In this document: one piece after another, positions 1-64,000 of the stretch
Layout of the letters: every line of letters begins with the position of its first letter
Numbering within the stretch: position 1 is the first letter of the stretch
Assembly: GCA_000146045.2 (NCBI GenBank)
Contig: BK006949.2
Location: forward strand, 32,001-96,000
Length of the DNA stretch: 64,000 bases
Direction of reading: 5' to 3'
From: TPA_inf: Saccharomyces
Taxonomy: Eukaryota
Made by a program: the position numbers and the translations under genes
Notes under the pieces: generated by a model
Databases searched by the model: none
The model's input: only the letters and a program-made list of their open reading frames with translations
What the model was told of the DNA's origin: nothing

Positions 1-2
1 TA

Positions 3-803
3 GATAACCAAGATATCTCTAAATTGAATTGTAAATCCCTAAGAAGGCATATTGGTATCGTTCAGCAAGAGCCGGTACTGATGTCAGGTACTATTAGGGA
101 TAATATCACTTATGGGTTGACATATACCCCAACAAAGGAAGAAATCAGGTCAGTAGCAAAGCAGTGCTTTTGCCATAACTTTATCACAAAATTTCCGAAC
201 ACATACGATACGGTAATTGGTCCTCACGGCACCTTACTAAGTGGAGGACAAAAGCAGCGTATTGCGATTGCAAGGGCTCTAATCAAAAAGCCAACTATTT
301 TGATTCTTGATGAAGCTACATCAGCTTTAGATGTTGAAAGTGAAGGAGCCATTAACTATACGTTTGGTCAACTAATGAAATCAAAATCGATGACTATTGT
401 TAGCATCGCGCACAGGCTAAGTACGATCAGAAGATCAGAGAATGTTATTGTCCTTGGCCATGATGGATCAGTGGTAGAAATGGGCAAATTCAAAGAATTG
501 TATGCGAATCCAACAAGTGCTTTATCGCAATTACTTAATGAGAAAGCGGCTCCTGGGCCATCTGACCAACAACTGCAAATAGAGAAGGTCATCGAAAAGG
601 AAGATTTGAATGAGAGTAAGGAGCATGATGACCAGAAAAAGGACGATAATGACGATAATGATAATAATCATGATAACGACAGCAATAACCAGTCTCCAGA
701 GACGAAAGACAATAATTCAGATGATATTGAAAAATCTGTCGAACATCTCCTGAAAGACGCGGCAAAGGAGGCTAATCCAATTAAGATCACACCACAACCG
801 TGA
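3..803 (+). CDS. MDL2: 3'-terminal portion of a mitochondrial ABC half-transporter; its 5' end lies upstream of the window
   Basis: Frame is open from the window edge (track start at 24 is a TTG). ABC signature LSGGQKQRIAIARAL, Walker B ILILDEATSALD, H-loop SIAHRL; D/N-rich low-complexity C-terminal tail; stop TGA 801-803; lies immediately upstream of KAR9-PLC1 as in yeast chrXVI. Confidence 0.85.
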   Translation, partial: DNQDISKLNCKSLRRHIGIVQQEPVLMSGTIRDNITYGLTYTPTKEEIRSVAKQCFCHNFITKFPNTYDTVIGPHGTLLSGGQKQRIAIARALIKKPTILILDEATSALDVESEGAINYTFGQLMKSKSMTIVSIAHRLSTIRRSENVIVLGHDGSVVEMGKFKELYANPTSALSQLLNEKAAPGPSDQQLQIEKVIEKEDLNESKEHDDQKKDDNDDNDNNHDNDSNNQSPETKDNNSDDIEKSVEHLLKDAAKEANPIKITPQP

Positions 804-1012
804 GTCATCCGCATCGCATATACCCATTCTTATCTCGCACATTTAAATATATACTATATATAATACTGTTAAATGCCAAATAAAAAGGATTTTCATTACC
901 CGAATCGATACTTTTGGTAGCATAAACAAATAACATTGAAACAATAACAAAGTGTAATGTGGCCGCACGAATCTTTGTCTGTAACAGCCTTAAAGATTTC
1001 AGTAGCACTGCC

Positions 1013-2947
1013 ATGGATAATGATGGACCCAGATCTATGACCATTGGGGATGACTTCCAAGAGAACTTTTGTGAACGTTTAGAAAGAATTCACAATACAT
1101 TACATTCAATAAACGATTGCAACTCATTGAATGAGAGTACCACAAGTATATCAGAGACATTGTTAGTTCAATTTTATGATGATTTGGAGAACGTTGCCTC
1201 GGTAATTCCCGACTTAGTCAACAAGAAAAGACTGGGAAAAGACGATATTTTGTTGTTTATGGACTGGTTATTATTGAAAAAATATATGCTATATCAATTT
1301 ATTAGTGACGTTCATAATATTGAGGAAGGTTTTGCTCATTTGTTGGATTTACTAGAGGATGAATTCTCGAAGGACGATCAGGATAGCGACAAATACAATC
1401 GATTTAGCCCGATGTTTGACGTCATAGAAGAATCTACACAAATTAAGACTCAGTTGGAGCCATGGCTTACTAACTTGAAGGAATTATTGGATACGTCATT
1501 GGAATTTAACGAAATTTCAAAGGATCATATGGATACATTACATAAAATCATTAATAGCAATATATCGTATTGTCTGGAAATTCAGGAAGAAAGGTTCGCG
1601 TCCCCGATACGGCATACTCCATCATTTACCCTAGAACAACTAGTCAAGTTATTAGGAACGCATACGGAGACAACTGAGCCAAAGGTACCAAAATTTTCTC
1701 CGGCAGAAGATATTTTATCAAGAAAGTTCTTGAACCTAAAAAAAAATATCCCTCCAATTGAAAAAAGTTTGACTGATATCCTACCTCAAAGAATTGTGCA
1801 ATTTGGGCACCGGAATATAACAAACATAACTACTTTGCAAACAATCTTGCAAAAAAAATACGAGCTGATAATGAAAGATTATAGATTTATGAATTCAGAG
1901 TTTAGGGAATTGAAAGTCGAACTAATCGACAAACGTTGGAATATACTCTTTATTAATTTAAATCATGAACTATTATACATTCTTGATGAGATAGAAAGGT
2001 TGCAGTCGAAATTACTGACAACAAAGTATACCAAAGATATCACTATAAGGCTCGAGAGGCAATTGGAGAGAAAATCAAAAACTGTTTCTAAGACATTCAA
2101 TATTATTTACAGAGCATTGGAATTCTCACTTTTGGACGCTGGCGTCGCATCGAAGACAAATGAATTAGCTCAAAGATGGCTGAATATCAAGCCTACAGCG
2201 GATAAAATTCTAATCAAATCCTCCGCTTCAAACAAAATAGCTACTAGCAAGAAGAAGATTCCAAAACCGAAATCATTAGGCTTTGGGCGACCGAATAGTG
2301 TTATTGGAACTATAACCCAGGATTTCCAGGAGAGAGTCGCCATTAATGAAGGTGACAGTAATAAAACACCGGAAAATTCAACTACAGTGGCTTTGAAAGG
2401 TAAAAAGCTTGGTAAAGCGTTACTGCAGAAGATGAATATTAAACCTGCAACAAGCCCAAATTCATCAAATGCGATTAATCCATTTTTTGATCCGGAGTCG
2501 CCAAACAAAGGAAAACTGATACTAAGTAGTGTTCCTCCCTTACCTTATGACGAAACCGATGAAACCACCCTCCGTGTTTCTCGTGGGGAAAATGAAAAGT
2601 CACCAGACTCCTTCATTACATCTCGGCATGAAAATAAAGTACAGATTACAGAAACTCCTTTGATGGCAAAGAATAAGTCTGTGCTTGACATCGAAAAAGA
2701 TAAATGGAATCATTACCGGTCCTTGCCCTCTAGGATCCCTATATACAAGGATAAAGTGGTGAAAGTCACCGTAGAAAACACACCGATAGCAAAGGTTTTC
2801 CAGACTCCGCCAACAAAAATCACGACACCTAATAGTCAAGTTTGGGTCCCTTCGACAAGAAGAAGAACCCGATTGAGGCCTCCCACCCCCTTATCACAGT
2901 TACTTTCACCAAGAGAAGGGCGTTTAGATAAAACCCCAACTTATTGA
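1013..2947 (+). CDS. KAR9: Karyogamy/spindle-positioning protein (644 aa)
   Basis: Track ORF starts at a GTG at 959; first in-frame ATG is at 1013 (MDNDGPRSMTIGDD...), giving 644 aa. Synteny between MDL2 and PLC1. Confidence 0.85.
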   Translation: MDNDGPRSMTIGDDFQENFCERLERIHNTLHSINDCNSLNESTTSISETLLVQFYDDLENVASVIPDLVNKKRLGKDDILLFMDWLLLKKYMLYQFISDVHNIEEGFAHLLDLLEDEFSKDDQDSDKYNRFSPMFDVIEESTQIKTQLEPWLTNLKELLDTSLEFNEISKDHMDTLHKIINSNISYCLEIQEERFASPIRHTPSFTLEQLVKLLGTHTETTEPKVPKFSPAEDILSRKFLNLKKNIPPIEKSLTDILPQRIVQFGHRNITNITTLQTILQKKYELIMKDYRFMNSEFRELKVELIDKRWNILFINLNHELLYILDEIERLQSKLLTTKYTKDITIRLERQLERKSKTVSKTFNIIYRALEFSLLDAGVASKTNELAQRWLNIKPTADKILIKSSASNKIATSKKKIPKPKSLGFGRPNSVIGTITQDFQERVAINEGDSNKTPENSTTVALKGKKLGKALLQKMNIKPATSPNSSNAINPFFDPESPNKGKLILSSVPPLPYDETDETTLRVSRGENEKSPDSFITSRHENKVQITETPLMAKNKSVLDIEKDKWNHYRSLPSRIPIYKDKVVKVTVENTPIAKVFQTPPTKITTPNSQVWVPSTRRRTRLRPPTPLSQLLSPREGRLDKTPTY

Positions 2948-3235
2948 TACTAACCTAAAACTGTATACTTATACATTTTTATATATCCTCCCTCTCACCC
3001 TCTCCATTCATAGAATTTGTAATACTAGTTTAAATAATGTAATATTATGTGTAATTTTAAATAGTCCATGAAGATTCCGCACGTTTTCATTTTACAGTTT
3101 TTGACACCTTTACCCGACGCTTTATAAAAAAAATAGTATAAGCATCACGACATAAGCAGCCTCAGGTCATTAAAACAATAAAAGACTGGGAATTATAAAC
3201 GTACAACGGTAAGGTCATTCACGCAGTGTATATGA

Positions 3236-5845
3236 ATGACTGAAAGTGCTATAGATGACCAAAGGTTTAATCTTACAAAGGAGTTACAACGACACTCATG
3301 CAGAGATCAAGGGAAAATAACACAAAAGGATGATGCTTTAGATTTTATAAGTTACAGTTCTTTTCAATCCTCTTTTAATACTGACCAAAAAAGCGCGAAC
3401 AATGGAAGTACTGTGAGAAGAAGCATAAGGTCGATTTTTAGAAGAGCAGCCGAATTGCCTAGAGTCCATATGGGGCCTCTTACTTATTCACATGGGATAA
3501 ATGAGCTTGTTAACAAGAAATTAAGAAAAGACTGTGATCTCAGCACGCTATGTCGCGTATTGCAAAGAGGAATCAGGATGATTAGGATGACAAGAAGAAG
3601 AAGGAAGTTCTATGAATTTAAATTAATCAATAACAACGGGCAAATAATATGGAAAGATGGTTCGAAGTATCTGGAATTAGACTCCGTTAAAGACATCAGA
3701 ATCGGTGATACGGCGAGTACTTATCAAGAGGAAGTAGATCCGAAAAGATTGAGATCGGACAGTAAACTTTGGATTGCTATTATTTATAAGGTTTCCAACA
3801 AATTGAAAGCGTTACACGTAGTTGCTTTGAATGAATTGGACTTTAACACATTCTTAAGCTGCATTTGCGGTTTAGTGAAGTTAAGGAGGGAATTAATGGA
3901 AAGCATACTTTTGCCTGATAATTCGCAATTCGCTAGGATACATTGGCAAATTACTGTTTCTGAAAAAGAGGAAGATGAGAAAAAGGACACATTGAGCTTT
4001 GCAGATGTGAAGAAACTATGTGATAAATTTCATATTTATGTGTCAACTGGTCAATTGTTAGAGTTTTTCCAATTAGCAGACATCAATCATAACGGACTAT
4101 TAAATTATTTTGAATTTGAAAAGTTCATTAAAATCTTAAAGAATAGGAAAGAGGTAAATATGATTTGGTCTAAATTTACAAAACCTCCACACTCCCACTT
4201 ATCATTTGAAAATTTTTTTCAATTTTTAATTACAGAGCAGCATGAGCAAGTGGATCGTCAAACTGCATGGTCATATTTTATTAAGTACAGAGAACCGACT
4301 CAGCTGACGATGGGGCAAGATGGTTTTACCAAGTTCTTGAAGGAGCAACCATATTTGGTGGAGGTTAAAGAGGAGTTATATTCAAAGCCATTAAACCATT
4401 ATTTTATTGCATCTTCACATAATACTTATTTATTGGGGAAACAAATTGCAGAAACTCCATCTGTGGAGGGATATATTCAAGTCCTACAACAAGGTTGTAG
4501 GTGCGTAGAAATTGATATATGGGATGGTGAAAATGGGCCAGTGGTATGCCATGGATTTTTAACGTCAGCTATTCCCTTAAAAACAGTTATACGCGTGATA
4601 AAGAAGTACGCTTTTATAACGTCTCCGTATCCTTTGATTATTTCACTGGAAATAAACTGTAACAAGGATAATCAAAAATTGGCAAGCCTGATAATGAGAG
4701 AGGTTTTAGCAGAACAGCTGTACTTTGTTGGCACAAGAACTGATAAACTGCCATCACCAAGGGAATTAAAACATAAAATACTGTTGAAATCCAAGAAGAC
4801 GAGTGAAGCAACTAGAGGTCTTAGCGTTAATGAGCCATTTCCATCTTCTTTTAGTTCTTCTTACGAATCAGCTAATGAACAGGAATTAAGAATGAAAGAT
4901 GACTCCACGAACAGTAGTAGCGCAACAAATTCTTCTAGTATGCAACGCATCAAAAGAATTGGATTAAAAAAGCACGCTGATATAATTAATGATGTTTCTA
5001 ACATTTCTGGAATACATGGCATCAAGTTCAGGAATTTCTCTTTACCAGAGTCCAAAACGATAGCGCATTGTTTTTCACTGAATGAGCGCAAAGTAGAATA
5101 CATGATAAAAGACAAACACTTAAAATTATCGTTGGATAAACATAATAGAAGATATTTGATGAGAGTCTATCCTCACGTTTTACGATACAAATCATCAAAT
5201 TTTAACCCAATACCTTTTTGGAAGGCCGGTGTACAAATGGTGGCTACGAATTGGCAAACTAATGATATTGGACAGCAACTTAATCTGGCAATGTTTCAAA
5301 TATTAGATCACCAACCTGATGGAAGTTTTAAATCAGGATACGTGCTAAAACCAAAAAAGTTGCTACCTGTAGTAACAAAGGCGAAAATGATTCCATTAAT
5401 TTACGAACATTTTGAAAATGGTAGTGATCCTGTTACTGTTAAAATTCGAATTTTATCTACACAGTTATTGCCCAGATTGAATGATACATCGCCAAGCAGA
5501 AATAACACCAATTCCTTTGTTAAAGTGGAGTTTCATACCGATGACGAGCCGACAATGCCCATCTCAATCGATAAGGGTACAAGGATTTCTGCCACTGAAG
5601 CATCCACTAAGAGTTCTCAAGGGAATGGATTCAACCCAATATGGGATGCTGAAGTTTCTATCACATTGAAAGATACAGACCTCACATTTATAAAATTCAT
5701 GGTTATCTCTGAAGAGACCCAGATTGCATCTGTTTGCCTTAAGCTGAACTATTTGAGGATGGGATATCGTCACATTCCGTTGTTTAACATGGAGGGGGAA
5801 CAATACATATTTTGCACTTTATTTATTCATACACAAATTTTATAG
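3236..5845 (+). CDS. PLC1: Phosphoinositide-specific phospholipase C (869 aa)
   Basis: ATG at 3236; PI-PLC X-box (SSHNTYLLGKQ...CRCVEIDIWDG), Y-box (NRRYLMRVYPHVLRYKSSNFNP), C-terminal C2-like region; the 869-aa length matches. Confidence 0.93.
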   Translation: MTESAIDDQRFNLTKELQRHSCRDQGKITQKDDALDFISYSSFQSSFNTDQKSANNGSTVRRSIRSIFRRAAELPRVHMGPLTYSHGINELVNKKLRKDCDLSTLCRVLQRGIRMIRMTRRRRKFYEFKLINNNGQIIWKDGSKYLELDSVKDIRIGDTASTYQEEVDPKRLRSDSKLWIAIIYKVSNKLKALHVVALNELDFNTFLSCICGLVKLRRELMESILLPDNSQFARIHWQITVSEKEEDEKKDTLSFADVKKLCDKFHIYVSTGQLLEFFQLADINHNGLLNYFEFEKFIKILKNRKEVNMIWSKFTKPPHSHLSFENFFQFLITEQHEQVDRQTAWSYFIKYREPTQLTMGQDGFTKFLKEQPYLVEVKEELYSKPLNHYFIASSHNTYLLGKQIAETPSVEGYIQVLQQGCRCVEIDIWDGENGPVVCHGFLTSAIPLKTVIRVIKKYAFITSPYPLIISLEINCNKDNQKLASLIMREVLAEQLYFVGTRTDKLPSPRELKHKILLKSKKTSEATRGLSVNEPFPSSFSSSYESANEQELRMKDDSTNSSSATNSSSMQRIKRIGLKKHADIINDVSNISGIHGIKFRNFSLPESKTIAHCFSLNERKVEYMIKDKHLKLSLDKHNRRYLMRVYPHVLRYKSSNFNPIPFWKAGVQMVATNWQTNDIGQQLNLAMFQILDHQPDGSFKSGYVLKPKKLLPVVTKAKMIPLIYEHFENGSDPVTVKIRILSTQLLPRLNDTSPSRNNTNSFVKVEFHTDDEPTMPISIDKGTRISATEASTKSSQGNGFNPIWDAEVSITLKDTDLTFIKFMVISEETQIASVCLKLNYLRMGYRHIPLFNMEGEQYIFCTLFIHTQIL

Positions 5846-6168
5846 GCGATCTTTTTCCGGCCAAATACACATATTCATAAATACGTACATATACCTACTT
5901 GCATATACCAACATGATTACCTAGAATGGATATATCAAATGGGACGACGAAGTACCACGACAATACACAATAACAACTTCTGTTTTTCGCTGATTGCCTT
6001 CTCTTCAGCAGAAAGTTGATGCATATTTCGCGTAGCGCGTTGACGCGTCTTCTTTCTGAAGTTTTGTGCTTTTGTTATCATACTATATAAAGTAAAAAGA
6101 AAGGAGAACATATTAAGCATTACTGAATTAGGATCCTTTGGAAGAAATAAAGTAAGAGACACTGAAAG

Positions 6169-6798
6169 ATGATATCACCATCAAAAAAGAGAACCATTTT
6201 ATCAAGCAAGAATATAAACCAAAAACCACGAGCAGTGGTAAAAGGCAATGAACTTCGTTCACCATCAAAGAGAAGGTCACAAATAGACACAGACTATGCA
6301 CTAAGGCGAAGTCCAATAAAGACAATCCAAATTTCTAAAGCTGCACAATTTATGCTGTATGAGGAAACGGCTGAAGAAAGAAACATAGCTGTCCACAGAC
6401 ATAATGAAATATACAATAATAACAATTCTGTGAGCAATGAGAATAATCCTTCCCAAGTAAAAGAAAACCTTTCACCCGCTAAAATTTGCCCTTATGAAAG
6501 AGCATTTTTAAGGGAAGGAGGAAGAATTGCATTGAAGGACTTAAGTGTTGACGAATTCAAAGGTTACATACAGGATCCTCTCACCGATGAGACTATACCA
6601 CTGACGTTGCCACTGGGTGATAAAAAAATCAGCCTACCCAGTTTTATAACGCCGCCAAGAAATTCGAAGATATCTATTTTCTTCACTAGTAAACACCAAG
6701 GACAGAACCCAGAGACAAAGATATCCCGTTCTACCGATGACGTCAGTGAAAAAAAAGTAGTGAGAAAACTGTCCTTCCACGTCTATGAAGATGAGTAA
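6169..6798 (+). CDS. ACM1: APC/C-Cdh1 pseudosubstrate inhibitor (209 aa)
   Basis: ATG at 6169; 209 aa; KEN box (QVKENLSP) and RxxL-type motifs; S/P-rich Cdk-site-rich sequence; synteny. Confidence 0.85.
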   Translation: MISPSKKRTILSSKNINQKPRAVVKGNELRSPSKRRSQIDTDYALRRSPIKTIQISKAAQFMLYEETAEERNIAVHRHNEIYNNNNSVSNENNPSQVKENLSPAKICPYERAFLREGGRIALKDLSVDEFKGYIQDPLTDETIPLTLPLGDKKISLPSFITPPRNSKISIFFTSKHQGQNPETKISRSTDDVSEKKVVRKLSFHVYEDE

Positions 6799-7111
6799 AT
6801 AATGTACACAGTTAGCGTCTAATAATTAATTAACGATACCAATTTAATTCATTCACGTATTCCTCACCTCGTGTGTAAATTACTAACAGAGTAGTAATAA
6901 TAATAAGAATCAATAATAATAATAAATCCATCCTTGTGTATTACCCGGGTTAGAGGGTAGAAAAATTTTTGAAAATCGCGATGAGCTGAAAATTGAAAAT
7001 ATTTGGTTATAACATAAGATCGATAAATTAGGAACAGTGCATTATACAGTGGACTCATTCGGTTAGAAGCTTTAGACGTCGTACCTTTTATATCGATACA
7101 AATAAAAATAA

Positions 7112-8077
<966 letters not shown>

Positions 8078-8450
8078 GCTCTCTTATCAATTATGTAAGT
8101 GCTTGTATACTATTTACCTAAGATAAGAAAAAAAAAAGCAATTCAAAATTAAGCTTATCTTGACAGCGGGGCTGGTTTGTTTCTAGAAGACAAAAAGTGG
8201 GGAATCATTTTTACGTAACTCCCCCTGATAAGAAGGACTCACATCCTTATAGGTACGATAAAGAATGGTTGTATCTTTCCTATTTTTCGAAATCGTTATC
8301 TTATATAGTTGAACTACTACGGTTAAAAAGCTTAAGCCTCAGCCCTCTTAGTCAAACTTCTTTTTTGAAGGCACCAGGGTGCATAAAAGTGCGTCTATTG
8401 TTTCCCAGTGGAACTCTGTTGAGATAGCGATGTTTGTTTTTTTTTCACTT

Positions 8451-8600
8451 AACGGCAACCAATACCGATAGCGACGTCGCTGGCAGTGTAGAGTGGCCGT
8501 ACGGCGTCGCTAGATGGCACGGCACTGATTGCGGCGGGAGTCGCTAGGCGGTGATGCATTTCCGCACAGGGACCAGAGGAAGCTTCCCAGGCGGTGACAG
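8451..8600. promoter_or_regulatory. GC-rich island with three GTCGCTRG direct repeats and a GGCACGGCAC element, about 450-590 bp upstream of DIP5; candidate amino-acid-responsive UAS
   Basis: Repeats at 8476-8483, 8506-8513 and 8540-8547; GGCACGGCAC at 8516-8525. The surrounding intergenic DNA is AT-rich. DIP5 is an SPS-sensor/Stp1-2 regulated permease gene. Confidence 0.35.
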
Positions 8601-9042
8601 TAAGTGAACTCATTATCATGTCTTCTCCAAAACATTCGTGACATCTAGTCATGCTCCTCGCAATTCACTCCGATTGGTATAGCTTTTTCGGTAGTTTTAG
8701 CTACTATGCTTAGGGGAAAGAGGAGAAACCGTACCGTCAGTCTCAGTCAAAAAATTTTGATATTCAATCTGATAGCAAAGTTGGAACTTGGGGTTATCTG
8801 GCCCTTTTTTGTTATCATATTCGTATACCCAACAACATATCGGTTCCACCGGTCCTTTTTATATATAAAAGACGATGTGTAGATGCACTCGAGTATTCTT
8901 GGAGAACGTAACTTGTATTGAGCTAGAGTGCTGGATAAAGTACCACATACTAACGTTCTTTTATAGAGCCAAACATAATTCTTTTGCACTTTCAATATAA
9001 GGTACAAGTGAAACACAGGAAAAAAAGAACTAACTCTAAGTA

Positions 9043-10869
9043 ATGAAGATGCCTCTAAAGAAGATGTTTACCAGCACGTCTCCTCGTAACTCTTCTTCTC
9101 TTGACAGTGATCATGACGCTTACTATTCGAAACAAAATCCTGACAATTTCCCTGTAAAGGAGCAAGAAATCTATAACATTGACCTGGAAGAAAACAATGT
9201 GTCCTCTCGTTCATCCACCTCTACATCACCTTCAGCAAGGGACGACTCTTTCGCAGTTCCAGATGGTAAAGACGAAAACACGCGGTTGAGGAAAGATTTA
9301 AAGGCAAGACATATTTCTATGATCGCCATTGGTGGTTCATTAGGTACAGGTCTGCTTATAGGTACAGGTACCGCCTTATTGACGGGTGGTCCGGTTGCGA
9401 TGTTAATTGCATATGCCTTTGTCGGCCTTTTAGTCTTTTACACCATGGCCTGTCTTGGTGAAATGGCTTCTTACATTCCATTGGATGGTTTTACAAGTTA
9501 TGCCTCACGTTACGTGGATCCTGCATTAGGTTTTGCTATTGGTTATACTTACCTTTTCAAATATTTCATCTTACCTCCCAACCAACTTACTGCTGCTGCT
9601 TTGGTCATTCAATATTGGATCAGCAGAGACCGTGTTAACCCTGGTGTGTGGATTACTATATTCTTGGTTGTTATTGTCGCTATCAATGTCGTCGGTGTAA
9701 AATTCTTTGGTGAATTTGAATTTTGGTTGTCCAGTTTCAAAGTCATGGTAATGTTGGGTCTAATCCTGTTACTATTTATTATTATGCTTGGTGGAGGTCC
9801 TAACCATGACCGCCTAGGGTTTAGATACTGGCGTGATCCTGGTGCGTTCAAAGAATATTCGACGGCTATCACTGGTGGTAAAGGTAAATTTGTTTCGTTC
9901 GTTGCTGTTTTCGTTTACAGTCTTTTCAGTTACACGGGTATTGAATTGACAGGTATCGTTTGTTCTGAAGCTGAGAATCCAAGAAAAAGTGTTCCAAAGG
10001 CAATTAAATTGACAGTTTACCGTATCATTGTTTTTTACCTATGCACCGTTTTCCTTTTGGGTATGTGCGTTGCATACAATGACCCTCGTTTACTTTCCAC
10101 AAAAGGTAAGAGTATGTCTGCTGCGGCATCTCCATTCGTGGTTGCCATTCAAAACTCAGGTATTGAAGTCTTACCTCATATCTTCAATGCTTGTGTCTTG
10201 GTTTTCGTTTTCAGTGCTTGTAACTCAGATTTGTACGTTTCTTCCAGAAATTTATATGCGTTGGCAATTGATGGTAAAGCGCCAAAGATCTTCGCTAAGA
10301 CAAGTAGATGGGGTGTTCCTTACAATGCTTTAATACTCTCCGTGCTGTTTTGTGGCTTGGCGTACATGAATGTGTCTTCAGGATCAGCAAAGATTTTCAA
10401 CTACTTTGTTAACGTTGTTTCTATGTTCGGAATCTTGAGTTGGATCACCATTTTAATTGTTTACATCTACTTCGATAAAGCCTGCCGTGCTCAAGGGATT
10501 GACAAATCAAAATTTGCTTATGTCGCTCCTGGCCAACGTTATGGTGCTTATTTTGCTTTATTCTTCTGCATTTTGATTGCTTTAATCAAAAACTTCACTG
10601 TTTTCCTAGGTCATAAATTTGATTATAAAACATTCATCACCGGGTATATTGGCCTGCCTGTCTATATCATTTCTTGGGCTGGTTACAAATTGATATACAA
10701 AACCAAAGTGATAAAGTCTACCGACGTGGATTTGTACACATTTAAGGAAATATACGATAGAGAAGAAGAAGAGGGAAGAATGAAGGACCAAGAAAAGGAA
10801 GAGCGTTTAAAAAGTAACGGTAAAAATATGGAGTGGTTCTATGAAAAATTTTTGGGTAATATCTTCTAG
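9043..10869 (+). CDS. DIP5: Dicarboxylic amino-acid permease, APC superfamily (608 aa)
   Basis: Twelve predicted TM segments, the amino-acid permease family signature region (GGSLGTGLLIGTG), ATG at 9043, 608 aa. Confidence 0.92.
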   Translation: MKMPLKKMFTSTSPRNSSSLDSDHDAYYSKQNPDNFPVKEQEIYNIDLEENNVSSRSSTSTSPSARDDSFAVPDGKDENTRLRKDLKARHISMIAIGGSLGTGLLIGTGTALLTGGPVAMLIAYAFVGLLVFYTMACLGEMASYIPLDGFTSYASRYVDPALGFAIGYTYLFKYFILPPNQLTAAALVIQYWISRDRVNPGVWITIFLVVIVAINVVGVKFFGEFEFWLSSFKVMVMLGLILLLFIIMLGGGPNHDRLGFRYWRDPGAFKEYSTAITGGKGKFVSFVAVFVYSLFSYTGIELTGIVCSEAENPRKSVPKAIKLTVYRIIVFYLCTVFLLGMCVAYNDPRLLSTKGKSMSAAASPFVVAIQNSGIEVLPHIFNACVLVFVFSACNSDLYVSSRNLYALAIDGKAPKIFAKTSRWGVPYNALILSVLFCGLAYMNVSSGSAKIFNYFVNVVSMFGILSWITILIVYIYFDKACRAQGIDKSKFAYVAPGQRYGAYFALFFCILIALIKNFTVFLGHKFDYKTFITGYIGLPVYIISWAGYKLIYKTKVIKSTDVDLYTFKEIYDREEEEGRMKDQEKEERLKSNGKNMEWFYEKFLGNIF

Positions 10870-11282
10870 ATGCCTTTTTAATCAAAGCCTTAGGGCAACA
10901 TGAAACTATATTCATCCAATCAAAAAAATGAGCACAAGAATTTCTCTTTGATCATTTTTCTTTTACCTTTAATAACAATCGTTATCAACATTTTTTATTT
11001 CCAGTCCTACCACAGCATTATTGCATAATTAATTTACAGGAAGATTTTCTTGAAAAAATAGAAAGAAAAATACCCATTTTTTCAAGGAAAATAAAATTTA
11101 TATATTACATACATTTCTATAAAACAGTTTAAATTCAAAAATATAAACAAAAACATAAAAATAAGAAAAGTTCAAGTCTTCGTTATTTTCTGTTTGTGGA
11201 GTAATCGATCTTATTAACATATATGTGGAGACTTTTCAAATATAGCCACCTGCAACATGGAACCATAGTGTACAGGTATCAC

Positions 11283-12344
11283 TTAATCCTCCAAATCATC
11301 TAATTCAAAGTCCGATGTGGAGAGTAGCTCGGCAGTAGCCACAACGTTTTGTTTGGAGGCTCTCATATTAATGACCCATATAGTAGAACTAACGATAACT
11401 GCCATACCGCACCACGTCCATATGTTTGGCCAGTGGTGAAAGAGCACGACATCCCAGAAAACAGCATATATAACTTGAGTATAAGTCATTAACGAACCCC
11501 TTCCTGCACGCTCCCTCTGGATTCCCATTGTTAACAGAATTTGGTGAATGAATCCAGAAATACCCAAGTTCAGAAATAGCCCCCACTGCTTCCACGAATG
11601 AGGCAGTTGTAAAGACATCGAGGGAATTAGAAGCACACCGAGGGCTGCCACAACAGTAGTAACCAACGAGAAATAACTGACACTCATGATGGCATGTGCC
11701 TTGTTACCGATATATCTTATGATAATGTAAACACTACTCAATCCGCAAACCCCCAATAAACTCACCCCGATAGCAATGAGTCTTAATTTGGGATTTTGAG
11801 TCTCAACAATATCGTCTTGTGGAGATTGCTGGCCTTGGGTCTGCTCACCAAACAAAAATGTAGGTCTAATAATTAACACCACTCCAGAAAATGAAATTAG
11901 GGACCCCAAGGCTTCAAGTTTACTAAATGGCTCACCCAGCAGTAAAAATGAAAGGAAAATGGTTAGGGTTGGCGACATGAAGGTGATTAAGACAGCGTCA
12001 CTTATACTTAGATACATTAAAGAAAAGTACATTCCAAAAACACCAAAAAAACCCATTATACCTCGGAGTATCAACCATTTCCTGCATGGTGCTGGGCCCC
12101 ATGGAATATCTGGAACACTTTGTTTATTCCAATGCATGTATACTAGCGTACAACAGTACGTGATAGACATCCTTACTAGCAGGATTTGCAGAGGATTAAT
12201 TCTTGATTGCGAAGTTTCCAGTGGGTCATTTTCTAGGACTTTGGTAGAAACTACCATAGAAGAATTGAAAAAATAAGACACTATAAGTAAGATAAGTCCA
12301 TAATTAGGCTTTAGATAATCTTTACTAATTCTTTGCAGCGTCAT
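11283..12344 (-). CDS. YPL264C: Uncharacterised multi-pass membrane protein, DMT/EamA-like transporter superfamily (353 aa)
   Basis: ATG (revcomp CAT at 12342-12344); about 10 hydrophobic segments arranged as duplicated 4-5 TM halves, typical of the EamA fold; synteny between DIP5 and KEL3. Confidence 0.8.
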   Translation of the reverse strand: MTLQRISKDYLKPNYGLILLIVSYFFNSSMVVSTKVLENDPLETSQSRINPLQILLVRMSITYCCTLVYMHWNKQSVPDIPWGPAPCRKWLILRGIMGFFGVFGMYFSLMYLSISDAVLITFMSPTLTIFLSFLLLGEPFSKLEALGSLISFSGVVLIIRPTFLFGEQTQGQQSPQDDIVETQNPKLRLIAIGVSLLGVCGLSSVYIIIRYIGNKAHAIMSVSYFSLVTTVVAALGVLLIPSMSLQLPHSWKQWGLFLNLGISGFIHQILLTMGIQRERAGRGSLMTYTQVIYAVFWDVVLFHHWPNIWTWCGMAVIVSSTIWVINMRASKQNVVATAELLSTSDFELDDLED

Positions 12345-12550
12345 TGAGAGAGGAGGTGTTTATTCTACTTTTCTGTTGGGGCAGCTTTCGTGAATGTAAT
12401 AATGAGATAATTTTCCCTGTCTCCTTTGTTTTTTTTTCCAGATGACTCAATTAGTGACTAAAGAAAAGGATGCCATATGGAAGACAGATATCTATAAAAA
12501 AAAAAAATGCTATAAATACTTTTTAAACTCAACTACAAAAGCGAAAATGT

Positions 12551-14506
12551 TTACCTTCTTTTGGAAGGTTTAGTAGTCGTATCTCTTTCAATGATTCCGC
12601 CTGTATCCTCCAGACGCTCTTCCTCAAGGGTCACCTGATCTCTTCTTTCCCACCAACGGTCTTCACATAACTCAAATGACTTCGTCTTTAACTGTTTACC
12701 CTTAAGGTTTCTGTTGTTAGAAATAGACCAGGTTAAGAAATTTGCACCTTCCCTTAAGTAGAATGCTCTTAAAGTTTCGAACGGTTTTGGGTGTGGTAGC
12801 CAAGACCTTTCGTCTGGAATCTCCATCTGCGCTTGTTTGTCATCGTCGCTCTCGCTTTCCTCATCTTCATCACCTTCAAGGGGTCCTGCATCTTGTTCCT
12901 CTTCGCCGTCGTCCTCATCCTCCTCATCGTCCTCGTATTCAAACTCATCTTCGTCCGAATCTCTATCACCTAGTCTCTTTGCTTCTTCGATGGCAGATAG
13001 GTCTTCCCAGTAAACCTTGACACCATCCAACTTGTTCAAATCTATACTATAAAATGAGTTTATAGGATAATCTTTTTCGCCCAGTTCCCAGACACCACTG
13101 TAAATGAACAACGAGTCGCCCACTACACAAGTTGCTGCGTTAAATCTTGGGTGAGGTAATTGATTTGAGATGGTAATATCTTCTTGGTTGTCCAAATCAC
13201 TGTCATCTTCGTTATCTTCGTCGTCATCGATAGAGTTAGGACCCGTTGTGCTGTTGTCATCATTGTCATCGTCGTCGTCATTTAGATTAGACTTGGCCAG
13301 AATGGAATTTAGTAAATCCTGCAGTTCCTTTTCTTGATCTTTATTAGATTTTCTTTTACTTGTGGCGGGTGAATTTTTACTATTCGTTTGACGCTGAGGT
13401 TTAATTCTAAGTTTAGACCATTTGTTCAACTCTAGGTGGAACATATATAGGTCGTTATAGAAAACGGACTCTAAGGATTCCTCTGTCTCTTGTAAATCGT
13501 AGACACCACCAAAAGCAACGGACTTGTTTTGCTTCCATAGATTGAACGAATACCCGACTCTTGGTGAGGGCTGGTTCTTGAAATTCTTTAATTTTTCCCA
13601 CTGCCACTTCTTTGGATCAGGCGTTAAGTTCAGTTTCCATGCATCATTCAAGATTTTTCCCTTCATTAAATTTTTATTATTTTTGGCAATGATTTTACAG
13701 TAACCACCCATTAATATGGCAGAATTATCTGTAGGAATGAAACAATGACCCGATCTAGCGTCAGGTTTGCTGTTTGTCTCCAATTTGGTCCATTTGTAGG
13801 TTGAGATATCAAAACACCACAAATCATTTAGGTAAGAAGTTTGACCATTCCCCAAATCTCTAAATCCACCAAATAATATGAAATAGTTTTTCCAAGCAAT
13901 AATTCTATGACCTGATCTGGCGCTGGGTGAAGAGTCTCTACCGCCAAACTCCAACTTAGTGAATTTCCTTTCAACGCAGTCAAACAGCCATGTATCAGAA
14001 TAGTGGTAGAATTTAGATTGTTTTGGGGACGAAAATTCACCACCGTGTAACAGTGCTATTCCGGAAGGATGCACAGCGACAGCGGCACTGGATCTGGGCA
14101 AAGGTGCATTTTGCGAAACGTATTTTTTCCAAGAGTTGTTCTTTATGGAGTATGAATACAAATCATTATAGAAATGTGTTAGTTTGGTTTCTGGATCTGT
14201 AAATTCACCACCGAAAATGAACAATTCATGTTTATTGTGTTGCGGATTTGCAAACATCAACGGATGAGTACGACAAGAGGGTTTTTCCACAGAAGTGATG
14301 TCTACATGCTCTAATTCAATTTGCTTTTTGCTAAAGCTAGAGAGAATTTCATCGAGATCTTGATCACTTTCATCATCTTCTTCGCCGTTTAAAGACTTAT
14401 TCTTGTTCTTCTGAAACTTTTTCTCCTGCTTTTTTTGGTTTTTCTGATTCTTCAGTTCAGCACGTGCCTTTTTGGCCTCTTTATCCTTCTTATTCTTCTT
14501 TGCCAT
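12551..14506 (-). CDS. KEL3: Kelch-repeat protein (651 aa)
   Basis: N-terminal lysine-rich segment, several Kelch-like beta-propeller repeats (recurring GG...W and Y..DLW/F motifs), long D/E-rich acidic tracts; ATG at 14504-14506 (revcomp). Confidence 0.88.
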
Positions 14507-14581
14507 TAATCACTTCTACGAGTCTAGTAGATCTCTTCTCCTTCCTATAAGTGGTTAATGTATTCTTCGAGAAGCTCATCA

Positions 14582-14610
14582 TTTTTTTTTTTCATTTTTT
14601 TTTTTTTTTT
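14582..14610. promoter_or_regulatory. Long poly(dA:dT) tract (T11-CA-T16) about 75 bp upstream of the KEL3 ATG; probable nucleosome-excluding promoter element
   Basis: Direct reading: 'attttttttttttcatttttttttttttttttcag' in the KEL3/FUM1 divergent intergenic region. Confidence 0.6.
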
Positions 14611-15054
14611 CAGTTTTCTACAATTTCATCAAATCAATGGTTAAACCGGGCAGAAAAACTACCAAGCGTTACTTTTACTGATGTTAGTACTACTACCGCA
14701 GTTATTGCGACTACTACATTAACTATAACTATACAAGAAAAAAAGTAAAGAGGGCTCGTAAAGCAAAGCTTGGTATCTCCTACATAGTCAATACATAGTA
14801 GTGAGTCGCCTATAGCCATTCTGTAATGCCATTTGTTAAGACGTGTCCTTAAACCCTTCCGAATCGCCGCGGGCGACATCATAATGTCAGTACCTAATAA
14901 TGGTTATTATTCGTACCCTGTGGTTAGAGAGCTATGGAAGCTAGCAGTAAATGTCTCTAGTTCTTGCTATCACTACCATATTGGAGAGGCTTCAGGCCCC
15001 TCCCCTGAGCCGATCCTCGGAATGACTACCCCGATTCCCGGAATGGGCGTTCGA

Positions 15055-15061
15055 TGATTGG
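15055..15061 (-). promoter_or_regulatory. Candidate HAP2/3/4/5 CCAAT box (TGATTGG = CCAATCA on the minus strand), about 280 bp upstream of the FUM1 ATG
   Basis: Exact match to the CCAATCA core. FUM1 is a TCA-cycle gene of the HAP-regulated class. The box is flanked by two imperfect 15-bp direct repeats, CCGATCCTCGGAATG (15010-15024) and CCGATTCCCGGAATG (15031-15045). Confidence 0.45.
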
Positions 15062-15335
15062 CTCTTTCCTGTAAAGCCTTTTTGCGTTTCTTATAGGCTA
15101 TATATAATCTTCATCACTGTTGTAGACGTTAAACAAGCATCCAACAGGAGGCCGGACCGAACACACGGGGGAGTGACTCTAGCTCTTTCTTCTGGGATAT
15201 TCATATCGTTTCTCCATTACATACAGTCATTTTTTTGCATTTTTAAATTCGTGACTTTTAGTACTGCAGCTGTTTTTTTTCTCACGTCAAGAAATTCCAT
15301 AAAGTCTAACTATTAAACGGATAAGAGATACAATC

Positions 15336-16802
15336 ATGTTGAGATTTACCAATTGTAGTTGCAAGACTTTCGTAAAATCGTCATATAAGCTTAATATAAG
15401 AAGAATGAACTCCTCGTTCAGAACTGAAACCGATGCATTTGGTGAGATACACGTGCCTGCTGATAAGTACTGGGGTGCCCAAACTCAAAGATCCTTTCAA
15501 AACTTCAAGATTGGTGGCGCTCGTGAAAGAATGCCATTGCCTTTGGTGCATGCATTTGGTGTTTTGAAGAAATCTGCCGCGATTGTGAATGAGTCTCTGG
15601 GGGGATTGGATCCCAAGATCTCCAAGGCTATTCAACAGGCCGCTGACGAAGTGGCTTCTGGTAAGCTAGACGACCACTTTCCATTGGTTGTTTTCCAAAC
15701 GGGTTCCGGTACCCAGTCTAACATGAATGCTAATGAAGTTATTTCCAATCGTGCCATTGAGATCCTAGGAGGCAAGATTGGATCTAAACAAGTCCATCCA
15801 AACAATCATTGCAACCAATCTCAATCATCCAATGATACTTTCCCCACTGTCATGCATATCGCTGCCAGTTTGCAAATTCAAAACGAGTTGATACCTGAGT
15901 TGACCAATTTAAAGAACGCCCTTGAAGCCAAATCCAAGGAATTTGACCATATTGTGAAGATCGGTAGAACACACTTGCAAGATGCCACGCCTTTGACACT
16001 AGGTCAAGAGTTTTCCGGTTACGTGCAACAAGTTGAGAACGGTATCCAAAGAGTGGCACATTCTTTGAAAACATTGAGTTTCCTGGCACAAGGTGGTACT
16101 GCCGTTGGTACAGGGTTGAACACCAAGCCCGGATTCGATGTCAAGATAGCCGAGCAAATTTCCAAAGAAACTGGACTAAAGTTTCAAACCGCCCCTAATA
16201 AGTTCGAGGCTTTGGCTGCTCACGACGCCATTGTCGAATGTAGCGGTGCTCTAAACACCCTTGCTTGTTCTCTTTTCAAAATAGCGCAAGATATAAGATA
16301 CTTAGGGTCCGGGCCACGTTGCGGCTACCATGAACTAATGCTGCCAGAGAATGAACCAGGTTCCTCAATCATGCCTGGTAAAGTTAACCCAACCCAAAAC
16401 GAGGCATTGACTCAAGTGTGTGTGCAAGTCATGGGTAACAATGCAGCTATCACGTTTGCCGGCTCTCAAGGTCAATTCGAGTTAAATGTCTTCAAGCCAG
16501 TCATGATCGCCAATCTATTGAATTCGATCAGGTTAATTACTGATGCCGCATATTCATTTAGAGTGCACTGTGTTGAAGGTATCAAAGCCAATGAGCCTCG
16601 TATTCATGAGTTGTTGACTAAATCTTTAATGTTAGTCACCGCTTTGAACCCTAAGATCGGTTATGATGCCGCTTCCAAGGTCGCCAAGAATGCTCATAAG
16701 AAGGGCATTACCTTGAAGGAAAGTGCATTGGAATTGGGTGTATTGACTGAAAAGGAATTTGATGAATGGGTTGTTCCTGAACACATGCTAGGTCCTAAAT
16801 AA
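15336..16802 (+). CDS. FUM1: Fumarate hydratase (fumarase), class II, with N-terminal mitochondrial presequence (488 aa)
   Basis: Fumarate lyase signature [16 protein letters not shown]; basic/hydroxylated N-terminus typical of a mitochondrial targeting sequence; ATG at 15336; 488 aa. Confidence 0.96.
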
Positions 16803-17302
16803 ACGAGCTAAATACCTAATAATATACAAGTTTTTTATGTCTTATTATATGAAGGAAAATAAGGAAGTGGAGAGAATTTGTGATTCAGCAATGGTCCCTC
16901 CGCTAAGGTCCCGCCTCTGGCCAGTTATGTCAGAAGAGGAGCATAGGCATACATTCCATTTTTGATGGCTTAATGGGGCCCATAAATTTACATCACTACA
17001 TTATTATTCCTATACAAGTTATAATAAAATAGTTCATAAATGAATATTTTGCGTCATTTTTTAATTTCTTGTCGTCGGGTAAGGGACCTAGTATTACCCG
17101 CATCACGGAAAGGGGAATTTTCAGAAATGATAACGAATAAGAGAGTACACCAGAAGAGCAAATCTCTTTAAGAAGTTTAGCAGCAAATATCGGTTTAAAA
17201 ACAAACAAAAGCAAAGGAAAAGAACTACTAAATCTTCGAGGACTTTCCCAATTTTTAAAACGCTGAAATTGTATTAGAAGAGAATAACTGTCTAAAAAGA
17301 GC

Positions 17303-18958
17303 ATGTTTGCATCCGCTGGACAACAACACCCTCAAATTGTTCCTAAGGAAGAGGAATCCATATTAAACTACCTCCTTGAAGTGAGATCCTCCTTGGCTAA
17401 ACTCAAGCAAAATAGGACCCAGTATTTGAACTCTAAGGATGTCCAAACTACTTACCAACACGTCTTGACCAAAGTCAGAGAGTTGGACGATATTAGGAAG
17501 AATAGTCATGAGACGCCCGCTAAGAGCGCCGCCACCCTGATTCATAGTACTGAATTGCATAATAGAGTTGACTCCGTACTGGATGATGTCTTTCAATTGC
17601 TCTCGTTGTGTTTTTTAACTGTTGGGCTAAAAAATTCTGCACCTGCGACTTATGCATCGTTATCTACTGTGGAGAGTCTTTTGGAACATTTAAATGAATC
17701 AAACGTCTTCACCCATCACGATTTGAGTCCTATTAAGGAAAGGCTGGAAGAAATCAGCAAGATTGTCGAACAAAAAAACTCTAGTCCTGCGTACGATGAG
17801 GATGGAAATGATGACCGATTAAGGGAAATCGACAACGAAAGGAAAAAGAATAAAATTGAGGAAGACCTATTACTACGTGCTAAATTAAAGCATTGCAAGG
17901 ACGAATATGATATATTGGAAGGCAAATTGGAGGAAATTGATCCGTCTTTGTCTACTGTAATGGAAAAGTTATTCCGAATTAGAAGAGGTTTATTGTCATT
18001 AGTTGCATCTGCTAAAAAAACAATGTCTAAATCTGATATTAATACCAACTCTTTATTGCAGGAACAAAATGATTTGCAAACGAACAATGAAAGCTTAACG
18101 GATGACAAACATTTAGTATCTCAAGAGTATGTCCATGAGAAATTATCAGTTTTGAAGAACGAATTAAGTGAATTAGAATCTAATCGTGACGATTCTGGTA
18201 AATTCAAGTCCTTGGAGTCTCATCAGGTGGCAGAAAAAGGCCAAAGTGTCCTTAATGGTTTATTGGATGATTGCCATGATTTAGTTAACGATTTATCACA
18301 CCAAAAAAATGGCGGGTTGACTTTAGATCCATATTTACAGCCAATATATGAACAGCTGATTGATATAAAGACTACCTTAGAAAATTTAATGATCACAAGA
18401 AGATGGACTTTGAGAGAAACCGATTTATTTTCTTACCAAAAAAAATTGAACGAAATTGATAACAAAAGAATCAATGGTAAGTTTCCAACAAAATCTCAGG
18501 ACTCAAAGGGGCAATCAATACTTTTATACCTGTTGCGTAGATGTTATGCCATAATTTATAAACTGTTGGAAAGTTCAGAGCCCGTATCTGAAGCGTTGCA
18601 GCCAATTCACAATCAACTATCTACAGTTCGTCGTTGCCTATTAGAATTGAAAAGAATGGGAGGTGTGAATAATGAAAGAGAGTTATACCCTTATCAAATG
18701 AAATTGGCTTCATTGGACAACCTGAGAACTGAAGGTATATTCTATGACTCTGATGGCAATATACCTGAAGGCCAAGGTATATTGAATGCTTTATTAGCAG
18801 AATGTTTTGATATCTTGCATGAATTAAAAGTGGAAGCCGAGGAAAAAGCACAGAACTCTACTTCAAGTGATGGTTCTGACGACGATGACAACGGAGAATC
18901 AGGCATAGACTCGAACTCAAACGACAGCGAGCCTGAATCTGAATATCAACAGGAATAG
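17303..18958 (+). CDS. YPL260W: Conserved fungal protein of unknown function (CUB1/YPL260W), coiled-coil rich with acidic C-terminus (551 aa)
   Basis: ATG at 17303, 551-aa uninterrupted ORF, repeated internal about 70-aa segments (LLDDCHDL.../LLRRCYAI.../LLAECFDI...), S/D-rich acidic tail; synteny between FUM1 and APM1. Confidence 0.85.
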   Translation: MFASAGQQHPQIVPKEEESILNYLLEVRSSLAKLKQNRTQYLNSKDVQTTYQHVLTKVRELDDIRKNSHETPAKSAATLIHSTELHNRVDSVLDDVFQLLSLCFLTVGLKNSAPATYASLSTVESLLEHLNESNVFTHHDLSPIKERLEEISKIVEQKNSSPAYDEDGNDDRLREIDNERKKNKIEEDLLLRAKLKHCKDEYDILEGKLEEIDPSLSTVMEKLFRIRRGLLSLVASAKKTMSKSDINTNSLLQEQNDLQTNNESLTDDKHLVSQEYVHEKLSVLKNELSELESNRDDSGKFKSLESHQVAEKGQSVLNGLLDDCHDLVNDLSHQKNGGLTLDPYLQPIYEQLIDIKTTLENLMITRRWTLRETDLFSYQKKLNEIDNKRINGKFPTKSQDSKGQSILLYLLRRCYAIIYKLLESSEPVSEALQPIHNQLSTVRRCLLELKRMGGVNNERELYPYQMKLASLDNLRTEGIFYDSDGNIPEGQGILNALLAECFDILHELKVEAEEKAQNSTSSDGSDDDDNGESGIDSNSNDSEPESEYQQE

Positions 18959-19243
18959 AGGAGAGTGTTTCTTTATCTTCCATTTCTCCCTATTTTCTTG
19001 GTAGAGGAAAACATTATAAACAATAAAATGAAATACAGAAAGAAAAAAAGTTATTCTCTTATGTCTATGTATATAACAAACCCTGAATGAGCATCTATAT
19101 AAAAACAAAAATATATAAACAACTTTATGTCATTATCATAATTGTCAATGGGAGGGGGGAGAAAAAGAGGAATAAGGACATACGTACCCTGTGTCTTTGT
19201 CCATGCACCGTAGAAATTGCTTTTTTTATATATTTTTCAGACA

Positions 19244-20671
19244 TTACGTCAGCCTTATTGTATAATCATCACCACTTTGCGTGATATATCTTACCCATGG
19301 GTAACTCTTATACTGCAATTTGGGTTCGTTAATTTTAAGATAACGTACTTGAATACCTGAAGTAGTAAAGTAGGGTATTTGAAATTTGATTTGGACAGGT
19401 CCCTTCAAGATTTCCGCGTTACTTTTTGGCATTGTTCTATTGCCATCCTCGTTATTTGATATTGAAGGCAGTCCCAATTCGGCAGACATTGAGTACTCTT
19501 TACCACCGGGAAAACTTCTTATTTTCCATAAGATTGCACTTTTTTCAGGGACATACTTTAGAGACCCGTGTGAATATTTAAAAGTCGGTGTATCCGCGTC
19601 GTCCGGGACCGGTATCAATATCTCTACATTAGTTGCAGTAGATTTTCTTTTAATTTGGGCCTTGGCCTTACAGTGAATTTCAATTCTAGAATTCGAATGA
19701 ACTTGAACGTTTACATCACACCAAATTAACGGTTTTATCGTAGTAGATAGTCTGTAGTTCATTAAATCGAACTTTCCATCAGGAGGTATAAACGTTATAA
19801 TTTTTTCATTCTCGAATTTGCTTAATCGGACACATTGATGAAATTTCAAATCTTCCAATTCAATATTAACTTTCTTCTTGTTTGTGGCCGATGATGATGT
19901 TATTGATGGTTTTTTATCAGTTTCTGTGTTATTATCGGATGTTGTCGCGCTCGCTGATGGGATATTTGTATCATCATCCAAATATTTGGAGAAAATGCCT
20001 TTATCATTAATACCTAATTTCAGATCAGGCATACCAGACAATTTTGAGTTAACCTTAACATCGCCGATAATTTCTGATCTCAAAACTTGACCTTTTTGAG
20101 TCATGAGCATATTAATAGATTCGACGATATCCAGAAAGGCTTCATTTTTCTTGTGAGTGATGCCTTCTGGCCTCCAACTGACTGAATTTGTTAGTGCGAC
20201 GGGTGGTCTAGTAGCATTCCTCTTCTTCTTGGCGGATTTAACTAGTTTGAAGGATTTTTGTGTTATGTACTGTTTCAGCATCTTAGTTTCTGTGATCTGT
20301 GGTATACCATAATCCATCACTTCGTCCAGTAATTCATATATTATAACAAAATTATCTCTAATAGATTCTTCTTCAACGGTTTTTAAGTAGTCACTTAATA
20401 CCTCCACTAATTTGTGCAAAAAAGTAAAAATGGCAGCCGCATTGGCACTAAGAGAAGTCACAATTGCCACCACGTATAGATCGTTATGCTGTATAAATAG
20501 ATATTCCAGACCATTGTGGTTCAAACATGGAGGAATCAGATTTGATTGTTCCTCTAAATCCGAGAGTAATATAGGGAATTTGTCAATTGCAGAAAGCGGA
20601 ATATCATCTCTATACCTTCTTGATAGGAGTGGTTTCCCATTATGATCGCAAAAATACACTGCAGAAGCCAT
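19244..20671 (-). CDS. APM1: AP-1 clathrin adaptor medium (mu1) subunit (475 aa)
   Basis: Track ORF starts 5 codons upstream at a non-ATG; the real ATG is revcomp CAT at 20669-20671 (MASAVYFCDHNGKPLL...). Longin-like N-domain plus mu-homology domain. Confidence 0.9.
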   Translation of the reverse strand: MASAVYFCDHNGKPLLSRRYRDDIPLSAIDKFPILLSDLEEQSNLIPPCLNHNGLEYLFIQHNDLYVVAIVTSLSANAAAIFTFLHKLVEVLSDYLKTVEEESIRDNFVIIYELLDEVMDYGIPQITETKMLKQYITQKSFKLVKSAKKKRNATRPPVALTNSVSWRPEGITHKKNEAFLDIVESINMLMTQKGQVLRSEIIGDVKVNSKLSGMPDLKLGINDKGIFSKYLDDDTNIPSASATTSDNNTETDKKPSITSSSATNKKKVNIELEDLKFHQCVRLSKFENEKIITFIPPDGKFDLMNYRLSTTIKPLIWCDVNVQVHSNSRIEIHCKAKAQIKRKSTATNVEILIPVPDDADTPTFKYSHGSLKYVPEKSAILWKIRSFPGGKEYSMSAELGLPSISNNEDGNRTMPKSNAEILKGPVQIKFQIPYFTTSGIQVRYLKINEPKLQYKSYPWVRYITQSGDDYTIRLT

Positions 20672-21497
20672 TCTGTGTCCCTCCAAGTTCGTAATTTACA
20701 ATTTTCAAAAATACTCCTATATTTAATTGTACGACTTAGTTTCTCTATATGCTTTTTTTTGTTCAGCCCACTTTCCGTTTAACTCTTAATTTTTCATCGT
20801 CTAGCAATATTTCAATACGTTCAATTAACATCGCTATCAACGACTTTCAAAGACTATTATCATAATTAGAGATACCCTTTCTCGCTTAGTTGAAGTTACG
20901 TCTAATGATGGCTATAGTATATCGAGCGTATTTTATACCATTGAAATATCTTCATCTTTATTACATAACTATTATAGATCCATAGCAGTCCTATTGATAG
21001 TATGCAGTAATTTTAGCGCATAGAAAACGTTTATATTGGGTCGAATGCTCAATTATTTTCAGATGGAGGAATACCTTGAAGAAAATATATATATATAAAG
21101 ACGCACTATTCAAATAATCATCAGTGCCAACATTAACTGTTTCCCTAAGATGCGTTCAGTTGTGATTCTTTTTTTTTTATGTCGCAACTGTCTGTCGTAG
21201 TTCTGTCAGCTAATGTTACGAGAATGTCCAACTGCAGTGTTAGGTTTCTGAAAGATGAGAAAGTTTCTGCCGGATAAGTTATCAACGAAATTATGGTGAA
21301 TACTTGAGGTATGTGACTAGGATGGTAGCGCCGCTAGAACGCCAAAATCAGAACGAAGATTTTGGTTTCTGCCGAACAATTTTTACTATATTAATAAAAA
21401 TGAAGGAACATTCTTAAATTATTGACACCTATTTTTGCATAATTCATTATTTCTACGTATAACTTTTTGTATATTTTGTAAAAATCGATGTGTCTAT

Positions 21498-23153
21498 TCA
21501 TTCATATTCTAGAGCGGCGGTCCAGAAGTTAGCTTCCAATTCACAAACTTCAGCATATATTGTGACCAGTGTATCAAGTTTTTCTGGAGGGTATGTTTCC
21601 AAGATGTGATTCAACAGCTTTTCGCCTTCAAGCATAGCTTCGTGGCACCATGACGATGAGTAAGTTTCACACCATTCACGGTAAACGGAGCCTTCTGCTG
21701 CAGTTACTTCATCCTTGATCTTGGTCAAAGCGTGAACATAGCCCATTAAGCAAGGATTAAGAGCTATAACTAACTCCTGCCAGTTACCTCTTCTGGAAAC
21801 ATCATTAAAGTAACGACAGTAAGCCCTTAATGCAGGACCTCTTTGAATCTTTTGTAAGTAGTCGGGATCCTTAATTCCAAATTCCTCCCTTAATCTCCTT
21901 TCATGTTGGCAAAGCCCATTACGAACGCATTCGACAATAACTAGCTCTTTCTCCAGGTCTTCAAGACACGGGGATTTACTACCCGCGATGCAGGAAATCC
22001 TGGCATAATTGACTAAGTACAGGTAATCTTGTTCGATAAAAAATTGGAACTTCTTAGGCTCTAAGGAACCGTCTGCTACTTTTCTAACAAAATCATGGTT
22101 CACATAGGAGTCCCAGTGGGGCTTAACTTTAGGGTGATTTATCAGATATTTATAGAAACTTCCTCCAGGGATTTTGTTAAGAGAACTTTTGACTGGCTTT
22201 TTGTGTACGGCATCTGATGCAGTGAAACATTCGTCACTGAGCATTTTTTCTAATGGAATTTCGATGGCGTAGACATGATTAATTGGCCCGTTGTCCTTAA
22301 CAGTCTCTTTCGTGACATCGCAGCCAATGGCCACCGCATTTTGGACGTACTCAATACCGCCATAAACGGATTGGGGAAGGGAATAACCGCGAGCCAAATT
22401 TGATGCAATGGCGGAAGCTAGGGTGCACCCGGTACCATGAGTGTGGGTTGTATTAACAAAATTACCCTTGAAGGTTATAAACCTTTGTTCGGCCCCTAAG
22501 TAAAGGACATCAGTGATGTACTTTCCTTCTTCATCATTCCATGGAATGTGACCACCTTTAACCAAAATATTGGAACACTTGGTGATTTTGGCAAGGTCTT
22601 TTGCGACTTCGAAAATGTCTCGCAATTTGCTTATTTCTCTGTCTTCACCTAACAGTTTGAAACACTCCGGAATGTTAGGAGTCAAAATGTCAGCAAAAGG
22701 TGCGATTTTCTCCGTAATTAAACTGGCTATATCCTTTCCAGCTAAAGAAGAGCCTGAAGTAGCAACAAGGACTGGGTCAACTACTAGCTTAGGTCTATTT
22801 TCGCCGAGCTGCAGCAGTTTTTCGTGCAAAACCTCGATAGCAGCTGTCGTAAGCATGCCAGTCTTGATGACGTCACATTTCATGTCTTGTAAATTGGCGT
22901 CCAAAATTTGGGAAACTACTTCCTTTGGCGTGTTATTAATGCTGTATACTTTAACTGGAGTTTGAGCATTCAAAGCAGTGATGCATGTCATAGCATAGCA
23001 TCTGTGTGCAGTGATAGTTTTCACATCTGCTTCAACACCAGCACCACCGCTTGGATCTGTTCCAGCAATAGACAAAACTGTGGGTAATTTTTCATTGCTG
23101 GCCAAAGCGAGATATGGTGGAGGTGTATTAATATTAACTGTAGAATAGGTCAT
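21498..23153 (-). CDS. THI21: Bifunctional HMP/HMP-P kinase (ThiD) fused to a TenA/thiaminase-II-like domain (551 aa)
   Basis: Track ORF extends 26 codons upstream; the ATG is revcomp CAT at 23151-23153 (MTYSTVNINTPPPY...). N-terminal ThiD motifs (LSIAGTDPSGGAGVEADVKTI), C-terminal TenA region. Position next to APM1 identifies the THI21 paralogue rather than THI20/THI22. Confidence 0.88.
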   Translation of the reverse strand: MTYSTVNINTPPPYLALASNEKLPTVLSIAGTDPSGGAGVEADVKTITAHRCYAMTCITALNAQTPVKVYSINNTPKEVVSQILDANLQDMKCDVIKTGMLTTAAIEVLHEKLLQLGENRPKLVVDPVLVATSGSSLAGKDIASLITEKIAPFADILTPNIPECFKLLGEDREISKLRDIFEVAKDLAKITKCSNILVKGGHIPWNDEEGKYITDVLYLGAEQRFITFKGNFVNTTHTHGTGCTLASAIASNLARGYSLPQSVYGGIEYVQNAVAIGCDVTKETVKDNGPINHVYAIEIPLEKMLSDECFTASDAVHKKPVKSSLNKIPGGSFYKYLINHPKVKPHWDSYVNHDFVRKVADGSLEPKKFQFFIEQDYLYLVNYARISCIAGSKSPCLEDLEKELVIVECVRNGLCQHERRLREEFGIKDPDYLQKIQRGPALRAYCRYFNDVSRRGNWQELVIALNPCLMGYVHALTKIKDEVTAAEGSVYREWCETYSSSWCHEAMLEGEKLLNHILETYPPEKLDTLVTIYAEVCELEANFWTAALEYE

Positions 23154-24168
23154 TGTGGCAAGACAGTTGCTTTCCTTATGTATATTTCCTAACGTGATCA
23201 GATTTGGAAGAATAAATAATGATGCAAACAACAGGTGCTGCGTCTAACTTTGTATAGTTTGGCTAGTGCCTATAAATAAGAGCATTTCTCTTGCCAGATG
23301 GAGTAGCTCTAAGGGTTTCCAATATTCAGTCTGGATGCATCGATCTATCAGAAAAGAGAAGCTATACATATACGTATCATTAAAGAAATACGAGATCGCG
23401 AAGTGAGAACAGACCTGGCAGTTACTAAAAAATCGCGTGCACTTTCATGGTGTGTTACTATGGTACTTCGTGTGTATATGCAAATATGGGAAGCGGACTC
23501 TAAGTCGGTAATAAAATGATGAAAATCGCGTTTCTTGTAAAACAAAAGCGATTTACTTTATTTTTGGTTACCTTCATTGTTCTTTCGGATATTTGAGGAC
23601 ATTCATAGCATTTTCATGATAGTTCTGGAAATTTTATAGGCTAGTGAAATTTATACAGCAACTTCTTGGGAGTGCGTTGTTGTTAAAGGCTATAATATTG
23701 AGCATAAAGAATATACTATAAGTTATTCTCGAGAATATTCGAATCCACAAAGGTAATCGATAATTCTATATAACAATATCACATCTTCTTTTTCGTATTG
23801 TATTTTGTCGCTCATTATCCCATTACACTATAAATCCTTTCGTTTCAGCTTTCATTAAACCTGCTGTGAGCGATGATAAAAGGGACGGTTTATCATTTCT
23901 TCACTCTTCTAAACAGGGTAAAGTAATTCAAACACAGAGAAACTGTACGTTTGTATATCATATATTTGTTTTGGACAGTTGTTACAGTTGCCCGTGAAGG
24001 TAGCAATGAACCTCCCCTTGTTTTAACAAATTTGTTATACCAGCGAACGATGGATGATTGTTGAGCTTGATGCGATAATGTTAAATGCTACTCTTGAAGC
24101 TGAGTGTCCGCTGTGATGATGATAGCGGATAGCGTCCCATATAATGAGAGATGGGGAAAAAAATTAAT

Positions 24169-24275
24169 TGAAACGGACAGGAATTGAACCTGCAACCCTT
24201 CGATTGCAATCTTATTCCGTGGAATTTCCAAGATTTAATTGGAGTCGAAAGCTCTACCATTGAGCCACCGCTTCA
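24169..24275 (-). tRNA. tW(CCA): tRNA-Trp (anticodon CCA) carrying the canonical 34-nt intron 3' of the anticodon
   Basis: The minus strand reads GAAGCGGTGGCTCAATGGTAGAGCTTTCGACTCCAAT[taaatcttggaaattccacggaataagattgca]ATCGAAGGGTTGCAGGTTCAATTCCTGTCCGTTTCA. It has A-box/B-box (GGTTCAATTCC), acceptor-stem complementarity and a CCA anticodon. Confidence 0.93.
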
Positions 24276-24356
24276 ACTATTGTTGAAAGTGTTGTATCTC
24301 AAAATGGGATACGTCAGTATGACAATACGTCATTCTAAACGTTCATAAAACACATA

Positions 24357-24451
24357 TGTTGGAATAAAAATCAACTATCGACCATCACGTAGTAGTCATA
24401 CTACCAATTGTTGGAATAAAAATCAACTATCGTCTATCAACTAATAGTTAT
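24357..24451 (+). repeat. Two tandem 5'-end fragments of Ty1 delta LTRs (about 52 bp and about 43 bp), each starting TGTTGGAATAAAAATCAACTATC
   Basis: Direct match to the first about 25-45 nt of the full LTRs at 24452 and 30039; located 82-176 bp upstream of the tRNA-Trp 5' end. Confidence 0.8.
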
Positions 24452-24788
24452 TGTTGGAATAGAAATCAACTATCATCTACTAACTAGTATTTACATTACT
24501 AGTATATTATCATATACGGTGTTAGAAGATGACGCAAATGATGAGAAATAGTCATCTAAATTAGTGGAAGCTGAAACGCAAGGATTGATAATGTAATAGG
24601 ATCAATGAATATAAACATATAAAACGGAATGAGGAATAATCGTAATATTAGTATGTAGAAATATAGATTCCATTTTGAGGATTCCTATATCCTCGAGGAG
24701 AACTTCTAGTATATTCTGTATACCTAATATTATAGCCTTTATCAACAATGGAATCCCAACAATTATCTCAACATTCACCCATTTCTCA
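24452..24788 (+). repeat. Ty1 5' LTR (delta), 337 bp
   Basis: Near-identical to 30039-30375; starts TGTTGG, ends TCTCA; the TYA ATG (24748) lies inside the LTR, as in Ty1. Confidence 0.93.
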
Positions 24789-26070
24789 TGGTAGCGCCTG
24801 TGCTTCGGTTACTTCTAAGGAAGTCCACACAAATCAAGATCCGTTAGACGTTTCAGCTTCCAAAACAGAAGAATGTGAGAAGGCTTCCACTAAGGCTAAC
24901 TCTCAACAGACAACAACACCTGCTTCATCAGCTGTTCCAGAGAACCCCCATCATGCCTCTCCTCAACCTGCTTCAGTACCACCTCCACAGAATGGGCCGT
25001 ACCCACAGCAGTGCATGATGACCCAAAACCAAGCCAATCCATCTGGTTGGTCATTTTACGGACACCCATCTATGATTCCGTATACACCTTATCAAATGTC
25101 GCCTATGTACTTTCCACCTGGGCCACAATCACAGTTTCCGCAGTATCCATCATCAGTTGGAACGCCTCTGAGCACTCCATCACCTGAGTCAGGTAATACA
25201 TTTACTGATTCATCCTCAGCGGACTCTGATATGACATCCACTAAAAAATATGTCAGACCACCACCAATGTTAACCTCACCTAATGACTTTCCAAATTGGG
25301 TTAAAACATACATCAAATTTTTACAAAACTCGAATCTCGGTGGTATTATTCCGACAGTAAACGGAAAACCCGTACGTCAGATCACTGATGATGAACTCAC
25401 CTTCTTGTATAACACTTTTCAAATATTTGCTCCCTCTCAATTCCTACCTACCTGGGTCAAAGACATCCTATCCGTTGATTATACGGATATCATGAAAATT
25501 CTTTCCAAAAGTATTGAAAAAATGCAATCTGATACCCAAGAGGCAAACGACATTGTGACCCTGGCAAATTTGCAATATAATGGCAGTACACCTGCAGATG
25601 CATTTGAAACAAAAGTCACAAACATTATCGACAGACTGAACAATAATGGCATTCATATCAATAACAAGGTCGCATGCCAATTAATTATGAGAGGTCTATC
25701 TGGCGAATATAAATTTTTACGCTACACACGTCATCGACATCTAAATATGACAGTCGCTGAACTGTTCTTAGATATCCATGCTATTTATGAAGAACAACAG
25801 GGATCGAGAAACAGCAAACCTAATTACAGGAGAAATCTGAGTGATGAGAAGAATGATTCTCGCAGCTATACGAATACAACCAAACCCAAAGTTATAGCTC
25901 GGAATCCTCAAAAAACAAATAATTCGAAATCGAAAACAGCCAGGGCTCACAATGTATCCACATCTAATAACTCTCCCAGCACGGACAACGATTCCATCAG
26001 TAAATCAACTACTGAACCGATTCAATTGAACAATAAGCACGACCTTCACCTTAGGCCAGGAACTTACTGA
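24748..26070 (+). CDS. TYA: Ty1 Gag (TYA) capsid protein, 440 aa
   Basis: ATG inside the 5' LTR; Q/P/S-rich N-terminus; ends ...HLRPGTY-stop, overlapping the frameshift heptamer. Confidence 0.93.
26050..26056 (+). other. Ty1 programmed +1 ribosomal frameshift heptamer CUU-AGG-C, linking TYA to TYB
   Basis: CTTAGGC lies in the TYA zero frame 6 codons before its stop. The +1 frame continues uninterrupted to 30016 and immediately encodes the protease active-site motif DSGAS. Confidence 0.9.
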
Positions 26071-29000
26071 ATCTACGGTAAATCACACTAATCATTCTGA
26101 TGATGAACTCCCTGGACACCTCCTTCTCGATTCAGGAGCATCACGAACCCTTATAAGATCTGCTCATCACATACACTCAGCATCATCTAATCCTGACATA
26201 AACGTAGTTGATGCTCAAAAAAGAAATATACCAATTAACGCTATTGGTGACCTACAATTTCACTTCCAGGACAACACCAAAACATCAATAAAGGTATTGC
26301 ACACTCCTAACATAGCCTATGACTTACTCAGTTTGAATGAATTGGCTGCAGTAGATATCACAGCATGCTTTACCAAAAACGTCTTAGAACGATCTGACGG
26401 CACTGTACTTGCACCTATCGTAAAATATGGAGACTTTTACTGGGTATCTAAAAAGTACTTGCTTCCATCAAATATCTCCGTACCCACCATCAATAATGTC
26501 CATACAAGTGAAAGTACACGCAAATATCCTTATCCTTTCATTCATCGAATGCTTGCGCATGCCAATGCACAGACAATTCGATACTCACTTAAAAATAACA
26601 CCATCACGTATTTTAACGAATCAGATGTCGACTGGTCTAGTGCTATTGACTATCAATGTCCTGATTGTTTAATCGGCAAAAGCACCAAACACAGACATAT
26701 CAAAGGTTCACGACTAAAATACCAAAATTCATACGAACCCTTTCAATACCTACATACTGACATATTTGGTCCAGTTCACAACCTACCAAATAGTGCACCA
26801 TCCTATTTCATCTCATTTACTGATGAGACAACAAAATTCCGTTGGGTTTATCCATTACACGACCGTCGCGAGGACTCTATCCTCGATGTTTTTACTACGA
26901 TACTAGCTTTTATTAAGAACCAGTTTCAGGCCAGTGTCTTGGTTATACAAATGGACCGTGGTTCTGAGTATACTAACAGAACTCTCCATAAATTCCTTGA
27001 AAAAAATGGTATAACTCCATGCTATACAACCACAGCGGATTCCCGAGCACATGGAGTCGCTGAACGGCTCAACCGTACCTTATTAGATGACTGCCGTACT
27101 CAACTGCAATGTAGTGGTTTACCGAACCATTTATGGTTCTCTGCAATCGAATTTTCTACTATTGTGAGAAATTCACTAGCTTCACCTAAAAGCAAAAAAT
27201 CTGCAAGACAACATGCTGGCTTGGCAGGACTTGATATCAGTACTTTGTTACCTTTCGGTCAACCTGTTATCGTCAATGATCACAACCCTAACTCCAAAAT
27301 ACATCCTCGTGGCATCCCAGGCTACGCTCTACATCCGTCTCGAAACTCTTATGGATATATCATCTATCTTCCATCCTTAAAGAAGACAGTAGATACAACT
27401 AACTATGTTATTCTTCAGGGCAAGGAATCCAGATTAGATCAATTCAATTACGACGCACTCACTTTCGATGAAGACTTAAACCGTTTAACTGCTTCATATC
27501 ATTCGTTCATTGCGTCAAATGAGATCCAAGAATCCAATGATCTTAACATAGAATCTGACCATGACTTCCAATCCGACATTGAACTACATCCTGAGCAACC
27601 GAGAAATGTCCTTTCAAAAGCTGTGAGTCCAACCGATTCCACACCTCCGTCAACTCATACTGAAGATTCGAAACGTGTTTCTAAAACCAATATTCGCGCA
27701 CCCAGAGAAGTTGACCCCAACATATCTGAATCTAATATTCTTCCATCAAAGAAGAGATCTAGCACCCCCCAAATTTCCAATATCGAGAGTACCGGTTCGG
27801 GTGGTATGCATAAATTAAATGTTCCTTTACTTGCTCCCATGTCCCAATCTAACACACATGAGTCGTCGCACGCCAGTAAATCTAAAGATTTCAGACACTC
27901 AGACTCGTACAGTGAAAATGAGACTAATCATACAAACGTACCAATATCCAGTACGGGTGGTACCAACAACAAAACTGTTCCGCAGATAAGTGACCAAGAG
28001 ACTGAGAAAAGGATTATACACCGTTCACCTTCAATCGATGCTTCTCCACCGGAAAATAATTCATCGCACAATATTGTTCCTATCAAAACGCCAACTACTG
28101 TTTCTGAACAGAATACCGAGGAATCTATCATCGCTGATCTCCCACTCCCTGATCTACCTCCAGAATCTCCTACCGAATTCCCTGACCCATTTAAAGAACT
28201 CCCACCGATAAATTCTCGTCAAACTAATTCCAGTTTGGGTGGTATTGGTGACTCTAATGCCTATACTACTATCAACAGTAAGAAAAGATCATTAGAAGAT
28301 AATGAAACTGAAATTAAGGTATCACGAGACACATGGAATACTAAGAATATGCGTAGTTTAGAACCTCCGAGATCGAAGAAACGAATTCACCTGATTGCAG
28401 CTGTAAAAGCAGTAAAATCAATCAAACCAATACGGACAACCTTACGATACGATGAGGCAATCACCTATAATAAAGATATTAAAGAAAAAGAAAAATATAT
28501 CGAGGCATACCACAAAGAAGTCAATCAACTGTTGAAGATGAAAACTTGGGACACTGACGAATATTATGACAGAAAAGAAATAGACCCTAAAAGAGTAATA
28601 AACTCAATGTTTATCTTCAACAAGAAACGTGACGGTACTCATAAAGCTAGATTTGTTGCAAGAGGTGATATTCAGCATCCTGACACTTACGACTCAGGCA
28701 TGCAATCCAATACCGTACATCACTATGCATTAATGACATCCCTGTCACTTGCATTAGACAATAACTACTATATTACACAATTAGACATATCTTCGGCATA
28801 TTTGTATGCAGACATCAAAGAAGAATTATACATAAGACCTCCACCACATTTAGGAATGAATGATAAGTTGATACGTTTGAAGAAATCACTTTATGGATTG
28901 AAACAAAGTGGAGCGAACTGGTACGAAACTATCAAATCATACCTGATAAAACAGTGTGGTATGGAAGAAGTTCGTGGATGGTCATGCGTATTTAAGAATA

Positions 29001-30016
29001 GTCAAGTAACAATATGTTTATTTGTTGACGACATGATTTTATTCAGCAAAGACTTAAATGCAAATAAGAAAATCATAACAACACTCAAGAAACAATACGA
29101 TACAAAGATAATAAATCTGGGTGAAAGTGATAACGAAATTCAGTACGACATACTTGGCTTAGAAATCAAATATCAAAGAGGTAAATACATGAAATTAGGT
29201 ATGGAAAACTCATTAACTGAGAAAATACCCAAATTAAACGTACCTTTGAATCCAAAAGGAAGAAAACTTAGCGCTCCAGGTCAACCAGGTCTTTATATAG
29301 ACCAGGATGAACTAGAAATAGATGAAGATGAATACAAAGAGAAGGTACATGAAATGCAAAAGTTGATTGGTCTAGCTTCATATGTTGGATATAAATTTAG
29401 ATTTGACTTACTATACTACATCAACACACTTGCTCAACATATACTATTCCCCTCTAGGCAAGTTTTAGACATGACATATGAGTTGATACAATTCATGTGG
29501 GACACTAGAGATAAACAACTGATATGGCACAAAAACAAACCTACCGAGCCAGATAATAAACTAGTCGCAATAAGTGATGCTTCGTATGGCAACCAACCGT
29601 ATTATAAATCACAAATTGGCAACATATATTTACTTAATGGAAAGGTAATTGGAGGAAAGTCCACCAAGGCTTCATTAACATGTACTTCAACTACGGAAGC
29701 AGAAATACACGCGATAAGTGAATCTGTCCCATTATTAAATAATCTAAGTTACCTGATACAAGAACTTAACAAGAAACCAATTATTAAAGGCTTACTTACT
29801 GATAGTAGATCAACGATCAGTATAATTAAGTCTACAAATGAAGAGAAATTTAGAAACAGATTTTTTGGCACAAAGGCAATGAGACTTAGAGATGAAGTAT
29901 CAGGTAATAATTTATACGTATACTACATCGAGACCAAGAAGAACATTGCTGATGTGATGACAAAACCTCTTCCGATAAAAACATTTAAACTATTAACTAA
30001 CAAATGGATTCATTAG
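26055..30016 (+). CDS. TYB: Ty1 Pol (TYB) protease-integrase-RT-RNaseH, expressed as a Gag-Pol fusion (24748..26053 joined to 26055..30016)
   Basis: Protease DSGAS; integrase zinc-binding H-x3-H...C-x2-C (HRMLAHA...CPDC) and D,D(35)E core; reverse transcriptase YVDDM-type motif ([10 protein letters not shown]); RNase H region; stop TAG at 30014-30016. Confidence 0.93.
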
Positions 30017-30038
30017 ATCTATTACATTATGGGTGGTA

Positions 30039-30375
30039 TGTTGGAATAGAAATCAACTATCATCTACTAACTAGTATTTACATTACTAGTATATTATCAT
30101 ATACGGTGTTAGAAGATGACGCAAATGATGAGAAATAGTCATCTAAATTAGTGGAAGCTGAAACGCAAGGATTGATAATGTAATAGGATCAATGAATATA
30201 AACATATAAAACGGAATGAGGAATAATCGTAATATTAGTATGTAGAAATATAGATTCCATTTTGAGGATTCCTATATCCTCGAGGAGAACTTCTAGTATA
30301 TTCTGTATACCTAATATTATAGCCTTTATCAACAATGGAATCCCAACAATTATCTCAACATTCACCCATTTCTCA
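30039..30375 (+). repeat. Ty1 3' LTR (delta), 337 bp
   Basis: Direct repeat of 24452-24788, preceded by the PPT and followed by the GTTAT duplication. Confidence 0.93.
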
Positions 30376-30388
30376 GTTATACTATCAA

Positions 30389-30720
30389 TGTTGGAATAAA
30401 AATCAACTATCATCTACTAACTAGTATTTACGTTACTAGTATATTATCATATACGGTGTTAGAAGATGACGTAAATGATGAGAAATAGTCATCTAAATTA
30501 GTGGAAGCTGAAACGCAAGGATTGATAATGTAATAGGATCAATGAATATTAACATATAAAATGATGATAATAATATTTATAGAATTGTGTAGAATTGCAG
30601 ATTCCCTTTTATGGATTCCTAAATCCTCGAGGAGAACTTCTAGTATATCTACATACCTAATATTATAGCCTTAATCACAATGGAATCCCAACAATTACAT
30701 CAAAATCCACATGCTCTACA
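30389..30720 (+). repeat. Solo delta LTR (about 332 bp, diverged at its 3' third), same orientation, 13 bp downstream of the Ty1 3' LTR
   Basis: Starts TGTTGGAATAAAAATCAACTATCATCTACTAACTAGTATTTAC... and is collinear with the element LTRs for about 200 bp, then diverges (no canonical TCTCA end). Confidence 0.8.
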
Positions 30721-31006
30721 ATCAATATATTATCATATACGGTGTTAGATGATGACATAAGTTATGAGAAGCTGCCCATCGAAGTTAGAGGAAGCTAAAG
30801 TGCAAGGATTGATAATGTAATAGGATAATCAAACATATAAAACGGAATGAGGAATAATCGTAATATTGGTATATAGAAATTTCGATTTTATTTTGAGGAT
30901 TCCCATACCGCCGAGGAGAGCTTCGAGTATACTCTGTATACATGATATTATAGCCTTTATCAACAATGGAATCCCAACAATTATCTAAAAATTCACCCAC
31001 ATCTCA
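30721..31006 (+). repeat. 5'-truncated delta LTR (about 286 bp), ending in the canonical ...CACATCTCA
   Basis: Aligns to LTR positions about 50-337 (TATTATCATATACGGTGTTAGA...CAACAATGGAATCCCAACAATTATCT...TCTCA) with scattered substitutions. Confidence 0.75.
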
Positions 31007-31278
31007 ATTTTAGAGTTTCATTTCAACAAAACGCATAACATATATACCAACAATGAATACTGTATACGTTTTTTACAATTTCTTTTGGAGAAAACTCCAC
31101 TGCCTGTGTTGGACTTCATACGAGATTTTTTTCACCGTTGATTTGGAAACACTAGACAAATTGGAGATAAAGGCGCTTCCTTAAACAACAAGCAGACTGC
31201 TATCAAGTATAGTATACAGATCACCATTTATTTTTTTTTTCCCCTTGGTAGTATCATATACTTTTGAAAAGTTGTAGT

Positions 31279-31860
31279 ATGACAGCTCATGCAAATGAAA
31301 GGATTAGCGATGTATCCCCTAGTGCTAGGGGTTCAAGTTCGGAATCGAAGTATGACAAGCTCTGCCGAGTTCTTTTCTTTATTGCAATTACAAAAAGCTC
31401 ATTCACTCCGGAGCACATATTGTATAAGCATTCAATATTTACTGATAAGCCAATTTTAGCTGATATAGTTACTTTTATGTATGCGGCGTTTGTTTCCATT
31501 GGATGGTTTCTGATATGGGGGGAAAGAGCATACAGAACTCAAGAAATGGGTCAACCTCCAATGTACTCGAATATAAACTATCACCTTTTAAGTTTTAAGA
31601 AAAGACACCCCAAGAAATTTACATGTGCGTTATGGTTGGTATTTTTCCTTGCATATACGGTTTTGACAGTTTTAATTTGGTTAGTTCAGTTGATTTTTCG
31701 AAAAGGTAATGTTTTTCAAATGTTATTGCAACTTATTATATTAGATATCGCCATTGCATTGGTCAATGTAGCAATTGCATTCACTTTTGAAATATATCTT
31801 TCACAGAAAGCCGCTATCGAGATTCGCGACGAAGGTTTAAATAATCTTGACACCGCTTAA
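31279..31860 (+). CDS. YPL257W: Small uncharacterised membrane protein (193 aa)
   Basis: Track start 31264 is a TTG; first ATG at 31279 ([11 protein letters not shown]...). Four hydrophobic segments; position between the Ty1 cluster and CLN2. Confidence 0.65.
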
Positions 31861-32976
31861 TGGAATGGTAGTCGAAAGGTAAGAAGTACGCAGCAAATTC
31901 AACCAGAATACACACTGTACCTTTTAAAATTTTACTCATAGTAGATAATGGCATAAATCAGTGGTAAAAAAAGAATACGCATGACAAATTTTGAAAACCG
32001 TACGTGACATAAAATACCTATAATAAGATGAAGACATCAATTCTCAAGTTCCACTTTTCGCCGGTTGAGTGTATCGGTCATAGTACAAAGGCAGAAATGA
32101 ATAATAGTAATATTAATCGCAGTTTCCTGTTGTTTAGAGAACTGAAACGCTTTGTGGGCATCAGGTTTAGATTAACTGCTACCCTTCTTCTGTATTTGTC
32201 TGGCCATGCTTCTCAAATAAACCGCTGCGGATAACATTTCAAGTGGTTTCTCAAGGGAGAATCATAGTTTAGCTTAACATACAGCAAATCGTCACTATCT
32301 TGACTGATGCCCGGTGTATAGAGAATGGGTAGTTAATATCATCTAGATGGGGTTTCTTTGAAAACACCAGTTTCTTTGAGGACACCAGTTTCAGTGCTTC
32401 TCTCTACCCCATCAACTATTGCACTCCTACCTGCGTAATAAGTATACGAAGTCTAAAATAGTGGGACGTCTTGCTTTTTTCGGTAGTTTTTCGTTTCGAT
32501 AAAGGCAACAATGCTGTATATTGTATGCAGGAAGTTCTTAAGGAAAATACAGGAATCTTTAGAAAAAGAATAAATAGCTTTCCATTGTATCATGAACAAG
32601 TCACTCTTCATATTATATGTCGTCGCTTCTTATCCCTTTAAGTTATGAATTGTTGAGCTTAGGATTTTACCACAACTGAATAACATTTTCTTTATTCTAA
32701 TAATCGATTTTTTTTAATAAGATTAGACTTGAGTGCCATCAGCAAAGAAAAATACTTTTAATGTCCTTTTTTTAACTCTACACAGAATTTAGTTGGCTGT
32801 TTCATTGATTTACAAAAATATAAATATATACCGTTAAAATTATAGCGATAAACTGAGTATGTGGTCTCTCTTTTCCCGCAGAATATGAAAGCTTTTCTTT
32901 TATAAATCTTATAATATTGGTCTCTTTTTGGTACGTTTGGCAAATTGGCATTCATTTATCATGAAAAGAACAGGAA

Positions 32977-34614
32977 CTATATTACTTGGGTATTGCCCAT
33001 ACCAAAAGAAATTAAAGATGAGGCACTGCTAGATTTACCGCTATTTATGGTCCCAGTTGGCGAGGGGAACATTCCATGGTTAATGAAGCTTGTCTTGGGT
33101 GGGCCCCCATTGAGGTAATGCGCCGTTGCGGGATTTTGGTTTTCCTTGTTAGACTCATTTAGGTTTAGCAAATCAATATAATCATTGGTTGCGTTATTGC
33201 TGTTAGGACCCGTGATTTGTTCGTAGATCCTTTGTTTGTTATTTGTATTCACCAGACTATTCACACTAACGGTGCTACCACATATACTGTTTGACTGCTG
33301 CTGACCAAATTGGTACATACTTGGAGTGATTGGTGATGATTGTTCCATATTCCGGCTGAAAACGCTGTTATCAGAGAGTGAGCTCATGTTTCTCATTGGA
33401 GTGTGGCTTTGAGATGAGGAAGCGGGCGAAGGAATGGATGTGCTATTTGAATTTTCGAAAGAGCATGATGGGGTTGATATGGTAAGCTTTCTCGAAATGT
33501 TCAAGTTGGATGCAATTTGCAGTTTTCTTTGTAGATCCAAGTGATATTCTTTCACTTGATTAATGAAGGGTAGAACACCATTGACCGTTTTATACACTTC
33601 CATCAAGGAGTTAGGAATGGAAACAATGCCGTTCATTAAGGTACTCAAAATTTCACCATTTTTGCTTTCTGATGTCATTGGAGTCATTAAAAAAGGACCG
33701 TGGTCTTGATTGGTGAATTGATTGATAATGGAGAATATGCCGTGCGATACTTCGAAAAGTTCATATCTAAGTAAGTCGTACTGCCACGCGGATACATCAA
33801 TCAAGAATTTTTTCAAATTAATCAACTTGATCTTTAGTTTTAAGTCTTCTTCTTCTTCTTCTTCGTTTTGGTAGGGCCTCTCGTCTACAGTGGCATCACT
33901 ATCCTGGGATAATTGAGACTGACGTTTTTCAGAGCATTGTTTGTCATAAGTAACTTGATTTTCATAAAGTTCGTATTGCATCAAACAATTTTCATCAACA
34001 TTTAAAACGTAATCATTGATCATTGGTTCATAAATGTTCCAATTTAAAGTGTCTAGTATATGTCTTTCCATTTGTAAAAACATTGATTCATCAAAGACCT
34101 GACCATCACCACAGTAATGAACTAGTTCAGAGAGTCGAGGTATACGTGCCCTTGGGTTGGGACCATAAAATCTTCCGCCAGTAGGGATGACTACATTATT
34201 GATGATGTGATTACAACCGCCCCAAGTTTTAGCAGCCAACCAGAGACAAGTAGCGACAACCAATTTGGCTTGGTCCCGTAACACGATTCTCTTGGAACAA
34301 TAGCGGTCATATAATCTAACTGAATGAAAAAAAATACCATTTGTCACTCGAGTGACCACAGACAGCTCGAACAAAAAAGTGATAATGTTGGACCTTGTTT
34401 CCACGGGGTTCATTTCAGGCTGCTGGTCTATTAGTTTTGGATTAGGTTTGAACTTACATGATTGAGCAATAACATTGGTGGAGATTTCTTGGTGGTATTC
34501 TTGCAGCATTTCGAAGTGAGAAAGTAATTCTGCATTAGATAGCTCAATCGGATAGTAGTCCGGTTTAGCATTGATGACGAGTCCCATACGGGGTCTTGGT
34601 TCAGCACTAGCCAT
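32977..34614 (-). CDS. CLN2: G1 cyclin (545 aa)
   Basis: Cyclin box in the N-terminal half, S/T/P/N-rich PEST-like C-terminal half; ATG revcomp at 34612-34614; 545 aa. Confidence 0.95.
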
Positions 34615-35145
34615 TGTCTGTCGTTAAATTTAATGAATGAATGGAAAAAAGAAAAGATTTTCTTTTGTATGCAAATTATGATGTGGTAAGCGAATGAATT
34701 GGCAGCTATAGAGTCTAGCAATGCTGTATATAAGAAGAAAATTTGACGATGAAGTAAAGTAGATGTTAAAATAAAAGTAAGTTGTCCTTGATATTATCTA
34801 TTGCCAATTCACTAAAAAACCAGTAAGAGGAGCATAATAGTTACCAGAGTCGATTGCTATTTTTTTATATATGAAAGAGATAGTAAGTTAAACAAGTAGC
34901 CAGAGGCTGCGTGCGATACGCAAATAGAAGGCGGATCTGCGTTCTGCGTTTGCGCAGGCCTTTTTTCCTTTCCGTTTTTCAGTAGGCCTGTCAGATCAAC
35001 ATTTCGCAGGTTAGATCCTCAAAAAGGGCCAACAGTTGTTTCAGTTGGTGTTCATTTCAATTTTTAGCAGTTATACTTAACAGGCTACGCCAAATGTGCT
35101 CTTCGCTAGGTATCCGCATGCGGAAACATAACGGTTTTTGGCGCG

Positions 35146-35220
35146 TTTCGTGACTAGAACACGCAGTTTTGAGGTTCAGCGGGACGAATTTCGTGTACTT
35201 CCGTTGAGACAAATTTCGCG
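35146..35220. promoter_or_regulatory. Cluster of three SBF-type SCB elements (CACGAAA x2, CGCGAAA x1) about 530-610 bp upstream of the CLN2 ATG, on the CLN2 coding strand
   Basis: The plus strand reads TTTCGTG (35146-35152), TTTCGTG (35189-35195) and TTTCGCG (35214-35220), plus CGCG-containing flanks. CLN2 is the archetypal SBF (Swi4/Swi6) target. Confidence 0.6.
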
Positions 35221-35724
35221 ATGATTTCCGTTTTCGGAAAGATGGAGCCGGGTAAAGCGCGCATGAATTGATAACTTGGCACTTTTGAACCTCAGTATCA
35301 TTATTAACAATGTATAGTTGCTTTAGTTCGCATTTCAGGGTAAAAGTGCGGAGGATACGAAAAAGATGAGATAACTTACAGAAGGAAACGAATAGTGGTT
35401 TCAAAAAATGCCTTTCACTCGTAGAGAAAACAATAAAAGTTACCGCACTCCAACACAGGCGATACTGGAGGAATATTTTCAAGAGTAAATAGAAGCAAAG
35501 ATGCTTAAAAATGGATACTTGAACCAATTTTTCTGTAGCGGTATATTACGCTGCTCTTTTAAAATTATTTCTGACGCGACCCGTTTTTGTGTCGCTCGGT
35601 GAAAATCACGAAAAACTTGACACTTTGAAAACTAATACAACATAAAGAGACTGAAGACGAGGAAATCAAAACAACGAAAAAAGTCAATCTTCGAAGGAGC
35701 ATAGAGGCGAATGACTACTGAACA

Positions 35725-36882
35725 ATGAATCAGGAAGACAACACGGGCGGAGGGGGCATTTTTGGTCTTTTCAAATGGACTAAGGATGCGCTGTTTGGTA
35801 CGGACATATCACCTTCAATGAAATATAAAGATCAGGAAGAACGAAGAGACCGATCTAGGTATGCCCAAGACGACACAAATTTTTCTATGAAGTTTGGAAA
35901 TGACTCCAACAGGAGGAGTACAAACTTATCGAGGTCAAATTCGTGGTCTGGTCTGGATTCAACGCTCCATAGGAAGTACGAGTTACTCCCAGAGTACAAC
36001 GAGAACGGCTTTAACTCAATTGTTAACGGTGACCACCACAGCAAAGAGAGAATACGATCTTTACGAAGTCCTGCTCCGATAGTACCGAGAGAACCACTTC
36101 GTAACGAACCTACGGATACATTTGGTCACAGACTACACACAAAAAGGAGAACTATAAATGAGCTTTCCAATTCGCAGATACCCTTTATACCACCTCAGGA
36201 AGACGACCCTTTGCTCTCGAAATTATTTAACAAGGATGGAGTTAATGAGGTTAGAAGATCGCCCTATAAGTTATCGGTTAAAGATATACCAGGCAAATTT
36301 CCATCTCCCTTAACAAAACGTGATGAAATAGACAATTACTATGTCCGGGACGAAGATGCTTGCCACAAGAATAGAGAGTATAAAAAGGCATATTTTGATC
36401 TTTTTGCACAAATGGACTTGAACAGTAGAGACCTGGAAGATTTGTGTGAGGATGTTAGAGAGCAGCGTGAGCAATTCCACAGGAATGAGCAAACTTATAA
36501 GCAAGCATACGAGGAAATGAGAGCAGAACTGGTCAACGAGTTGAAGAAATCTAAGACACTCTTTGAAAATTATTATTCATTAGGTCAGAAGTACAAGAGT
36601 TTGAAAAAGGTCCTTGATCAAACGATCAGTCATGAGGCTGAACTGGCCACTTCTAGGGAACGGCTGTATCAGGAGGAGGATTTGAAAAACTTTGAAATAC
36701 AAACATTGAAGCAAAGACTATCCGATTTAGAGCTGAAATATACCAATTTGCAAATAGAAAAGGACATGCAGCGGGACAATTATGAATCCGAAATACATGA
36801 TTTATTATTACAGCTTAGCCTTCGTAATAACGAGAGAAAAGATACTTCTGCTGGTTCGAATATTTTTTCAACAGGACAATAG
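35725..36882 (+). CDS. BBP1: Spindle pole body duplication/insertion component (385 aa)
   Basis: ATG at 35725; C-terminal coiled-coil region; 385 aa; divergent from CLN2 as on chrXVI. Confidence 0.88.
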
Positions 36883-37484
36883 GACAGGACTCCATTCCAC
36901 AATGGAAATAACAGTTACGACTCTAATTCGCATTCATGGGACACTGATTACTTAAAAAATATAGACGGATTCATAGAACGCTGAAGCAGAAAAGCTGACA
37001 CGTTTCTCCCACTGTAACATTAAAAATACGTCATGATAGCAATGATAATGTGTTAACTACTTAGGTATGTACATTATATAGATAACGGAATAAAAAAAGA
37101 TACGTTCTTATTATCATCACTCAACACGAGCTGTAATTCCCGCCCATTTTTTCTTCATTATCAGGTTGCGATTTTGAACAAAAAAAGTGAAACTTGAAGT
37201 TACGATGTGACATAAATTTGTTAAAATAAAAAAGATAAAATTCAGGATAGAAGTAGGTGCAACGCGAAATTGTCTCTGTCTACTTGTGCCTTGAACATCG
37301 AACTTACAACAGATTAACAAAGTATCGTTGCTCTTTTCATTCGTCTGTTCGTTATCATCATTGGATAGGGCTTACTTTCTCGCACGTGATTTTTCCCACA
37401 GTATAAATTTTGAGCTATAAGTGGTAATAAAAATTCAATAAAAATATAGGGAAAACAAGCCCAGTAGTTTTGATTTCTTCTATC

Positions 37485-38951
37485 ATGTCAGCTATACAAT
37501 CGCCAGCACCTAAACCTCTGCAGCCAACTTATCCAGCTGCTTCGCCAGCTTCCACGAATGCATATATGAAGCCGGGCCTAATTGGTAGTCCTGCCGTCAG
37601 TAATCATACCGAGCCTAACAATGGTAACAATGAAACTGCGGAGCCTCAGGGACCAAATCAGAGAATTGATTTGGGTGCCATGATCGAAGAATTAACCTCA
37701 CTATTGGGAAAAGAAAGCTGGACGAAATATGCTCAGATCATCAGTCTTTTCATTTTAGGGAAGTTATCCAGAAAGGAACTTTCTAATGAATTAGAGCTGG
37801 TATTTTCACCAAGCGCTGCAAGCTTAGAAAAATCAAATACAAATCATCACCATAGTTTAGTACGACTTCATAACCAACTTTTATTAGGGATTTTTGCTAA
37901 TTCATTACGTGAAAACCCTCTTGGGAGAAACGGTAATGAGAGTTCTTGGGGATTTGGCAATGGAAGCAACAATCCAAACAATAAACTAAAAAGAATCAAT
38001 AAGCATAACTCTCAAATTGAAGTCTATAAAAAAATTGTCATGTCGTTACCTCTAAATGATCGAAATAGACTTAAAATGATCACGAAAGAGGCCGGCAAAA
38101 GAGGCTTCATTTTTTGCTCTGTATTTCAAGCCAGATTAAATAATATACCCAAAATTCCCATTGTAACCAATCCAGAAAGTTTGAAGCGTGTCAAGAGCAA
38201 TAATTTAAAAACGCCGCTGGAATGGTCACAAGATATAATGAATGGATTCAACGTTCCTTTAGCGAGCGAAAGCCATTCTTTACCAGACACGGATTCGTTT
38301 TACTTAAGAATGGTTGGTATAGCAAGAGAACATGGGTTAGTCGGCACAGTGGACGCACGTTGCGTAGAGCTTATATCATTGGCCCTAGATCAATATCTAA
38401 AAAATATAATAGAGTTTACTATTGATACAGTTCGTTATAGAAGGAAGAAATATTCAGATTATTATGATTTGAATGAGAGTGGGCTTTATAAATCCGTATC
38501 AGAAATGGCTGCTGATAAACGCGATGCCAAAATTAAGCAGTTAGATGATGATAAAAATGAGGATGAATGTGCCGATGAAGCCAAAAGTATTAATAACGGC
38601 AATAACAGTAGCAAGGACGATATTGGCGACATATCAATGAGCAGCATTACAAAGGCTGGCGAAGCAGTTAATGAGGAGTTACATGAAAACAGAACGATAT
38701 CATTAACGAATGAAGACATATATGATTCGTTATCTATATTTCCGAATTTGGTTGAACCTTCAGGTTCATACTATGCGTTAACTAATTTAGGGCTAGTTAA
38801 CGATGATGAACTAGTAGATATGAAGAGCAATATTGACGACTTGCCGGACTTCTTAAATGAAAAGCCGACTTTCACGCCTTTGGATGAAAGAAACGTTGGT
38901 ACAAGGCATGAATTAAATTGGTTAATTAAAGGAATCTTAACGGAAGATTGA
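37485..38951 (+). CDS. HFI1: SAGA complex structural subunit Ada1 (488 aa)
   Basis: Track start 37470 is a TTG; the ATG is at 37485 (MSAIQSPAPKP...), 488 aa; histone-fold-like region; synteny. Confidence 0.87.
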   Translation: MSAIQSPAPKPLQPTYPAASPASTNAYMKPGLIGSPAVSNHTEPNNGNNETAEPQGPNQRIDLGAMIEELTSLLGKESWTKYAQIISLFILGKLSRKELSNELELVFSPSAASLEKSNTNHHHSLVRLHNQLLLGIFANSLRENPLGRNGNESSWGFGNGSNNPNNKLKRINKHNSQIEVYKKIVMSLPLNDRNRLKMITKEAGKRGFIFCSVFQARLNNIPKIPIVTNPESLKRVKSNNLKTPLEWSQDIMNGFNVPLASESHSLPDTDSFYLRMVGIAREHGLVGTVDARCVELISLALDQYLKNIIEFTIDTVRYRRKKYSDYYDLNESGLYKSVSEMAADKRDAKIKQLDDDKNEDECADEAKSINNGNNSSKDDIGDISMSSITKAGEAVNEELHENRTISLTNEDIYDSLSIFPNLVEPSGSYYALTNLGLVNDDELVDMKSNIDDLPDFLNEKPTFTPLDERNVGTRHELNWLIKGILTED

Positions 38952-39062
38952 TGTATAAAAAGTGTGTGTATGCGGTATGTTGTAATTATATTGAAAGATT
39001 ATAAACCTTATTTGTTTCATATCTAAATGGCTGTGTTAAGAAAGACGATAATGTGACCGAGC

Positions 39063-41006
39063 TTAAGTGAGCTTTTTCTTTCTTTTACAAAGTTGTGTTT
39101 GAACTTCTTCTGAAATCGTTAATAATTTATTGACATTTTTTGAATCGTTCAAGTTTAGCAAGAAAAAGGATTTAGTATCAGAAATTAGTTTTTTCAGAAC
39201 AAGTGCAATAGGGGTCTCGCATGATTCCTTCTTAAAGATGCTTTTATCAAACTGTTCAATGGACTTCAGATTATTTAACTCGATAAAATAAAAGTCCACC
39301 GGTACGGGGTCATTGTTGCCATCGCTTTTTGAATCTCGAGGAAAAAACTGCACCTTGATTATACCCATCCCAGAATGAGGTAAATTTGGGTGTTCATCAC
39401 AACTAAAATTTAAGGGCAAATCTTCGAGTCCATTTTCTATGATGACAAGTTTGGAATCCAAAGAAATTGAGTGTTTTTCAAATTTCAACTTTATGCTATC
39501 TTTATCATTGTGGGAATAATCCAAGAGCATGTCCTGAGAAAATTCGTCATCTGATAAAAATACAAACTGTAAGGTGATCACATATTGTTTTTGATATATT
39601 GTATCCTTTTCGGCCAAAAATTTTATTAGAGACTCTCTCAATGAGCCATGTGGAGTGGTGCTTAGAGATATTAAGTTGAAATTTTTTTTTTGGTTCAGGC
39701 ACATATCATGGTAAACGCTATACTCTTGAGTGAAAAATTTATCTTCAGAAACTTTTAAATGCGGTATCACCCTATTAAATTTGTAAACATGTTCGCTTAG
39801 ACCTTGGGTTATTACGCCATTTTCGTAATCAAATAAAAGGTTCTCAGGCAAATTTTGCTCCATCACGTAAGCGTAACAGCGCATCGTGCCTTTTTGTTCA
39901 ATAATAGAGTTTTCAAGTCTCCTACTCCGCAGGAGTTCTTTTTCCACAGTGTTATAGGTATCATTATAAAATTTTTCCTGTTTAGAGGCCATTTCTTTCA
40001 AATTTTCCATTTGGTTTTGTAAATGTTCCAAATCTTGCGAGTTTTGTAAGGATTTGCTTATTAGTGGGTTGTTTGCCAATTCCAATTGTTTTATATTTTC
40101 ATTTATTTCTGAGATGTTTTGTTCCGAATATTCAGCTTGTCTATCTATATCCATGATCTCCTTGTGTAACTTCTCACTTTCCGATTGTAGAGTGGCTATC
40201 TGATCAAGTAATTCACGATGTTTGTTTGTCAAATTTTCCATGGATTTTAACTTAGCTTCTTTGAATGCAATAAAATCCTTCCTCAATTGTGATTCGTGGT
40301 TTACTTGTCTTTCCAAGTTTTGCTTCTGTAAATTCGCCCAATTTATGTTGAGCTCTTGCAGCGTTTTCTTCAACTGAGATATTTCCTCTGTGATTTCGTG
40401 GTCAGGCTCGACATTTTCCATTATTTGCAGCTCATTTTCCCAAAAGATAAGCTTATTATTGTACAATTCTTGAGATTCCTGCCTTTTCAAGATCAGATTC
40501 TGGTCGAGTTCAGCCTGCAAGGTTGCCAAAGCGGATTTGTTCTTCTTAATTAAATCAGCGCGTTCACCGTCCTTGGAGTTCAGATTTTGCGTCAAATCTC
40601 TAACCTGTTTGAGATACTTTGCTTGTTTGGATTTTTTCTTATAAAGTTCAAACCTGGACTTATTGAGATCTCGAAACTTGATGGTTTTGATTTCTCTTTC
40701 GCACTCAATCAATTGAGTCCTGAGAGTATGTCTTTGGAACCTTATTTTGTCTTGGCGGTCTTTTAAGTCCTTAATTTTGCTCATGTTGATGTTTAATGAT
40801 GCAGATCGAGATACAGATGGGAAGGAATCCTTTACGGGTGGAAGAGCCAATGAACTCTTCATAGACGAAGGTCTAGAGCCATTCATGGTGTTTGTCGTGT
40901 TTGTGATATCCATAAGGTTTCGAGATTTTGATGAGGACACATTATCGGGATTGTGAAAGATTCTATTCTTTGAAAGAAAAGCGTGTTTGTTTTGCTGTGA
41001 CGCCAT
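39063..41006 (-). CDS. VIK1: Kar3-associated kinesin-like non-motor protein (647 aa)
   Basis: Track start 41015 is a GTG; the ATG is revcomp CAT at 41004-41006 (MASQQNKHAF...). Long central coiled coil; C-terminal motor-homology domain lacking a P-loop. Confidence 0.87.
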   Translation of the reverse strand: MASQQNKHAFLSKNRIFHNPDNVSSSKSRNLMDITNTTNTMNGSRPSSMKSSLALPPVKDSFPSVSRSASLNINMSKIKDLKDRQDKIRFQRHTLRTQLIECEREIKTIKFRDLNKSRFELYKKKSKQAKYLKQVRDLTQNLNSKDGERADLIKKNKSALATLQAELDQNLILKRQESQELYNNKLIFWENELQIMENVEPDHEITEEISQLKKTLQELNINWANLQKQNLERQVNHESQLRKDFIAFKEAKLKSMENLTNKHRELLDQIATLQSESEKLHKEIMDIDRQAEYSEQNISEINENIKQLELANNPLISKSLQNSQDLEHLQNQMENLKEMASKQEKFYNDTYNTVEKELLRSRRLENSIIEQKGTMRCYAYVMEQNLPENLLFDYENGVITQGLSEHVYKFNRVIPHLKVSEDKFFTQEYSVYHDMCLNQKKNFNLISLSTTPHGSLRESLIKFLAEKDTIYQKQYVITLQFVFLSDDEFSQDMLLDYSHNDKDSIKLKFEKHSISLDSKLVIIENGLEDLPLNFSCDEHPNLPHSGMGIIKVQFFPRDSKSDGNNDPVPVDFYFIELNNLKSIEQFDKSIFKKESCETPIALVLKKLISDTKSFFLLNLNDSKNVNKLLTISEEVQTQLCKRKKKLT

Positions 41007-41362
41007 AAAGTACACTGGTCAGGAAATGGTGCTTTTGCGAGGAGAATGTGTGTGTATGTGTGTGTTGTTAGGGCATTTCATATTCTATATTCATTGTTTT
41101 TTTGTTTTTTTTGTTTTTTCAGTTCTTTGTTTACCTATTTTTTCTTTGCCGCAATTGCAAATATTATTAACTTAATTGCGATTATTGAGACTAAACAATA
41201 AAGACCTGGCAGTGGAGGCATGACAGAGGATATCGCGAAACGATTGTTTAAGAGTATATTATAAAGTTGACTTGTTTCCTTATAATTATAATTATAAATA
41301 TATATATATAGATTATTCACAGGAGAAATTGGGGGCACAAATGAGGGGTAAAAATGCAGACA

Positions 41363-41881
41363 TTAACTAAAATCGTTGTTATTAACGTTTCTTGTCATCT
41401 GGGGCAGAGCGACTCTAATCCCATCGATATCTTTTGACATCTTAATCTGGCACCCAAGCCTGCTTGTCTCTGTTAGCCCGTAAGCAAGATCGAGCATATC
41501 GTTTTCATCATCTTCAGGTTCCGGCAGGGCATCGTAGTAGTCTGGATCAACGATGACGTGACAGGTGGAGCAGGCACAAGAACCGCCGCATGCGCCCTCC
41601 ATGTCCAGGTTGTGACCTTGAGCGATGTCCAGGATGGTTTCGCCCTCACAGACTTCGTACGTCTTCTGGGAGCCATCCTTCAGAATAAAAGTTATCTTCA
41701 GTTCTTCGCCTGGTTTCGGTTTTTTCAAATGGCCATGGTTTAAGAACGAAGACGTAGAGAAGGGCAGAAATCTTGTGGTTGTGGTGGTGCGTGTGAGCAG
41801 AGATGGAGAGGTGCGTAAAAGATGTGCTGCGATGTTCGATATTCTAGCTGTGTGTCCAGCCCGAGTAACAATTTTCAGCAT
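41363..41881 (-). CDS. YAH1: Mitochondrial [2Fe-2S] ferredoxin (adrenodoxin homologue), 172 aa
   Basis: Cluster-binding cysteines [12 protein letters not shown] plus a downstream Cys; N-terminal presequence; ATG revcomp at 41879-41881. Confidence 0.95.
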
Positions 41882-42308
41882 TGGGGGCGGGTTGAGTATA
41901 GATACGAGAAGCGCCTATTTCGTATGAGGTTTTTTTTTTCTATTATTATGTATATTAGGCATATATATACATATATATATTTTGCATACATATTCATTTT
42001 TAAAAAAATGCAACTGCTACACGCTTTGAAAGATTCAATGAAAAGTTTTTCCGACGACCAGAATTGGCTAGCAAAAAAACGAAAATGTAATGGAGTCATG
42101 CAAACATGACTAATAGTAACAAAAAAAAAAGATATAGTAGAATTGAGTAAGTAAGTTCTATGTATATTGTTGTTATTTTCTCTAAAAAAAAAAAAAAACT
42201 ATGTAAAATTAGGAATTAAGAATATGCTTGGAAGGAATGCCGATTTAAAATGTGTAGGATATGCGATGCAAGGGGTCGTGAGAACAAGTAGAGATGTGGT
42301 AAAATGCG

Positions 42309-42719
42309 TCATACCGATGACAACCACAGTCTGTAGTTCTGTTGTGCGACATTGGCAAAGGCATCGTTACTTGCAAAGGCAAACCCAGAGGCAGAGTTAG
42401 ATTCCTTACTAGCAGCAGCAACTGCACTGGCGGCGTTGCCGTTAAATTCCATATCGAACATGCAATCGTCTTCAGTACTCGTTATTATGTTGCTGTCCGT
42501 CTTATCTTTAGTGTGCGTGCATTCTGACTCATCGACAATCGGGTACGATAGCGGAAAAGTTAGCAATTCTTGCTGGTAAGATTGAGAAAAGTCATCGGCA
42601 TAAGTCGATCTGTCCGGGCTATGCGAGAGCATAGGGGGCTCGAAAGCAACGTTTGAAAACGAAAGAGGGAAGACCTCGTCTTCATAGCGCGAGATGGGGG
42701 AAGATTCCACAGAGGACAT
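42309..42719 (-). CDS. ICY2: Small S/D-rich protein of the ICY family (ICY2, also called ATG41), 136 aa
   Basis: ATG revcomp at 42717-42719; 136-aa acidic, low-complexity protein; position between YAH1 and RPL36B. Confidence 0.75.
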   Translation of the reverse strand: MSSVESSPISRYEDEVFPLSFSNVAFEPPMLSHSPDRSTYADDFSQSYQQELLTFPLSYPIVDESECTHTKDKTDSNIITSTEDDCMFDMEFNGNAASAVAAASKESNSASGFAFASNDAFANVAQQNYRLWLSSV

Positions 42720-43698
42720 TGTAAATAATTGTAATTGTATATTATTGTGTGTAAGTTTGGTTGGTTTGGTGTAGCCAATTTAGTTTGGTTTTCTCAAGAA
42801 TAAAACAAGTAAGAAAGAAAGAGAGTTGCTCCAGACCCTTTCCGAAATCAAGATGAGTCCTGTTCTTATATATACCTTTTTACGCAGAGCCGCTTCTTTA
42901 TGCACCGTGGAGTAATTACCGAATTGCAAAACCACCCGGGTGTGGATGTGGATGCAAAATAACAGTGAAATGAGTAATAACAATGGTCATAAACATGTGG
43001 TGTGCAATGTGTCATCTTCGCGCGCGTGCTAAAAAAAACGAATAACGGTGGTGATCCCGCGGCTTTCCACACTGACGGGGTCACGTGTGTTTATTCTGTT
43101 TTCTTCTAACGGCTTCTGTAGATTTCCGGACGGTTCCACGCAGCGCCACAGCTTGGTTCCAGATCGACGGAAGAGAACGTGCAACCCTTTGGGCTGGTTA
43201 TGAAACAACGCAGATGGAGAATATGGCTCACAACCCCAAGGGACTTCTTGGTTTGGTTTTGTTTACAGTTTTTTGCTTGGCAAAGGTGCCATCGTTTGTC
43301 ATGATAGCATGACGGTAGCAGGCATCATTGATTTTGCAACTGTTGCGGACCAGGACAGTGGGTATGGTGTAACTTCTGTAACACACCCACAAATGTGGTT
43401 GAGTCTCTAATGGAGATGAGTGAGTGGGCGAGCCAGGATAGGGTCTTTGGCATGTGCGGTGCTTACCCGGAAGGGAGATGCGCACGTGACTGTTGAAAAA
43501 GGGAAAAGCAGAGGTAATGAATGACGAAGTCGGTTCATTGCATGTGCTGTTACACTTCTTAAATAGATATCGATTAAGAATTACTATAATGATTTGTTAC
43601 TTATTTTTTATTAACTAGCTTTGGGGGAGAGCCATGGAAAATAGCACTCGGTCTTGTGGCGGAGTTGGATTTGCTTGACTGTGGCCCCCTCACGCTGT

Positions 43699-43985
43699 TT
43701 AATGACGACGAGAGGCAGCAATGATGTTGTTCATTTCTTCGACCTTAGCCTTGGCTCTGGTGAAAGAACCCAATCTCTTCTTGGCGACCTTTCTGGCTCT
43801 CTTTTCACCGGAGTTTCTGATCAAATCGATCAATCTTCTTTCATATGGGGACAAACCGGCGATTTCTCTAACCAAAGATCTGACGAACTTGGTTCTGTTG
43901 GAGGCAGCACCCTTCTTGTAGGAGATCTTTGGGGCTGGAGTCATTTGGGTGACTTTCTTACCCTTGTTCAAACCAATAGCGATAC
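43699..43985 (-). CDS. RPL36B: Ribosomal protein L36 (eL36), exon 2 of 2
   Basis: Encodes ...IAIGLNKGKKVTQMTPAPKISYKKG...AASRRH-stop. Exon 2 begins right after the TAG 3' splice site; the track ORF 43699-43971 starts at an internal TTG. Confidence 0.92.
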
Positions 43986-44223
43986 CTAGAGGAAAAAAAT
44001 AGAATATCTTATGTTAGTAACAAGCACACTAGTACTCACGTAGTATACGAGCAAAATAAATAAACAAAGACTCCACGGAGTACTGCAACGCTGGGTGCAG
44101 GATATAAACGATGTTTGCATATCTCTGGAGCTTAATCTCATCCTGTTTGTATTTCTGTTGTTGGCTTAGTGGTTCAGTTCATTTTGCTTTTGCTCTACAG
44201 TTCATTAGTTCAGGTAAACATAC
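43986..44223 (-). other. RPL36B: RPL36B spliceosomal intron (238 nt): 5'ss GTATGT, branch point TACTAAC (44013-44019), 3'ss TAG
   Basis: All three canonical yeast splice signals are present on the minus strand at the expected spacing (branch point about 27 nt from the 3'ss). Confidence 0.9.
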
Positions 44224-44239
44224 CAGTCTTGACAGCCAT
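44224..44239 (-). CDS. RPL36B: RPL36B exon 1 (16 nt: ATG GCT GTC AAG ACT G), joined to exon 2 to give MAVKTG|IAIGLNKG...
   Basis: ATG followed by GTATGT after 16 nt. The joined product is a 100-aa L36 protein in frame. Confidence 0.88.
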
Positions 44240-44354
44240 TTTGTATTATCCTTGCTTCTCTATTCTGTTTTGACTATGGTAATACACGAACTTAAGACTT
44301 AACGCTAATTAAAACGAATATTCAAGAAATGCAATGATGTGCCTCTTCCTCTGC

Positions 44355-44372
44355 CTCTCTCTCTCTCTCTCT
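44355..44372. repeat. (CT)9 dinucleotide microsatellite in the RPL36B 5' region
   Basis: Direct reading ctctctctctctctctct. Confidence 0.9.
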
Positions 44373-44541
44373 CCTAGTGCATTCATGCTAGCTTCCCTCG
44401 TCGGGCTTCCCTGAACAGCCTTGGTTGGCAACCCAATGAAAAAGTTCCGCGCACGCGGTATGTGCGTCTTTCGCAACCAGACCTCTCGGTCATGGTCGTC
44501 TCCCGCACGGTAAAGCGGAAACAAAAACCCAACACATCCGT

Positions 44542-44554
44542 GGATGTACGGGTG
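44542..44554 (-). promoter_or_regulatory. Candidate Rap1 site (CACCCGTACATCC on the minus strand) about 310 bp upstream of the RPL36B ATG
   Basis: Match to the ACACCCRYACAYY Rap1 consensus at the position typical of ribosomal-protein gene promoters. T-rich/(TTG)n and (CT)9 tracts lie between it and the ATG. Confidence 0.4.
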
Positions 44555-44668
44555 AAAATACAGTCAAAAAAAAAACAACAACAACAACATTGTCTAAACG
44601 AGTCGTGATGCATTTTTTAACACAAATTGGAGAGGCACACAATGTGCACACAGCGCAAAACTATACAT

Positions 44669-47353
44669 CTATTTAAAAACTTTTTTAAAACCAGTCCAGC
44701 CTTTCCTCCCTTTAGCCTTAGAATCTCGTTCCAATAACGATGCCGTGGACACTTGCTCCTTATTGATGTTAATCAACTCATCGATTTCCGCTTGCAGTTC
44801 AGTGATTCTTTCCTCTAATTGGCCGTTCTCCCTCATCACCTCATTGTTCCTGGATATGGTCCTTTCCAAGTCTTCTCTCAGATCTGCCTTTGGTAGTGAC
44901 GCGTCCGGGTTCGGTAAATTTTGCTTGCGAATCTCTTCCTCAATTTGGCTTTTGATATCAGTGATTGTATTTATCAGGTCGTTTTTTTCATCCAACAGCA
45001 TCTCCATATTCAATCTGTTCTGAATCAGCTCGTTAGCGGCGCTGATATTCTCTTTGTTCAAAATTGAATAGTCGTGTTCTAGCTTCTGCGCCTCTCTTTG
45101 TAGTTGGTGGTTTTGAATTCTTAGTGATTCGTAGTGGTCCTCTTTTTTTTGCTCTTTTTCATGGATTTCTACGTACTCTCCCCTGTATCTTCTTAATGTT
45201 AATGGTGTGATATATACACCTGTCATTGCATCATGAACGAAAAGATCGACATTGTAGGAAAAAGTGCCGTCATCATTGCCCTTAAATGAGTTCCCATTTG
45301 ACAATCCCATTTGCACTACAGAAGCGTCATCCTGGTTTCCCATTAAATAGTAATTGAAGAGTTCGTCCTTTAAAAAATCCAATAGTTCATCGAATCTCAA
45401 TTTTACTAAAGTTTCTTCATTCTTTAACATTAAATTTACAGCAAACTTCAAAAGCACTTCAATACCCTCTACGAATACAATATCAAAAATTCTTAACACA
45501 AACTCTAACGGAAACTTGTATGCGAAAAATGTCAAAAACCATTGTGTAGCGTACATTGTGGAGCTAATTCCCTCACGGATCAAGCGATTGTACAAAGAAG
45601 GTGAATGCTCCTCTAATAATCTATCAAATTGATAAAGCATTAACATCAGCCCAGGCATTCCTGGTAAGAAAAGCTCTCTTAATCCATAATTCTTCATTAA
45701 TCCAACGAGTAGTCCAAAAGATTCGGCCTCGTTTTCACAGTTTATTAATAGCGGCGCTGCAATGAACCCCATGCCTTGCGTGTACCCAACATCTGGATCA
45801 TAAACAGAATACACCTTTATTACCTTGTATAGTGACTCCATTTTGTCCTCGGCCACAAACTTCGTTCTCCTTAAATCTCTACGTATTGTTGCTTCATGAA
45901 GACATTCGGTATCCAATAGAGTTTCATATATATCTTCCATTTCTCTTGATTTGGAATTCGCCATCAGCTGCCAAATGATACCTCGAATTTGTGGTGGTAT
46001 CCCATTGGTAACATGGGCTTCTAAATTTTCTGGTTCGTTGCTTGCCACTGTAGCATAATCATTAACTACTTGAGTCCAGAAGGACCAATCAATTTTAAAC
46101 ATTTCTCTATCTTCTTCATTAACATTCTCCACTTCGTTATACTCGGACAAGTTCTCCAGAAATGACGTAAATGTCGATTTTAAAAAGCTTTGACCTTCCT
46201 GCAACGACTCTCTAGTTTCTTCCCCCTCTTTATTCAAATGGTGACTGGTCTTGCGGTAACGACTAGCGATCAAATTAATTTCTGCAGTGGACTCTAATTG
46301 CGCAGTTTTGGAACCAGTGAGAGGAACATGATGATAACTATTTCTTTTAGTTTCTTCGAAGTTTTTACGGAACTTCTCTGACTTCATTTCTTCCTCTAGT
46401 GGCGGTGGAACAGCATTCTTCGTCTTCGGTGGTTGTTCCCTTTGTTTGCCCCTTGGAGGTAATTTTGGTGACGTTGATGTCGCAACATTTTGTCTAGGTG
46501 GTAATGGTGGCGAAGATGTAGTGGGAATTGCGGAAACCTCGTTCTCGCTTGAGTTATCACCTTTTTCATTTATGATTTGTGTGGGTATAGGTGGTACTTT
46601 CCTAGCAGTTTCTGAGGAAAGATTCTCTGCTGTTACGGGCCCATCTTCTATAGCAGCTTTTTGTTCCTTGTTTTCATTCAAGTTTATTCCTGCGGCTACC
46701 TCATTGGTAATATGAATCTGGTTATTATCATTTTCTGACGACCTTTCTGGGGTTACTTCACTACTTATAGAAATGTCGTTCGCATTTGCAGCTGTCGTAG
46801 TACCAGATTCGTCATCGAGAAATTTACTCGAGGATGATTTCTCACCTCCAGAATTTTTTCCAGTTACTTCCCTATTTTCTGGACTACTAACAACCTCTTT
46901 CGTATCAGCGTAAACCTTCTCATTCTCTTTGACTGCATCATATTCTTTTTCAATATTCAGCCCATTTGGGGCTTGCACATCCGTTGTCACATCTTTTTCA
47001 ACATCCAATGGCTCATTTAAATCAATTTCAGAACTAGGTTCTCTCGTTTCTTGCCTTTGTTCATTAACGTTTTGTTCAGTGATTTGGGTGTCTTCATCAC
47101 CAGAGATCCCAATAGGTTCTTCTCTTGATACATTTGTGGGTGCTTCATGGCCTAAACTTTGTTGCTTGTCATTTAGTTCTTTGTCCGAATGGAGGGGCTC
47201 AGTTGGAATTATAGCTATCTCTTCATATTGGTCTGATGGCGTTGATTTTATCTCTTCCTCCATTGAACCCAAATTATTCGAATGATTATCACCTTCGTGA
47301 ACTTCAGAGGCGATCGTATCTGTATTTTTCTCAATAGATTTGTCTGAAGACAT
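44669..47353 (-). CDS. GYP5: Rab GTPase-activating protein with TBC domain (894 aa)
   Basis: TBC arginine finger IRRDLRRT and glutamine finger YTQGMGF; long S/E/N-rich N-terminal half; C-terminal coiled coil; ATG revcomp at 47351-47353. Confidence 0.93.
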   Translation of the reverse strand: MSSDKSIEKNTDTIASEVHEGDNHSNNLGSMEEEIKSTPSDQYEEIAIIPTEPLHSDKELNDKQQSLGHEAPTNVSREEPIGISGDEDTQITEQNVNEQRQETREPSSEIDLNEPLDVEKDVTTDVQAPNGLNIEKEYDAVKENEKVYADTKEVVSSPENREVTGKNSGGEKSSSSKFLDDESGTTTAANANDISISSEVTPERSSENDNNQIHITNEVAAGINLNENKEQKAAIEDGPVTAENLSSETARKVPPIPTQIINEKGDNSSENEVSAIPTTSSPPLPPRQNVATSTSPKLPPRGKQREQPPKTKNAVPPPLEEEMKSEKFRKNFEETKRNSYHHVPLTGSKTAQLESTAEINLIASRYRKTSHHLNKEGEETRESLQEGQSFLKSTFTSFLENLSEYNEVENVNEEDREMFKIDWSFWTQVVNDYATVASNEPENLEAHVTNGIPPQIRGIIWQLMANSKSREMEDIYETLLDTECLHEATIRRDLRRTKFVAEDKMESLYKVIKVYSVYDPDVGYTQGMGFIAAPLLINCENEAESFGLLVGLMKNYGLRELFLPGMPGLMLMLYQFDRLLEEHSPSLYNRLIREGISSTMYATQWFLTFFAYKFPLEFVLRIFDIVFVEGIEVLLKFAVNLMLKNEETLVKLRFDELLDFLKDELFNYYLMGNQDDASVVQMGLSNGNSFKGNDDGTFSYNVDLFVHDAMTGVYITPLTLRRYRGEYVEIHEKEQKKEDHYESLRIQNHQLQREAQKLEHDYSILNKENISAANELIQNRLNMEMLLDEKNDLINTITDIKSQIEEEIRKQNLPNPDASLPKADLREDLERTISRNNEVMRENGQLEERITELQAEIDELININKEQVSTASLLERDSKAKGRKGWTGFKKVFK

Positions 47354-47710
47354 TGCTCTATTAACGTTCTACTTTACACTGGTGGTAGGAGCTGTTTTAT
47401 TTTGAGTATTAACTAATCAATCTCAATTACGTTCGATCCAAACCCTTTTTTTTCGTTATATGAGCGAAGCTTCTGAATAAGCCCTCGTAATATATTTTCA
47501 TGAAGAATTTAGGTCCAAAAAAAAGATGGGCATTAATTCTAGTCATTTAAAAAATTCTATAGATCAGAGGTTACATGGCCAAGATTGAAACTTAGAGGAG
47601 TATAGTTACATAAAAGAAGGCAAAACGATGTATAAATGAAAGAAATTGAGATGGTGCACGATGCACAGTTGAAGTGAACTTGCGGGGTTTTTCAGTATCT
47701 ACGATTCATT

Positions 47711-50359
<2,649 letters not shown>

Positions 50360-50433
50360 TCAGGAGGCTTGCTTCTCTGTCCTCTCTTAAAATGATGGCG
50401 TGCATTACGTAGACACAATCTGGAGATGAAGCT

Positions 50434-50445
50434 GAAAATCTGGGG
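50434..50445 (+). promoter_or_regulatory. Candidate Mig1 site (AT-rich GAAAAT followed by GC box CTGGGG) about 80-90 bp upstream of the GAL4 ATG
   Basis: Fits the (A/T-rich)-(G/C)(C/T)GGGG Mig1 pattern. GAL4 is known to be glucose-repressed via Mig1; the exact site identity is recalled, not verified. Confidence 0.4.
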
Positions 50446-50624
50446 AAGGATGACGGAAAAAATAGCTCATAAAACAGAAAAAGGCCCGAAGTAACAATAG
50501 GAAAAATTAATTGCACTAAACAAAGAAAACGATATTATGGTGATTAAACTGATACAGAATTATGTAAATACTTTGAAATTATAGAAGGTTTGTAGAATAA
50601 AAAAAATACTGGGCGAATGCTGTC

Positions 50625-52196
50625 TCAAAGGACGCGGACGTTTTGAAACTTCTTGCCGCTCACGCACCCAAACCAATCGCCCCTCTGGGGCCTCCATGCA
50701 ATGTTGTTTATCTCTTGTGTTTTATTGGCATACATCATGTTAGGAGTCTCTAGTGTCTTGCACACCTGCTTGCTGTTGTTGTTTAAACTTAAGGGATCCT
50801 CGTTTAAACCGGATCCTGCGCCACCGTCTGTCATCTCTGTGTCGCCGTCAGGGTCCTCCAAGGAAGTTCCATGAATACTGGGGGATTTGCTACCTGCAGC
50901 GTTAATTTCCATAAAGGAGCTGTTCAAGTCCCAATAGAGCACCTGGCAGTCATCTCCGCACGAGAGCAAAACATTGCGCTTTGTGGGATGCCATTTAATC
51001 CCGTTTACCGAAGAACCGTGGCCTTGTAAGTTTAGTATAGGGGATTCTGGGTTCCTCATATCTAGAATAATGATTTTGTTCGAGTCAGCTGCAAAAGTGG
51101 CCAACACATTTGGGTCATACGGTGATGGCTCCAGCCTCAATAAGGCGTCCGAACCTTTCGACGACGGTGTTATAGTACCCGCAGTGGCTCCAGACACTGA
51201 GGAAGAGGGAGGCTCGTAAATAATTGTACTGTGCGCAAGCGATCTTAAATCAAATACTCGTACACTACCGTCCCCACCACAACTAGCAAATAATTGGGTC
51301 GATTTTGTCAAAAACCTTACATCAAAAACTTCGCTGTCGTGAGCGATCAATTGGGTCTTAACGTAGTGACTGCTTTGCAGATCCCATACAATGCATGTGG
51401 TGTCGATGGAACTTGAGATTATCAAGTTAGTATCGACCGTGTTCCAGTCAAATGATGTTATTGGTGGGAAAGTGCCTATGACCTTCATGTCATCTGCGGC
51501 CGCGGGATTGGCGGGGTGCTGTCTATTGTATTTACACAGAGATAGATTTATTTGTTCTTGGAACTGTCTTTCCTCAGGGCTAACGCTCCAAATCCGTAAG
51601 GAGTCAGAACACGTCGCGAGTTTCCTTGGATACAATTGAGAGGGGACCCATTGGATTTTGCTCACAGGATAAACCACATCTGCGTCCACTACGCTTTCCC
51701 AGCTCAGTAGATCATTAGAGTGCAGAACCTGCAACTTATTTCTGCTGTCCTCTTTGTACGAACCCAAGCAGACGTAGTCGTCGGCGCTCCAATCGAGCCC
51801 AAAGAGTGGATAGTGTGATTGATATTCGCACACGGAGGCCATGGAAGGGTTCATCAGATTGCTTACAACCGGAATATTTGCAGCATAGCCCCTCGCCTGC
51901 TGTAACTGAGAATGATTTGGTGAAAAAACTGGTGGCGAGAAATCTAACGGTGAATACATCGGCGATCGACTTGCATAGTACGTGGCACTTAGGTCACAGC
52001 CACTATTCCTTTTGCTGTTACCGCCATTGGTAGTGTTGCCAGACATTCCAAAGGGAGATGGGCCTCTACCTTGATCTTGTGCCGCCGAGGAAGGCCCATT
52101 AGTACCACTCAAGTAATTGTTCTTGTTATATGGCTGCCGCTGCGATGAGCCAAACGATATTGAGCTCCTTTTATTGCCATTGTGAAAGGGATCCAT
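50625..52196 (-). CDS. YPL247C: Uncharacterised WD40-repeat protein (DCAF7/HAN11-like), 523 aa
   Basis: Multiple WD repeats in the C-terminal two-thirds (e.g. ...IAHDSEVFDVRF, ...GHGSSVNGIKWHP); N/S/G-rich N-terminus; ATG revcomp at 52194-52196. Confidence 0.85.
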   Translation of the reverse strand: MDPFHNGNKRSSISFGSSQRQPYNKNNYLSGTNGPSSAAQDQGRGPSPFGMSGNTTNGGNSKRNSGCDLSATYYASRSPMYSPLDFSPPVFSPNHSQLQQARGYAANIPVVSNLMNPSMASVCEYQSHYPLFGLDWSADDYVCLGSYKEDSRNKLQVLHSNDLLSWESVVDADVVYPVSKIQWVPSQLYPRKLATCSDSLRIWSVSPEERQFQEQINLSLCKYNRQHPANPAAADDMKVIGTFPPITSFDWNTVDTNLIISSSIDTTCIVWDLQSSHYVKTQLIAHDSEVFDVRFLTKSTQLFASCGGDGSVRVFDLRSLAHSTIIYEPPSSSVSGATAGTITPSSKGSDALLRLEPSPYDPNVLATFAADSNKIIILDMRNPESPILNLQGHGSSVNGIKWHPTKRNVLLSCGDDCQVLYWDLNSSFMEINAAGSKSPSIHGTSLEDPDGDTEMTDGGAGSGLNEDPLSLNNNSKQVCKTLETPNMMYANKTQEINNIAWRPQRGDWFGCVSGKKFQNVRVL

Positions 52197-52508
52197 TTGA
52201 AGGGCGTGTATTTGCTCCTATAATTCCTTTCCTTCTTGTTGTCTGTTGACCCTTTAGGTTGTATGCCACTCTCGAAAACCTAAAGAACTGATTACTAAAT
52301 TATTTATACAAGATTTCAGATGACAAGATGGTTCACCCCTTGCCCCTGGTCTTCCTCCCAGTAATTATTCATATTCCATTTTTTTTCATAAACGCACGCT
52401 AAGGAAAAAGAAGAGACTGAAAATTCTTGCATATTAGAATATAAAATGATATATACTACATTTATATACATCCTTAAACTGTGAAAGAAAGAATAGCGAT
52501 ACAAATGT

Positions 52509-53297
52509 CTAGGCAGTCCCTAGGACAGTGCCGGAGTTGTCATTGTGGAGAGGCAATGGTGTTTCTGTGGACATTAACGGTTCGTAATCTTTAGTTCTGT
52601 CGATATCCTCATCTCTGTAATACTTAATTCCCCAAGGTATTAATCGAATTAAACCGTCTAAACTTTTTTCGATTTTGGTGATGATCCATCCTGGTGGAGT
52701 GATCTTGTTAAACCACGATTCCTTGTAGCCTATGGCGTAACCGACACATAAGCCGAAAAAATGACCCCAGAAACTGGAGCCAGGTATAACGACGGCAATT
52801 GCGACTAATAGTACTAGGGGTGTATATAATGTCGGAATTGAGTAGTCTGTGCGAAAGATCCTTGTTCTAGGGCGGATCTGTGATTCTTTAAAACTATAGT
52901 ATGCGAATAAGGTGAAACACCACCCACTGGCGCCTGCAACTAATGCTTCTGGATATAGCAACTTACCCAACAAACAGTACAGAATTCCGGCAAATAGAGC
53001 ACTCAGGTTCAAAAAAACACCTGTGTACACAGTCCCATGCGTTTCTTCGAAGAGATTCAAGGGTGCCCAGATGGCTAGCACATTGAACAGTAAATGAGGC
53101 AATGATAGGTGAATTAAAGGATAAAGCGATAGCCTGCTCATTTGCAGTTTGAACAATGACTCTGGCGCCAACGACAGGTCTTCCCTTAGGGCAAAAATAA
53201 AACTTAACAGGTAAATAGCGGTTAGAAATACCACAAGGCCTGTGGTCAACGCAGCTGGTGGATGACCACCGGGAAAAACGTACGACTTCCAATTCAT
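52509..53297 (-). CDS. RBD2: Rhomboid-family intramembrane serine protease homologue (262 aa)
   Basis: Track start 53315 is a GTG; the ATG is revcomp CAT at 53295-53297 (MNWKSYVFPGG...). Rhomboid GxSG motif (AGASGW) and a downstream His in a TM helix (GHFFGLCVGY). Confidence 0.85.
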   Translation of the reverse strand: MNWKSYVFPGGHPPAALTTGLVVFLTAIYLLSFIFALREDLSLAPESLFKLQMSRLSLYPLIHLSLPHLLFNVLAIWAPLNLFEETHGTVYTGVFLNLSALFAGILYCLLGKLLYPEALVAGASGWCFTLFAYYSFKESQIRPRTRIFRTDYSIPTLYTPLVLLVAIAVVIPGSSFWGHFFGLCVGYAIGYKESWFNKITPPGWIITKIEKSLDGLIRLIPWGIKYYRDEDIDRTKDYEPLMSTETPLPLHNDNSGTVLGTA

Positions 53298-53585
53298 AGC
53301 ACGACCAAATAGCACAACCTAACAACCAGAGTGAATTGCTGTTCTCAGTGCTTCCAATTAAGCCTTTCCCATCCCCCTATTCTTCTTGTATCGATGCAGT
53401 TCAAAAAAAAAAAAAAAAAGAGGCTTTAGATCTCAAAGGGCCGAAAAAAGTGAAAAATTTTCTCGAGAAATCATAAAAGCAGCCATCGCCATATATAAAC
53501 AATCTATGCATATGTATGCAGCATGGCATCGCATCTTTCTTGGCGACCCGGTAGTAGCATTTAACTTCCATTAGAACCATATAAA

Positions 53586-54950
53586 ATGCATGGGCCTACT
53601 TCAAAAGCTATTTCCCGCAATGTGAGAAGCGTGAAGAGACCAAGAAGAGCACCTAGGCCCGTGGTCTCCACGCAGGCTATGAACAAGTTGTCTAACGTAA
53701 CACTCTCTGCTGAACAAGAAAAGTTGAGAGAGCGCGTTTTGTCGTTCATGCGTTCCAACTTATCTCAGTACAAGTCTGACTGGAAACATCCGGCCATGTT
53801 TGTAATCCAAGGGGACGCAGGTACAGGCAAGTCTGTGATTCTAAACTCCTTGTTCAATGAAATTCAGAAACTATCCCAGTTCTCACCTTCTTCTGAAGAT
53901 ATCTTACATGGGACACATAATTATCTGGTAGTCAACCATCCCGAGATGTTAAAGTTATATATCCGGATTAGTGACAGTTTCAAATATATTTCTAAATCGT
54001 CACTAGAACGGCCCACTTCGTTGATCAACAATCTACAGAAGAGAAAAGTCATGGCCGATGTAGTCATTGTAGATGAAGCACATTTGTTGGCCACTTCTAA
54101 GGATGCTTTCAAAAGATTTTATGGCGAAAACCATCTCAAAGACTTAATGTCCCTTTGTAAAGTGCTTGTATTGGTTTACGATGATAAGCAAGCTTTAAGA
54201 ATGGGTTCCTATTGGGATGAAGGTTCTAATAACGGTGCCACTTTAAAGGACTTTTACAACGAGATTCCACCAAAATCCAGAGACTGGTACACTTTAAAAC
54301 AGCAGTTTAGGGTTGCTGCCCCACAAAACGTGTTGAACTGGATTGACCAAATTAGTGTCGCAGGTAAAATCCCACCAATTGAATCTGTGCTATCTAAGGG
54401 CAATGCAGATTGTGCTGACGATAAAATTAAGAATTTTGATTTCAAAATTTGGGATGATTGTGGCGCCATGTACGAGGCAATCAAGGAGAAAGACCGTCAA
54501 TACGGCCAATGTAGGATGCTATCTACTTACGATTTTCCCTATCGCTTGGACGGAAAAGACTATTACGTTGAATGTGGTGACAATTTCAAAGTTCGCTGGG
54601 ATCGCTATACTCCACGTGAAGTGACGCCTTGGAGTGAGCGTTGCGACACGATTGATGAGGTAGGTAGTGTGTATACTATCCAAGGGTTTGATCTGAATTA
54701 TGCTGGTGTAATTTTGGGCCGTTCCATTGGGTATGATGCGGCTAATGACTGCATCAAACTAAGACCAGAGCTGTATGACGATAGGGCCGGTTTCACCAAA
54801 AAGAAAAACATTCACAATGCAGAGGACGTTAAGCAAAAGATTATTATGAATAGCATTAATGTCCTCTTAACTCGTGGCGTGCGTGGTCTGTATGTTTATG
54901 CATACGATCCTGAATTAAGAGAGAGACTGCTTCGTCCATCAAAAAAATAG
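53586..54950 (+). CDS. YPL245W: Uncharacterised P-loop NTPase with Walker A GDAGTGKS and Walker B/DEAH motif VVIVDEAHLL (DUF2075-like), 454 aa
   Basis: ATG at 53586; motifs read directly from the translation; synteny between RBD2 and HUT1. Confidence 0.85.
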   Translation: MHGPTSKAISRNVRSVKRPRRAPRPVVSTQAMNKLSNVTLSAEQEKLRERVLSFMRSNLSQYKSDWKHPAMFVIQGDAGTGKSVILNSLFNEIQKLSQFSPSSEDILHGTHNYLVVNHPEMLKLYIRISDSFKYISKSSLERPTSLINNLQKRKVMADVVIVDEAHLLATSKDAFKRFYGENHLKDLMSLCKVLVLVYDDKQALRMGSYWDEGSNNGATLKDFYNEIPPKSRDWYTLKQQFRVAAPQNVLNWIDQISVAGKIPPIESVLSKGNADCADDKIKNFDFKIWDDCGAMYEAIKEKDRQYGQCRMLSTYDFPYRLDGKDYYVECGDNFKVRWDRYTPREVTPWSERCDTIDEVGSVYTIQGFDLNYAGVILGRSIGYDAANDCIKLRPELYDDRAGFTKKKNIHNAEDVKQKIIMNSINVLLTRGVRGLYVYAYDPELRERLLRPSKK

Positions 54951-55013
54951 GAAGTACATAGTATAGACAAATTTTATAAATATTAACTTTTATTTGTTGC
55001 GATCTTCACTAAT

Positions 55014-56033
55014 CTACGCAGATTTTGCCTTCGGTATATTAGCCTTCTTCTTGTTGAGTGCTTCCCAAGTGATTCCACCAAATACTATAAACATCCCCAC
55101 CCATTGCTGGAAACGTACACTCTTACCGAAGACAATAATACTCAAAATCATCGAGACCATTTTCCTGGTGACTGTTATCATGATCAAAACTAAAGAGCCA
55201 AATTGTTCTAGAGTATAGAAAATAAAGCATTGTCCCATAGCGCCACAGAACGAATAAAGCATTAAATAGCCCCACACTTGTGGGTCCATCGTCAATACAG
55301 AAACGGCATTATCCCATTGTTTGCAGTCGATCACAATAAAATACAAAATATTCCACAATATCACGAAGAGGTTCAGTGTAAACATCAAGTGTGCACCTGT
55401 TATCAAAGTTTGTTTTCCCTTTTCTTTGGCCTTATTGGCCTTTAGTAGCTTATCTTGGGTGGCGTTGGTCAATCCATCAAGGAATAAACTAGAGAAAAGT
55501 AGTCCAAACCCTTGTAATTTGTTATCATTTCCGCTCTCATTAAAGGATCTCTTCAACTTTTTACCATCGTTGCCACCTATAGTGAAAATAGTGACACCGA
55601 GACTTACCAAGAGAGCTACAACTTTTTTTTGGCTTGCTATGGGCGTCCTATACAAAAGCAAATGCACCAACAACACGGGGATCATCTTGCATGACTTTGC
55701 TAACATGTAAGTGAGATAATCCACGTGCTTTAAAGAAGTTGTAGCCAGCGGGCCTGAACTACTCTGTGTAAATGATATCAACATCAATTGTTTCCAATGA
55801 TCTTTAATCATTTTTCTGGGCGGATATTCCACCTTCTTCCAGTTTAAGTACAGGTAGCCCATCATCATTGCCACAGAAGCTTGTATGAGGGATATTACAT
55901 TAGGGAATTGAAACTTTCCCATGGAGTTTGGCCAGGTTCTTGTAGCCAAAGGCTCCTGTACTAATGCCCACGTCAAAAAAGTAGCATATATACCAATCGC
56001 ACAGATCACCAAACTGGATGTACTTCCCGCCAT
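55014..56033 (-). CDS. HUT1: Nucleotide-sugar (UDP-galactose-type) transporter homologue, ER/Golgi multi-pass membrane protein (339 aa)
   Basis: About 10 TM segments; C-terminal KKxx-like di-lysine tail; ATG revcomp at 56031-56033. Confidence 0.88.
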   Translation of the reverse strand: MAGSTSSLVICAIGIYATFLTWALVQEPLATRTWPNSMGKFQFPNVISLIQASVAMMMGYLYLNWKKVEYPPRKMIKDHWKQLMLISFTQSSSGPLATTSLKHVDYLTYMLAKSCKMIPVLLVHLLLYRTPIASQKKVVALLVSLGVTIFTIGGNDGKKLKRSFNESGNDNKLQGFGLLFSSLFLDGLTNATQDKLLKANKAKEKGKQTLITGAHLMFTLNLFVILWNILYFIVIDCKQWDNAVSVLTMDPQVWGYLMLYSFCGAMGQCFIFYTLEQFGSLVLIMITVTRKMVSMILSIIVFGKSVRFQQWVGMFIVFGGITWEALNKKKANIPKAKSA

Positions 56034-56516
56034 ACAAATATACGAATACTGCCTTGTTTACTTCTTCTTGTTACGTTGTAATTCTGGTTCTAATTACATT
56101 GCTGTCATTTTTTCATGTTCGATGGGATCTACAAAACAACCTTTAGAAGCGATCTCAGGGAAGCTTTGGAAGAGAAACAGCTGATGATTCTGGCATTCCA
56201 CAAACTACAACAACGAACCAAACGACATATTCCATTGCAGTGATTTGATTGGGAGTAAGCTTTTATAAACGAGCAGACCAATATGATTTACGTAGTATTT
56301 CGTTGTCTTTACCACATCGTTGTTCGTGATAAGTTCTGAAAATTTTTTTTGGAGTATATTTGCTAGAGTTAATCCAACAATATTAGCATAAACGAGCAGC
56401 TGGAGACTAGGTTATTTGAATTATTTGAGCATCAAAGTGATCAATTGTATTATATTACAGTGTAATTTTCTTTTTTTCCATATTGAATCAAAAACTAGCC
56501 ACGCTTGAAACTAAAG

Positions 56517-58316
56517 ATGGTTGCCTATTCTCCAATCATTGCCACCTATGGTAATCGTGCAGAACAGTTTTTAGAAACAGACTCAGACTTCGCTAAGTAT
56601 CATGCGAAATTGAATAAAAAGTTGCAACACTTGAGGAGCCGTTGCCATTTGGTCACCAAGGATACAAAGAAATACTCAAGTAAAAATAAGTATGGCGAAA
56701 TTAACTCCGAGGATTATGATAATAAAACTAAATTGATTGGTGTTTTGATTTTACTACACGCTGAAAGGGACTTGGCACTGGCTGAAACTTTGAAATTGAG
56801 AGCTCGTCAAAGAGGAAAGTTAAAGAAAAGTGAAGAAAAGGTTTTATCCACAAGATTGAAGAAGGCCTGCAAGACTGCTGATAAATTGGTTAACGTCACT
56901 CAAAATGAACAGCAATGGATAACTCGTGCCCAATATTTAGCGTTCGCTAAATTGGTACATTCAGAGTACCTAATTAATGGAAAAAGGTTCAAGAGGAAGG
57001 ACAATGCCAAAATTTCGAACAACCTAGCCCTCGTTTTCGCCGCATTGGAACACTTGAAGAATCTAAGCTTATTAGCTGAAGAAGTTGTAGATAACATTGT
57101 TAATAAATACCAGTACTCTCTCAAGCAGTACGCGGGAAATTTAATTACAACGCCCGAAATAAATAACTTTATCGTGGAAAGAGTTCAATCTGATGAGAAC
57201 AAGGACGATGAGCTTGTGAAATTGTTATTAGACAATGGATTCAATATGAAAAAAATTACAACCTCAACTGAAGATCAAAAGGTTACCACTAACATAAACT
57301 GGAGATCTTTCAACGCCAAGATAATCGATGCTGAAGTTGCTCAATTTTTGGAACAAGGTCTATCTATCCACCCAACTCAGATTACTCAATATACACAGAG
57401 GCTATCAAAATTGGAGAAAGCTTTAGACCGTCATGAATTTTTCATCGCAAACCACGACGATCAAGATGACATAGACGAGATGGTTGAAAATAGTTCTGAA
57501 AACAATCAGATAATTTTAGCCTACATTAAATATAATATTCTTTTGACCTCTATATCTCGTGAAAGAGATTTGTTTACTCATTTATGGAATCAATGGCTGA
57601 AATTAAATACTTCATTACCATCGAAGTTAACCAAATATAAAGAAATGGAACGTATTGTGAAGAATTTGACAAAATATTTATCGGACATAATGGAGCTACC
57701 TGGTGTGTATTCAGATGACGAGCTGCTAAGCCAATTAGACTTATGCAAGCTGTATTTCCAGTTATTTCTGAATACGGGCTGCCTGAGTGTTTTATATCAG
57801 TCGAAAGGCAGATATATGGAGGCGTTAGCTCTATATGTGGACGCTTACCGAAGATTAGAAAACAAATTATCTGAAATTGAATCTCTAGACGAAATCTTAC
57901 TTCCAGCAAATCTTTTGTCATTGAATTCTGTCCGAAGCTTACAAAAGAGAATCGAAAACGGTGGTAATAGTGTCATTACTTTGGCGGAATACGAAAAAAG
58001 AAATCATGGTGGCAGCTTAGGGAAATATGATTTGACAGTGATTGAAAAATTGGATAGTAAAAAAATACTGCCAACGGACATACAATTGAAAAATTTATTC
58101 CCTCTCAAGCCAAAAATGCTGCCCATTCCTAGTAAACCAACACTTTTTGATTTGGCCTTCAACTACATAACATATGATAAGCAAGAGCCCTCAGCTTCTC
58201 AAGTGAAAGATTCAGTCACAGAAACCGAGAGCATCTCTCAAACACCAATTTCTAATGAGCAGACGGAAGGAGAGCCTAAAAAGAAGCGTGGTTTCTTGGG
58301 CCTATTTGGTCGTTAA
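56517..58316 (+). CDS. SRP68: Signal recognition particle 68-kDa subunit (599 aa)
   Basis: Track start 56505 is a TTG; the ATG is at 56517 (MVAYSPIIATYG...), 599 aa; basic RNA-binding N-terminal region. Confidence 0.87.
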   Translation: MVAYSPIIATYGNRAEQFLETDSDFAKYHAKLNKKLQHLRSRCHLVTKDTKKYSSKNKYGEINSEDYDNKTKLIGVLILLHAERDLALAETLKLRARQRGKLKKSEEKVLSTRLKKACKTADKLVNVTQNEQQWITRAQYLAFAKLVHSEYLINGKRFKRKDNAKISNNLALVFAALEHLKNLSLLAEEVVDNIVNKYQYSLKQYAGNLITTPEINNFIVERVQSDENKDDELVKLLLDNGFNMKKITTSTEDQKVTTNINWRSFNAKIIDAEVAQFLEQGLSIHPTQITQYTQRLSKLEKALDRHEFFIANHDDQDDIDEMVENSSENNQIILAYIKYNILLTSISRERDLFTHLWNQWLKLNTSLPSKLTKYKEMERIVKNLTKYLSDIMELPGVYSDDELLSQLDLCKLYFQLFLNTGCLSVLYQSKGRYMEALALYVDAYRRLENKLSEIESLDEILLPANLLSLNSVRSLQKRIENGGNSVITLAEYEKRNHGGSLGKYDLTVIEKLDSKKILPTDIQLKNLFPLKPKMLPIPSKPTLFDLAFNYITYDKQEPSASQVKDSVTETESISQTPISNEQTEGEPKKKRGFLGLFGR

Positions 58317-58621
58317 TATTTTTCTAGTATGACTGTATTTATAGTACTATATAGATTATTCCATTTAAACAAATGATGATTGCCAACTATAGTAGCCAAA
58401 TAACGAAGTGCATTACTTAACACATCTTATTTTTATCTACTGAAGATATCGCCAAATTACAGCACATGCTAAAAAGAAGATGTTTAGGGTCCTTTACATA
58501 ACTATACGTTAAATTATTTTTGCTGCTGAAAATAAGGAAAATAAAAACAAAGATAAAAATAGAAAGAATGGGAAAATTTAGTAACAGCTTTTGCCCAATA
58601 TGCTCAAAACCGAGTTATCTA

Positions 58622-61600
58622 TTACAAAGCGTTCCTTTTATAGAAAAAACTGACAATCAAATGTAGTAATTGGCTATTGTTAACAACAACGTTGGAATGG
58701 AATAATTTCCACGTCTCGATTTTTGGTTCAACTTGAGTCTTTATCAAGTCTTTAAATGAGAAAGAATCGACATCATCCGAGTATCGTTTATCGGGCCCTT
58801 TTCTTTTGTCAATCATTTGAATACCGAATCTAGAACCATCCGATGTGGAAATTTTGAATATTATATCTGGGAATTTAGGACCGCTCGAACCAAAGACTTT
58901 TACAGTCAGTTCAGCTAGTTTTTCACCCCTGATGGTTTTAAGCACTCCTCTTTCATACAACTGCTTTGTGTTCCATTTAAACTTCATTCCCTGCAATTCA
59001 GAACGTTCTCTTCCTTGAACTTTTTTTACTGCATTCTTAAAATTTCCAAATTTACTTTTGTGCACCGGCGAAAAATCCTTGGCTTTCTGGAAGTCTTTTA
59101 TCGTATGATCAACATGTTTTTTAAGCCTTGATAATTCTATATCTAAGCTGTGGTTCATTTCCGAAATTTTTGTGAGTGTTTCCTTTGTGATGTAAATTTC
59201 CTGGGTTACATAATCAATGGCATAGTTGGGATTTTTAATAGTGTTCGCAATATCGTTTAAGAAATTTTGTAACTTATTATCAGAAGAGCAAAAAGTCCCC
59301 GTACTTTCTAGTTCATGTATTTTTTTCAAAGTAACATTTTTGAGTGTGAAGTATTTCAATGGTTTCAGCTTCTGTATCATTGGATCATCCCTGATTTTAG
59401 GATTTTGCTCCAGAAAATTTGCAAAATTTGGTTCATCTTGAGGTAGAATTGTACTAATTGAAAGGTCATACAAATTGGTATCTACATCCTCAATTTGCAT
59501 CATGTACACAAATGCCCTTTTAACTTGGTCGTAGATTTTTCTCATCTTGTCATCACTAACGAGGAATCGATATGCAGATGCATCCAATTCCAAGGTAACA
59601 CGTCCTGATCTTGGAAAGGATGAATTGTCCAAGTTCTTTTCCAAAATATCATGCAAAATATCTGCTTCCGGAAATTCATTTAAATACTCTTCAAATTTAC
59701 CACTGATTTCCAGAACCTTTTCAGTTAACAATTCCAATTTGGGGCTTGGCGATACCATATCCAAATAAATCAATCTATCTCCCTCTTGTTCATACTCTGG
59801 ATCTACTAACACATTATAAAGGACATCTTTGATATGAGGCTTTATTTCGTTAGCGTACTGGTTCAATGGATCCAAAAAGCCATCAAAATTTTTGATTTCA
59901 AAAACAGTCGCCAAGGATTTCATTAGAATGTCAATTTTTTGGTTATTTTTTTGAACGTTGCTGTCTTTGTATCCGTAATATTCCCGGTTGACCAAATATT
60001 CAGACACAAAAACGTTCACTAGAATACTTGATATGGCCCTTAAAGAGTCAATCTCCTCAATATTCTTATCTGCCGCGTAGCAGAAGATTTTAGTGCAGAG
60101 GTACCTGATTTCAACGGGAATAGTGTGAACCTTTCTGGTATAAATTTCAGCGACCATTTCAATCGCGTGCCATAGGCACCTTAAATTGTCAATGAACTTA
60201 TTCTTGGTACTCGCATCATCCACAGGCGAACAATGCTGAGGAGAGCTAAAGCCGTGTATTTCTTGATAAATTTTGTATGGATCACTTTCAAAATCCACTA
60301 CTGGATCTGACAAGTAATCCAAAACTGGGACTATTATAGAGAAGAATTCTGGAGACTCTCTTCTCAAAAAATCTTGAAGAATGGTTTGCCAAAATTGTGA
60401 TCGGTTGTCAAGAAAGCTTTCAATACTCGGTGCTTCATTAATCGCATTTTGTAACATTTCACAAACAAACCTTGTGAAATAGGATCTCTCTCTGTCGTTC
60501 ATCCTTTGATTCACTGTTCCAAATGTCATATAAACATTCTTTGCAACAAATTCTGGCTCTTTCAAATACAGCAATTTCCAATAAGAGGGATCAACTTGCA
60601 ACATATAGAACAGTTTTTCATACTTTTGATATTTAGACTTCGGAATCGTAGAATCGGAAATACCGAGTTCATGATCTTTATCTTTTAATAGTCCAAACTT
60701 ATCCAATACTCCGTTAATATTTAGTTGTTGTCTTATGCTCTTCAGTAATCGTTCCTTCTTCATATTTTCGGAATCAAGAGAGGCTTGGCAACTCTCCAAC
60801 TGGTTTTGGACCTCTTCAATGGTTGCTGTTCCATTGAGCAAATGAACGAATTTTTTGACAGCCCAAAGACTTGGATTTGGACAGTCTAGAAGTTCCAAAT
60901 ATGCCGATCTTTGCAGACTTTTCCTAATCCAGCTTTGAATCATAATAACCGACCTTACGTTTCTCTTGTAAAAACTCGACTTTTGGTCCAAGCTTTCACG
61001 TACTAAAGCGCCTCTAGAAAATGCTTGAAATAATGCTAAATTATTATACTCCACAATGTCATCGACTAAGTCTAATGTGTAGCGGACTAGAATACCTCTA
61101 ACCAAACCCTGGAGGTCGTGCACAGTTTCACTGAGATTATTTTCGGGCGCAAACAGTGACTGTACCTTATGTCTTACAGCGTTTCCGCGTATACAGGCTG
61201 ATAATTGAATAATATTACAGTTTTCTTTTCCAAGTGAATATATTATTGATGCTAGGCACGAACGCGTAAATATTCCTCTAATCAAGCTTTGCAATTTTGA
61301 GATATTTTCCTTATGTACATCATGTACAGCACTTAATATCGCGTCCTCTGAACACCTCACAACGTTACCTCTGATGATTGCCGAAAACTTCATAATACTT
61401 TCTCGCTCATCGTTCAACTTTGTATTGAGGGACATCACCTTCTTTCTCACATAAGAAGCACGCATATAAGACTGCAATTTTGTCAGAGGATAATGTGATA
61501 TCTCAATATCATTTAATTTTGTGTTAACGGTTGTCTTCAACAATTTTGAACGACAATATGCTTGCAAAAGTTCGACAGTACACGAAAACCTTGAGAGTGT

Positions 61601-63109
61601 AAATTTCAATTTATCGTATTTATATCGAATTCTGCTTCCCTTAATTCGCGATTGAATCGCCTCGACATGAGGAACGTCAATCTTTGCTCTTCTTATTGGC
61701 AAATACATTGATGACAATACTCTAAATTTATTTCCTCTTAGGCATGCTTGAAACCTTAGTATGTCCTGTTCAAAAAGGTTCAGTAACCTTTTTTGAATGT
61801 ATAGGTTAAAACGGGTATTAACTCCTCGACAAATATTTTGCAGTTGAACTACCTTCTCTAAAAATTGTTCCTCTGTCATCCTTTCTCTTCTCATGGGAGA
61901 ATAATGAGAAGGTGAGTATTTGAACGTCTGGTAATAATTCAAATCTTCCTCTCTTGCACGACTCCTTCTCGTATAAAATTCTGTATCATATGTCAAGTAT
62001 TTCGAGATGGTAGGAGAATAGTACGACAGACTTTTGTTTTTTATTGGGCTATATTCTAAAGATGGTGTAGGGCCCAGAAGACTCGGCTCAATGGGTGTGA
62101 ATTTCCTCTTCTCAACAACGACATCCAAATTTGACATTTTTGGAGCTTCATTATAAGGTGAAGGTGTATTAGAAAAATCGGAGCAATTAGCATCTGTTAT
62201 ATTCTTTCTTGGGGTAATTAAAATTTCTTCCACCGGTATATTCGGCCTTTCAAATTTATTAAAGTCTTTTATCAATCCGCTTCTTTTTTCTTTTGGTTCC
62301 TCAGGGGAAGCTGGTGCAGTATTGATATTAGTTCCTAAGGACTTGAAGTCTCTAATTCTAGGCCATGCTTTTTTACAAGCTGCGATTTCTTCTTTGGTAA
62401 AACTTATTTGGCCCGATACATTTGTTAAAGCGGGCGTTTTGCCTGGCCATTTCTTATTAATCATTGATATAAGAATATGCAGGGTTTCGAAAACCTGAGG
62501 GATATTCTTCTTGTTATAGAGATCTTGCAATTCAAATCTAAAAGAGTCCGGAACACCGACATGTTCTACCAAACCAAAAAAGGCATTAATGTTCTGAGTG
62601 TGTTTAAATTGTAGTTTATCACCTGCAGGAAATATAACCGTTGTCAAATCTGGATTTATCCTCTGGGTTAGCTTGGCCAAAAAAACACCATTCCTAAGTG
62701 AGTCTCCAACACATAACTCTATTTCTGATGGTAGTGCTTCCTCAATAACAGCTTCAATCCATATTTTGACTTCTGATACTCTGCATAAAAACTCATAGTA
62801 CCTCAGTTCTATTTTCGAATAATTACTTAAGTCTACGGTATATTTTCCTACGAGTTTGTTAGGAAGGGATGGCTTCAGCTTTGATACGGAACTTTCTACT
62901 TTTTTTGACAAAATTGTCGCAGAACTGTTGCTAGCTGACGTCTTAGTCTTTAAATGACTTGGCGACGCTATGTTTAACGAAGAGTTGATTTTGGAACTTG
63001 ACTGCGGTCTCAGAGGTGGAGTCACATTGGTGCCTAGGTTTTCAACATAACGATTTAGATAAGAATTATTATTGCCTGGTTTCGAAGGAGAGCCTGAATA
63101 TGCTGTCAT
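58622..63109 (-). CDS. IQG1: IQGAP-family cytokinesis protein: calponin-homology domain, IQ repeats, RasGAP-related domain (1495 aa)
   Basis: N-terminal CH domain, central run of IQ motifs (IQxxxRG/IRG repeats), C-terminal GAP-related domain; ATG revcomp at 63107-63109; 1495 aa. Confidence 0.95.
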   Translation of the reverse strand: MTAYSGSPSKPGNNNSYLNRYVENLGTNVTPPLRPQSSSKINSSLNIASPSHLKTKTSASNSSATILSKKVESSVSKLKPSLPNKLVGKYTVDLSNYSKIELRYYEFLCRVSEVKIWIEAVIEEALPSEIELCVGDSLRNGVFLAKLTQRINPDLTTVIFPAGDKLQFKHTQNINAFFGLVEHVGVPDSFRFELQDLYNKKNIPQVFETLHILISMINKKWPGKTPALTNVSGQISFTKEEIAACKKAWPRIRDFKSLGTNINTAPASPEEPKEKRSGLIKDFNKFERPNIPVEEILITPRKNITDANCSDFSNTPSPYNEAPKMSNLDVVVEKRKFTPIEPSLLGPTPSLEYSPIKNKSLSYYSPTISKYLTYDTEFYTRRSRAREEDLNYYQTFKYSPSHYSPMRRERMTEEQFLEKVVQLQNICRGVNTRFNLYIQKRLLNLFEQDILRFQACLRGNKFRVLSSMYLPIRRAKIDVPHVEAIQSRIKGSRIRYKYDKLKFTLSRFSCTVELLQAYCRSKLLKTTVNTKLNDIEISHYPLTKLQSYMRASYVRKKVMSLNTKLNDERESIMKFSAIIRGNVVRCSEDAILSAVHDVHKENISKLQSLIRGIFTRSCLASIIYSLGKENCNIIQLSACIRGNAVRHKVQSLFAPENNLSETVHDLQGLVRGILVRYTLDLVDDIVEYNNLALFQAFSRGALVRESLDQKSSFYKRNVRSVIMIQSWIRKSLQRSAYLELLDCPNPSLWAVKKFVHLLNGTATIEEVQNQLESCQASLDSENMKKERLLKSIRQQLNINGVLDKFGLLKDKDHELGISDSTIPKSKYQKYEKLFYMLQVDPSYWKLLYLKEPEFVAKNVYMTFGTVNQRMNDRERSYFTRFVCEMLQNAINEAPSIESFLDNRSQFWQTILQDFLRRESPEFFSIIVPVLDYLSDPVVDFESDPYKIYQEIHGFSSPQHCSPVDDASTKNKFIDNLRCLWHAIEMVAEIYTRKVHTIPVEIRYLCTKIFCYAADKNIEEIDSLRAISSILVNVFVSEYLVNREYYGYKDSNVQKNNQKIDILMKSLATVFEIKNFDGFLDPLNQYANEIKPHIKDVLYNVLVDPEYEQEGDRLIYLDMVSPSPKLELLTEKVLEISGKFEEYLNEFPEADILHDILEKNLDNSSFPRSGRVTLELDASAYRFLVSDDKMRKIYDQVKRAFVYMMQIEDVDTNLYDLSISTILPQDEPNFANFLEQNPKIRDDPMIQKLKPLKYFTLKNVTLKKIHELESTGTFCSSDNKLQNFLNDIANTIKNPNYAIDYVTQEIYITKETLTKISEMNHSLDIELSRLKKHVDHTIKDFQKAKDFSPVHKSKFGNFKNAVKKVQGRERSELQGMKFKWNTKQLYERGVLKTIRGEKLAELTVKVFGSSGPKFPDIIFKISTSDGSRFGIQMIDKRKGPDKRYSDDVDSFSFKDLIKTQVEPKIETWKLFHSNVVVNNSQLLHLIVSFFYKRNAL

Positions 63110-63371
63110 TGTTTTTGCACCACCTTGTTACATATAATTGAACTGGTGCAATAAGTTTTTCAAAAAAATAATCTATGTTTTGGCCAACTACTTTCTTATT
63201 TTCAATAAAAAGCTGTTGTTTTCTGATGTCAATAACAGGGTTTCTTAATTTCAAGATGGAAGAATTTGTAATGTTTACACTTTCCTCTTTTAGGATATGC
63301 TATTAATGGCATGCTTAAATCACTATATACGAAATAAACAATTTTAGCGATGCGTAGCTCAATATAAAGCG

Positions 63372-64000
<629 letters not shown>

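What the first reader, a model, noticed from the sequence alone, without database searches (positions are those of the whole stretch)
53586..54950. YPL245W: an uncharacterised Walker A + DEAH-box NTPase
Direct translation shows GDAGTGKSV (P-loop) followed about 85 residues later by VVIVDEAHLL, an architecture shared by DUF2075/helicase-like NTPases. The C-terminal half has no recognisable helicase motifs III-VI. Within this window it is the best candidate for a gene with an enzymatic activity still to be defined.
Basis: partly seen in the sequence, partly recalled or inferred. Interest (0 to 1): 0.5.

Follow-up and report, generated by a model that had tools for sequence, protein, structure and literature searches.

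The report
Yeast YPL245W: minimal bacterial-type SF1 helicase
The gene is real and is a complete, compact helicase-type motor protein of an already catalogued family (DUF2075, the "Schlafen-type" helicase domain), probably inherited from bacteria; its classification is ordinary, but what it does in the cell is still unknown.

Summary
Window 53586-54950 (+) is a 454-aa ORF with GDAGTGKSV (aa 76-84) and VVIVDEAHLL (aa 159-168). It is under strong purifying selection (omega 0.034) and matches yeast YPL245W.

The protein is a full-length member of Pfam PF09848 (ex-DUF2075, "Schlafen group 3 helicase domain"; E = 4e-119). But the C-terminal half is not motif-less. A confident AlphaFold model (pLDDT 89) has two RecA-like lobes and matches SF1 helicases (HelD, FBH1, Dda, Pif1, Upf1, RecD, SLFN11). 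Motifs Q, I, Ia, II, III, IV, V and VI are all present and invariant across 69 fungal and bacterial homologues. "DEAH-box" is a misnomer, because this is SF1 and not SF2 DEAH/RHA.

Most likely it is a nucleic-acid-dependent ATPase/translocase with almost no accessory domains and a basic, NLS-like tail found only in fungi. Its promoter carries a published Sfp1 (growth regulon) site.

Its closest relatives are solitary bacterial genes in acetic- and lactic-acid bacteria (about 46% identity). The next closest are GIY-YIG nuclease-helicase fusions. This suggests an old transfer from bacteria to yeast.

Activity is not proven: human Schlafen helicase domains keep the motifs but are inactive in vitro. 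Interest is modest.

The parts
53586..54950 (+). YPL245W ORF, 454 aa plus stop codon
   Evidence: PF09848 E = 4e-119; omega 0.034
53451..53462 (.). TGAAAAATTTTC, an RRPE-like Sfp1 binding site in the bidirectional RBD2-YPL245W promoter
   Evidence: Sequence read. A 3-bp mutation of this site abolishes the Sfp1 ChEC signal, and YPL245W is Sfp1-activated (bioRxiv 10.1101/2021.02.18.431798). The block is conserved in S. arboricola.
53604..53660 (+). Basic N-terminal tail KAISRNVRSVKRPRRAPRP. It looks like an NLS and is a fungal addition missing from the bacterial homologues.
   Evidence: 8 K/R and 0 D/E in aa 1-32. Basic extensions occur in the fungal but not the bacterial sequences. Tail omega is 0.028. 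A nuclear-import role is inferred.
53703..53717 (+). Q motif LSAEQ (L40 and Q44 invariant)
   Evidence: aligned to Dda LTEGQ by hhalign
53781..54359 (+). RecA-like lobe 1A (about aa 66-258); parallel strands at 70-75, 112-116, 157-163, 191-198 and 232-236
   Evidence: AlphaFold2 model, pLDDT 89.2; SF1 fold matches. Boundaries are approximate.
53811..53837 (+). Motif I / Walker A, GDAGTGKSV (G76, G79, G81, K82, S83 invariant)
53925..53960 (+). Motif Ia region LVVNHPEMLKLY (N117, H118, E120, M121, Y125 invariant)
   Evidence: Assignment to Ia rests on position, so it is inferred.
54006..54032 (+). Clade-specific invariant block ERPTSLINN (R142, P143, T144, N148)
   Evidence: role unknown
54060..54089 (+). 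Motif II / Walker B, VVIVDEAHLL (D163, E164, H166 invariant)
   Evidence: compare Dda VLICDEVSM
54168..54215 (+). Motif III, VLVYDDKQALRMGSYW (D199, Q202, L204, W210 invariant)
   Evidence: compare Dda GIGDNKQIRPV
54291..54323 (+). Motif IV, TLKQQFRVAAP (L237, Q240, R242 invariant)
   Evidence: compare Dda ELTEVKRSNAP
54432..54908 (+). RecA-like lobe 2A (about aa 283-441); strands at 285-289, 309-313, 358-360, 370-377 and 431-439
   Evidence: PF09848 profile positions 214-354 match this half alone at E = 2e-49.
54585..54641 (+). Beta-hairpin and loop insert in lobe 2A, FKVRWDRYTPREVTPWSER (F334, W338, D339, W349, E351 invariant). It is the only sizeable insert.
   Evidence: A role in nucleic-acid contact is a guess.
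54660..54719 (+). Motif V, VGSVYTIQGFDLNYAGVILG (G360, S361, Y363, T364, Q366, G367, D369 invariant)
   Evidence: Dda STFHKAQGMS falls in the same columns.
54849..54902 (+). Motif VI, NSINVLLTRGVRGLYVYA (N422, V426, L427, R430, G434 invariant). R430 is the presumed arginine finger.
   Evidence: Dda YVGVTRGRYDV falls in the same columns, with TRG identical.

Best explanation
YPL245W encodes a stand-alone, minimal superfamily-1 helicase core of the PF09848 (DUF2075 / 'Schlafen group 3 helicase domain') family.

The protein has two RecA-like lobes, at about aa 66-258 and 283-441, and ATP would bind in the cleft between them. The residues expected to do this are Gln44 (adenine), Lys82/Ser83 (phosphates and Mg), Asp163/Glu164 (catalysis), Gln202 and Arg242 (gamma-phosphate sensing) and Arg430 (arginine finger).

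Hydrolysis would open and close the lobes and move the protein along single-stranded nucleic acid. Because it has almost no 1B/2B accessory domains, it is more likely a translocase, remodeller or weak helicase than a processive unwinding enzyme.

Fungi added a constrained basic tail that probably acts in nuclear import. S. cerevisiae transcribes the gene under Sfp1, that is, in proportion to growth.

The lineage is a nuclease-less branch of bacterial GIY-YIG-nuclease/helicase proteins. It most likely entered an ancestor of budding yeasts once, from bacteria.

Shown here: the fold, the family, the motif set, selection, relatives and the promoter site. Inferred: ATPase activity, translocation, nuclear import, substrate and direction of transfer.
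For: Family: PF09848 at 398.5 bits over the whole profile; the C-terminal half alone scores 2e-49.

Motifs: all catalytic positions are invariant in 69 fungal and bacterial sequences and correspond to the motifs of T4 Dda.

Selection: omega 0.034, including the tail.

Relatives with activity: Nhi, a protein with a DUF2075 helicase core, has ATP-dependent helicase activity (10.1101/776245). Bacterial orthologues hit the Nhi/AbiO helicase models at 1e-13 to 1e-16.

Nucleic-acid association: Ypl245w was enriched on a DNA bait containing a ribonucleotide (PMC10220248 Table 1).

Regulation: a functional Sfp1 site and Sfp1 dependence.

Ancestry: fungal monophyly has 100% bootstrap. Mean identity is 46% to the acetic/lactic-acid-bacteria clade, against 36-37% to other bacterial groups. 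The next relatives are GIY-YIG fusions. The fungal distribution is narrow.
Against: No biochemical data exist for any member of this stand-alone clade.

Human SLFN5, 11, 13 and 14 belong to the same Pfam family and, apart from SLFN14 (no intact Walker A), keep Walker A/B and most ATP-contacting residues. Even so, they show no ATPase or unwinding activity in vitro (PMC12135189). Motif conservation is therefore not proof of activity.

The lack of accessory (pin/wedge, 2B) domains argues against autonomous duplex unwinding.

The pull-down is a single large-scale experiment in which many general chromatin factors were co-enriched. DNA versus RNA as the substrate is unresolved: Sfp1 control points towards growth and RNA metabolism, while family relatives point towards DNA.

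Deep nodes of the tree are weak (26-46% bootstrap, NJ only), so the direction and number of transfers are inferred from distribution and are not demonstrated.
Confidence: 0.6

Rival explanations
1. It is a catalytically silent helicase-like module. The protein would bind ATP and/or nucleic acid as a sensor or scaffold but would not turn over ATP or translocate, as reported for the helicase domains of human subgroup III Schlafens.
For: It is in the same Pfam family as the SLFN helicase domains and resembles SLFN11 structurally. Like them it lacks accessory domains. SLFN5/11/13/14 show no ATPase or helicase activity in vitro, although all but SLFN14 retain intact Walker A/B motifs (PMC12135189).
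Against: Every catalytic residue, including Q202, R242 and R430, is invariant across fungi and bacteria that are only about 46% identical overall. That is hard to explain without catalysis. The relationship to SLFN is remote: a family profile does not reach any SLFN chain in the PDB at E <= 1. The closer relative Nhi is an active helicase. SLFN11 inactivity is attributed to an autoinhibited dimer that involves domains this protein lacks.
Confidence: 0.2
2. It is a DNA-directed helicase/translocase in genome maintenance, for example acting at nicks, gaps, embedded ribonucleotides or RNA-DNA hybrids in the nucleus.
For: It was enriched on the ribonucleotide-containing DNA bait, together with RFC, Top2, Apn1 and remodellers (PMC10220248). 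Relatives are fused to DNA nucleases (GIY-YIG, PD-(D/E)XK) and act on DNA. SLFN11 binds ssDNA in the canonical groove. The tail looks like an NLS.
Against: This rests on one proteomic screen with many non-specific co-enriched factors. No DNA-damage phenotype was found in the searchable literature. The promoter is of the growth/RiBi type and not a DNA-damage or cell-cycle type: no MCB element or Crt1 X-box was found in the homologous S. arboricola promoter, which carries only a single distal SCB-like CACGAAA at -398 (the S. cerevisiae sequence itself was not scanned for these motifs).
Confidence: 0.35
3. It is an RNA/RNP-directed SF1 ATPase that serves growth-coupled RNA metabolism, such as ribosome biogenesis, RNP remodelling or RNA surveillance.
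For: The promoter has a functional RRPE-like Sfp1 site, and the gene is Sfp1-activated along with SRP68. It was co-downregulated with the RiBi gene UTP30 in an evolved strain (PMC7023378). Fold similarity to the Upf1/Sen1/Ighmbp2 RNA helicases is about as strong as to DNA helicases. The bait that enriched it differed from the control only by an RNA base.
Against: The Sfp1 element is conserved only within Saccharomyces and is absent upstream in N. glabratus and K. lactis. Sfp1 also activates non-RiBi genes, including the divergent neighbour RBD2. No pre-ribosome or RNA association was found in the literature. Characterised family members act on DNA.
Confidence: 0.25
4. It is an immune factor against selfish genetic elements (Ty retrotransposons, the 2-micron plasmid, dsRNA viruses), retaining the defence role of Nhi/AbiO-type and Schlafen proteins.
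For: Defence roles are reported for PF09848 proteins (Nhi, Nhi-like, AbiO, SLFNs). The nuclease-fused relatives lie in defence-like neighbourhoods.
Against: It has no nuclease or other effector domain: the helicase domain covers aa 70-441 of 454. The closest bacterial orthologues are solitary genes in housekeeping neighbourhoods. They are syntenic within genera and have no partner conserved across genera. In yeast the locus has been fixed since before the whole-genome duplication and evolves slowly, which is unlike arms-race genes. Phages almost lack the family.
Confidence: 0.08
5. One reading: a Walker A + DEAH P-loop NTPase whose C-terminal half is not a helicase lobe, making it a non-helicase NTPase such as an AAA+/STAND-like switch.
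For: Weak N-terminal hits to generic P-loop models (AAA_22, AAA_16, NACHT, NB-ARC).
Against: Those hits cover only the P-loop region and, except AAA_22, fall below the curated cut-offs. The C-terminal half folds as a second RecA lobe with motifs V and VI. All top structural matches are SF1 helicases.
Confidence: 0.02

Closest known systems
Pfam PF09848 (formerly DUF2075; 'Schlafen group 3, DNA/RNA helicase domain'): stand-alone bacterial members in Acetobacteraceae, Sporolactobacillus, Liquorilactobacillus and Brenneria
   Same: Same single-domain architecture, at about 400-410 aa against 454. They are 42-48% identical over about 93% of the length. The Q to VI motifs are identical, and even the 'KLS...LSxEQ' lead-in is shared.
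   Different: The yeast protein adds a basic N-terminal tail, sits in a eukaryotic chromosome with conserved synteny, and is under Sfp1 control. None of these bacterial proteins has been characterised either.
GIY-YIG nuclease + PF09848 helicase fusions (bacterial, 540-850 aa)
   Same: The helicase part is the next-closest sequence group, at 33-43% identity over the full domain.
   Different: They carry an N-terminal GIY-YIG nuclease, and sometimes a C-terminal S24 peptidase. Examples lie in defence-like gene neighbourhoods. YPL245W has no nuclease.
Nhi (S. epidermidis SERP2475), Nhi-like and AbiO anti-phage nuclease-helicases
   Same: They have a DUF2075-type SF1 helicase core. Nhi shows ATP-dependent helicase activity. 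PADLOC Nhi/AbiO models match the N-lobe at 2e-7 for yeast and 1e-13 to 1e-16 for the bacterial orthologues.
   Different: Nhi has an N-terminal PD-(D/E)XK nuclease that is essential for immunity. Similarity is limited to part of the helicase. YPL245W lacks any effector domain and any defence context.
Human/mouse subgroup III Schlafens (SLFN5, 11, 13, 14): C-terminal helicase domain
   Different: Only about 12-14% identity, and a profile search does not reach SLFN chains. Schlafens have an N-terminal RNase core and a SWADL domain that are absent here. SLFN helicase domains are inactive in vitro.
Classical SF1 helicases (T4 Dda, RecD/RecD2, Pif1, Upf1, UvrD/Rep/FBH1, HelD)
   Same: Two RecA lobes and the full motif set Q, I, Ia, II, III, IV, V, VI in the same order. 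Motif strings are close to Dda: DDKQ vs GDNKQ, LLTRG vs GVTRG.
   Different: It lacks the pin/1B and the SH3-like or large 2B domains. The IV-to-V spacing is 124 residues against 220 in Dda. Identity is 13-20%. It cannot be assigned to SF1A or SF1B from these data.

Membership tests
Pfam PF09848 (DUF2075 / SLFN-g3_helicase) | Score above the curated gathering threshold, with full-length coverage of the profile | tested here: met
   398.5 bits against a cut-off of 24; profile positions 2-354 of 354; aa 70-441
Superfamily 1 helicases | Two tandem RecA-like domains forming a nucleotide cleft | tested here: met
Superfamily 1 helicases | Conserved motifs Q, I, Ia, II, III, IV, V, VI in canonical order | tested here: met
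   Invariant columns in 69 sequences. Q and I aligned to Dda by hhalign. V and VI aligned by MAFFT. II, III and IV matched by string and order only.
Superfamily 1 helicases | Nucleic-acid-stimulated ATPase with directional translocation or unwinding | not testable with these tools
   Needs biochemistry. The precedent is mixed: Nhi is active and the SLFNs are inactive.
SF1B (Dda/RecD/Pif1) versus SF1A (UvrD/Rep) | Subfamily-specific accessory domains (pin/1B, SH3-like 2B, or UvrD-type 1B/2B) | tested here: inconclusive
   No sizeable 1B/2B inserts in the model. Both SF1A (HelD, FBH1, Rep) and SF1B (Dda, Pif1, RecD) score similarly.
SF2 DEAH/RHA-box helicases | Helicase_C lobe plus HA2/OB C-terminal domains and the SF2 motif set | tested here: not met
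   No Helicase_C, HA2 or OB_NTP_bind hit at E <= 1. DHX36/DHX37 appear only as weaker generic RecA matches, below the SF1 helicases.
Schlafen proteins (subgroup III) | N-terminal Schlafen core (RNase/AlbA_2-type) and SWADL domain preceding the helicase | tested here: not met
   Only 69 residues precede the helicase domain, and no other Pfam domain is detected.
Nhi / Nhi-like / AbiO defence nuclease-helicases | N-terminal PD-(D/E)XK nuclease fused to the DUF2075 helicase; defence-island context | tested here: not met
   PADLOC hits are partial (28 bits, helicase N-lobe only). There is no nuclease domain. Bacterial orthologues lie in housekeeping contexts with no partner conserved across genera.
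GIY-YIG + DUF2075 fusion proteins | GIY-YIG catalytic domain N-terminal to the helicase | tested here: not met
   GIY-YIG is found in relatives P0124, P0131, P0138, P0140 and L091 but not in YPL245W.
AAA+ / STAND NTPases | AAA+ lid or STAND-specific domains; scores above curated cut-offs | tested here: not met
   Only the generic AAA_22 model passes its cut-off (30.5 vs 27). AAA, AAA_16, NACHT and NB-ARC are all below theirs. The fold is SF1, not AAA+.

The most novel reading that the evidence does not exclude
A nuclease-less derivative of a bacterial GIY-YIG nuclease-helicase (defence-type) lineage was transferred once from sugar-niche bacteria (relatives of acetic/lactic-acid bacteria) into an ancestor of budding yeasts. 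There it acquired a nuclear-targeting tail and growth (Sfp1) control, and it was later passed on to bark-beetle-associated Ophiostomatales. It would be a catalytically active, minimal 'Schlafen-type' helicase, giving a genetically tractable model for what this helicase module does when it works on its own.
Probability: 0.4. Interest if true: 0.5.

Novelty: new member of a known kind. Interest (0 to 1): 0.33.

Why it matters
YPL245W is among the S. cerevisiae ORFs that remain uncharacterised. Showing that it is a complete SF1 motor, and not half of one, narrows the experiments to a few clear ones: ATPase and translocation assays, and K82A, E164Q and R430A alleles.

It is also the only yeast protein found here that carries the helicase module seen in the human Schlafens (SLFN11 is linked to DNA-damage responses and the family to antiviral restriction) and in bacterial anti-phage nuclease-helicases. 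Yeast could therefore show what that module does without its nuclease partner.

The probable bacterial origin, shared with bacteria that live alongside yeasts, would add a clean example of inter-domain gene transfer followed by domestication. None of this changes the fact that the family assignment itself is already in public databases.

Tried and rejected
- **PDB sequence searches.** Neither the single protein nor the 69-sequence profile gave a meaningful hit; STAT5, ORC1 and thymidylate kinase appeared at E > 0.04. Only fold comparison was informative.
- **NCBIfam.** Nothing above noise.
- **hhalign of the family profile against the single T4 Dda sequence.** It aligned only Q + Walker A, probability 75%.
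- **MAFFT --add of Dda.** It put motifs V and VI in the invariant columns but mis-registered Ia-IV, so II, III and IV were matched by string and order.
- **Pfam scan of the C-terminal 149 aa.** I looked for UvrD_C-type models; only PF09848 matched.
- **Conserved-neighbour search over 80 bacterial loci.** No partner gene is shared across genera. The only multi-genus cluster was an antisense ORF inside the gene itself, an artefact.
- **Bootstrapping.** The first attempt with Biopython timed out and was redone with vectorised distances. Deep nodes stayed weak.
- **AFDB50 fold search.** Not available.
- **Viral fold library.** Only generic SF1 helicases.
- **Phage collection.** Three remote hits at 23-26% identity.
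- **Promoter scan.** Among the three orthologous promoters that were scanned, the RRPE-like element was found only in S. arboricola. In that script the S. cerevisiae upstream string was empty because of a record-name clash, so the S. cerevisiae sequence was read directly.
- **Defence-gene reading.** Considered and set aside because of the housekeeping context, fixed synteny, slow evolution and absence of an effector domain.
Full report
**Observation.** Window 53586-54950 (+) is an ATG-initiated ORF of 454 codons plus a stop.
- GDAGTGKSV lies at aa 76-84 and VVIVDEAHLL at aa 159-168. Lys82 and Asp163 are 81 residues apart.
- The ORFs on the opposite strand inside it are short (63-76 aa) and unremarkable.
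- The gene is real. Against the S. arboricola orthologue (92% identical protein, 85% identical DNA), dN/dS is 0.034. In the first 31 codons there are 9 synonymous changes against 1 non-synonymous change.
- The block rhomboid(-) / this gene(+) / UAA-type transporter(-) / SRP68(+) is conserved in S. arboricola, Nakaseomyces glabratus and Kluyveromyces lactis.
- Orthologues carry the label YPL245W. A published A174D mutation at chrXVI:86106 (PMC5455960) falls on Ala174 of this ORF, so the window is chrXVI:32001-96000.

**Family.**
- Pfam gives one overwhelming hit: PF09848, formerly DUF2075 and now 'Schlafen group 3, DNA/RNA helicase domain'. It scores E = 4e-119 and 398.5 bits against a cut-off of 24, and covers aa 70-441 and profile positions 2-354 of 354.
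- The other hits are generic P-loop models on the N-terminal lobe, nearly all below their curated thresholds.
- The C-terminal 149 residues alone still match profile positions 214-354 at 2e-49.
- NCBIfam has nothing. PADLOC gives only partial, weak matches of the N-lobe to Nhi and AbiO.
- The family assignment is already public: UniRef names several orthologues 'Schlafen group 3-like DNA/RNA helicase domain-containing protein'.

**Fold.**
- An AlphaFold2 model built from a 69-sequence alignment is confident (mean pLDDT 89.2, pTM 0.87). It shows two alpha/beta lobes.
- Foldseek agrees: RecD 4e-10, Dda 7e-9, Dna2, nsp13, SLFN11 3e-8, Upf1, Sen1 and Pif1.
- Sequence searches of the PDB were uninformative. 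This clade is therefore remote in sequence from every solved helicase, including the Schlafens.

**Motifs.** They are not. In the alignment of yeast, filamentous-fungal and bacterial homologues (40% mean column identity), the invariant columns are as follows:

| Motif | Invariant residues |
|---|---|
| Q | L40, Q44 |
| I | G76, G79, G81, K82, S83 |
| Ia region | N117, H118, E120, M121 |
| II | D163, E164, H166 |
| III | D199, Q202, L204 |
| IV | L237, Q240, R242 |
| V | G360, S361, Y363, T364, Q366, G367, D369 |
| VI | N422, V426, L427, R430, G434 |

I fetched the annotated T4 dda gene and compared the motif strings:

| Motif | Dda | YPL245W |
|---|---|---|
| Q | LTEGQ | LSAEQ |
| I | GPAGTGKT | GDAGTGKS |
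| II | VLICDEVSM | VVIVDEAHL |
| III | GIGDNKQIRPV | LVYDDKQALRM |
| IV | ELTEVKRSNAP | TLKQQFRVAAP |
| V | STFHKAQGMSVDRAFIY | SVYTIQGFDLNYAGVIL |
| VI | YVGVTRGRYDVFYV | NVLLTRGVRGLYVYA |

- hhalign aligned Q and I. MAFFT placed Dda motifs V and VI in the invariant columns. II, III and IV are matched by string and order only.
- The roles I assign to the residues follow established descriptions of SF1 helicases and come from my own knowledge; they were not tested here. These roles are Walker A Lys, Walker B Asp/Glu, motif III Gln, and motif IV and VI Arg contacting the gamma-phosphate.
- 'DEAH' is simply the Walker B of an SF1 protein. No SF2 DEAH/RHA domains are detected.

**Minimal core.**
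- Only about 33 residues separate Ia from II. The IV-to-V interval is 124 residues, against 220 in Dda.
- The model has no pin/1B domain and no large 2B domain. The only notable insert is a beta-hairpin with its following loop (aa 327-352) carrying invariant F334, W338, D339, W349 and E351.
- The SLFN helicase domains are described in the same way (PMC12135189).

**Relatives and ancestry.**
- An exhaustive phmmer scan of 1.84 billion cluster representatives finds only 1,186 clusters at E <= 1e-3 and 94 at E <= 1e-30.
- The nearest non-fungal group is made of stand-alone proteins of about 400-410 aa. A scan of 185,579 prokaryotic species found 155 relatives. The best 80 are Acetobacter, Gluconobacter, Komagataeibacter, Novacetimonas, Sporolactobacillus, Liquorilactobacillus, Loigolactobacillus, Rummeliibacillus, Clostridium arbusti, Brenneria and Lonsdalea, at 42-47% identity to the yeast protein.
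- To my knowledge these are unrelated phyla that share sugar-rich, fermenting or tree-sap habitats with yeasts.
- The genes are solitary. They sit among housekeeping genes, are syntenic within a genus (for example 20 of 25 Acetobacter loci), and have no neighbour conserved across genera.
- The next group, at 33-43% identity, consists of 540-850-aa proteins with an N-terminal GIY-YIG nuclease. One of them also has a C-terminal S24 peptidase.
- Plasmid-borne examples lie next to defence-type genes: an AAA ATPase plus a UvrD helicase, MazG-like pyrophosphohydrolases, a DEAD helicase and DUF2357. Phages essentially lack the family.
- In a neighbour-joining tree the fungal sequences are monophyletic in 100% of 500 bootstraps, and the Saccharomycetaceae in 99%. 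They are closest to the acetic/lactic-acid-bacteria clade: mean identity 46%, against 37% to other stand-alone proteins and 36% to the GIY-YIG fusions. Deeper nodes have only 26-46% support.
- Named fungal members come from Saccharomycetaceae, Saccharomycodes, Wickerhamomyces/Cyberlindnera and the Pichia/Kuraishia/Ambrosiozyma/Candida boidinii group. Among filamentous fungi only the Ophiostomatales appear. Their best non-self hits are Ambrosiozyma (53%) and Kuraishia (51%), followed by bacteria.
- Fungal proteins differ from bacterial ones mainly by a basic N-terminal extension.
- The simplest reading is one old bacterium-to-yeast transfer of a nuclease-less helicase, with a possible secondary transfer to the Ophiostomatales. 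The direction is inferred from distribution and is not proven. I found no paper that reports it.

**Functional clues from the literature.**
- The element TGAAAAATTTTC (window 53451-53462) is a demonstrated in vivo Sfp1 site in the bidirectional RBD2-YPL245W promoter. [quoted passage not shown]
- The block is conserved in S. arboricola but not upstream in N. glabratus or K. lactis.
- Ypl245w was enriched on a DNA bait carrying an RNA base, along with RFC, Top2, Apn1 and chromatin remodellers (PMC10220248).
- It was up-regulated at the protein level in certain strains early in sporulation (PMC12391433).
- Its mRNA was 2.2-fold lower in an iron-resistant evolved strain, together with PHO84, SPL2, UTP30 and YIG1 (PMC7023378).
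- From my own memory of the SGD description, not verified here, a GFP fusion localises to cytoplasm and nucleus.

**Mechanism and caveats.**
- The best-supported model is an ATP-driven SF1 translocase or weak helicase that acts on single-stranded nucleic acid, is imported into the nucleus through its basic tail, and is expressed in proportion to growth.
- The strongest caveat is that human SLFN5/11/13/14 show no ATPase or unwinding in vitro, although all but SLFN14 keep intact Walker motifs. The DUF2075 protein Nhi, by contrast, is an active helicase.
- Invariance of every catalytic residue across about 46%-identical fungal and bacterial proteins favours activity, but only biochemistry can settle it.
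- DNA versus RNA as the substrate is open.
- A defence role is unlikely, given the absence of an effector domain, the housekeeping context of the bacterial orthologues, and the fixed, slowly evolving yeast locus.

**Verdict.**
- The protein is an uncharacterised member of a known family whose classification is already public.
- The added value here is the complete SF1 motif set, the minimal architecture, the relationship to nuclease-helicase fusions, the probable bacterial origin, and the link to a published Sfp1 site.
- Interest is modest (0.33).

Noticed in passing
window 53404-53462: The RBD2-YPL245W intergenic region has an A19 tract followed by GTGAAAAATTTTCTCGAG. The TGAAAAATTTTC core is the experimentally mutated Sfp1 site of a 2021 ChEC-seq preprint. 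The block is conserved in S. arboricola but not in N. glabratus or K. lactis.
   Followed up: yes
L006-L085: The closest prokaryotic homologues come from phylogenetically unrelated bacteria that share sugary, fermenting or tree-sap habitats with yeasts: Acetobacteraceae, Sporolactobacillus, Liquorilactobacillus, Brenneria/Lonsdalea and Clostridium arbusti. This suggests niche-structured horizontal spread of this gene.
   Followed up: partly
P0079, P0074, P0081; L089: Among filamentous fungi only the Ophiostomatales (Ophiostoma, Grosmannia) carry the gene. It sits in a non-syntenic context, and the best hits are to the yeasts Ambrosiozyma and Kuraishia, which to my knowledge are, like the Ophiostomatales, bark-beetle associates. 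A yeast-to-mould transfer is possible.
   Followed up: partly
A1 N-termini: P0018, P0038, P0052, P0062, P0075, P0078: Several yeast orthologues are predicted with longer N-termini (e.g. MLKQISLRILRFQSIM..., MFLCSRLHRASLIHRGLRM...). These look like mitochondrial presequences upstream of an internal Met, which hints at dual nuclear/mitochondrial isoforms from alternative starts, as is known for Pif1. They could equally be gene-model artefacts.
   Followed up: no
P0152 (742 aa): One relative combines GIY-YIG nuclease, the PF09848 helicase and a C-terminal LexA-like S24 peptidase domain in a single protein. This is an unusual fusion that suggests damage- or RecA-triggered self-cleavage control.
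   Followed up: no
L091 1817-12240 (L. plantarum plasmid NZ_CP028230.1) and L092 1-9819 (Bacillus megaplasmid NZ_CP085407.1): The GIY-YIG/PF09848 fusion genes sit in apparent defence clusters. One has two MazG-like nucleotide pyrophosphohydrolases, a DEAD/DEAH helicase and DUF2357. The other has an AAA ATPase plus a UvrD-like helicase (Gabija-like) and a second AAA ATPase pair. PADLOC does not name the fusion as a system.
   Followed up: partly
L004/L005 9239-9760: In Brenneria the stand-alone helicase gene is followed 15 bp downstream by a 173-aa peptide-deformylase paralogue. The pair lies between a LacI-family regulator gene upstream and an AlaE-family gene that is followed by mraZ downstream. 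The pairing is not seen in other genera.
   Followed up: no
L007 5989-6885 (-) and 57 other bacterial loci: A long antisense ORF overlapping the helicase gene recurs in 58 loci of 9 genera. This is most likely a frame artefact of conserved coding sequence and not a gene.
   Followed up: no
window 52509-53315 (-) and 55014-56033 (-): The flanking ORFs correspond to the rhomboid protease RBD2 and the UAA-family transporter HUT1. In the orthologous loci the same positions hold Pfam Rhomboid and UAA proteins of 262 and 339 aa. The listed 268-aa ORF starts at an upstream GTG, and the likely true start is the ATG giving 262 aa.
   Followed up: partly
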